Origin: Planctomycetota bacterium | Lineage (GTDB): Bacteria > Planctomycetota > SBBH01 > JAHFOU01 | Direction of reading: 5' to 3' | DNA length: 25,842 nucleotides | Assembly (NCBI GenBank): GCA_023261525.1 | Contig: JAHFOU010000002.1 | Coordinates: 1 to 25,842, forward strand | Shown: piece by piece, positions 1-25,842 of the stretch | How positions within the stretch are numbered: the stretch's first letter is position 1 | Layout of the letters: every line of letters starts with the position of its first letter | The notes under the pieces: model-generated | Told to the model about the DNA's origin: nothing | What the model saw: the letters and a program-made list of their open reading frames with translations, nothing else | Database searches by the model: none | Translations under genes and position numbers: made by a program

Positions 1-116
1 GGCTGGACGACGAGCCGGCGGAGGTCCTCGGAGGCCCGGCCGATGAGCATGCGGGGGTCGCGCTCGGAGGAGACGATGCGGTCGAGGTCCTGGACGAGGT
101 CGGGGATGCCGTACAT
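1..116 (-). CDS. 5' part of a protein running off the window edge (MYGIPDLVQDLDRIVSSERDPRMLIGRASEDLRRLVVQ...); resembles the N-terminal helices of cysteine-dioxygenase-like cupin proteins
   Basis: Hand-translated open frame from ATG at 116 with host-like C/G-ending codons and a -10 box 6 nt upstream. The product guess rests on only 38 residues. Confidence 0.55.
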   Translation of the reverse strand, partial: MYGIPDLVQDLDRIVSSERDPRMLIGRASEDLRRLVVQ

Positions 117-122
117 GAAGGT

Positions 123-131
123 ATTGTAGCA
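123..131 (-). promoter_or_regulatory. Extended -10 element (TG-C-TACAAT) of a probably leaderless transcript
   Basis: Minus strand reads TGC TACAAT accttc ATG(116): 6-nt spacing and no SD sequence. Confidence 0.6.
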
Positions 132-146
132 GAGCCCCGCGGGGGG

Positions 147-776
147 TCAGAAGGGGAAGCGGGCCTGTTTCATCCGGTCGAAGGTCCCCCAGCTGGCCCG
201 GGCGATGGGGGGGGGCGTGCCGTGCTCCGCCATCCACCGGGAGAGGAAGGCCTTGGTCTTGGGGTCGGAGGGGTAGCCGGAGCCGATCTCGCCGTACTCG
301 GCCTCCATCCGGGAGATCCTCCGGTCCCGCGTCACCTTGGCCAGGATGGAGGCCGCGGAGACCACCGGGAAGCGGGCGTCGGCCCGGTTCTCGGCCACCA
401 GCTCGGGGAGGAGGGGGGCGATGCGCTCCAGGAGTCGGGCGCGGAAGCGGGGGATGCCCCGGGGCCCGACGGGGGCGTCCACGTAGACGGCGGAGGGCTT
501 GAGGGCCAGGATGCAGGCCGCGAAGGCCTCCAGCTCCAGCTCGTTGAGGTTCCTGCGGTCCATCTCGGCGGGCTGGATCTCCACGAGATGGACCCCGGCA
601 GCCAGGGCCTTCAGCGGGGCCTCGAGGGCCTCGCGGCGGGCCGGGGAAAGCACCTTGGAATCGCGGACGCCGAGGGCCTTGAGGGCCTCCAGGTCCTCCG
701 CGCGGACGGCGAAGCCGCAGACGACCATGGGGCCGAGGACGGGGCCGCGGCCGGCCTCGTCGATCCCGAGGATCAG
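147..776 (-). CDS. rnhB: Ribonuclease HII, archaeal/eukaryotic-like subtype (209 aa, probable CTG start overlapping the csp TGA)
   Basis: Last 209 aa of ORF 147..1676: [51 protein letters not shown]. No in-frame ATG/GTG/TTG lies near the expected N-terminus; CTG at 776-774 forms a CTGA overlap. Confidence 0.92.
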
Positions 777-982
777 GCCGTGGCCGATCGGGTCACCTTG
801 GCGGCCTGGGGACCCTTCTGGCCTTCGGTGATCTCGAAGGAAACCGGTTCCCCCTCGGCGAGGGTCTTGAAGCCCTCGCCCTGGATGGCGGAGAAGTGGA
901 CGAAGACGTCCCCCCCGCCCTCCTGCTGGATGAAGCCGAAGCCCCGCTTCTCGTCGAACCACTTCACCTTGCCGGTGGCCAT
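773..982 (-). CDS. cspA: Cold-shock domain protein (CspA family)
   Basis: [15 protein letters not shown] (RNP1) and DVFVHFSAI (RNP2); 69 aa. The exact paralogue letter cannot be determined. Confidence 0.95.
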
Positions 983-988
983 GGCGGG

Positions 989-3097
989 CTACTGGGCGTT
1001 CTTGGCCTCGGAGGGAGGCTGGGCCGCCTTGATGCTCAGCTTGACCTTGCCGGTGTCCTCCACGAGGAGGACCTTCACGTTGACGCTGTCGCCCATCTTC
1101 AGGTGGTCGCTGACGCGCTCGACGTAGCCGCCGGCGATCTCGGAGATGTGGCAGAGGCCTTCCTGGCCCGGCATGAACTCGATGAAGGCGCCGAAGTCCT
1201 TGATGCCCGTCACGCGGCCCGGGTAGATGCGGCCAACCTCGGGGGAGGAGGTCAGGCCCTCGATCCAGGCGCGGGCCTGGGCGATGTCGCCCCCGGTCTT
1301 GGAGAAGATGGTCACGCGGCCGCTGTCGTGGATGTCGATCTCGCAACCGGTCTTCTCCTGGAGCTCCCGGATCATCTTGCCGCCGGGGCCCACGACCTTC
1401 CCGATCTTGGAGGGGTTGATCATGACCTGGACCAGCTTGGGCGCGTGGGCGGACATGGTCGCGCGGGGGCGGGGCAGGGTGGAGAGCATGGTCTTGAGGA
1501 TCTGGATGCGGGCGTCGCGGGCCTGGTTCAGGATCTTGGGGATGAGCTCCAGGGGCAGGCCGGCGATCTTGATGTCCAGCTGGACGCCGGTGATGCCGTG
1601 CTGGGTCCCGGAGACCTTGAAGTCCATGTCGCCGTGGTGGTCCTCCTCGCCCAGGATGTCGGTCAGGAGCTTGCACTCCTTCCCTTCCTTGACGAGGCCG
1701 ATGGAGATGCCGGCCACCGGGTCCTTGATGGGCACGCCGGCGTCCATCATGGCCAGGGTGCCGCCGCAGACGGAGGCCATGGAAGTCGAGCCGTTGGAGC
1801 TCATGATCTCGCTGACCACGCGGACGGTGTAGGGGAACTGCTCGGCGCCGGGGACGACGGGCTCCAGGGAGCGCTCGGCCAGGTCGCCGTGCCCGATCTC
1901 GCGGCGCTTGGGCCCGCGGTTCGGCCAGGTCTCCCCGACCGACCAGGCCGGGAAGTTGTAGTGGAGCATAAAGCGCTTGAAGAACTCCTCGCGCAGGCCG
2001 TCGATCTTCTGCTCGTCCAGCGTCGTGCCGAGGGTCAGGATGCAGAGGGCCTGGGTCTCGCCGCGGTTGAAGATGGCGGAGCCGTGGACGCGGGGCAGGA
2101 CGCCGACCTCGCAGGAGATCTGGCGGAGGTCGCCCAGGCCGCGGCCGTCGATCCGCTTCTCGTCCTTCAGGATGCTGTCGCGGATGGCCTTGGTCTCCAG
2201 GTGTTCCCAGACCTCGCCGAGGCCGGTGTCCCAGCCGGGCTGGGAGCCGAACTCCTTCTGGAGCTCCACGGCGGCCCTGTCCTTGACCTCCTTCATGGCG
2301 GCGCGCCGCTCCTTCTTCCCCTTCACGAAGCAGCCCTTCGCGAAGGCGTCGTAGTAGCGGGACACGATGGTCTTCTTGAGGGGGTGCTCGGCGGGGGCGC
2401 CCGGGGCGGCCTGCTTGGGCTTCCCGGCCTTCTTCTGGAGCTCCCGGATCATCGAGATGATCTCCTGGCAGGCGTCGAAGCCCAGGCGGATGGCCTCGGC
2501 CACCACGGACTCGGGGGCCTCCTTGGCCTTGACCTCGATCATGACGGGGGCCTCGGCGGTGCAGACCAGCAGGAGGTCCAGGTCGGACAGGTCCATCTGT
2601 TGGATGGTGGGGTTGATGGTGAGCTTGCCGTCGACCTTGCCCACGCGGACGGCCCCGACGACGTTGTCGAAGGGGATCTGCGAGATGGCCAGGGCGGCGG
2701 AGGCGCCGTTGATGGCGCAGAGGTCGGGGTCGTTCTGGCGGTCGGAGGCCATGGCGATGGCGGAGATGGCCACGTCATCCTTGTAGTGCTCGGGGAAGAG
2801 GGGGCGGATCGGCCGGTCGATGGCCCGGCAGGTGAGGATCTCCTTGGTGGTGGGCCTCCCCTCGCGCTTGAAGAAGCCGCCGGGGAACTTGCCCGCGGCA
2901 TAGGTCATCTCGCGGTAGTCCACGGTGAGGGGGAAGAAGTCGATCCCGGCCCGGGGCTTGGCGGAAACCGCCGCCACCATGACCACGGTCTCGCCGTAGC
3001 GCGCCAGGACGGCGCCGTGGGCCTGCTCCCCGAGGCGTCCGGTTTCGAAGCTGAGCTCGCGGCCGGCGAAGGTCCGCTTGATCGTCGTTGCTGGCAT
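989..3097 (-). CDS. pnp: Polyribonucleotide nucleotidyltransferase (PNPase); ATG 3097 preferred over GTG 3106
   Basis: Two RNase PH domains ([40 protein letters not shown]), KH domain ([12 protein letters not shown]) and S1 domain (DFGAFIEF); directly downstream of rpsO. Confidence 0.97.
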
Positions 3098-3152
3098 CCG
3101 TTTCACACGTGCGCCCCGGTGGGGCGTCCTTCCCGACCCTCTGCTGGTTGCG

Positions 3153-3440
3153 CTACTTGCGCAGGCCGAGCTCAGCCAGAACCGCCGCGTGGCGCTTCGG
3201 CGCCGTGCGGGAAAGGTAGCGCAGCAAGGAGGCCCGCCGATTGACCATCTGGATGAGGCCGCGCCGGGAGGCGTGGTCCTTCGGATGGGCCTTCGTGTGC
3301 TCGGAGAGGTGGGTGATGTGCTCCGTGAGGAGCTTCACCTGCACGTCTGCCGAGCCGGTATCCTTGCCGCGAGCCCCGGTGGTCTTGGGCTGGGCCTTCC
3401 GGGTCTTGACCGGAGTTGGGGTCGTCATGGTCTGGGTCAA
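3153..3440 (-). CDS. rpsO: 30S ribosomal protein S15 (start TTG 3440 or ATG 3428)
   Basis: DTGSADVQ, KDHASRRGLIQMVNRR and C-terminal LGLRK; conserved rpsO-pnp synteny. Confidence 0.93.
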   Translation of the reverse strand: MTQTMTTPTPVKTRKAQPKTTGARGKDTGSADVQVKLLTEHITHLSEHTKAHPKDHASRRGLIQMVNRRASLLRYLSRTAPKRHAAVLAELGLRK

Positions 3441-3450
3441 CTGGCCCGGG

Positions 3451-3478
3451 ATTGTAGGGCGTGGGCGGAGGCTGTCAA
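3451..3478 (-). promoter_or_regulatory. Sigma70-type promoter for rpsO-pnp-csp-rnhB
   Basis: Minus strand TTGACA (3478-3473)-N16-TACAAT (3456-3451), a near-consensus match. Confidence 0.8.
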
Positions 3479-3489
3479 GCCGAAAGTCC

Positions 3490-3518
3490 TTGACGGGGGT
3501 GGGAGCCGGGCCTACCTT
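3490..3518 (+). promoter_or_regulatory. Divergent sigma70-type promoter for the 3575 gene
   Basis: TTGACG (3490-3495)-N17-TACCTT (3513-3518); GGAGG SD at 3563-3567, 7 nt before GTG 3575. Confidence 0.65.
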
Positions 3519-3574
3519 TCCGGGGATCGGACTCGGCTCAGCACACGGCCTTCAAGGCATAGGGAGGGTGAGAC

Positions 3575-4873
3575 GTGGCAAAGCGCAAGGGCGGGTTCGG
3601 GATCCTTCCGTTCGTGGCGGCCTTCCTGGGCCTCCTGGCCGCCGCCGGCGCGGGCGGAACGGTGTACTTCTACCAGCAGTTCGACGGCCTGACCGAGGGG
3701 AAGGAGCCCACGCCCGGCAAGACTATCCCTGCGCTCGAGAAGCAGGTGGATGACGCCAGGGCGGCCGAGAAGAAGATGCTGGAGCGCTGGAACAAGCTGG
3801 CCCCCTGGGTGCTGGACACCAAGTTCGTCGACGCGAAGGACTTCGACGCCAACAACGGCGACGAGGAGATCAAGCAGAAGGTCATCCAGCCCATCATCGA
3901 CCACCTCGGCCCGGACGAGTTCCGCAACGAGAAGTACGAGGCCCAGGCCCAGATCGCCAAGAAGCAGAACCTCAAGCTCACGCAGATCCTGCCGGCCATG
4001 CTCGATCAGAAGGCCAAGCTGGAGAAGGAGTGCGAGGATCTGAAGGGCCGGTTGAAGACCTCCCAGGCCGACCTGGACCGGGAGCGGAAGACCGCCGCCG
4101 TGGACAAGTCCGCCCTCAACGGCCAGCTGGCGACGCTCCAGACCGAGCTCGCGGAGCAGACCCGCCTGGTGGCCGAGACGAAGCTCGCCGCCCAGGCCGA
4201 GAAGGACCGCCTCGACAAGCAGCTGGAGGTCGAGGTGCACCAGCACCGGACCGCGATCGAGGACCGCAACAAGGAGGTCTCCCGCCTCAAGAACGACAAT
4301 GAGGTGTACAAGGAGAAGATCCAGAAGCTCACGGAGAACAAGGAGAGCAAGACGGTCGCCCTGGAGCCGGACGGGGAGGTCACCGCGGTGGCCGAGGGCC
4401 TGAAGACGGCCTACCTGAACCTCGGGCGCCGCCAGCGCCTCCAGCGCGGCATGCGCTTCACCGTGTTCAGCTATGGCCCCGGCGGTGTCCCCCGCAGGAA
4501 GGGGGAGATCGAGGTGCTGGACGTGAAGGAGGAGCTCAGCAAGGCCGCCATCCTTTCCGTGACCAGCCAGCGCGACCCCATCGTGGAAGGCGACCTCATC
4601 GCCAACCCGATCTACCGTCCCTCGGCCGCCCCGAACTTCGTGCTCTGCGGGCAGATGACCCGCTATAGCCCGGAGGACCTCATGCACCTGATCGAGGAGA
4701 ACGGCGGGAAGGTCCAGGCCAAGGTCTCCTCGGATACGGACTTCGTGGTGGCCGGCGGGGACCGCGCCCGCTACGAGAGCGACCCGAACTTCCGCGAGGC
4801 GCTCCAGCTGGGCCTGCGCGTGATGAGCGAGCAGGACCTCCTGGACTACCTGCCCTCCTACGGCGGCAAGTAG
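3575..4873 (+). CDS. Membrane-anchored coiled-coil protein with a beta-barrel-like domain and a C-terminal BRCT domain
   Basis: N-terminal KRK plus hydrophobic helix; long heptad-rich K/E/Q region; AYLNLG...GMRFTVF...GEIEVL...IVEGDLIAN segment; DNA-ligase-type BRCT pattern LIEENGGKVQAKVSSDTDFVVAG. Confidence 0.8.
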   Translation: MAKRKGGFGILPFVAAFLGLLAAAGAGGTVYFYQQFDGLTEGKEPTPGKTIPALEKQVDDARAAEKKMLERWNKLAPWVLDTKFVDAKDFDANNGDEEIKQKVIQPIIDHLGPDEFRNEKYEAQAQIAKKQNLKLTQILPAMLDQKAKLEKECEDLKGRLKTSQADLDRERKTAAVDKSALNGQLATLQTELAEQTRLVAETKLAAQAEKDRLDKQLEVEVHQHRTAIEDRNKEVSRLKNDNEVYKEKIQKLTENKESKTVALEPDGEVTAVAEGLKTAYLNLGRRQRLQRGMRFTVFSYGPGGVPRRKGEIEVLDVKEELSKAAILSVTSQRDPIVEGDLIANPIYRPSAAPNFVLCGQMTRYSPEDLMHLIEENGGKVQAKVSSDTDFVVAGGDRARYESDPNFREALQLGLRVMSEQDLLDYLPSYGGK

Positions 4874-4887
4874 GTCCAGGCGCCCCG

Positions 4888-5688
4888 GTGCGCATCTTCG
4901 AGCCCCACGTCCACATGTACGCCCGGGTCACGGACGACTACGAGCGCATGGCGCTCGCCGGGGTGGAGGCTACGATCGAGCCGGCCTTCTGGCTGGGCCA
5001 GCCCAGGACCCACGCAGGGACGGCCCTGGACTATTTCAGCCACCTCCTGGAGTACGAGGCCACCCGGGCCGCGACCTGGGGCATCCAGCTCTTCGCGGCC
5101 ATCGCCCTGAACCCCCGCGAGGCCAACAACCGCCCCCTGGCTGACGAGATCCTGGCCCGGATCGGGCCCTTCCTGGACCATCCCCGCTGCGTGGCGGTGG
5201 GGGAGGTCGGCTTCGACCAGACCACCGCGGAGGAGGAGAGGGTCCTGCGCCTCCAGGTGGAGATGGCCCTGAAGAAGCGCCTGCCCATCCTGGTCCATGC
5301 CCCCCACCGGGACAAGAAGGCGGGCATCGAGCGCACGATCAAGGTCCTCCAGGAGATGAAGGTCCCCGGGGACTGGGCCATCATCGACCACAGCGTGGAG
5401 GAGACGACCCCGCTCATCCTCGACGCCGGGTACTGGGCGGGCCACTCCGTCTACCCGGTCACCAAGCTCACGCCGGAGCGGGCCGCGAACGTCGTCCAGC
5501 AGTGCGGGGTGGAGCGCGTGATGGTGCATTCCGCCGCGGACTGGGGCCATTCGGACCCCCTGAGCGTCCCGCGCGTCATCCTGGAATTGAGGAAGCGGGG
5601 CGTCCCCCGGGCGACCATCCAGCGCCTGGTCTGGGACAACCCGTACTCCTTCTACGCCCGCTCCGGCAAGATTCCCGCCATCCCCTAA
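4888..5688 (+). CDS. TatD-related metallohydrolase, EboB-like subfamily
   Basis: EPHVHM, TDDYERM, EPAFWLGQPRT, GEVGFD, HAPHRDKK, IIDH and SAADWGHSDPLSVP match the EboB-type TatD family as I recall it. Confidence 0.85.
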   Translation: MRIFEPHVHMYARVTDDYERMALAGVEATIEPAFWLGQPRTHAGTALDYFSHLLEYEATRAATWGIQLFAAIALNPREANNRPLADEILARIGPFLDHPRCVAVGEVGFDQTTAEEERVLRLQVEMALKKRLPILVHAPHRDKKAGIERTIKVLQEMKVPGDWAIIDHSVEETTPLILDAGYWAGHSVYPVTKLTPERAANVVQQCGVERVMVHSAADWGHSDPLSVPRVILELRKRGVPRATIQRLVWDNPYSFYARSGKIPAIP

Positions 5689-5697
5689 TTCCCGTAA

Positions 5698-5725
5698 TTG
5701 ACTGGCTCGGCGGGCCCGGTATGAT
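5698..5725 (+). promoter_or_regulatory. Sigma70-type promoter upstream of dnaB
   Basis: TTGACT (5698-5703)-N16-TATGAT (5720-5725), 11 nt before ATG 5737; AT-rich island in GC-rich DNA. Confidence 0.7.
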
Positions 5726-5736
5726 CCGCTTCCCGC

Positions 5737-7110
5737 ATGCCTGACGATCCCTTCTCCGGAACCCTTCCTCCCCACAGCCTTGAGGCCGAGCAGGCCCTCC
5801 TGGGGGCCATGCTGCTGGATGCCGCCGCCGTCCCGGTGGCCGGCCAGCTGGTGGACGCCTCGGCCTTCTACCGCACCTCCCACCAGCGCCTCTTCGCCCT
5901 CCTGTCGGAGCTCTACAGCCAGCACGGAAGCGTGGATCCCGTCCTGGTCCGGGACGAGCTGGCCCGCCGCGGCCTCACCGAGGTCGTGGGAGGGGAGGCC
6001 GTCCTGGCCGATCTCATGGACGCCGTCGGGAGCTCCGCCCAGGCCGAGCACTACGCCCGCATCGTCAAGGAGAAGGCCGTCCTGCGCGGCCTCATCCAGG
6101 CCGGGCGCCGCATCGTCCAGGAGGCCCACGGGGCCGAGCCCGCGGAGGCCGTGCTCGAGCAGGCCCAGCAGCTGGTCTTCGACCTCGCCAAGACCCAGGA
6201 GTCCCGCCGGGCCGAGACCATCGGGGACGCCCTCAAGACCGTCTTCCGCCGCCTCGATAACCCGCACGACAGCGCCACGGCCCTGAGCACCGGCTTCAGG
6301 GACCTGGACGACTCCACCGCGGGCGGCCTGCACCGCTCCGAACTCGTCATCGTCGCGGCGCGTCCCAGCATGGGGAAGACCTCCCTGGCGCTGGCGCTCG
6401 CGCACAACGTCGCCCTGCCGAAGGACCATCCCGCCGACCTGCCGACCCCCAAGGTGGGCATCTTCAGCATGGAGCAGACCAAGGAGCAGGTGGCGGAGAT
6501 CCTGGCCTGCTCCCACGCGGGGGTGAACCGGGACAAGGTCCGCAAGCGCACGTTCTCCGACGCCGACTTCGCCGGCCTTCAGGTGGCAGCGGGGCGCCTG
6601 AGCGACGCCCAGATCTTCATCGACGATACCCCCGGCCTCACCCTGCACACCCTGCGCACCAAGGCCCGCGAGATGAAGTCCCGCTTCCGGGGGCTGGACC
6701 TGCTCGTCGTGGACTACCTCCAGCTCATGGAGTCCCCCCAGCGCAGGACCGAGGGGCGCCAGCAGGAGATCTCCGACATCTCGCGCGGGCTCAAGTCCCT
6801 GGCGCGGGAGCTCGAGGTTCCCCTGATCGCCCTGTCCCAGCTCAACCGCCAGGTGGAGAGCCGGGAAGGGCACAAGCCCCGCCTCTCGGACCTGAGGGAA
6901 TCGGGCTCCCTGGAGCAGGATGCCGACGTGGTCCTTCTCCTCTACCGCCAGGACTACTACGAGCGGGACCAGGAGCAGGCCGAGATCTGCGTGGACATCG
7001 CCAAGCAGCGCAACGGCCCCGTGGGAACCGTCAAGCTCTCCTTCCGCAGGGAAAGCCAGAGCTTCCGGGACTACAGCCACCAGGAATCCCCCGAGGCGGT
7101 CGCGCCGTGA
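5737..7110 (+). CDS. dnaB: Replicative DNA helicase
   Basis: PPHSLEAEQALLG N-terminus, Walker A ARPSMGKT, VVDYLQLM, LSQLNRQVE, PRLSDLRESGSLEQDAD, KQRNGP. No intein seen. Confidence 0.97.
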   Translation: MPDDPFSGTLPPHSLEAEQALLGAMLLDAAAVPVAGQLVDASAFYRTSHQRLFALLSELYSQHGSVDPVLVRDELARRGLTEVVGGEAVLADLMDAVGSSAQAEHYARIVKEKAVLRGLIQAGRRIVQEAHGAEPAEAVLEQAQQLVFDLAKTQESRRAETIGDALKTVFRRLDNPHDSATALSTGFRDLDDSTAGGLHRSELVIVAARPSMGKTSLALALAHNVALPKDHPADLPTPKVGIFSMEQTKEQVAEILACSHAGVNRDKVRKRTFSDADFAGLQVAAGRLSDAQIFIDDTPGLTLHTLRTKAREMKSRFRGLDLLVVDYLQLMESPQRRTEGRQQEISDISRGLKSLARELEVPLIALSQLNRQVESREGHKPRLSDLRESGSLEQDADVVLLLYRQDYYERDQEQAEICVDIAKQRNGPVGTVKLSFRRESQSFRDYSHQESPEAVAP

Positions 7111-9512
7111 TCCCCCGCGCGGGGAGGGGGTGGCGTCCGCGCCATCTTCTCGCCGTCGTCCTGGCCCTGGCCGGGTTCCTGCTTCCCGCGGCGGCGCGGG
7201 CCGAGGACGGCGAAGGCGAGCCGGTCCAGGCCGTGCGCGTCGAGGGCCTCAAGACCCTGGGCGAGGCCTACCTGCGCTCCCGGATGGAGACCGTGGCCGG
7301 GACGGCGCTCTCCCGCGCCCGTCTCGACCAGGACATCGGCCGGCTCTATGCCACCGGGTACTTCGCCGAGGTGAAGGTGAGGCGGGAGGCCGTGGCGGGC
7401 GGGCAGGTCCTGGTGCTGGAGGTGGTCGAGAACCCCCTCCTCTCCTCCGTGCGCTTCCGGGGCAACCACGCCATCTCGGATTCCCGCCTGGAGGACAAGC
7501 TCCGCACCGCCCTGAAGGAGGGGGAGACCCGATACCTCACGGCCTCCGACCGGGAACTGGACGAGAAGGCCATCGCCGCGGCCTATCGCGAGAAGGCCTT
7601 CCTTTTCGTGAGGGTCCAGTCCCACCTGGAACCCGCCCAGGACGGCGCCAGCCAGGTCCTGGTCTTCGAGATCGAGGAGGGCTCCCCGGTCCCGGTGAAG
7701 AAGATCCGCTTCCGGGGGAACCGGGCCTACAAGGACCGCAAGCTCAAGAACGACGCCCCCGTCCTGACGAAGACCAAGCTCTGGTTCTTCCGCGCCGGGG
7801 CCCTGGACCTCCAGGTCCTCCAGGACGACGCCATCCGCGTGCGGGACTTCTACCGCGCCCACGGCTGGCTGGATGCCGAGGTGAGGGCCCTCCAGGAGGT
7901 GGATCTCGACCGCAAGCGCGCCGAGGTGGTCTTCGAGGTGGAGGAGGGGGAGCGCTACCACGTCGGGCAGGTCTTCCTGAAGACGGCCGGGGTCGACGGG
8001 GCGCGTCCCCTCATCGACGCCGCGACCCTCCTGCCCAAGTTCAAGACGCAGGGGGGCAAGTCCTTCGACCTGGGCGACGTCCTGCATGACGTGGAGAAGG
8101 TGAAGGAGGAATACGGGAACCTGGGCCATCTGGTCGCCCAGGCCACGCCGCGCTACGCCTACCGGACCGCGGGGCGCGAGGTGGACGTCACCCTCGACAT
8201 CCAGGAGGGGCCCAAGGTCCGGATCGCCCGGGTGGAGATGGAGGGGAACAGCCGGACCCGGGACAAGATCCTGAGGCGCGAGATGACCGTCCATCCCGGC
8301 GACGACTTCAACTACGCCAAGCTCAAGCGCAGCGTGAAGAAGATCCACAACCTCCGCTTCTTCGATTCCATCCAGCCGAGGATGGAGGAGACGGGGGACC
8401 CCGAGGAGCGCGACCTGGTGTTCAAGGTGGAGGAGTCCAAGACGGGGCGCTTCAACTACGGCGCCGGCTACAGCGACGAGGCCGGGGTTTTCGGGACCGT
8501 CCGCATCACCCAGAGCAACTTCGATTCGGCGGACCTGAGGAGGTTCCCGGGCAACGCCGGCCGCTTCTTCCTGGGCGACTCCTATGTGGGCGGCGGCCAG
8601 GTCTTCAGCCTCAGCGCCACCCCCGGCCAGCGCGTCACGCGCTACGACATCTCCTACTCGGAGCCCTGGCTCTACGACCGTCCCGTCGGGCTGGGCGCGA
8701 ACGCCTACCTGAGGACCCAGAACTTCCTCGATTACCAGCGGGACGACCAGGGGGCCTCCTTCACGCTCACCCGGCGCTTCGGGGAGTTCTGGACGCTGGG
8801 CTCCACCCAGTCCACCCGCCAGGTCCGCATCTCCGGGGTCTCCCTGGACGCCCCCCAGTTCCTGCGCGATTCGGAGGGGTCCTTCGAGGTCAACGCGGTC
8901 GCACCCTTCGTGCGCTGGGATACCCGGGACGATCCCTACCTGCCGACCCTGGGGCAGATGAACCAGGTCAGCTACGAGTACACCGGAGGCCCGGTCCTGG
9001 GGGGCGTCTCGTACTGGCAGATGGTGGAGGAGTACCAGCACTTCTGGACCCTGCGCCAGGACCAGGACGAGCTGAGCAAGCACGTCCTGTCGTTCTCGGG
9101 CCGGACCGCCATGGTGGAGGCCCGCTACAGGACCGGGGAGCTGCCGGTGGACCTCCAGTACTTCCTGGGAGGGGCCAGCACGGTGCGCGGCTTCAACTAC
9201 CGGGCCATCACCCCCAAGGAGGGAGGCGTCGGCACCGGCGGCCGCTTCTACCTGCTGACCAACCTGGAATACACCTACCCGATCTACGAGGAGATCCTGC
9301 GCGGGGCCCTGTTCGTGGACCGCGGCACGGTGGAACCCTCCATCCGGGACAAGAACCTCCTGGATGATTTCCGGTCGTCCTGGGGATTCGGCCTGAGGAT
9401 CGCCTTGCCCATCAGCCCCATGCCCATCAGCCTGGATTTCGCCTTCCCCCTGGAAGAGCAGGAGGGGGACTCCCTGAGGGTGTTCACCTTCAATTTCGGG
9501 ACCGTGTTCTAG
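7107..9512 (+). CDS. bamA: Outer membrane protein assembly factor BamA (Omp85)
   Basis: Signal peptide, five POTRA-like repeats (e.g. GNSRTRDKILRRE), VRGF motif, C-terminal FNFGTVF; GTGA overlap with dnaB. Confidence 0.95.
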   Translation: MIPRAGRGWRPRHLLAVVLALAGFLLPAAARAEDGEGEPVQAVRVEGLKTLGEAYLRSRMETVAGTALSRARLDQDIGRLYATGYFAEVKVRREAVAGGQVLVLEVVENPLLSSVRFRGNHAISDSRLEDKLRTALKEGETRYLTASDRELDEKAIAAAYREKAFLFVRVQSHLEPAQDGASQVLVFEIEEGSPVPVKKIRFRGNRAYKDRKLKNDAPVLTKTKLWFFRAGALDLQVLQDDAIRVRDFYRAHGWLDAEVRALQEVDLDRKRAEVVFEVEEGERYHVGQVFLKTAGVDGARPLIDAATLLPKFKTQGGKSFDLGDVLHDVEKVKEEYGNLGHLVAQATPRYAYRTAGREVDVTLDIQEGPKVRIARVEMEGNSRTRDKILRREMTVHPGDDFNYAKLKRSVKKIHNLRFFDSIQPRMEETGDPEERDLVFKVEESKTGRFNYGAGYSDEAGVFGTVRITQSNFDSADLRRFPGNAGRFFLGDSYVGGGQVFSLSATPGQRVTRYDISYSEPWLYDRPVGLGANAYLRTQNFLDYQRDDQGASFTLTRRFGEFWTLGSTQSTRQVRISGVSLDAPQFLRDSEGSFEVNAVAPFVRWDTRDDPYLPTLGQMNQVSYEYTGGPVLGGVSYWQMVEEYQHFWTLRQDQDELSKHVLSFSGRTAMVEARYRTGELPVDLQYFLGGASTVRGFNYRAITPKEGGVGTGGRFYLLTNLEYTYPIYEEILRGALFVDRGTVEPSIRDKNLLDDFRSSWGFGLRIALPISPMPISLDFAFPLEEQEGDSLRVFTFNFGTVF

Positions 9513-9546
9513 GGCGCTTTCCGCTTGCAACCCGTTGGCGCAGCAG

Positions 9547-9552
9547 TAGAAT
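9547..9552 (+). promoter_or_regulatory. Putative -10 box (TAGAAT) for skp
   Basis: TAGAAT lies 10 nt upstream of ATG 9563; no SD sequence. Confidence 0.45.
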
Positions 9553-9562
9553 GCGTCGACTC

Positions 9563-10252
9563 ATGAACACCAAAACCGCCCTTCTTCTCGTCCTCGGGGT
9601 CCTGGCAGGGGTCGCCCTGGTCCACTACGCCAAGCCGACGCCGCCGTCCGGATCCCCCGCCGCCTCCACCGCCAGGCCTGCGGTGGACCTCCCTGCCCCC
9701 GCCGACGCCTCGGACTCCCGTGCCCCGGCCCGGATCGCCTATGTGGACCTGGCCACGGTCTTCGTCTCCAGCAAGCAGGCCAAGGCCCTGGAAGCCGAGT
9801 TGAGCAAGTGCAAGGCCCAGGGGTTCGACCAGCTCAAGCCCCTCCAGCTGGAGGGCGACAAGCTCGGCGAGCAGTTGAAGAACATGGCCAAGGACGCCCC
9901 GGAGCGTCCCGCCCTCCAGACCCAGTTCGAGCAGAAGGCCCGGGAATACGCCCAGATCGCCGAGCCCTGGGAGCGGGACCTGGCCATGAAGCGCTTCAAG
10001 GGCCGCGAGAAGATCTACGTCCTGGCCCGTTCCACGATCGAGCGCATCGCCAAGGAGCGGGGCGTCGACATGGTGCTGTCGGACATCGAGGATCCCCGTC
10101 CCGACATGACCGGGGCCAACTCCGAGCAGGTCATCCAGGCCTTCGAGTCCTACATGGGGAAGGTCTACCGCAAGAGCGTCCTCTATTCCGGCCGGGATGC
10201 GGACCTCACCCAGCCCGTCCTGGACGCCATGAACGCGGAGCCCGGCTCCTAG
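9563..10252 (+). CDS. skp: Skp/OmpH periplasmic chaperone (start ATG 9563 preferred over 9551)
   Basis: Hydrophobic N-terminus, RIAYVD strand, coiled-coil tentacles, [11 protein letters not shown] and [11 protein letters not shown]; located between bamA and lpxD. Confidence 0.85.
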
Positions 10253-10271
10253 CATTAGGAGAAAAGGGCAG

Positions 10272-11330
10272 ATGCCGAAGTCCTATACCCTGGGAGAGAT
10301 CGCCGAGCTGGTCGGCGGACAGGTGGACGGCGACGCCCGCACCCGCATCTCGGGGGTCTCGGGCATCCGCGAGGCCCGCAAGGGCGACATCACCTTCGTC
10401 GCCAACGACCGCTATGCGCCCCAGATCCACGAGACCCGCGCCTCGGCCGTGGTCGTTGGGGAGAGGACGCCCGGGAACTCCAAGCCCATGGTCCGGGTCC
10501 GCAACCCCGACCAGGCCTTCTCCAAGCTGGTCGAGGTCATCGGGCACGCCTGCGCCACCGCCCGGCGCCCGGCCGCCGGGGTCCACCCGTCCGCGGTCCT
10601 GGGCCGCAAGGTCTCCCTCGGCAAGGGGGTCTCGATCGGTCCCTGCGTGGTGGTCGAGGACGGGGTTTCGGTGGGGGACGGCACCGTCCTCTACCCCCAC
10701 GTCTACGTCGGCCACAACACCGCGATCGGCCGGGACTGCCTGATCTATCCCAACGTCAGCATCCGGGAGCACACCCGCATCGGGGACCGCGTCATCATCC
10801 ACAGCGGGGCGGCCATCGGCTGCGACGGCTTCGGCTTCTCCACGGTCAAGGGCGTCCACCACAAGATCCCCCAGGTCGGCATCGTCCAGATCGACGACGA
10901 CGTGGAGATCGGGGCCTGCGTCACCATCGACCGGGCGCGCTTCGACAAGACCTGGATCGGGCGCGGCACCAAGATCGACAACCTGGTCCAGATCGCACAC
11001 AACGTGGTCATCGGGCCGCATTGCGTGGTCACCGCCCAGTGCGGGATCGCGGGCTCCAGCCGCCTGGGCAGCAACGTCACCGTCGCCGGCCCGGCCGGCA
11101 TCGCGGGGCACATCGAGGTGGGGGACAACGTGGTCATCGCCGGCCGCGCGGGGGTGACCAAGGACGTCCCCGCCCGCCAGGTCGTCTCCGGCCTGCCCGC
11201 CCAGCCCCATGCCCAGGAGCTCAAGCTCCAGGCCCTGGTCCGGCGCCTGCCGGAAGCCGCCCAGCATCTTGAGGACCTCGAGCGCAGGATCCAGCGTCTT
11301 GAGCAGGCCGCAACACACGCTCGCCGCTGA
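10272..11330 (+). CDS. lpxD: UDP-3-O-acyl-glucosamine N-acyltransferase
   Basis: Hexapeptide repeats, [25 protein letters not shown]; AGGAGA SD upstream. Confidence 0.96.
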
Positions 11331-12600
11331 CTTCGAATACCGCGGGGTCGGTCTCCATACCGGCCGCGAGGCGCACGTACGCGTCCGCCCCGCGCCGGAG
11401 AACCACGGCGTGGTCTTCCAGCGCACGGACCTCCCGGGACGCCCCCTCATCGCCGCCCACGTCTCCAACGTCGTCGAGCGCCCGCGCCAGACGGCCATCG
11501 GAACGGGGATGGGCCAGGTCCAGACCGCCGAGCACCTCCTGGCCTCCCTGGCCGGCATGGGCGTGGACAACTGCCTCATCGAGATCGACGGGGACGAGGT
11601 CCCCGGGGCCGACGGCAGCGCCCGCGAGTTCGTCCAGCTCCTCTCCAAGGTCGGGCTGAAGGAGCAGGCCGCGGAGCGGAAGATCTTCAAGGTGAAGACC
11701 CCCATCTCGGTCTCGGTCGGGGACGTCTCCCTGGTGGCCCTACCCTCGCGCGGCGAGGGCCTGACCATCTCCTACACCCTGGACTACGCGGACCTGAAGC
11801 CCCAGCACGTCACCTTCTCCCTGACCCCGGGGATCTTCGTCGAGGAGATCTCCGGCGCCCGCACCTTCTGCCTGGAGAAGGAGGCGGAGGCCCTGCGCGC
11901 CGCCGGCCTGGGCAAGGGGGCCAACTACCAGAACACCCTGGTCCTGAGCTCGGGCGGCGTCGTCCAGAACACCCTGCGCTATGACGACGAGTGCGTGCGC
12001 CACAAGGTCCTGGACCTGATCGGCGACCTCTCCCTCCTCGGCGCGGCCATCGACGGCCACGTGGTGGCCGTGAAGTCCGGCCATGCCACCAACACGGCCC
12101 TGGCCCGCAAGATGGACGAATCCATGCGGGGGCGGTCCTTCTCCGTCCTAAACGTGGAGGAGATCCAGCGCCTCCTGCCCCACCGCTACCCCTTCCTGCT
12201 CGTGGACCGCATCGCGGAGCTGGAGCCGGGCAAGCGGGCTCTGGGCATCAAGAACGTCACGGTCAACGAGGAGTTCTTCCAGGGGCACTTCCCGGGCCGT
12301 CCCATCATGCCGGGCGTCCTCCAGCTCGAGGCCCTGGCCCAGGTCGGGGGCGTCCAGCTCCTGGCCAGCATCGGCGGCGAGGGCAAGCTGGTGGTCCTCT
12401 TGACCATCGACGAGGCAAAGTTCCGCCGCAACGTGGTGCCGGGCGACCAGCTCCTGCTCGAGGCCGTCAGCATCAAGATCAAGGAGCGCACCGGCCAGGT
12501 CCAGGGGCGGGCCTTCGTGGATGGCCAGCTGGTCTGCGAGGCCATGATGAAGTTCATGATCGTGGACAATCCCCCGCCGGCTTCCCGGCCCCAGCCTTGA
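11299..12600 (+). CDS. lpxC-fabZ: Bifunctional LpxC deacetylase / FabZ dehydratase fusion (TTG start at 11299)
   Basis: [30 protein letters not shown] (LpxC); [33 protein letters not shown] (FabZ). TTG is preceded by AGGA and overlaps the 3' end of lpxD by 32 nt. Confidence 0.95.
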
Positions 12601-13391
12601 TCCATCCCACGGCGGTCGTCTCCCCCAAGGCCCGCCTGGGCAAGGGCGTGGAGGTGGGCCCCCACGCGGTGGTGGGCGACGACGTCGTCCTGGGCGACGG
12701 CTGCGTCCTCATGGCCCACGCGGTGGTGCTGGGCCCCTCGACCCTGGGCCGGGAGAACCGCATCTTCCCCGGCGCCGTGCTGGGCGCCGAGCCTCAGGAC
12801 CTCAAGTACAAGGGCGGGAAGACCACGCTGGAGGTCGGCGACCGCAACCTGTTCCGGGAAAGCGTGACCGTGAACCGGGGCACCGAGAAGGGCGGCGGCG
12901 TCACCCGGATCGGGTCCGACAACCTCCTCATGGCCTGCTCCCATGTGGCCCATGACTGCCGGCTGGGCGACGGGATCGTGATCGCCAACGGGGTCCTGCT
13001 GGCCGGCCACGTCCATGTCGACTCCCACGTCCATCTGATGGGGCTGGCGGCCATCCACCAGTTCTCCACCGTGGGCCGGTACGCCTTCGTGGCGGGCTAC
13101 ACGCCGGTCGCCCAGGACGTCCCGCCCTTCATGATCGTCCAGGGCATCCCGCCCCGCGTGCGCGGCGTGAACGAGATCGGCTTGGGCCGCCACGGGTTCT
13201 CCCCTGAGCGCATCCAGGCCGTCAAGGACGCCTGCAAGAAGCTCTACCGTTCCGGGGCCCTGCGCGGCGAGGCCCTCCAGGCCCTGGAGTTGGCCGGGGA
13301 CGCCAACCCCGACCTCAAGCTCCTGGTCGAGGCGCTCAAGGCCTCGGACCAGGGCAAGCACGGCCGGGCCCTCGAAGCCACGCGCGCATGA
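12597..13391 (+). CDS. lpxA: Acyl-ACP--UDP-N-acetylglucosamine acyltransferase (TTG start, TTGA overlap)
   Basis: IHPTAVV, PQDLKYKG, RESVTVNRGT, HVAHDC, HQF, QDVPPF within ORF 11991..13391. Confidence 0.95.
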   Translation: MIHPTAVVSPKARLGKGVEVGPHAVVGDDVVLGDGCVLMAHAVVLGPSTLGRENRIFPGAVLGAEPQDLKYKGGKTTLEVGDRNLFRESVTVNRGTEKGGGVTRIGSDNLLMACSHVAHDCRLGDGIVIANGVLLAGHVHVDSHVHLMGLAAIHQFSTVGRYAFVAGYTPVAQDVPPFMIVQGIPPRVRGVNEIGLGRHGFSPERIQAVKDACKKLYRSGALRGEALQALELAGDANPDLKLLVEALKASDQGKHGRALEATRA

Positions 13392-14392
13392 GCTTCCGCG
13401 CGGCGGTCGTGGGGGTGGGCCACCTGGGCCGCCACCATGCCCGGATCTGGTCCCAGCTTCCCGGCGTGGAGCTGGTCGCCGTCTCCGACCTGGACTCCAC
13501 CCGGGTGGGGGAGGTGGCGCGGGACTGCGGGGCCAAGCCCCTGAGGGACTACCGCGACATCCCCGAGGTGGATGCCGTCTCCGTGGCGGTGCCCACGGTG
13601 GGCCACCACGAAGTGGCGACCCACTTCCTTTCCCGAGGGATCCCGGTCCTGGTCGAGAAACCCATGACCACCACCTCCGCCCAGGCCGAGGCCCTGGTGG
13701 CCCTGGCGCGTCAGAAGAAGGTCCATCTCCAGCCGGGCTTCGTCGAGCGCTTCAATCCCGCGCTCAAGGCCGCCTCCTCCATCCTCAAGCGCCCCCGCTT
13801 CATCGAGGCGATCCGGATCTCGCCCCTCCAGTTCCGCTCCCTGGACATCGGGGTGGTCATGGACCTCATGATCCACGATCTCGACATCGTCCTCTGGCTG
13901 GCGGGGGCCCCGGTCCAGCGGGTCGAGGCCCTGGGGGTGAACGTCCTGACGGGGCATGAGGACCTGGCCAAGGTCCGCCTGACGTTCGCGAACGGCTGCC
14001 AGGCCGACCTCACGGCCAGCCGGATCGCCACCAAGACGGTGCGGGAGATCCGCGTCTTCCAGGAGGACGCCTACCTCTCCCTGGATTACGGCGAGAAGCG
14101 GGTCAAGGTCTGCCGCAAGAAGGGGGACCCGCCCCGCAACCCCATCCTGCTGGCGGGCCTCCTGGCCGCGTCGGGGGGGGATCCCAAGGCCCTCATGGCC
14201 CGCTACCTGGACCTCCAGGACCTGCCCATCGACGACGAGGAGCCCCTGGCGGCCGAGATCCGCTCCTTCCTGGCCGTGGTCCGCGACGGCGCCGCGGCGG
14301 TCGTGACGGGGGAGGACGCCCTGGCTGCCCTGAAAGTCGCTGAGCGCATCCGCCAGGAGATCCAGGCCGCTTCCTCGGCGGCGGCCCGCTAG
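13388..14392 (+). CDS. Gfo/Idh/MocA NAD-dependent oxidoreductase, GnnA-like (candidate UDP-GlcNAc 3-dehydrogenase)
   Basis: GVGHLG, VLVEKP, GFVERFNP, DLMIHDLD; ATGA-coupled to lpxA. Confidence 0.85.
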   Translation: MSFRAAVVGVGHLGRHHARIWSQLPGVELVAVSDLDSTRVGEVARDCGAKPLRDYRDIPEVDAVSVAVPTVGHHEVATHFLSRGIPVLVEKPMTTTSAQAEALVALARQKKVHLQPGFVERFNPALKAASSILKRPRFIEAIRISPLQFRSLDIGVVMDLMIHDLDIVLWLAGAPVQRVEALGVNVLTGHEDLAKVRLTFANGCQADLTASRIATKTVREIRVFQEDAYLSLDYGEKRVKVCRKKGDPPRNPILLAGLLAASGGDPKALMARYLDLQDLPIDDEEPLAAEIRSFLAVVRDGAAAVVTGEDALAALKVAERIRQEIQAASSAAAR

Positions 14393-14395
14393 AAT
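14390..14395 (+). promoter_or_regulatory. -10 box (TAGAAT) built on the upstream stop codon; leaderless arsC
   Basis: TAG stop plus AAT, then 6 nt (ccatcc), then ATG 14402. Confidence 0.55.
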
Positions 14396-14401
14396 CCATC
14401 C

Positions 14402-14821
14402 ATGCCCCTTCCCCATGTCCTGTTCCTGTGTACCGCCAACTCCTGCCGGAGCCAGATCGCCGAGGGCCTCTTCCGGGCCCTGGCGCCGGAGGGGTGGGAG
14501 GTGGAGAGCGCGGGGACCAACCCGGTGGGGCATGTGCATCCCGGGGCTATCGCTACCATGAAGGAGGCGGGGATCGACATCTCCGCCCAGCAGTCCAAGG
14601 GGATCGATCCGGGGATCTATGAGCGCGCCACCCTGATCGTGACGGTCTGCGGCCACGCCGACGAGCGATGCCCCGTCCCGCCGCCGGGGACGGTCAAGAT
14701 CCACTGGCCCATCGAGGATCCGGTGGCCAGGGCCTCCTTCGGGGAGGTCCGGGAGGATCTTCGGGCCCGGGTGACGGAGCTGATCGGCGAGCTGGGTGGG
14801 AAAATCAGGAATTCCCGTTGA
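14402..14821 (+). CDS. arsC: Thioredoxin-coupled arsenate reductase (LMW-PTP fold)
   Basis: CTANSCRSQIAEG (CX5R), a second Cys pair TVCGHADERCP, and HWPIEDP. Confidence 0.85.
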   Translation: MPLPHVLFLCTANSCRSQIAEGLFRALAPEGWEVESAGTNPVGHVHPGAIATMKEAGIDISAQQSKGIDPGIYERATLIVTVCGHADERCPVPPPGTVKIHWPIEDPVARASFGEVREDLRARVTELIGELGGKIRNSR

Positions 14822-14841
14822 TTTTGTCCCGCCTATTTAGT

Positions 14842-14861
14842 ATGTGAGTGTTCACTCACAT
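14842..14861. promoter_or_regulatory. Palindromic operator, probable TetR binding site, overlapping the tetR start codon
   Basis: ATGTGAGTG-TT-CACTCACAT has perfect 9-bp arms in an AT-rich intergenic region; TTGATT at 14818-14823 and TAGTAT at 14838-14843 are nearby. Confidence 0.75.
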
Positions 14862-15462
14862 GATTCTGGACGCCAAAACCGCCGAGAACGCCCCCGTCCG
14901 CCGGGGGGCCGCCGCCCGCCTCCGCCTGGAGAAGGCGGCCCTGCGCTGCTTCGTCCGCCGTGGGATCGACGCGGCCACGACGAAGGAGATCGCGAAGGCC
15001 GCCCGCATGGCCGAAGGCAACCTCTACCGCCACTTCTCCAGCAAAGAGGACCTGGCCTGGGCCCTGTACAAGGACCGCCTGGCCTCCTTCGTCGCCCTCC
15101 TGGAGGAGGACGCCCGTTGCGACGGGGGGGCTCGCGCCCGCTTGGAAGCCCTGCTGGGGCGCTTCCGCCGCCTGCTGGAGGAGGACCCGGACACCTACGC
15201 CTACATCGTCCTGGCCCAGCACAGCCTCCTGAACCGGACGCCCAAGGGGATGCACACGCCGACGGACGTGGTGGCGGGGATCCTGGCCGAGGGCCAGAAG
15301 AAGGGGGAGGTGCGCGCGGGCTCGGCGGACCTCCTGGCCACCCTGCTGGTGGGGATGGTGATCCGGGTGACCCTGCTCAAGATGTCGGGGCACCTGGAGG
15401 GGGGGGCGGCGGCGTTGGAGCGGGAGCTCGCCGGGGCCTGCTGGCGCGTGGTAGCGGGATGA
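14860..15462 (+). CDS. TetR/AcrR family transcriptional regulator (ATG 14860 preferred over GTG 14848)
   Basis: HTH: FVRRGIDAATTKEIAKAARMAEGNLYRHFSSKEDL. Confidence 0.92.
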   Translation: MILDAKTAENAPVRRGAAARLRLEKAALRCFVRRGIDAATTKEIAKAARMAEGNLYRHFSSKEDLAWALYKDRLASFVALLEEDARCDGGARARLEALLGRFRRLLEEDPDTYAYIVLAQHSLLNRTPKGMHTPTDVVAGILAEGQKKGEVRAGSADLLATLLVGMVIRVTLLKMSGHLEGGAAALERELAGACWRVVAG

Positions 15463-15478
15463 AACAAGGAGGGACTGC

Positions 15479-16879
15479 ATGAAACCTTCCACCCTGACGG
15501 AACTCCTCCGGGACGCTGCCGCCCTCCACGCGGAGCGCACTGCCCTGGCCGGCCCGGCCGGGCCCTCCATCACCTTCGGCCAACTCGCCCAGCGCGCCGA
15601 GGCCGTTTCCAAGGCCCTGGGGCCCTCCTCGGGGGAAGTGATCGGCCTCCTCTCCCCCAACCGCCCCGAGTGGGCCGTGGCCTTCTTCGGCATCCTGGGC
15701 TCCGGGGCTGCCGTCCTTCCCCTGGATCCCCACCTGACGCCCGAGGAATTGGCCAACGCTCGGGCCCAGTTCGGATGCCGCCGCATCCTGGGGCTGGATC
15801 TTCCCCTGGAGCCCTCTGGAGACAAAGGTGGGAAGCTCCCGAAGGCCCGCCCCGGGGATCTGGCCGTTCTCATCGCCTCTTCCGGCACCACCGGCAAGCC
15901 CAAGGGCGTGATGCTGAGCCACGCCAACCTCCTGGCCAATCTGGGCCAGTTCCGCGCCGTGATGCCCTTGGGGCCCGAGGACGCCTTCCTGGGCCTCCTG
16001 CCGCTTCATCATGCTTTTCCCCTCATGGGCTGTCTGCTCGCCGCCGTCTCCTGCGGCGGACGCCTGGTCTTTCCCGAGGCCCCCAAGCCGGCGGCCATCC
16101 TCCAGGCCATCTCGAATGGCGGGGTCAGCCATGCCCTCTTCGTTCCCGGTCTGCTGAGGCTGATGCTGAAGGTGGTGGAGAAGGCCGGGGGGCCCGCGGC
16201 CCTGGGTCCGGCCTTCCGCGTGGCCGTGGTCGGGGGGGCGCCTTGCCCTCCGGCCGTGCTGGAGGCCGCGGCTGCGTTGGGGGTGAAGGCCCTCCAGGGC
16301 TATGGGATGTCCGAGGCCTCGCCGGTGATCTCGCTCAACACCTTCGAGGCCGACCGGCCCGGGAGCGCGGGCCTTCCCGTGCCGGGCCCGGAGCTGAGGA
16401 TCGAGGGAACCGGCGAAGGCGAGCTCCTCGTCCGGGGCCCCAACGTGATGATGGGCTACTGGCAGGATGCGGAGCGCACGGCCGAGACTTTACAGGACGG
16501 CTGGCTGAGGACGGGGGACATCGCGGCGCGGGACGCGGACGGCTTCCTCTGGATCCGGGGACGCTCCAAGAACGTGATCATCTCGGAGTCCGGCAAGAAC
16601 GTCTACCCAGAGGAGATCGAAGCGGAGCTGGTCAAGTCGGAGCGCTTCCGCGAGGTCTGCGTGCTGGGGCGCGTCGTGGACGGCAGCGAGCGCATCGTGG
16701 CCGTGGTCATCCCGCATCAGCCCATGACGCTGGAGGAGGCCCGCGCCGAGGCGGCGGCCCGCGGCGCCTCCCTGGCAGAGTTCAAGCGCATCCAGGACGT
16801 GGTGCTCTGGGAGGGGGAGTTGCCGAAGACGGCCTCGGGGAAGGTTAAGATCGCCGCCGTAAGGGAGGGCCTGCGATGA
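15479..16879 (+). CDS. Long-chain fatty acid--CoA/ACP ligase (AMP-binding, FadD/Aas-like)
   Basis: SSGTTGKPKGVMLSHANL, QGYGMSE, WLRTGD, GRSKNVI...GKNVYPEEIE, KTASGKVK; strong AGGAGG SD. Confidence 0.92.
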   Translation: MKPSTLTELLRDAAALHAERTALAGPAGPSITFGQLAQRAEAVSKALGPSSGEVIGLLSPNRPEWAVAFFGILGSGAAVLPLDPHLTPEELANARAQFGCRRILGLDLPLEPSGDKGGKLPKARPGDLAVLIASSGTTGKPKGVMLSHANLLANLGQFRAVMPLGPEDAFLGLLPLHHAFPLMGCLLAAVSCGGRLVFPEAPKPAAILQAISNGGVSHALFVPGLLRLMLKVVEKAGGPAALGPAFRVAVVGGAPCPPAVLEAAAALGVKALQGYGMSEASPVISLNTFEADRPGSAGLPVPGPELRIEGTGEGELLVRGPNVMMGYWQDAERTAETLQDGWLRTGDIAARDADGFLWIRGRSKNVIISESGKNVYPEEIEAELVKSERFREVCVLGRVVDGSERIVAVVIPHQPMTLEEARAEAAARGASLAEFKRIQDVVLWEGELPKTASGKVKIAAVREGLR

Positions 16880-17463
16880 CCCTGTCCGACCGCCTGGTCC
16901 TGCTCACCATCGGCGTCTTCCTGATCGTGGGGGTGTACCAGTTCTACTTCTGGTGCCAGCGCCAGAGCTTCCGCCCATCCCGGGGCTTCCGGACGGGCCT
17001 GGATGACCGCATCCCGTACTGGCCCTCCTGGGTCTGGGTCTACAGCGGCCTCTACTACCCGGTCGTCCTGTACACGGTCTGGACCCTCCGGGACTTCCGG
17101 CAGTTCGGGTACCTGGTGGCGAGCTACCTGGTCCTGCTGGGGATGCAGATGTCCTGTTTCCTGCTCTTCCCGGTCGAGACGCCGGAGACCTGGAGGGTGA
17201 AGGAGCCCCGCAACCGCTCCGAGCGCTTCCTGGCCTATGTGCACAGCTTCGACCAGCGTTCCAACTGCTTCCCGAGCATGCACGTCTCGGTGGCCCTGCT
17301 GACGGCCTGCCACATCCATCCCTTCCTGGGGGCGTGGGCCTGGGCCTTCCCCGCCCTGATCGGCGTGAGCTGCCTGTTCACGAAACAGCACTACCTGGTG
17401 GACCTGCCGCCGGGGGCGCTCGTGGGCTGGGCGGCCTGGAAGGCATATCTGTGGATGGTATGA
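16876..17463 (+). CDS. PAP2-superfamily membrane protein (Aur1/IPC-synthase-like; has FPSMH and HYLVD motifs, lacks the KxxxxxxRP motif)
   Basis: Multiple TM helices, NCFPSMHVS and KQHYLVD; ATGA overlap with the ligase. Confidence 0.8.
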   Translation: MTLSDRLVLLTIGVFLIVGVYQFYFWCQRQSFRPSRGFRTGLDDRIPYWPSWVWVYSGLYYPVVLYTVWTLRDFRQFGYLVASYLVLLGMQMSCFLLFPVETPETWRVKEPRNRSERFLAYVHSFDQRSNCFPSMHVSVALLTACHIHPFLGAWAWAFPALIGVSCLFTKQHYLVDLPPGALVGWAAWKAYLWMV

Positions 17464-18188
17464 TTCATCCCTCCCTCTGGGTCTTTGCGGCCGCGGTGCT
17501 CATGGCCACGTTCGAGACGGCCCGGCCCGTCCGCCGCTGGCCCAAGGTTCCTGGATGGCTCCTGAGGGCCATTCCCCTTAATTTGGTGCAGGTGGGTTCC
17601 GTTTGGCTTGCCGGGGTCCTCTGGGATCCCTGGTTGCTCCGCCACCGTCCCTGGTCGGCCGCGGGTCTGGGCGTCCTGGGTGGGGCTACAGTGGGATACC
17701 TGGCCCACACCTTCCTGTTCTACTGGTGGCACCGCTGGCGTCATGAGGTTCCTTTGCTCTGGCGCCTCTTCCATCAGGTTCACCACAGCCCTCAACGGAT
17801 CGAGGTGATCACCAGCTTCTACAAGCATCCTCTCGAGATCCTGGTCAACGGCCTGCTCTTCAGCGGAATGGTGTATGGGGTGGTCGGTATCAGCCCTCAG
17901 GCAGGGGCCTTGGCGGCCTTGTTCTGCGGCCTGGCTGAGCTGTTCTATCATTGGAACGTCCGTACCCCGCGTTGGCTTGGCTGGCTGATCCAGCGCCCGG
18001 AGAGCCACTGCGTGCATCACGAGGAGGGGGTACATCGCTGGAATTACGGCGACCTCCCGCTCTGGGATTTCCTGTTCGGCACCCTGAGGAATCCGGAGAC
18101 ATGGGAGGCACGCTGCGGTTTCGGCCCCGAGCCTGAGCAGAGGCTGGGCGAGATGCTCCGAGGCGTGGACATCCGGGGAGAACAGTGA
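17460..18188 (+). CDS. Fatty acid hydroxylase / sterol desaturase family di-iron membrane enzyme (start ATG 17460)
   Basis: His boxes WHRWRH, HQVHH, HCVHH plus NYG...WDFLFGT; ATGA overlap with the upstream stop. Confidence 0.9.
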   Translation: MIHPSLWVFAAAVLMATFETARPVRRWPKVPGWLLRAIPLNLVQVGSVWLAGVLWDPWLLRHRPWSAAGLGVLGGATVGYLAHTFLFYWWHRWRHEVPLLWRLFHQVHHSPQRIEVITSFYKHPLEILVNGLLFSGMVYGVVGISPQAGALAALFCGLAELFYHWNVRTPRWLGWLIQRPESHCVHHEEGVHRWNYGDLPLWDFLFGTLRNPETWEARCGFGPEPEQRLGEMLRGVDIRGEQ

Positions 18189-18673
18189 AGGCGGCTGCGT
18201 TCGTTCTGTGCGGGCTGGGTCTGGCCCAGATGGCCGGAGACCTCCTTGGCCTCCCCCTGCTCAAGGGCTTGGGTGCGGCCACGGCGGCTTCCCCAGCTCC
18301 CAAGGTCTTCACCGCTGTCCGCGGGCTGGAGACCTATTCCACGGCTTTTTTCCTGGAATGGACGGATCGCGGAGGCCATCCCCACAGCCTTCACCTGACC
18401 CCCGAGGTCTATGCCCGCATCCGTGGGCCCTACAACCGGCGGAACGTCTATGGCGCGGCCCTTTCCTATGGGCCCGTGCTCGCTTCGAATCCCCGGACCC
18501 GGCCGATGTTCGACGACGTGATCCGTCATGCCTTGGGTGGGAATGCTCCGCTTCTTCGTGAGCTCGGCGTGGATCCGGCCGAAGTCGCTCTGCCTGTCCG
18601 CCTCCGCCTGGTGCCTCGCGAGGGATCCCGCCTTGAGGCTCTTCCCTTGGTGTTGGAGGCGCCTTCCCCATGA
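18185..18673 (+). CDS. Hypothetical protein with an N-terminal hydrophobic segment; probable partner of the HTTM protein
   Basis: GTGA and ATGA overlaps on both sides; protein-like composition (SPAPKVF, GLETYS, GPYNRRNVYGAALSYGP). Confidence 0.75.
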   Translation: MKAAAFVLCGLGLAQMAGDLLGLPLLKGLGAATAASPAPKVFTAVRGLETYSTAFFLEWTDRGGHPHSLHLTPEVYARIRGPYNRRNVYGAALSYGPVLASNPRTRPMFDDVIRHALGGNAPLLRELGVDPAEVALPVRLRLVPREGSRLEALPLVLEAPSP

Positions 18674-19905
18674 AGGCCAACGGCTGGACCGGCGGGCAGT
18701 ACAGCCTCTTCCGTTTCGCATTGGGGATCTATCTTGCGCTTCATTTCAGCCAGCTCGCGCCTTGGGGGGCGGAGGTCTTCTCGGGCGCGGGGGTGATCCC
18801 GCGGGCCTCGGACAGCCCTCTGTCCGGCCTGTTCCCGAACGTGCTACTCCTGTGGGACGGGCCCGTCTTCGTGACGGCCATCCTTTGGGGTGCTGCCGGG
18901 ATGGCCCTGGCGTTCGCATGGGGATGGAGGGACAGGGTATTCGCGGTCCTGCTCTGGTACGTCTGGGCCTGTCTGCTGGGCCGCAATCCCCTCATCTCGA
19001 ATCCGGGACTTCCTTACGTGGGATGGATCCTCCTGGCCCACGCCTGCCTTCCCAGGGCCCCCTACCTGTCCTGGGAGGCCCGCAAGCGTGCGGATCCGGC
19101 GGGGGGCTGGGCCATGCCCCAGTCCCTCTTCATCGTGGCCTGGATCCTCATGGCCCTGGGCTACAGCTACAGCGGGTGGACCAAGCTGGACAGCCCCTCC
19201 TGGCTGGACGGCTCCGCCCTGTCCCGGGTCCTGGAGAACCCCTTGGCGCGACCTGGCGCCCTGCGCGGTGTGGTGCTGTCGCTTCCGCCGGGGCTGCTCC
19301 GAGGGATGACCTGGGCCTCCCTGGCCCTGGAACTGGGCTTCGCTCCGCTGGTGCTCTTCCGCCGTTTGAGGCCCTGGGTCTGGCTGGCCATGCTGGGGAT
19401 GCATGCCGGTCTGGTCCTGCTCCTGGATTTCGCCGACCTGAGCTTCGGTATGGTGATGCTGCATGCCTTCACCTTCGATCCGGCATGGATCCGGCCCCGG
19501 GGGACTGCGGCCCGGATCTTCTATGACGGGGGTTGCGGGCTCTGCCACCGCTGGGTGCGTTTTGTATTGGCCGAAGATCGGGAAGGGGTCTTCCGGTTCG
19601 CGCCCCTGGGTGGCGCCGCCTTCCTTGCCAGCGTCCCCCAGACATCCCGGGAAAACCTGCCGGACAGCCTGGTGGTGGAGATGGAGGGAGGCGTGTTGCT
19701 GTCCCGCTCCGCCGCCGTCCTGGCCATCTTGGCCCGGCTGGGAGGGGTCTGGGGAATCCTTTCCGGGGTGGGGGGGATGTTTCCGGCCGGATTCCTGGAC
19801 TTGGCGTACGATGCGGTAGCCCGCGTCCGCCGTCGGATCTTCAGCCCTCCGTCCGGAGCCTGTCCCCTTCTGCCGCGTCCTCTCGCGGTCCGGTTCCTGC
19901 CATAA
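18670..19905 (+). CDS. HTTM-domain membrane protein fused to a C-terminal DCC1-like (DUF393) thiol-disulfide oxidoreductase
   Basis: HTTM-type segments FRFALGIY, LGRNPLISN, YSYSGWTKL...WLDGSAL, LELGF, MHAG; DCC1 motif IFYDGGCGLCHRWVRF...FRFAPL from about 19510. Confidence 0.82.
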   Translation: MKANGWTGGQYSLFRFALGIYLALHFSQLAPWGAEVFSGAGVIPRASDSPLSGLFPNVLLLWDGPVFVTAILWGAAGMALAFAWGWRDRVFAVLLWYVWACLLGRNPLISNPGLPYVGWILLAHACLPRAPYLSWEARKRADPAGGWAMPQSLFIVAWILMALGYSYSGWTKLDSPSWLDGSALSRVLENPLARPGALRGVVLSLPPGLLRGMTWASLALELGFAPLVLFRRLRPWVWLAMLGMHAGLVLLLDFADLSFGMVMLHAFTFDPAWIRPRGTAARIFYDGGCGLCHRWVRFVLAEDREGVFRFAPLGGAAFLASVPQTSRENLPDSLVVEMEGGVLLSRSAAVLAILARLGGVWGILSGVGGMFPAGFLDLAYDAVARVRRRIFSPPSGACPLLPRPLAVRFLP

Positions 19906-19919
19906 TGGTGCTATAGCCC

Positions 19920-21854
19920 ATGCCCTCCCCCCTCGCCTCGGCCCTTCGGAACCCCCGCTTCCTGAAGCTCCTGGCCGGGCAGTGCATCTCGGCCATCGGG
20001 GACCGCTTCACCGAGCTGGCCCTGCTCTCCCTGGCCCTGGGCGGCCAAGCCTCCGCCGAGCTGGCCCGCCTCGACTTCTGGTCCTATCTGCCCTGGATCC
20101 TCTTGGGCCCCTTCGCTGGCCTCCTGGTGGATCGCTACTCCCGCAGGAAGCTCATGATCGCCGCCGACCTGGGCCGCCTCGGCTTGGTCCTCACCCTGTT
20201 CGCCTTCGGCCTGAGGGACGGGCAGGACCTGGGCGGGACCTATCCCGTCCTGTTCGCCATGGGCATGCTGAGCACCGTCTTCTCCCCGGCCAAGTCCGCC
20301 TGCCTGCCCGACCTCGTCCCGGTCGAGCAGGTGATGCCGGCCGGGGCCCTGCTGGCGGCCGTCGGGGTCGCCTCCACGGCCCTCGGCTCCACGCTGGCCG
20401 GCAAGGTCATCGACACCTGGGGATGGCGGGCCTGCCTGGGGGTGGATGCGCTGAGCTTCGGCCTCTCCGCGGCCTTCATCTGGAGCATCTCCTTCCCGGT
20501 CGTCGCGGCTGCGCCCCGGGTGGCATCCTCCTTCGCCGGGACCCTGAAGGACCTGGCCGCCGGCTTGAGGGAGATGCGGCGGAACCCCGAGCTGAGGCCG
20601 ATCTGCGCCTTCCTCTTCGTGTTCTGGTTCGTGGCGAACAGCGTGAAGGTCCTCGCCCCGAACTTCGCCAAGGAGGCCCTGGCCCTGCAGACGGGACAGC
20701 CGGGGGGGATGACCTCGGTGGGGCACACCATGACCCTGGCCGGCCTGGGCCTGCTGGCCGGGGCGGCCCTCACGGCCCTGGCGGGGCACCGGATCGCCCG
20801 GCGGGCGGCCTACTTTCTGGCCTCGGCGGGGATGGGGGGAGGCCTGCTGGGCCTGACATCTTCCCACGCCTGGGGCCCTGCCCTGTTCTGGCTCTTCATC
20901 ACCGGCCTGGCGGGAGGGACCCTGGTCTCCCGGGTGGACGCGGACATCCTGAAGGTGGTGGCTCCGGGGATGCGGGGCCGGATCTTCGGGGCCGTCTCCG
21001 TGCTCTTCGCGGGAGCCCTGCTGAGCCCCTTGAGGCCCATCGGCTGGCTTTCCCAGCGCGCGACCGCGGCCAGCATCCTCCAGGTCCTGGCCTGGATCCT
21101 GCTGGGGCTGGCTGTCCTCGTCCTGCTCCGCCTGCTGAGGGACCTGAAGGCGGGAAGGCCGCTGATCCTGCCGCTCGGAGAGGCTCGCCCCCAGGCCCTG
21201 CCGGACACTGCGGCCTATCCCCTCATCCGCCTCCTCGGCCATCTGATCTTCAAGCCGCTCTACCGCCTCCGCTCCCACGGGGAAGAACAGGTTCCCGCCG
21301 AGGGCCCCGTCATCCTGGCCGCCAACCACTCCTCCTACTGGGACCCGGTCTTCCTTCAGCTCTCCCTCCCGGACCGCCAGGTGCGCTGGCTCATGGACGA
21401 GGACTACTACAACCTGCCCGTCCTGCGCTGGTTCTTCCGTGCGGTGGGCTGCATTCCGGTGAAGAATTCCGGGGGCAACCGCCGGGCCCTGGACGCAGCC
21501 GTCCAGGTGCTCAAGGCCGGCGGGGTGCTGGGCATCTTCCCGGAGGGCCACATCTCCCGCACGGGGCGCATGGACCAGGCCCACACGGGGGTCTCCTTGC
21601 TCTCCGCGAGGACAGGGGCCCCGGTGATGCCGGCGTATTTGAGAGGCGCCATGTTCTCCTGGCCGAAAGGGCAGAAGCTTCCGCGCCTGTCCCGGGTGGA
21701 GGTGAGGTTCGCGGAGCCCATGCGCCTGCCGGAGGGGGAGGGGGCGGAGAAGGCGGCCCTGCGCGCCTTTGCCGATCGACTCATGGCCCAGATCAAGGGA
21801 CTCTACGGGCGCGGGTCCGCGCGGGTGGGGCCGAGGGGGGAGGGGGAGGCGTGA
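19920..21854 (+). CDS. MFS transporter (LplT-like) fused to a PlsC-type lysophospholipid acyltransferase
   Basis: MFS motif LLVDRYSRRKLMIAADLGR and about 12 hydrophobic segments; acyltransferase motifs NHSSYWD (HxxxxD, about 21324), FPEG and PVMPAYL. Confidence 0.88.
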   Translation: MPSPLASALRNPRFLKLLAGQCISAIGDRFTELALLSLALGGQASAELARLDFWSYLPWILLGPFAGLLVDRYSRRKLMIAADLGRLGLVLTLFAFGLRDGQDLGGTYPVLFAMGMLSTVFSPAKSACLPDLVPVEQVMPAGALLAAVGVASTALGSTLAGKVIDTWGWRACLGVDALSFGLSAAFIWSISFPVVAAAPRVASSFAGTLKDLAAGLREMRRNPELRPICAFLFVFWFVANSVKVLAPNFAKEALALQTGQPGGMTSVGHTMTLAGLGLLAGAALTALAGHRIARRAAYFLASAGMGGGLLGLTSSHAWGPALFWLFITGLAGGTLVSRVDADILKVVAPGMRGRIFGAVSVLFAGALLSPLRPIGWLSQRATAASILQVLAWILLGLAVLVLLRLLRDLKAGRPLILPLGEARPQALPDTAAYPLIRLLGHLIFKPLYRLRSHGEEQVPAEGPVILAANHSSYWDPVFLQLSLPDRQVRWLMDEDYYNLPVLRWFFRAVGCIPVKNSGGNRRALDAAVQVLKAGGVLGIFPEGHISRTGRMDQAHTGVSLLSARTGAPVMPAYLRGAMFSWPKGQKLPRLSRVEVRFAEPMRLPEGEGAEKAALRAFADRLMAQIKGLYGRGSARVGPRGEGEA

Positions 21855-22471
21855 GGACCCCCTTCCGCCTGTTGCTGTTACTGCTCTTCGCCTGTGGCGC
21901 CACGTGGGTGATGTTCGATTGGATGTTCCGGGGGCGCATCCCGGACTCCTTTCTCCTGCTCCATTCTTGCGTTTTGCTTGGAGGCATGTTTGCCCTGGCT
22001 TGGAGATTCCTGCCGAGGCGGGAGAAACCGCCGGGGCTTCTGCCGATGCTCCTGGTGGGACTTCTCGTGGAACGGCTGCTGCTTTCGGTCTTCTGCGGGG
22101 CGATGGATCATGGGCTCTCGAACGTCTTGGATTCCATGGGGCGGGGCATTCCCGAAGGGTTTCAGGTCGCGTGCGGGATCGGTATGGGCGTGGCCGTGAT
22201 GGGCCTCTTCCTGCTGGGGGGCTTGGCCGCGATGTGCGCCCTGGCCGGCGTCTGGGATTTCTCTTGGGCAAAGGCCTGCATGGCCTCGGCGGGGATGGCC
22301 GGGGTCGCTCTGGGAAGCATGGCGGCACTCGGCTTCGCGTTGGACAGGCTGCGTGTCGGAGACCGTATGATCGAGTGGTACCTCCAGCTCCTGGCCCTGG
22401 TCTTCGAGCTGGCCTGGCTCTCCTGGTGGTCAGGGCGGATCCGGAACCGTCTCCGGGAGGGGCAGGCATGA
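21851..22471 (+). CDS. Uncharacterised polytopic membrane protein (206 aa, GTG start), paralogue of 22468..23244
   Basis: Hydrophobic C-terminal part of ORF 19982..22471; GGAGG SD and GTGA overlap with the upstream stop. Confidence 0.75.
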   Translation: MRTPFRLLLLLLFACGATWVMFDWMFRGRIPDSFLLLHSCVLLGGMFALAWRFLPRREKPPGLLPMLLVGLLVERLLLSVFCGAMDHGLSNVLDSMGRGIPEGFQVACGIGMGVAVMGLFLLGGLAAMCALAGVWDFSWAKACMASAGMAGVALGSMAALGFALDRLRVGDRMIEWYLQLLALVFELAWLSWWSGRIRNRLREGQA

Positions 22472-23244
22472 AGGACGGACCTCTCCCGTTCTGGAGGGTG
22501 CTGGTGGGGGCGGGCGTGGGGATGGGGCTGGGGGCCCTGGCCCTGAAGCTCCTGCATTCCGGCCAGGATCCCCTGCTCTGGGCCTGTCCCCTGGGGGCGG
22601 TGCTGGGCGCGCGCTGGGCCGCCGGGGCGGGGGGGACGGCGCGCTGGACGGCCCTGCTGGCCTCCCTGGTCATCTGGTGGGGGGCGAGGTGGGTGCTGTT
22701 CCGTTGTTCAGAAGAGATTTCCAATGATCCTGCATTTAATGCCGCGGATTTCGCGTTCCTTTGCGGAGGATGGTGTGTGTTGGTGTGGCGATCCTTGATC
22801 AAACTCAGCCACCGCGCGCTCCCGCCGGGAGTTTTGCCGCTGGCGTTGATCGGGCTCTTCATCGATCGATTGACGATGTCGGCGGGATTGGGGTTGATCA
22901 CGCTGGCCAATGTGTTTGGCAGTCTCCCTGCGGAGAGCTTTGCCGTAGGCATGTACGGCATCTGGATCTGTCTTTGGGCGGCGGCCCTGCTTTGCGGGTT
23001 GGGCAGTCTTTGCGGGTTGGCGGGCGACCTGGACATTCCCTGGGCCAAGGCCACCTCTGCCGCAGCCTTGCTCGCCGGGCTCATGCTGGTCGATTGCATG
23101 CTTTTCCCGAGGATGATCCCGGGTCCATGGCGCCCCTGGTTGATCCAGGGGGTCTTTGTGCTGATCGAATCCCTCTGGTTCCTCTTCTGGGCCCGACGCG
23201 TCGTCCGCGCCAGGGACTTGCCGCCCGCCCCGGAGCAGGGATAA
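22468..23244 (+). CDS. Uncharacterised polytopic membrane protein (258 aa), paralogue of 21851..22471
   Basis: Hydrophobic C-terminal part of ORF 21769..23244; GGAGG upstream and ATGA overlap. Confidence 0.75.
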   Translation: MKDGPLPFWRVLVGAGVGMGLGALALKLLHSGQDPLLWACPLGAVLGARWAAGAGGTARWTALLASLVIWWGARWVLFRCSEEISNDPAFNAADFAFLCGGWCVLVWRSLIKLSHRALPPGVLPLALIGLFIDRLTMSAGLGLITLANVFGSLPAESFAVGMYGIWICLWAAALLCGLGSLCGLAGDLDIPWAKATSAAALLAGLMLVDCMLFPRMIPGPWRPWLIQGVFVLIESLWFLFWARRVVRARDLPPAPEQG

Positions 23245-23245
23245 T
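23240..23245 (+). promoter_or_regulatory. Putative -10 box (GATAAT, containing the upstream TAA stop) for a leaderless mqnE
   Basis: GATAAT, then 7 nt, then ATG 23253. Confidence 0.45.
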
Positions 23246-23252
23246 GCCGTCC

Positions 23253-24341
23253 ATGCTTTCCGTCTCCGCCGACCTGTAGGATGTCGCCGCCAAGGCCCTG
23301 GCGGGGGAGCGGATCGACGCCCAAGACGCCGAGGCCTGCTACCGCACGTCCGACCTCCCCGGCCTGGGCTGGATCGCCAACCAGGTGAGGGAAAAGCGCC
23401 ACGGCAACAAGGCCACCTACATCGTCAACTCCCACCTCAACTACTCCAACCTCTGCACCCTGGCCTGCAAGTTCTGCGCCTTCGCTCGCACCAGAGGGCG
23501 CGAAGGCGCCTACGAGCTGAGCCTGCCCCAGATCCTGGAGAAGGCCGACCGGGCCGCCGCCCTGGGCGCCTCCGAGCTCCACATCGTCGGCGGCCTCCAT
23601 CCCGACCTTCCCTATGCCTGGTACCTGGAGATGCTCTCCACCCTGAGGGCCAAGCATCCGGCGATGCACCTCAAGGCCTTCACCGCCGTCGAGATCCGCT
23701 ACCTTGCCGACCTGGCCAAGAAGCCCATCCGCGACGTCCTCGTCGAGCTGCGCGAAGCCGGCCTGGGCTCCCTGCCCGGGGGCGGGGCCGAGATCTTCGC
23801 CGAGAAGGTCCGCAAGGAGATCTGCGGCCCCAAGGACACCTCGGCCGAGTGGCTGGAGGTCCACCGCATCGCCCACGGCCTGGGCCTGCGCTCCACGGCC
23901 ACCATGCTCTACGGCCACATCGAGAGCGCCGCCGACCGGGTGGACCATCTGATGCGCCTCAGGGCCCTCCAGGACGAGACCAAGGGCTTCCTGGCCTTCA
24001 TCCCGCTCTCCTTCCATCCGGAAGGGACCCGCATCGTGGTCCACCAGGCCTCCGGGATGGAGGACCTGCGCAACGTGGCGGTCGCCCGCCTGGTCCTGGA
24101 CAACTTCGACCATGTGAAGGCCTATTGGACCCAGACCGGGCTCAGGCTGGCCCAGCTCGCCCTCCATTTCGGCGCGGACGACATCGACGGCACGGTCGTG
24201 GAGGAGACGATCACCCATATGGCCGGGGGCAAGGCGCCCCGGGGCATGGCCGAGGAGGGTCTGAGGAAGATCATCCGGGCCGCCGGACGGAACCCGGTGC
24301 GGCGGGACACTTTGCATCGGGATCTGGAACAGGCCGCCTGA
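23253..24341 (+). CDS. mqnE: Aminofutalosine synthase MqnE (radical SAM), interrupted by an in-frame TAG at codon 9 (23277-23279); possibly pseudogene, sequencing error or recoded
   Basis: CTLACKFC, ELHIVGGLHP, LKAFTAVEI, LPGGGAEIF, TMLYGHIE, FGADDIDGTVVEE..HMAG. The region between the TAG and GTG 23385 translates as a typical MqnE N-terminus (AKALAGERID...DLPGLGWIANQVREKRHG). Confidence 0.88.
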
Positions 24342-24347
24342 TTCGGA

Positions 24348-24353
24348 TATCCT
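24348..24353 (+). promoter_or_regulatory. Putative -10 box (TATCCT) for a leaderless ferredoxin gene
   Basis: TATCCT, then 6 nt, then ATG 24360; no SD sequence. Confidence 0.45.
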
Positions 24354-24359
24354 GGGCGT

Positions 24360-24848
24360 ATGCCCCACGCCATCCATGAGACCTGCATCGGCTGCACCGC
24401 CTGCGCGGTGATCTGCCCGACCGAGGCCATCTTCGGGGAGCGCAAGGGCATGCACGTCATCGTGCCCGAGCGCTGCATCGACTGCGGGGCCTGCGGGTCG
24501 GTCTGTCCGGCCGATGCCATCACCGACCAGTTCAAGGCCCTCTCGCCCCAGCGCAAGCGCGCCGAGCTTCCCAAGGCCAAGATCTTCGCGGAACGCTGCA
24601 CCGGCTGCGAGTACTGCGTCCACGTCTGCCCCTACGACTGCCTGGAGGTCAAGGGCGGCACCAACGGCCCCGGGGTCTTCGGGATCTGCGAGATCAACCC
24701 CCAGAAGTGCGTGGGGTGCGGGCTCTGTGTGGCCGTCTGCGACAAGGACGCCATCGTGGTCTTCGACAAGGAAGGGAAGGTCCTGGACCACTCCTTCCTG
24801 AAGCTGAACCCGGCGGGTTACGCGTCGACGTCCGTCGCCCCGCTCTAG
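24360..24848 (+). CDS. Polyferredoxin with four CxxCxxCxxxC [4Fe-4S] motifs
   Basis: CIGCTACAVICP, CIDCGACGSVCP, CTGCEYCVHVCP, CVGCGLCVAVCD. Confidence 0.92.
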   Translation: MPHAIHETCIGCTACAVICPTEAIFGERKGMHVIVPERCIDCGACGSVCPADAITDQFKALSPQRKRAELPKAKIFAERCTGCEYCVHVCPYDCLEVKGGTNGPGVFGICEINPQKCVGCGLCVAVCDKDAIVVFDKEGKVLDHSFLKLNPAGYASTSVAPL

Positions 24849-24851
24849 CGC

Positions 24852-24857
24852 TATAAT
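24852..24857 (+). promoter_or_regulatory. Consensus -10 box (TATAAT) for a leaderless MBL hydrolase gene
   Basis: TATAAT, then 6 nt (acgctc), then ATG 24864. Confidence 0.7.
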
Positions 24858-24863
24858 ACGCTC

Positions 24864-25670
24864 ATGCAGGCTGGACCCTACCGCGTGCGGGCGGTCGAGA
24901 CCGGGCGCTTCCGTCTGGACGGCGGCGCCATGTTCGGCACCGTGCCCAAGGTGCTCTGGGAAAAGAGCAACCCGCCCGACGCCAGGAACCGCATCGAGCT
25001 GGCCCTGCGCTGTCTCCTGGCCGAGGGGGAGGGCCGCCGCATCCTGGTGGACGCGGGCGTCGGCGGGGCCACCTTCGGGCCCAAGGAAGCCGAGATGTAT
25101 GCCGTGGAGGACAAGGGGCCCGGCCTGGATCCCGCGTCCATCACCGATGTCGTCCTGACCCACCTGCACTTCGACCATGCCGGCGGCGCGGTCACCCAGG
25201 GCCGTCCGACCTTCCCGAACGCCACCTACTGGGTCCAGCGCCGCAATCTGGAGAACGCCAAGCATCCCAACGAGCGGGAGAAGGCCTCCTACCTTCCCCA
25301 GACCTGGCAGGTGCTGGAAGCCTCCGGCCGGCTGAACTTGGTCGACGGCCCTGCCGAGATCCTGCCCGGGATCCACGCCATCCCCAGCGACGGGCACACC
25401 GTGGGGATGCAGCTGGTGCGGGTGGGGCCCGTGGTCTACTGCGCGGACCTCATCCCGTTGACGGCCCACGTACGGGTGCCCTTCACCATGGGGTACGACA
25501 TCCATCCCGGGCTCCTGATCGAGGAGAAGAGGCGCCTGCTCGAGCAGGGGGAGAAGGAGGGCTGGATCCTCTTCTTCGAACACGATCCGTCGGTGGCCGC
25601 CTGCCGCATCGCCAGGGACAAGGTCCGCGGCCATTTCGTGGCCGGCACGCCGGTGGAGATGGCGGCATGA
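24864..25670 (+). CDS. Metallo-beta-lactamase-fold hydrolase (YtnP-like)
   Basis: FRLDGGAMFGTVPKVLW, THLHFDHAGG (HxHxDH), GHTVG, YCAD, FFEHDP. Confidence 0.9.
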   Translation: MQAGPYRVRAVETGRFRLDGGAMFGTVPKVLWEKSNPPDARNRIELALRCLLAEGEGRRILVDAGVGGATFGPKEAEMYAVEDKGPGLDPASITDVVLTHLHFDHAGGAVTQGRPTFPNATYWVQRRNLENAKHPNEREKASYLPQTWQVLEASGRLNLVDGPAEILPGIHAIPSDGHTVGMQLVRVGPVVYCADLIPLTAHVRVPFTMGYDIHPGLLIEEKRRLLEQGEKEGWILFFEHDPSVAACRIARDKVRGHFVAGTPVEMAA

Positions 25671-25842
25671 TCCTCCCGGTCATGAAGCTCGGCAATCCCG
25701 TCCTGCGCAAGGTCGCGGAACCGTTCACGGAGCGGGAGATCCGCTCGGCCAAGACCCAGGCCCTGGTGCAGGACATGCTGGAGACCATGCGTGCCGAGAT
25801 CGGCGTGGGCCTGGCCGCGCCCCAGGTGGGGGTGTCCAAGCA
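25667..25842 (+). CDS. def: Peptide deformylase, 5' part (runs off the window)
   Basis: GNPVLRKVA...DMLETM...GVGLAAPQVG (motif 1); ATGA overlap. Confidence 0.92.
   Translation, partial: MILPVMKLGNPVLRKVAEPFTEREIRSAKTQALVQDMLETMRAEIGVGLAAPQVGVSK

Follow-up and report, generated by a model that had tools for sequence, protein, structure and literature searches.

An archaeal-type RNase HII gene at the end of an rpsO–pnp–csp–rnhB gene run in a groundwater lineage of Planctomycetota

The RNase HII gene of a groundwater planctomycete is, by profile and tree comparison, of the archaeal type, and the bacterial type is ruled out. It lies on the minus strand of a 25,842-nucleotide stretch of DNA, hereafter the window, which is positions 1–25,842 of contig JAHFOU010000002.1 of the Planctomycetota metagenome-assembled genome (MAG) GCA_023261525.1, as the last gene of a tightly packed rpsO–pnp–csp–rnhB run with dnaB nearby on the same contig. 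We propose, with a probability of about 0.8 for the explanation as a whole, that this archaeal-type enzyme stands in place of a bacterial rnhB, that the acquisition is old and by now ameliorated, that the gene has been inherited vertically behind pnp and would be transcribed as a cistron of the rpsO promoter, and that its translation starts at a CTG codon. The features on which the argument draws are the following.

147–776, minus strand: rnhB, archaeal-type RNase HII, 209 amino acids if the CTG at 776–774 is the start; stop codon TGA at 147–149.
761–756, 479–477 and 380–378, minus strand: codons of the catalytic residues (Asp10 and Glu11 of GIDEAGRG, D104 and D137, respectively), placed by alignment.
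774–776, minus strand: probable non-canonical CTG start of rnhB, overlapping the csp TGA as CTGA; the homologous codon in the related locus L115 is GTG.
786–788, minus strand: alternative near-cognate ATC start of rnhB, preceded by AAGGTG with a 5-nt spacer.
728–726, minus strand: internal ATG taken by automatic gene callers, giving a 193-amino-acid product without catalytic Asp10 and Glu11.
150–167, minus strand: C-terminal hexapeptide QARFPF of RNase HII, at the position of the archaeal PIP box.
773–982, minus strand: csp, cold-shock domain protein of 69 amino acids, 6 nt downstream of the pnp stop; PF00313 matched on the L032 orthologue.
989–3106, minus strand: pnp, polynucleotide phosphorylase (PNPase) of 705 amino acids; RNase_PH, PNPase, KH and S1 domains matched on the L032 orthologue.
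3153–3440, minus strand: rpsO, ribosomal protein S15, with a TTG start.
3451–3478, minus strand: promoter-like site TTGACA-16-TACAAT (11/12) upstream of rpsO, a consensus match only.
123–150, minus strand: weaker promoter-like site (9/12) that overlaps the stop codon of rnhB and would serve the gene that follows (ATG at 116), a consensus match only.

Translation of minus-strand positions 150–788 contains the motifs GIDEAGRG, GSGYPSDP and PIARASW. An earlier note on this DNA had quoted such motifs in assigning the gene to the archaeal/eukaryotic type, and a comparison of profile models bore the assignment out. The NCBIfam model for archaeal/eukaryotic RNase HII (TIGR00729) matched from end to end (profile positions 1–207 of 207), scoring 202.6 bits (cut-off 123.3; E = 7e-60), and it was the only NCBIfam model whose cut-off was passed. 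All eight bacterial RNase HII models tried (NF000595, NF000594, NF000596, NF000598, NF000600, NF010537, NF010538 and NF011119) fell below theirs, with NF000595 highest at 101.1 bits against 167 and the others at 42–78 against 243–364. The RNase HIII model TIGR00716 (rnhC) reached 45.4 bits against 161.2, and the window protein, at about 209 amino acids, is without the TBP-like, substrate-binding N-terminal domain that marks RNase HIII. The Pfam RNase_HII model (PF01351) was covered over 198 of its 199 positions (E = 1.3e-44). Among solved structures, the archaeal RNase HII enzymes of Thermococcus, Pyrococcus, Archaeoglobus and Methanocaldococcus matched at E values from 4e-50, for Thermococcus kodakarensis as the best match, to 3e-40, compared with about 1e-24 for eukaryotic RNase H2A and 1e-15 or weaker for bacterial RNase HII.

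The residues needed for catalysis and substrate recognition are in place. D10, E11, D104 and D137 (P0001 numbering) do not vary across an alignment that includes homologues from archaea and bacteria, in which GIDEAGRG aligns with the same motif near the N terminus of the T. kodakarensis enzyme; they match Asp7, Glu8, Asp105 and Asp135 of that enzyme, which we take to be its catalytic carboxylates. RNase HII senses the RNA–DNA junction through its GRG loop and a conserved tyrosine, and both the loop (G13-R14-G15) and Y172 of GSGYPSDP are invariant in the same alignment, with the R..W.T helix (RASWGT) also present and aligned. Because the catalytic set, the GRG loop and the tyrosine are all kept, the enzyme looks intact, and we infer that the window protein has RNase H activity, which in this family would be Mg/Mn-dependent cutting of duplex DNA 5′ of a ribonucleotide.

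Over its full length, the window protein is around 50% identical to the archaeal enzymes of known structure (T. kodakarensis 1io2 and 2dff, Pyrococcus horikoshii 1uax and Archaeoglobus fulgidus 1i39), sharing with them a size of about 210 amino acids, the DEDD residues, the GRG loop, the GSGYPSDP tyrosine motif and the C-terminal R..W.T helix. It differs from them in having a bacterial host, a place in an rpsO–pnp operon, no canonical start codon and a shorter Q-x-R-F-x-F tail where they have a PIP box. With bacterial-type RNase HII (rnhB; NF000595/PRK00015; Escherichia coli 7uwe and Thermotoga maritima 3o3f) it has in common the PF01351 superfamily, the fold, the catalytic chemistry and presumably the cellular role, but it scores below every curated cut-off for that type and stands across a 100/100 branch from the bacterial type of other Planctomycetota. 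Eukaryotic RNase H2A (3kio and 3puf) belongs to the same TIGR00729-type family and carries a GSGYPSDP-type C-terminal domain, but is far more distant; it is about 300 amino acids long and needs subunits B and C, whereas nothing at the window points to partner subunits. The window gene would be expected, on its predicted protein, to encode a functional, monomeric archaeal-type RNase HII, a type 2 RNase H.

Phylogeny placed the window gene in a part of the archaeal-type family that is populated by bacteria. A maximum-likelihood tree (LG+C20+F+G4 by PMSF) was computed from 118 sequences: the window itself, its close homologues from metagenomes, both types of planctomycete locus and some 75 named loci of species-representative genomes. 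The named sequences were all archaeal or bacterial, and the bacterial-type outgroup came from Planctomycetota only. A branch of length 1.3 with 100/100 support divides 13 planctomycete bacterial-type enzymes from all other sequences, the window falling on the archaeal-type side. The window groups with L032, P0006–8, P0010 and then P0038 in a clade with 100/98 support, and this clade is part of a larger group (96/93) in which every named member is a bacterium, namely WOR-3, Bipolaricaulota/Acetothermia, a MAG labelled 'proteobacterium' and the planctomycete G119. The affinity to Methanococcales or Thermococcales that the earlier note had suggested was not recovered, the nearest relatives outside the window's own clade being bacterial (Bipolaricaulota and WOR-3). 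Since the window clade sits in an all-bacterial group, the immediate donor to its lineage may well have been a bacterium, and the window copy belongs to a bacterial sub-branch of the archaeal family that is common to Bipolaricaulota and WOR-3. The enzymes of these two groups (for example P0064, P0083, L037 and L035) are the nearest named relatives at 47–50% identity; like the window protein they have bacterial hosts and no PIP box, but they belong to another phylum, end in other tails and show no linkage to pnp in the loci examined. In WOR-3, the same protein also carries a P-loop kinase domain of the Clp1 type.

Archaeal-type copies from Planctomycetota also occur elsewhere in the tree. A second clade (98/96, nine rows) includes all three sampled genomes of family f11, which measure 8.7–9.5 Mb, and a third group, on long branches, is formed by the sole three species representatives of the class to which the window belongs (L024, L009 and L025; G001–G003). 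The RNase HII of these three genomes is archaeal-type but divergent, scores 93–126 bits on TIGR00729, is without the R..W.T motif and is not encoded beside pnp or csp.

Rooted on the bacterial type, the tree nests bacterial-host groups among archaeal lineages. Movement from archaea to bacteria is the direction favoured under this rooting, which relies on a long outgroup branch. The backbone of the tree is weak, and AU tests rejected neither a single clade of all planctomycete copies (p = 0.31) nor a single clade of all bacterial copies except the Omnitrophota one (p = 0.36), so one transfer or several, by more than one route, may lie behind these copies. The data are best read as an old origin by transfer from archaea to bacteria, after which the gene was inherited vertically, lost in places and probably passed between bacterial phyla. 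A separate case is the RNase HII of an Omnitrophota MAG (L113, genome about 0.5 Mb), which is sister to that of Woesearchaeota L102 with 100/100 support and short branches; either an archaeal gene was transferred to this bacterium recently, or an archaeal contig was mis-binned.

Among bacteria, the possession of an archaeal-type RNase HII is not unique to the window. TIGR00729 was matched above its cut-off in 42 of 61 sampled Bipolaricaulota, where this is the majority form of the phylum, and in 13 of 201 sampled Planctomycetota, most genomes of which have the bacterial type or neither. Four of 14 control genomes (four archaea and ten bacteria) passed the cut-off, presumably the four archaea. 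The old interdomain transfer suggested in the earlier note therefore survives as to the archaeal type and the age of the acquisition, but the gene is no singular case. NCBI annotation already names such Acetothermia/Bipolaricaulota proteins 'ribonuclease HII'. Our literature search found no explicit description of archaeal-type RNase HII in bacteria or Planctomycetes, nor of an RNase HII with a clamp-binding motif, and no mention of the archaeal type in bacteria was found in the sections consulted of Kochiwa et al. 2007 (PMC1950709) and Brindefalk et al. 2013 (PMC3597702).

Two further forms of the family were seen in this survey. In many Planctomycetota (for example G004, G020, G031 and G036), the only RNase_HII matches are weak and split (profile positions 1–28 and about 117–175) and fall in open reading frames of about 320 amino acids, a pattern that suggests a divergent or RNase HIII-like enzyme. 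In a WOR-3 MAG (L035, 3821–5170, plus strand), one open frame of 450 amino acids contains both an archaeal-type RNase HII domain and a P-loop polynucleotide kinase of the Clp1 type (PF16575, E = 6e-31). That genome holds a second, weaker RNase HII-family match, at 115 bits compared with 161 for the archaeal-type copy.

The distribution and the tree also bear on an account that dispenses with interdomain transfer, in which both RNase HII types are ancient paralogues of early bacteria and the archaeal-like one was left in some lineages by differential loss. This account draws on the AU test, which leaves a single clade of nearly all bacterial copies unrejected (p = 0.36), on the standing of the archaeal type as the majority form of a whole phylum, Bipolaricaulota, and on a root made uncertain by the length of the outgroup branch (1.3). 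We nevertheless consider it improbable, as the archaeal type is patchy in Planctomycetota (13 of 201, with most genomes having the bacterial type or neither), the unconstrained maximum-likelihood tree nests the bacterial groups within archaeal diversity and many independent losses across Bacteria would be needed.

An old entry of the archaeal type into bacteria, which we prefer, is matched by the conservation of gene order around the window copy. Three other contigs, one of 59.8 kb from an NCBI metagenome, one of 29 kb from JGI and one from Logan, have the same rpsO–pnp–csp–rnhB order; their RNase HII shares 87% and their PNPase 84% identity with the window proteins. In L115, L116 and L117, rnhB directly follows pnp, with RNase HII 64–69% and PNPase 73–82% identical to the window; the window PNPase is 84% identical to that of L032 and 76% to that of L115. 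The pnp/rnhB junction of L115 (1884–4615) is a GTGA start/stop overlap. Counting L032–34 together with L115–117, pnp–rnhB adjacency extends over PNPase identities of 73–84% and RNase HII identities of 64–87%, a pattern that would reflect vertical inheritance within the window lineage as the gene after pnp. The order of genes on the P0013 contig also fits a position of rnhB directly after pnp. In L118, the 43 nt upstream of rnhB encode a pnp-like C-terminal peptide that is too short to confirm pnp, and rnhB probably follows pnp directly there too. Within 1.5 kb of the other planctomycete archaeal-type loci, pnp and csp are absent.

A csp gene between pnp and rnhB is confined to the window subclade (the window, L032–34 and the P0003 contig); the pnp–rnhB pair therefore looks older, suggesting that csp was inserted into it later, although loss of csp in the other branch may be the alternative. 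Recruitment of rnhB into an rpsO–pnp–csp unit, as the earlier note had it, is thus right in that rnhB is the last gene of that unit but not in the order of events, given that L115–L117 have rnhB directly after pnp and that csp seemingly came later. The two promoter-like sites found, against 0.2 expected from shuffles, include only one upstream of the four genes, the strong one before rpsO, and none was found between rpsO, pnp, csp and rnhB. Transcription as one operon from the rpsO promoter, with rnhB as the last cistron, is what this arrangement would predict.

In composition, rnhB resembles its surroundings, as had been claimed before: its GC3 is 0.967, within the 0.90–0.98 of six neighbouring genes, and its codon-preference score (0.718) is close to that of pnp (0.714). 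Such a gene would be fully ameliorated, having entered bacteria long ago. By comparison, it is very unlikely that the window lineage received the gene directly, and fairly recently, from an archaeon like the Thermococcales or Methanococcales. It is true that the best matches among solved structures are Thermococcus and Pyrococcus, at about 50% identity, but in the tree the window clade belongs to a group of 38 rows, with weak support (82/91), from which the Thermococcus rows (P0047 and P0090) are absent, and the nearest relatives outside the window clade are bacterial. No archaeal sequence exceeds about 55% identity to the window protein, the composition is fully host-like and synteny with pnp is retained across relatives down to 64% identity.

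The 5′ end of rnhB is unusual in the window lineage. No ATG, GTG or TTG occurs in frame upstream of GIDEAG for about 50 codons in the window, and none precedes GIDEAG in L032–34, L116 or L117. The L116 frame is closed by a stop 12 codons ahead of the motif, with none of the three codons in between. In this comparison the window, L032–34, L116 and L117 are thus without a canonical start, and L115 (GTG) and L118 (ATG) have one. A canonical start further upstream was ruled out by the same observations, namely the run of about 50 in-frame codons and the L116 stop. Because there is no canonical start upstream, automatic calls begin at the internal ATG and are truncated to 193 amino acids beginning MVV (P0002, from the window, P0003–5, P0009 and P0011–13). 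They cut off the first 16 residues, two catalytic ones among them.

The CTG at 776–774, whose first letter is the upper coordinate given in the earlier note, is the most likely start because it is homologous to the GTG of L115, which overlaps the pnp TGA as GTGA, and because it overlaps the csp stop (775–773) in the same manner. Translation probably begins at this CTG by termination–reinitiation coupled to the csp stop. Other near-cognate codons are available: like the window, L032 (5945–6003) and L116 have an ATC in frame shortly before GIDEAG, where L117 has GTC; L116 (470–553) and L117 (210–293) have in common a CTG eight codons before the motif; and L032 has only ATC and ATT candidates. 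Word depth at the locus is about threefold, so a single-base error at the window start codon is possible, yet the relatives are also without a canonical start. The rnhB frame is −1 relative to csp. A programmed −1 frameshift producing a Csp–RNase HII fusion was considered and rejected, as neither the window nor L032 has a slippery heptamer and the upstream gene in relatives is pnp, in varying frames.

Comparison of the window with L032 over the 15 aligned codons before the internal ATG revealed six synonymous changes and one conservative change (Ile/Val), and the same N terminus is encoded in relatives with canonical starts (P0006, P0008 and P0010); by these signs, the codons upstream of the internal ATG are translated. 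It is correspondingly hard to credit that the gene is inactive or decaying and yields only a 193-amino-acid product without the first two catalytic residues. The missing canonical start and the choice of the ATG at 728–726 by every gene caller would agree with decay, but the 15 upstream codons are kept at the protein level with mostly synonymous DNA differences, the relatives with canonical starts encode the same N terminus and the rest of the protein is constrained, with all catalytic and substrate-binding residues kept.

The host is a groundwater Planctomycetota MAG of 2.53 Mb in 405 contigs that is 72% complete, and the metagenome runs holding the window sequence are from groundwater. A contig built by a second assembler from the probable source run (X1) is identical to the window across 175–904. 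A chimeric contig is ruled out by the recurrence of its gene order in independent assemblies. That an archaeal fragment was joined to, or binned with, a bacterial contig is scarcely conceivable despite the fragmentation and thin coverage of the MAG (405 contigs, 72% complete, about threefold word depth), as rnhB shares bases with the stop codon of a bacterial csp and lies downstream of pnp and rpsO on one contig with dnaB nearby, the gene order is the same in NCBI, JGI and Logan contigs, GC3 and codon preference equal those of the neighbours and the second assembler gives 175–904 without difference.

The window rnhB is the single PF01351 match of the MAG. A separate bacterial-type rnhB or rnhC was sought and not found in this 72%-complete genome, nor were rnhA (RNase HI, both Pfam families) and PCNA. 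As dnaN (PF00712) was not found either and the assembly is 72% complete, gene absences in the MAG carry little weight, and the window gene is not established as the sole RNase H. In G011, a single-contig planctomycete relative with the archaeal type, that gene is the sole PF01351 match, which fits displacement of bacterial-type rnhB by the archaeal type. In the groundwater lineage of the window, too, the archaeal-type enzyme would replace the bacterial-type one.

The C-terminal tail sets the window enzyme apart from its archaeal homologues. A C-terminal PIP box, which binds PCNA, is typical of archaeal RNase HII, though not universal, and most archaeal homologue rows in our alignment end in one (Q-x-x-L-x-x-F). 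The window tail has no Q-x-x-L-x-x-F/Y box; in 13 of 13 members of the window clade, Q-x-[RK]-[FL]-x-F forms the extreme C terminus, right after the core. Tails of the second planctomycete clade are Q-x-x-[LIWF]-F-like, and Bipolaricaulota copies have tails such as ELSLDL and EISLFG. The consensus β-clamp motif, which Dalrymple and colleagues are said to have described in 2001, is reportedly a pentamer, Q-L-[SD]-L-F, or a hexamer, Q-x-x-L-x-[LF]. The tails found in bacterial hosts resemble such motifs, and an adaptation to the bacterial replisome is plausible. We suggest, tentatively and as something that may well prove wrong, that after transfer the PIP box was repeatedly remodelled into clamp motifs (Q-x-R-F-x-F in the window lineage, Q-x-x-L-F in the second planctomycete clade and E-L-S-L-D-L-like in Bipolaricaulota), together with the use, in the window lineage, of a non-AUG start (CTG or AUC) coupled to the csp or pnp stop.

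One consequence is for annotation: in the window lineage, automatic gene calls drop two catalytic residues, the start codon being non-canonical. More broadly, the window gene offers a clean, well-supported example of a core enzyme of replication and repair that is of archaeal type and takes the place of the bacterial form. Of the two bacterial phyla, Bipolaricaulota have the archaeal type as the norm, and in Planctomycetota it recurs. If the remodelling of the tails is true, an archaeal repair nuclease would have been re-wired onto the bacterial replisome; and if these tails bind the β clamp, they would amount to a natural experiment in re-plugging a transferred enzyme into a non-homologous sliding clamp.

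What the first reader, a model, noticed from the sequence alone, without database searches (positions are those of the whole stretch)
18185..19905. HTTM-DCC1 fusion plus small partner: a self-contained vitamin-K-carboxylase-like redox module near mqnE
Seen: an HTTM membrane domain fused to a DxxCxxC thioredoxin-like domain, preceded by a coupled 162-aa membrane-anchored protein; a menaquinone biosynthesis gene and a polyferredoxin lie 3-5 kb downstream on the same strand. Known: HTTM is the membrane core of vitamin K-dependent gamma-glutamyl carboxylase. Bacterial relatives include SdpB (works with the small partner SdpA) and MloH (malonomycin carboxylation), and animal GGCX depends on thiol-driven VKOR recycling. 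Inference: the fusion may combine a quinone-dependent modifying enzyme with its own thiol recycling, acting on a lipid rather than a peptide, since no precursor peptide or NRPS is visible.
Basis: partly seen in the sequence, partly recalled or inferred. Interest (0 to 1): 0.7.

Follow-up and report, generated by a model that had tools for sequence, protein, structure and literature searches.

The report
Bacterial carboxylase-like lipid oxygenase gene trio
The two flagged genes are real, but they belong to a three-gene membrane cassette (an iron hydroxylase, a small anchored subunit, and a vitamin-K-carboxylase-like core fused to a thiol domain) that is widespread in bacteria, untested, not tied to menaquinone, and closest to a module recently described in giant viruses.

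Summary
Observation confirmed. Gene 18670-19905 encodes an 8-helix membrane domain with the fold of the human vitamin K carboxylase (GGCX) core, fused to a DCC1-like DxxCxxC domain. A translationally coupled 162-aa membrane-anchored protein precedes it.

- The conserved unit has three genes, not two. The upstream fatty-acid-hydroxylase-family (FAH) gene keeps the same order in 46 of 80 loci from many phyla and in all 11 other planctomycete loci.
- The small protein is fused to FAH in at least 80 protein clusters. One lineage fuses FAH, HTTM and the small protein into one chain.
- mqnE, the polyferredoxin, the acyl ligase, PAP2 and MFS-acyltransferase are not conserved neighbours.
- The cassette occurs in ubiquinone-only genomes that lack menaquinone genes.
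- The proposed Lys (K172) aligns with GGCX K218, but the Glu-pocket Asn/His are replaced by Pro/Gly. Protein carboxylation is therefore unlikely.
- The thiol domain lies on the cytoplasmic side, opposite K172.

The closest described system is the giant-virus VKOR + epoxidase-desaturase (VKED) module. The Yasminevirus protein is 41% identical to this HTTM domain. The best reading is a quinol- and O2-dependent lipid hydroxylase/desaturase complex, and its function is untested. This scan noted the same trio earlier on other DNA.

The parts
17460..18188 (+). FAH-superfamily di-iron hydroxylase/desaturase ('sterol desaturase family'), first gene of the conserved trio. The likely start is ATG 17460, which overlaps the PAP2 stop; the longest ORF starts at GTG 17334.
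   Evidence: Pfam FA_hydroxylase 102.1 bits. His boxes HRWRH, HQVHH and HCVHH are conserved in 45 orthologues, and conservation begins near residue 43 of the long ORF. The gene lies upstream of the small gene in 46 of 80 loci and in the 11 phylum loci.
18185..18673 (+). Small subunit of 162 aa: an N-terminal TM anchor (residues 2-21), a conserved linker ASPAPKVF, and an alpha/beta domain carrying the motif GPYNRRNVYGA. It belongs to no Pfam family.
   Evidence: A Cys pair covaries across homologues (20 with both, 9 with neither, 1 with one), which suggests a periplasmic disulfide; this window's copy has lost both Cys. The protein is fused to the C-terminus of FAH in at least 80 clusters.
18670..19500 (+). 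HTTM / GGCX-like membrane core (residues 1-277, 8 TM helices, N-terminus in). K172 = GGCX K218, E221 = D263, L248 = N290, S258 = S300, W273 = W315; P112/G113 replace N159/H160.
19516..19905 (+). DCC1-like thioredoxin-fold domain (residues 283-391) with D286-x-x-C289-x-x-C292, plus a C-terminal tail with the near-invariant C398. Predicted to be cytoplasmic.
   Evidence: Pfam 69.6 bits. 70 of 70 family members carry DCC1. C289 is present in 69/70, C292 in 70/70 and C398 in 66/70. Topology comes from the positive-inside count and the GGCX mapping.
15479..17463 (+). Local, non-conserved operon partners upstream: an acyl-AMP ligase (15479-16879) and a PAP2_3 protein (16876-17463), each overlapping the next gene by 4 nt.
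   Evidence: They are absent from the other trio loci, apart from one distant AMP-ligase gene in L007.
19920..21854 (+). Local, non-conserved downstream gene: an MFS transporter fused to an acyltransferase (LplT/Aas-like).
   Evidence: No match in the other 79 fetched loci.

Best explanation
The locus encodes a three-protein inner-membrane oxygenase complex, the bacterial counterpart of the giant-virus 'vitamin K epoxidase-desaturase' module. (1) A di-iron FAH-family hydroxylase/desaturase has its His-box site on the cytoplasmic face. (2) A small subunit crosses the membrane once and places a disulfide-stabilised domain in the periplasm. (3) A truncated GGCX-like core keeps the quinol-activating Lys (K172, paired with E221) at the periplasmic face, lacks the Glu-carboxylation residues, and carries a cytoplasmic DCC1 CxxC domain. 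Inferred mechanism: the HTTM core binds a prenylquinol (menaquinol or ubiquinol, whichever the host makes) and oxidises it with O2. This reaction is coupled to FAH-catalysed hydroxylation or desaturation of a common membrane lipid. The DCC1 thiols supply or recycle reducing equivalents in place of a separate VKOR. Shown here: the fold, the residue correspondences, the gene linkage, the fusions, the phylogenetic spread and the independence from menaquinone. Inferred: quinol use, coupling to FAH, the lipid substrate and the role of the thiols.
For: GGCX fold: Z 17.3 and Foldseek E 2e-6, with only GGCX chains matching. K172/E221/L248 correspond to GGCX K218/D263/N290 by hhalign to canonical planctomycete HTTM proteins (98.5%), which in turn align gap-free to human GGCX (E 3e-51). 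This is the same K / D-to-E / N-to-hydrophobic signature reported for the viral VKE domains (10.64898/2026.03.26.714578). The top BFVD hit is the Yasminevirus VKED A0A5K0UBG6: E 9.5e-19, rmsd 2.3 A, 283 columns, 41% identity. The FAH-small-HTTM-DCC order is constant in 46 of 80 loci from more than 10 phyla and in all 11 other loci found through the small protein in 201 planctomycete genomes. Rosetta-stone fusions exist: FAH+small in at least 80 clusters, and FAH+HTTM+small in one chain that was assembled three times independently. Flanking genes are unrelated housekeeping genes and no precursor gene is present. In this window the cassette sits inside an acyl-ligase / PAP2 / MFS-acyltransferase operon.
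Against: There is no biochemical evidence for any member, and the viral coupling model is itself a hypothesis. The K172 site and the FAH/DCC1 sites lie on opposite membrane faces, so direct electron or base transfer is not obvious. K172 is Lys in only 51 of 70 diverse family members (7 Arg, 3 His). One natural triple fusion lacks DCC1, so the thiols are not essential to the core. Ubiquinol has never been shown to support GGCX-type chemistry, yet ubiquinone-only hosts carry the cassette. The lipid context of this window is not conserved elsewhere.
Confidence: 0.45

Rival explanations
1. The HTTM core is catalytically silent. It serves as a membrane scaffold or lipid-access channel for the FAH enzyme, and the DCC1 CxxC domain is the true cytoplasmic electron donor or regulator of the di-iron site, replacing cytochrome b5 or ferredoxin.
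For: FAH and DCC1 are both predicted on the cytoplasmic face. No ferredoxin, rubredoxin or cytochrome b5 gene is conserved next to the cassette. K172 is not invariant across the wider family.
Against: K172, E221, W178, S258 and W273, which map to the GGCX quinone-site region, are invariant among the 14 close homologues aligned (A1) and map as shown. A natural FAH+HTTM+small fusion lacks DCC1, so DCC1 cannot be the obligatory donor.
Confidence: 0.15
2. A transmembrane thiol-redox relay of the LMF1 or DsbD type. Cytoplasmic DCC1 thiols pass reducing equivalents through the HTTM core, possibly via a bound quinone or C101, to the periplasmic side, without any GGCX-like epoxidation.
For: LMF1 has been proposed as a candidate shuttle of disulfides across the ER membrane (10.1101/830026). 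LMF1 is at least detectably related: 2 of 70 family members hit the LMF1 Pfam model. The CxxC and C398 are near-invariant, and C101 in TM3 is conserved in 44 of 70.
Against: The periplasmic Cys pair of the small subunit is lost in 9 of 30 homologues, including this one, so it is structural rather than catalytic. This model does not explain the obligate FAH partner. The DCC1-less fusion exists.
Confidence: 0.13
3. A true vitamin-K-type carboxylase, like GGCX or MloH, that adds CO2 to a lipid or small molecule.
For: The GGCX fold and the catalytic Lys are conserved. MloH shows that bacterial HTTM enzymes can carboxylate non-protein substrates (cited in 10.64898/2026.08.19.745780).
Against: N159/H160 are replaced by P112/G113. 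The region equivalent to GGCX residues 330 onward is missing from the polypeptide, and the small subunit shows no profile similarity to the GGCX-like C-terminal domain. The viral relatives with the same signature were judged by their authors to be epoxidases only.
Confidence: 0.1
4. An SdpA/SdpB-like maturation or export system for a secreted peptide or protein.
For: The small-gene-then-HTTM-gene arrangement mirrors sdpAB. There is a weak SdpB hit (TIGR04033, 33.7 bits). The ESM Atlas places the small protein near clusters in which 11% of members carry SdpA.
Against: The SdpB score is far below its cut-off of 178.4. None of 30 small-protein homologues hits SdpA or DUF5819 at E<=1. No conserved precursor gene was found in about 57 loci. 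The small protein is fused to a lipid-type hydroxylase.
Confidence: 0.05

Closest known systems
Giant-virus vitamin K redox module: VKOR + gamma-carboxylase-like epoxidase (VKE) fused or adjacent to a sterol-desaturase-family enzyme (VKED); Collins et al., bioRxiv 10.64898/2026.03.26.714578
   Same: A truncated GGCX-like core is paired with an FAH-family di-iron enzyme. The core keeps K218, has D263 as Glu and N290 as a hydrophobic residue, and lacks the carboxylation region. The Yasminevirus VKED is the best viral structural match: 41% identity, E 9.5e-19. In both systems the Lys is on the extracytoplasmic face and the His boxes on the cytoplasmic face.
   Different: The bacterial form has no adjacent VKOR; a Trx-fold DCC1 CxxC domain is fused to the core instead. 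It adds a small TM-anchored periplasmic subunit, which was not examined in the viral proteins. The gene order is FAH-small-HTTM. It occurs in ubiquinone-only hosts that lack VKOR. The preprint does not discuss bacterial homologues, and its coupling mechanism is hypothetical.
DUF5819 + HTTM-DCC1 gene pairs of Bacillota (Melghirimyces), modelled by AlphaFold 3 as a split GGCX-like complex; bioRxiv 10.64898/2026.08.19.745780
   Same: Both have an HTTM domain fused to DCC1-like, preceded by a gene for a single-TM protein with an extracytoplasmic domain. The conserved Lys and Trp are 6 residues apart (K189/W195 there, K172/W178 here).
   Different: The small protein here is not DUF5819 by Pfam (0 of 30) and shows only an ESM-feature resemblance (0.86). 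An FAH gene is an obligate third member here.
Human GGCX (for example PDB 9L6Q, 9BVQ)
   Same: The fold of TM1-TM8 is shared (Z 17.3, 268 residues, model 1-273 matching GGCX 54-315). K218, S300 and W315 are conserved.
   Different: Sequence identity is 16%. There is no TM9, linker or luminal propeptide-binding domain. N159/H160 are Pro/Gly, W157 is Ser and F299 is Leu. DCC1 is fused. No Gla-type substrate is known.
B. subtilis SdpA/SdpB
   Same: A small protein gene is followed by an HTTM membrane protein gene.
   Different: Scores are far below the SdpB family cut-off (33.7 against 178.4 bits). There is no SdpA hit and no sdpC-like precursor, and FAH and DCC1 parts are present.

Membership tests
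HTTM / GGCX-core superfamily (fold level) | Multi-helix membrane core superposable on GGCX TM1-TM8 and detectable profile homology to HTTM proteins | tested here: met
   VIA Z 17.3, rmsd 4.0 A, 268 residues, with only GGCX chains above Z 9. hhalign 98.5%, E 1.5e-15. Pfam HTTM alone is below its cut-off (22.7 against 27.7 bits); 25 of 70 relatives hit it at E<=0.01.
Vitamin K-dependent carboxylase (GGCX-type enzyme) | Catalytic Lys218 with its Asp263 partner | tested here: met
   K172 = K218 and E221 = D263 (a conservative Glu) by two-step alignment. K is present in 51 of 70 diverse relatives and in 14 of 14 close ones.
Vitamin K-dependent carboxylase (GGCX-type enzyme) | Glu-pocket Asn159/His160 (carbanion stabilisation) | tested here: not met
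   The aligned positions are P112/G113. N128/H129 are invariant in canonical planctomycete HTTM proteins. There is no His within 2 residues on either side.
Vitamin K-dependent carboxylase (GGCX-type enzyme) | TM9, linker (residues about 374-418) and luminal substrate-binding domain | tested here: not met
   The HTTM part ends at W273 = GGCX W315 and is followed by DCC1. The small subunit shows no profile similarity to the GGCX-like C-terminal domain (probability 0.1%) and only Z 2.2 to GGCX 404-491.
Vitamin K-dependent carboxylase (GGCX-type enzyme) | Use of a naphthoquinol (vitamin K or menaquinol) cofactor | tested here: inconclusive
   The own genome has mqnE. However, trio-bearing genomes G002-G004 have UbiA over its cut-off and no MenA, MqnA/D or MenD over cut-off. 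Cofactor binding itself cannot be tested with these tools.
DCC1-like thiol-disulfide oxidoreductase (PF04134) | Profile match over the cut-off and a DxxCxxC motif | tested here: met
   69.6 bits against a cut-off of 27.8; D286, C289 and C292 are present; 70 of 70 relatives match. Redox activity was not tested.
FA_hydroxylase superfamily (PF04116), for the upstream gene | Profile match and the His-box motifs of the di-iron site | tested here: met
   102.1 bits. HRWRH, HQVHH and HCVHH are conserved in 45 orthologues. It is not OlsE (36 bits against a cut-off of 475).
SdpA/SdpB system | SdpB-family and SdpA-family matches plus an SdpC-like precursor | tested here: not met
   TIGR04033 scores 33.7 bits against a cut-off of 178.4. 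No SdpA hit in 30 homologues. No conserved third secreted-peptide gene.
DUF5819 + HTTM(-DCC1) split pair | Partner protein belongs to DUF5819 (PF19136) | tested here: inconclusive
   0 of 30 homologues hit at E<=1, and DUF5819 was not found over its cut-off in 201 planctomycete genomes. The ESM Atlas feature score is 0.86 to a cluster with 42% DUF5819 members, and TM 0.73 to a cluster with 11% SdpA members. The architecture (TM anchor plus outer domain, upstream, overlapping) is the same.
Giant-virus VKOR-VKE-desaturase module | Truncated K218-retaining epoxidase domain linked to an FAH-family desaturase | tested here: met
   41% identity and E 9.5e-19 to YsVKED. The active-site signature is the same. 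FAH is adjacent or fused.
Giant-virus VKOR-VKE-desaturase module | Adjacent VKOR as the recycling enzyme | tested here: not met
   No VKOR lies in the cassette. VKOR is elsewhere in the own genome (C273) and absent from G002-G004. A DCC1 domain is fused instead.

The most novel reading that the evidence does not exclude
The FAH-small-HTTM(-DCC1) trio is a widespread, horizontally mobile bacterial enzyme class in which GGCX-type quinol oxygenation powers or gates a membrane di-iron lipid hydroxylase/desaturase. This would be a new way to drive such enzymes without cytochrome b5 or ferredoxin, with built-in thiol recycling. It would also be the prokaryotic source of the giant-virus VKED genes and perhaps a clue to the ancestral, pre-carboxylase function of the GGCX fold.
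Probability: 0.3. Interest if true: 0.8.

Novelty: new variant of a known kind. Interest (0 to 1): 0.6.

Why it matters
GGCX is the only well-understood enzyme with this fold, and what its many bacterial relatives do is an open question. This cassette links the fold physically, through natural fusions, to a lipid-type di-iron oxygenase in more than ten bacterial phyla. It has the same active-site signature as the giant-virus proteins recently proposed to couple vitamin K epoxidation to lipid desaturation.

That makes the proposal testable in simple bacterial systems: three genes, no extra partners, and hosts with either ubiquinone or menaquinone. It also suggests where the viral genes came from. 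Finally, it shows that the genome annotation 'DCC family thiol-disulfide oxidoreductase YuxK' hides a GGCX-like membrane enzyme.

Tried and rejected
- **Menaquinone link rejected.** mqnE and the ferredoxin are not conserved neighbours, and the cassette is present in genomes without MenA, MenD or MqnA/D.
- **Other local neighbours are not part of the system.** The acyl ligase, PAP2 and MFS-acyltransferase have no matches in the other loci.
- **Sequence searches against the PDB failed.** The HTTM-DCC profile or its HTTM part found nothing relevant. The residue mapping needed a two-step route through canonical planctomycete HTTM proteins.
- **Small subunit fold.** Foldseek found nothing below E 0.3 and VIA-wide gave a maximum Z of 3.2. 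hhalign to the GGCX-like C-terminal domain was negative.
- **DUF5819 search.** A search of 201 planctomycete genomes found nothing over the cut-off.
- **Long homologues mostly uninformative.** P0137, P0174 and P0354-P0356 carry unrelated extra domains and may be read-throughs. P0316 (small + HTTM-DCC) lacks the TM anchor and may be an artefact.
- **IMG/VR scan.** A scan with the family alignment found no viral locus, but the patterns used were DCC1-specific.
- **Solved relatives.** No solved relative by sequence exists for the DCC1 domain or FAH.
- **Upstream ORF.** ORF 14844-15482, called TetR in another note, has no Pfam match at E<=0.001.
Full report
**1. What is in the window**

The stretch 15479-21854 carries six co-oriented genes. 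The first five boundaries are 4-nt stop/start overlaps, and the last is a 14-nt gap.

| Coordinates | Product | Evidence |
|---|---|---|
| 15479-16879 | acyl-AMP ligase | |
| 16876-17463 | PAP2_3 protein | |
| 17334/17460-18188 | FA_hydroxylase-family (FAH) protein | |
| 18185-18673 | 162-aa protein with no Pfam or NCBIfam match even at E 10 | |
| 18670-19905 | 411-aa protein, DCC1-like 69.6 bits, HTTM 22.7 bits (below cut-off) | |
| 19920-21854 | MFS transporter fused to an acyltransferase | |

mqnE (23385-24341) and a polyferredoxin (24360-24848) follow on the same strand.

**2. The HTTM assignment is sound**

- With a 70-sequence alignment, AlphaFold2 gives pLDDT 96.2 and pTM 0.93.
- In the PDB the model matches only GGCX chains. 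Foldseek gives 15 hits between E 2e-6 and 7e-5, and the next hit is at E 0.04.
- VIA-align gives Z 17.3, rmsd 4.0 A and 268 residues, with model 1-273 matching GGCX 54-315. The next unrelated chain scores Z 9.
- Direct sequence searches against the PDB failed, so I bridged through canonical HTTM proteins.
  - Such proteins occur in 34 of 201 Planctomycetota genomes.
  - One of them (L098 ORF, 465 aa) aligns without gaps to human GGCX at E 3e-51, with residue n corresponding to GGCX n+31.
  - A profile of twelve of them (A4) aligns to the HTTM-DCC family profile at 98.5% probability, E 1.5e-15, over 253 columns.

The resulting residue map:

| This protein | GGCX | Comment |
|---|---|---|
| E221 | D263 | conservative change |
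| L248 | N290 | hydrophobic |
| S258 | S300 | conserved |
| W273 | W315 | conserved |
| P112 / G113 | N159 / H160 | Glu-pocket residues lost |
| S110 | W157 | changed |

N159/H160 bind the substrate Glu in GGCX (10.1101/2025.02.09.637231) and are invariant in the canonical planctomycete proteins. The enzyme here keeps the quinol-activating half of the GGCX site and has lost the carboxylation half.

**3. Topology**

Helix positions from the model, the positive-inside count (12 K/R in predicted inner loops against 4 in outer loops) and the GGCX mapping all agree. They give eight TM helices with the N-terminus inside, K172 at the periplasmic end of TM5, and the DCC1 domain in the cytoplasm.

The small protein has an N-terminal anchor. 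Its two Cys covary across 30 homologues: 20 have both, 9 have neither and 1 has one. This fits a structural disulfide in a periplasmic domain. The window's copy has lost both Cys.

The CxxC is therefore on the opposite membrane face from K172. That weakens the idea of direct VKOR-like recycling at the active site.

**4. The conserved unit is a trio**

- A genome-collection scan returned 80 loci from Planctomycetota, Acidobacteriota, Myxococcota, Verrucomicrobiota, Methylomirabilota, Chlamydiota, Cyanobacteria-related lineages, Alpha- and Gammaproteobacteria, Bdellovibrionota, Elusimicrobiota and others.
- tblastn with the window's proteins shows FAH - small - HTTM-DCC, same strand and same order, in 46 of them. 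These are essentially all loci above about 47% identity with enough upstream sequence.
- The ligase, PAP2, MFS-acyltransferase, mqnE and ferredoxin are not found next to them.
- All-against-all clustering of ORFs found no other conserved neighbour.
- Twenty flanking genes are unrelated housekeeping genes such as iPGM, MetRS, permeases, a helicase and IS21 IstB. The downstream gene is often convergent.
- Searching from the small protein gives the same picture. It occurs in 12 of 201 Planctomycetota genomes, always in the same arrangement where the contig allows.
- Five genomes carry HTTM-DCC relatives (46-60% identical) without a detectable small gene. One of them has a 55-aa remnant upstream.

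**5. Natural fusions tie the three proteins together**

- Searching longer proteins with the small subunit returned at least 80 clusters of about 400-430 aa that carry PF04116 plus the whole small protein.
- I verified one of them, P0295, which comes from an 11-Mb contig. Residues 5-237 are FAH (62% identity) and residues 250-396 are the small subunit (55% identity).
- In my own loci L045 and L049, FAH and the small gene are one ORF in the same frame.
- One lineage, P0357 (784 aa), was assembled three times independently. It is a single chain made of FAH, then HTTM TM5-8, then HTTM TM1-4, then the small subunit. This is a topologically consistent circular permutation. It has no DCC1 domain and no CxxC.
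- The 'small partner' therefore belongs to FAH as much as to HTTM. The core of the system is FAH + HTTM + small, with DCC1 a frequent accessory.

**6. Menaquinone**

- Among genomes that carry the trio, two complete gammaproteobacterial chromosomes (G002, G003) and a Rhodospirillum-labelled MAG (G004) have a proteobacterial UbiA over its cut-off. They have no MenA, no MqnA/D and no MenD over cut-off.
- A Moraxellaceae MAG (G001) also lacks the menaquinone markers.
- These genomes also lack VKOR, whereas the window's own genome has one elsewhere.
- The cassette is therefore not tied to menaquinone. A general prenylquinol remains possible.

**7. The small subunit**

- It defines a family with no Pfam model: 0 of 30 members hit anything relevant at E<=1.
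- It has no convincing solved-structure relative.
- It has no profile similarity to the C-terminal domain of the canonical GGCX-like proteins.
- ESM Atlas neighbours include clusters partly annotated SdpA (11% of members) or DUF5819 (42% of members). This is a lead only.
- An August 2026 preprint models DUF5819 + HTTM-DCC1 of a Bacillota species as a split GGCX-like complex. There, Lys189 and Trp195 lie near the quinol, and the partner's TM helix and linker complete the pocket (10.64898/2026.08.19.745780). The K172/W178 spacing and the invariant ASPAPKVF linker here fit that picture. I could not co-fold the proteins.

**8. Closest known system**

A note from this scan on other DNA (e1-5057255) describes the same trio and pointed to a March 2026 preprint (10.64898/2026.03.26.714578). 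I read the preprint.

- It reports that giant viruses encode VKOR next to a truncated gamma-carboxylase-like epoxidase that is fused or adjacent to a sterol-desaturase-family enzyme.
- The viral epoxidase keeps K218, has D263 as Glu and N290 as Ile, and lacks residues 374-418.
- The authors hypothesise that vitamin K epoxidation is coupled to lipid desaturation.
- They do not discuss bacterial homologues.

I tested the link directly. The best BFVD match of my model is the Yasminevirus protein A0A5K0UBG6 (their YsVKED), at E 9.5e-19, rmsd 2.3 A, 283 columns and 41% identity. That is far closer than GGCX at 16%. The bacterial trio is thus the prokaryotic counterpart, and plausibly the source, of the viral module. 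It carries a fused DCC1 thiol domain where the viruses have a separate VKOR, and it adds an extra small subunit.

**9. Mechanism**

Shown: the fold, the residue map, the linkage, the fusions, the spread and the independence from menaquinone.

Inferred: the complex binds a prenylquinol at the K172/E221 site and oxidises it with O2. This is coupled to FAH-catalysed hydroxylation or desaturation of a ubiquitous membrane lipid, since no substrate-synthesis or precursor gene travels with the cassette. DCC1 thiols feed or recycle reducing equivalents. I give this 0.45.

The opposite-face placement of the two sites is unresolved, as it is in the viral model.

Rivals and their weights:

| Rival | Confidence |
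|---|---|
| HTTM is a scaffold and DCC1 is the FAH reductant | 0.15 |
| LMF1/DsbD-like thiol relay | 0.13 |
| True carboxylase | 0.10 |
| SdpAB-like peptide maturation | 0.05 |

In this window the cassette is inserted in a ligase / PAP2 / MFS-acyltransferase operon downstream of lipid A genes. That agrees with a lipid role, but it is a single-genome association.

**10. Verdict**

This is a new variant of a known kind: HTTM/GGCX-like systems, with the nearest relatives being the viral VKED module and the DUF5819 + HTTM-DCC1 pairs. The function is untested. The window is one ordinary instance of a cassette that this scan has already met elsewhere.

Noticed in passing
L098:1429-2826 and L099-L112 (other Planctomycetota genomes): Canonical, full-strength HTTM proteins of 450-530 aa occur in 34 of 201 sampled Planctomycetota genomes. 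One aligns to human GGCX at E 3e-51, including part of the luminal domain, and N159/H160/K218 equivalents are invariant. These look like true GGCX orthologues in bacteria and are distinct from the HTTM-DCC family.
   Followed up: partly
protein P0357 (784 aa; no locus fetched): A natural single-chain fusion of FAH, HTTM TM5-8, HTTM TM1-4 and the small subunit. It is a circular permutation of the HTTM core without DCC1, and it is present in three independent assemblies.
   Followed up: partly
L009:2236-2403: A 55-aa remnant of the small subunit (linker plus C-terminal motif, middle deleted) lies directly upstream of an intact HTTM-DCC gene. No FAH gene is present. This appears to be a decaying cassette.
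   Followed up: partly
L030:7486-7941, L046:7253-7822, L062:5118-5771: Other HTTM-DCC subfamilies are preceded by lipid- or isoprenoid-binding-type proteins instead of FAH + small: SRPBCC/Polyketide_cyc2 in L046 by Pfam and in L030 by the look of its sequence only, and YceI in L062.
   Followed up: no
window 18185-18673: This genome's small subunit has lost both members of the covarying Cys pair (HALGG and EAPSP where most homologues have ALCG and APC).
   Followed up: yes
window 11991-14821: Upstream genes are an LpxA-type hexapeptide acyltransferase (466 aa), a GFO/IDH/MocA oxidoreductase and a low-molecular-weight phosphatase, so the operon lies next to lipid A-type genes. ORF 14844-15482, called TetR in another note, has no Pfam match at E<=0.001.
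   Followed up: partly
G000 contig C129:5354-5779 and C273:6102-6455: The same genome holds a second weak HTTM-like ORF (19.8 bits, 466-aa frame) and a VKOR homologue (38.6 bits).
   Followed up: no
L012:5966-6724: In a Verrucomicrobiales MAG the gene directly upstream of the trio belongs to the TMEM164 family (125.6 bits). This is a single case.
   Followed up: no

What the first reader, a model, noticed from the sequence alone, without database searches (positions are those of the whole stretch)
23253..23388. In-frame amber codon at position 9 of mqnE
Seen: ATG CTT TCC GTC TCC GCC GAC CTG TAG GAT GTC GCC GCC AAG..., with a leaderless-type promoter before the ATG. The 35 codons after the TAG are in frame, host-like in codon usage and MqnE-like, and the ORF track starts only at GTG 23385. 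TAG is a true stop in at least seven other genes here (e.g. S15 ...LRK, BamA ...VF), so global reassignment is excluded. Options: a sequencing/assembly error or recent nonsense mutation (CAG, AAG or GAG would fit), or site-specific readthrough (pyrrolysine or suppressor) that makes menaquinone synthesis conditional.
Basis: partly seen in the sequence, partly recalled or inferred. Interest (0 to 1): 0.68.

Follow-up and report, generated by a model that had tools for sequence, protein, structure and literature searches.

The report
Stray amber codon in mqnE
The stop codon near the start of this menaquinone-synthesis gene is really in the assembly. It is most likely a wrong or rare base call in a very thinly sequenced groundwater genome that has several similar stray stops, not a recoding signal.

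Summary
ATG 23253 is followed eight codons later by an in-frame TAG (23277-79). The frame then runs on as a full MqnE, aminofutalosine synthase (TIGR03700, 475 bits, cut-off 435).

The four nearest relatives (92-81% identical) share the N-terminus and have Lys, Lys, Arg and Gln at that column. The 92% relative has AAA there, with its ATG aligned to 23253.

The window belongs to a MAG of 405 contigs, 72% complete, with 64 N-gaps. In the two public runs that hold this strain, depth is only about 2-5x. No laid contig covers 23277-23349, and one contig stops at 23276.

The MAG has at least six more in-frame stops in conserved genes:
- TAG in a HEAT protein, where the relative has CAG.
- TAG in a dehydrogenase E1-alpha subunit (Pfam E1_dh), where 8 of 9 relatives have Trp.
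- TAG in a protein kinase, a VWA domain and an MFS transporter.
- TGA in a PD40 repeat.

With this genome's codon usage, 72% of random nonsense substitutions would give TAG. TAG also ends 38% of gene-like ORFs. I found no tRNA-CUA and no PylS, PylC or PylD. MqnA/D-type genes and MqnC are intact, and no MenD or second mqnE was found.

Verdict: a base-call error or rare allele of a low-depth assembly (about 0.75). A real nonsense mutation is possible (about 0.15). Programmed readthrough is unlikely (under 0.05).

The parts
23218..23245 (+). Promoter-like site TTGCCG-16 nt-GATAAT. The -10 element ends 7 nt before ATG 23253.
   Evidence: 9 of 12 matches, 0.0 expected in shuffles. This is a consensus match only. 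The stretch is absent from the 92% relative.
23242..23246 (+). TAATG: the upstream gene's stop (TAA 23242-44) overlaps an alternative in-frame ATG (23244-46). GGAG lies 8 nt upstream.
   Evidence: read directly from the sequence.
23253..23255 (+). ATG, the start of mqnE conserved with the nearest relative.
   Evidence: it aligns base for base with the ATG of the 363-aa relative P0001 (L031/L032).
23277..23279 (+). In-frame TAG, codon 9 from ATG 23253.
   Evidence: The relative has AAA here. Four relatives have K, K, R and Q. No laid Logan contig covers it.
23280..24341 (+). The rest of mqnE: 353 codons plus TGA, with the radical-SAM Cys motif CTLACKFC.
   Evidence: TIGR03700, 474.9 bits against a cut-off of 434.55, protein residues 3-348 on profile positions 2-350. 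Radical_SAM and CofH_C.
23385..23387 (+). GTG, the first canonical in-frame start after the TAG. It is the ORF caller's start and probably not a real start.
   Evidence: It falls inside the conserved stretch ...GLGWIANQVREKRHG. No Shine-Dalgarno-like sequence is visible upstream.

Best explanation
mqnE here is an ordinary single-copy aminofutalosine synthase gene of the futalosine route to menaquinone. The T at 23277 is a single-base substitution in a Lys, Gln or Arg codon (AAG or CAG to TAG). It got into the consensus because the MAG was assembled at about 2-5x depth. It is either a sequencing or assembly error (about 0.5) or a rare nonsense allele sampled from the population (about 0.25). 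In the organism the gene is read normally, and nothing is recoded. Shown: the TAG, the sense codons in relatives, the low depth, the other scattered stops, and the lack of suppression machinery. Inferred: that the true or majority base at 23277 is not T.
For: (1) The N-terminus upstream of the TAG is homologous in relatives, and the TAG column holds K, K, R and Q. The 92% relative has ATG aligned with 23253 and AAA at the TAG. Gene order around it is the same.
(2) Quality: the MAG has 405 contigs, is 72% complete and has 64 runs of 10 N. The two runs with 100%-identical pieces have word depth 2.4 and 5.25, in pieces of 60-360 nt. None covers 23277-23349. No listed run holds any sampled word of 23247-23349.
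(3) The same MAG has other in-frame stops inside conserved genes. C196 has a TAG in a 600-aa HEAT protein whose five relatives are uninterrupted (602-618 aa) with Q or R there, and CAG in the nearest. C281 has a TAG inside E1_dh where 8 of 9 relatives have Trp. C224 has a TAG inside Pkinase. C256 has a TAG inside VWA. C375 has a TAG in an MFS protein that is uninterrupted in relatives. C34 has a TGA at the Trp of a P-x-W-SPDG repeat.
(4) With this codon usage, 72% of random nonsense substitutions give TAG, so 6 TAG to 1-2 TGA is what chance predicts.
(5) TAG ends 351 of 934 gene-like ORFs.
(6) The rest of the pathway is intact: MqnC scores 451 bits and two PF02621 genes are present. No MenD and no second MqnE were found.
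Against: No read or contig showing another base at 23277 was seen directly. The unlaid terminal letter of the X1 contig is an inference from coordinates. An exact-pattern scan of JGI metagenomes with N at 23277 found nothing. Seven or more nonsense codons per 2.5 Mb is many for an Illumina consensus. All candidates found are substitutions and none is a frameshift, which fits real point mutations as well as errors.
Confidence: 0.75

Rival explanations
1. The TAG is a genuine, fixed or common nonsense mutation, so mqnE is a recent pseudogene in a lineage accumulating point mutations. MqnE would be absent or made only in traces by near-cognate readthrough. The cell would then depend on exogenous quinone or on a metabolism without menaquinone.
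For: The TAG is in the assembly. Several other genes carry single nonsense codons without frameshifts, as G:C-to-A:T-biased mutation would give: CAG to TAG in the HEAT gene and TGG to TAG in E1-alpha.
Against: MqnC and two MqnA/D-type genes are intact, and no alternative MenD route was found. Codon usage after the TAG is undecayed. The protein is 92% identical to an intact relative. The hit genes include central ones such as the E1-alpha dehydrogenase subunit. Depth is too low to call any allele fixed.
Confidence: 0.15
2. The TAG is decoded by an amber suppressor tRNA or by pyrrolysine, giving conditional or partial synthesis of MqnE and of the other TAG-interrupted proteins.
For: Six of the seven or eight in-frame stops found are TAG. 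The genome is only 72% complete, so a tRNA-CUA could be unassembled. The organism does use recoding of another stop: it has a tRNA-Sec and a probable UxxC redoxin.
Against: None of the 37 tRNAs found has a CUA anticodon, and the one odd ARAGORN hit is an 87% GC artefact. PylS has no match, and PylD and PylC only match far below cut-off. The TAG excess equals the 72% expected by chance. The TAG columns hold different residues in relatives: K/R/Q, Q/R and a conserved W. None of the TAGs is shared with relatives. 38% of genes end in TAG. At least one in-frame TGA of the same kind exists.
Confidence: 0.04
3. The ATG-to-TAG stretch is a separate 8-codon leader ORF, and MqnE starts after the TAG at a non-canonical codon (for example CTG 23298) or by reinitiation.
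For: The 78% relative P0006 starts with a Met that aligns with the TAG column, so the first 8-11 residues are dispensable in that lineage. The TIGR03700 profile begins two residues after the TAG. Elsewhere in the MAG a signal-peptide ORF seems to start at a CTG right after a TAG (C179).
Against: The residues before the TAG (SVSADL) align, at both DNA and protein level, with the N-termini of four relatives in the same frame. There is no ATG, GTG or TTG in frame until 23385. The ATG at 23281 is out of frame.
Confidence: 0.03

Closest known systems
MqnE, aminofutalosine synthase (radical SAM; NCBIfam TIGR03700) of the futalosine pathway
   Same: It scores above the curated cut-off over the whole profile and has the CxxxCxxC motif, the Radical_SAM and CofH_C domains, and MqnC and MqnA/D-type genes in the genome.
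   Different: The assembled reading frame carries a TAG at codon 9. Relatives have Lys, Arg or Gln there.
Pyrrolysine-encoding genes (in-frame UAG in the methylamine methyltransferases mtmB, mtbB and mttB, read with pylT/pylS/pylBCD). This comparison is from general knowledge.
   Same: An in-frame UAG inside a conserved enzyme gene.
   Different: No pyl genes and no tRNA-CUA were found. The UAG is not conserved in orthologues. The gene family is unrelated to methylamine metabolism. TAG is a frequent true stop here.
Consensus errors and rare alleles in low-coverage metagenome-assembled genomes
   Same: Depth is about 2-5x, the assembly is fragmented and N-gapped, and isolated single-base nonsense codons are scattered over unrelated conserved genes in the proportions expected from codon usage.
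   Different: The reads themselves could not be inspected at the site.
Leaderless mqnE transcripts with a -10 element next to the ORF in Deinococcus-Thermus (PMC12340547)
   Same: A GATAAT -10-like hexamer ends 7 nt before ATG 23253. That paper uses the mqnE upstream region of D. radiodurans as its model for this arrangement.
   Different: The phylum of this MAG is unknown. The element lies in the 3' end of the preceding co-oriented gene, is missing in the 92% relative, and was not tested. It has no bearing on the TAG.

Membership tests
MqnE (TIGR03700) | Whole-protein score above the curated cut-off | tested here: met
   474.9 bits against 434.55. MqnC (TIGR03699) scores 382 on the same protein, below its own cut-off of 428.
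MqnE (TIGR03700) | Radical-SAM CxxxCxxC cluster motif and the Radical_SAM plus CofH_C domains | tested here: met
   CTLACKFC is in the translation. Pfam gives PF04055 and PF19288.
MqnE (TIGR03700) | Uninterrupted reading frame from a start codon | tested here: not met
   TAG at 23277-79. This holds in the assembly only; whether it holds in the cells is unknown.
MqnE (TIGR03700) | Genomic company of the other futalosine-pathway genes | tested here: met
   MqnC on C201 scores 451 bits, above its cut-off. Two PF02621 genes lie on C215 and C247. No MenD was found.
Pyrrolysine recoding | pylS and pylBCD present in the genome | tested here: not met
   PylS has no match. PylD scores 19 bits and PylC 26 bits, far below their cut-offs. 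The genome is 72% complete.
Pyrrolysine recoding | tRNA with CUA anticodon (pylT) | tested here: not met
   37 tRNAs found, none with CUA. The genome is incomplete, so this is not proof of absence.
Programmed stop-codon readthrough or recoding | The stop codon is conserved at the site in related genes | tested here: not met
   relatives have K (AAA), K, R and Q.
TAG reassignment (genome-wide) | TAG is not used as a terminator | tested here: not met
   351 of 934 gene-like ORFs end in TAG. In the window, S15, BamA and the ferredoxin gene end in TAG at the expected C-termini.
Low-coverage assembly artefact or rare allele | Low read depth at the site | tested here: met
   word depth is 2.4 (X1) and 5.25 (X2) beside the site, and no laid contig lies on 23277-23349; no listed run holds that stretch.
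Low-coverage assembly artefact or rare allele | Similar isolated lesions elsewhere in the assembly, in chance proportions | tested here: met
   at least 5 more TAG and 1-2 TGA in conserved genes. The expected TAG share is 72%.
Low-coverage assembly artefact or rare allele | Reads show another base at the site | tested here: inconclusive
   only contigs were available. One X1 contig ends at 23276 with one unlaid letter. The letter itself was not shown.

The most novel reading that the evidence does not exclude
The six or more in-frame TAGs of this MAG are real and tolerated because the organism carries an unassembled amber suppressor tRNA or has leaky UAG termination. MqnE and several other proteins would then be made by partial readthrough in a bacterium that still uses TAG as a stop for 38% of its genes.
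Probability: 0.04. Interest if true: 0.7.

Novelty: not a real feature. Interest (0 to 1): 0.1.

Why it matters
As it stands, this matters mainly for annotation. The 318-aa gene call from GTG 23385 is a truncation artefact, and the locus should be read as a full-length mqnE of about 362 aa with one doubtful base. The MAG as a whole should be treated as error-prone at the single-base level. At least seven other conserved genes are split in the same way, which will inflate pseudogene counts and distort metabolic reconstructions. If reads showed the TAGs to be real and frequent, the case would become interesting, as either natural amber suppression or ongoing point-mutational decay in a free-living groundwater bacterium.

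Tried and rejected
- Raw reads: only Logan contigs were served, and none covers the TAG. A second run search with just 23247-23349 listed no run.
- An exact-pattern scan of JGI metagenome contigs with N at 23277 gave no match.
- I looked up the 93-aa upstream-gene fragment that the 315-nt X1 contig should encode, hoping to read its last letter. It is not on record.
- Sister genomes: the reference set holds none in the same family or order. The nearest are same-class genomes at about 50% identity. The 92-78% relatives came from the protein collection instead.
- Frameshift reading (ATG 23281 is out of frame): rejected, because the frame is the same before and after the TAG in the alignment with the relative.
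- Second mqnE: none. The only paralogue is MqnC at 40% identity.
- The ARAGORN hit 'tRNA-???' on C360 is an 87% GC artefact with a 6-nt loop.
- C179, a coding-potential candidate for an in-frame TAG, is the normal stop of a deformylase gene followed by a signal-peptide ORF with a probable CTG start.
- Taxonomy: MqnE loci from named genomes and the protein atlas on PNPase did not place the organism. The cluster look-up gave no names.
- Earlier scan notes on this genome do not concern stop codons.

Full report
**Observation.** ATG lies at 23253-55, followed by seven sense codons, TAG at 23277-79, and then the same frame stays open to TGA 24339-41. The ORF list starts the gene only at GTG 23385, giving 318 aa. 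The 353 codons after the TAG score 474.9 bits on NCBIfam TIGR03700 (aminofutalosine synthase MqnE, cut-off 434.55). The match begins at the third residue after the TAG and at profile position 2. Pfam finds Radical_SAM and CofH_C. On a codon-usage model trained on this genome, the 35 codons between the TAG and the GTG score 0.59 per codon, the same as the rest of the gene. TAG is a normal terminator in the window. S15 ends ...LRK TAG, BamA ends ...NFGTVF TAG, and four other long ORFs end in TAG. One of them is the ferredoxin gene directly downstream, which is 162 aa exactly as in the relative.

**Where the gene starts.** The protein collection holds relatives at 92, 81, 81, 81 and 78% identity. 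Four of them carry an N-terminal extension homologous to the stretch before the TAG:
- This window has ...SADL*DVAAKAL.
- The relatives have ...PELKPVAEKAL...DDLKTVAGKVE...EDLRAVAGKVE and ...PDLQAVARKVE.

The TAG column therefore holds Lys, Lys, Arg and Gln. At DNA level, the ATG of the 92% relative aligns with ATG 23253, and its codon at the TAG position is AAA. Gene order is the same in both: MFS, acyltransferase, two small genes, mqnE, ferredoxin, metallo-beta-lactamase, deformylase. The ATG-to-TAG stretch is thus part of mqnE, not a leader ORF, and there is no frameshift.

A second in-frame ATG at 23244 overlaps the upstream gene's TAA (TAATG) and has GGAG 8 nt upstream. It could be the start used here, which would make the TAG codon 12. 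The promoter-like TTGCCG-16-GATAAT ending at 23245 is a real consensus match. It recalls the '-10 next to the ORF' arrangement described for mqnE in Deinococcus-Thermus (PMC12340547). It is untested and does not bear on the TAG.

**The assembly.** The window is contig C155 of a MAG with 405 contigs, 2.53 Mb, 72% completeness, 69% GC and 64 runs of ten N. Public runs holding this stretch are groundwater metagenomes. In the two that carry 100%-identical pieces, Logan's contigs have word depth 2.4 (X1) and 5.25 (X2) and are broken into pieces of 60-360 nt. No laid piece covers 23277-23349.

In X1, a 315-letter contig matches 22963-23276 over 314 letters without a mismatch. I read this as a hint that the solid words of that run carry a base other than T there, but the letter itself was not shown. 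No listed run holds any sampled word of 23247-23349. A JGI metagenome scan with N at 23277 found nothing. It does show that the TAG rests on very few reads.

**Other in-frame stops in the same genome.** I scanned all contigs for stop codons flanked by coding-like sequence in the same frame and checked the candidates by homology.

| Site | Stop | Gene | What relatives show |
|---|---|---|---|
| C196 | TAG | 600-aa HEAT-repeat protein | Five relatives of 602-618 aa cover it end to end, with Gln or Arg at the column. The nearest has CAG, so one C-to-T change. |
| C281 | TAG | E1_dh domain | The PDB alignment runs through it. Relatives have no stop. 8 of 9 have Trp, so TGG to TAG. |
| C224 | TAG | Protein-kinase domain | The alignment runs through it. 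|
| C256 | TAG | VWA domain | The domain match spans it. |
| C375 | TAG | MFS transporter | Uninterrupted in relatives. |
| C34 | TGA | PD40 repeat | It sits at the Trp of the P-x-W-SPDG motif. |
| C309 | TGA | Protein of about 1000 aa | Probable; not checked by homology. |

No candidate looked like a frameshift.

**Is the TAG bias meaningful?** It is not. With this genome's codon usage (GAG 5.5%, AAG 3.8%, CAG 3.0%, TGG 1.5%, and very few CGA, GGA, CAA or AAA), 72% of all single-base changes that create a stop create TAG. The same share holds for G:C-to-A:T transitions alone. Six TAG against one or two TGA is what chance predicts. The TAG columns correspond to different residues in relatives: Lys/Arg/Gln in MqnE, Gln/Arg in the HEAT protein, and a conserved Trp in E1-alpha. 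That fits random one-step changes from AAG, CAG and TGG. It does not fit a codon read as one particular amino acid.

**Tests of recoding.**
- ARAGORN finds 37 tRNAs and a tmRNA in the MAG. None has a CUA anticodon, and a tRNA-Sec (UCA) is present. The single unclassified hit is an 87% GC artefact.
- PylS has no match. PylD and PylC only reach 19 and 26 bits.
- TAG terminates 351 of 934 gene-like ORFs.
- None of the TAGs is shared with relatives.
- The genome is incomplete, so absence is not proven. Nothing positive supports suppression.

**Pathway context.** MqnC (C201, 451 bits, above its cut-off) and two PF02621 (MqnA/MqnD-type) genes are intact. No MenD and no second MqnE were found. A true null allele of the only mqnE would disable an otherwise intact menaquinone pathway.

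If the TAG were real, rescue looks unlikely. The next in-frame canonical start is GTG 23385, inside the conserved ...GLGWIANQVREKRHG stretch. It would remove 35 residues covered by the family profile. The ATG at 23281 is out of frame. The 78% relative starts with a Met at the TAG column. The residues before the TAG are therefore dispensable as such, and the problem is only the lack of a start codon after it.

**Conclusion.** The most economical reading is that T23277 is one of a scatter of single-base nonsense calls in a 2-5x assembly. About 0.5 of the weight goes to sequencing or assembly error and about 0.25 to a rare allele caught by thin sampling. The organism then has a normal mqnE with Lys or Gln at this codon. 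A genuine common nonsense mutation (about 0.15) cannot be excluded without reads. Suppression or pyrrolysine (about 0.04) and a leader ORF with a non-canonical start (about 0.03) are poorly supported.

The decisive step is to count bases in the raw reads at 23277 and at the other seven sites. The earlier notes of this scan on this genome concern other features, and the TAG had not been noted before.

Noticed in passing
G000 contig C274:1118-1120 (locus L045), with tRNA-Sec at C318:2880-2977: An in-frame TGA sits at the first Cys position of a thioredoxin/redoxin-fold protein (...LLEFWGTH-TGA-PPCVSGLP). A UxxC motif together with a tRNA-Sec(UCA) in the genome suggests a probable selenoprotein rather than an error.
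   Followed up: partly
G000 contigs C196:19521-23, C281:1426-28, C224:4427-29, C256:9102-04, C375:7289-91 (all TAG), and C34:6191-93 and C309:1748-50 (TGA): These are in-frame stop codons inside conserved genes: a HEAT protein, a dehydrogenase E1-alpha subunit (Pfam E1_dh), a Ser/Thr kinase, a VWA protein, an MFS transporter, a PD40 repeat protein and a large pseudopilin-like protein. Gene calls there will be split or truncated.
   Followed up: yes
G000 contig C179:5148-5150 (locus L036): The peptide deformylase gene ends in TAG. The codon right after it is CTG, followed by a clean signal-peptide sequence (RPALAGLLIAAAALAAEDK...), with no ATG, GTG or TTG for 23 codons. This is a probable CTG start.
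   Followed up: no
window 23218-23255: A -35/-10-like pair lies at the 3' end of the upstream gene, and the -10 ends 7 nt before the mqnE ATG. A 2025 paper (PMC12340547) uses the mqnE upstream region as its model for leaderless expression from a -10 next to the ORF in Deinococcus-Thermus. The element is absent from the 92% relative.
   Followed up: partly
window 23242-23246: There is a TAATG stop/start overlap between the last gene of the upstream co-oriented cluster and an alternative in-frame ATG of mqnE, with GGAG 8 nt upstream. This suggests translational coupling as an alternative to the leaderless start.
   Followed up: no
G000, several contigs (C100, C128, C52, C214, C309): This is a family of large proteins with near-identical prepilin-like N-terminal helices (...GVVLLIVVGVLGILVVL...). 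Each follows, in the same frame, a gene ending ...DDLTLVY.P....R.L.W.
   Followed up: no
window 23280 region compared with protein P0006: The 78% identical MqnE relative starts with a Met at the column of the TAG. The N-terminal extension of 8-11 residues is therefore lineage-specific and probably dispensable.
   Followed up: partly
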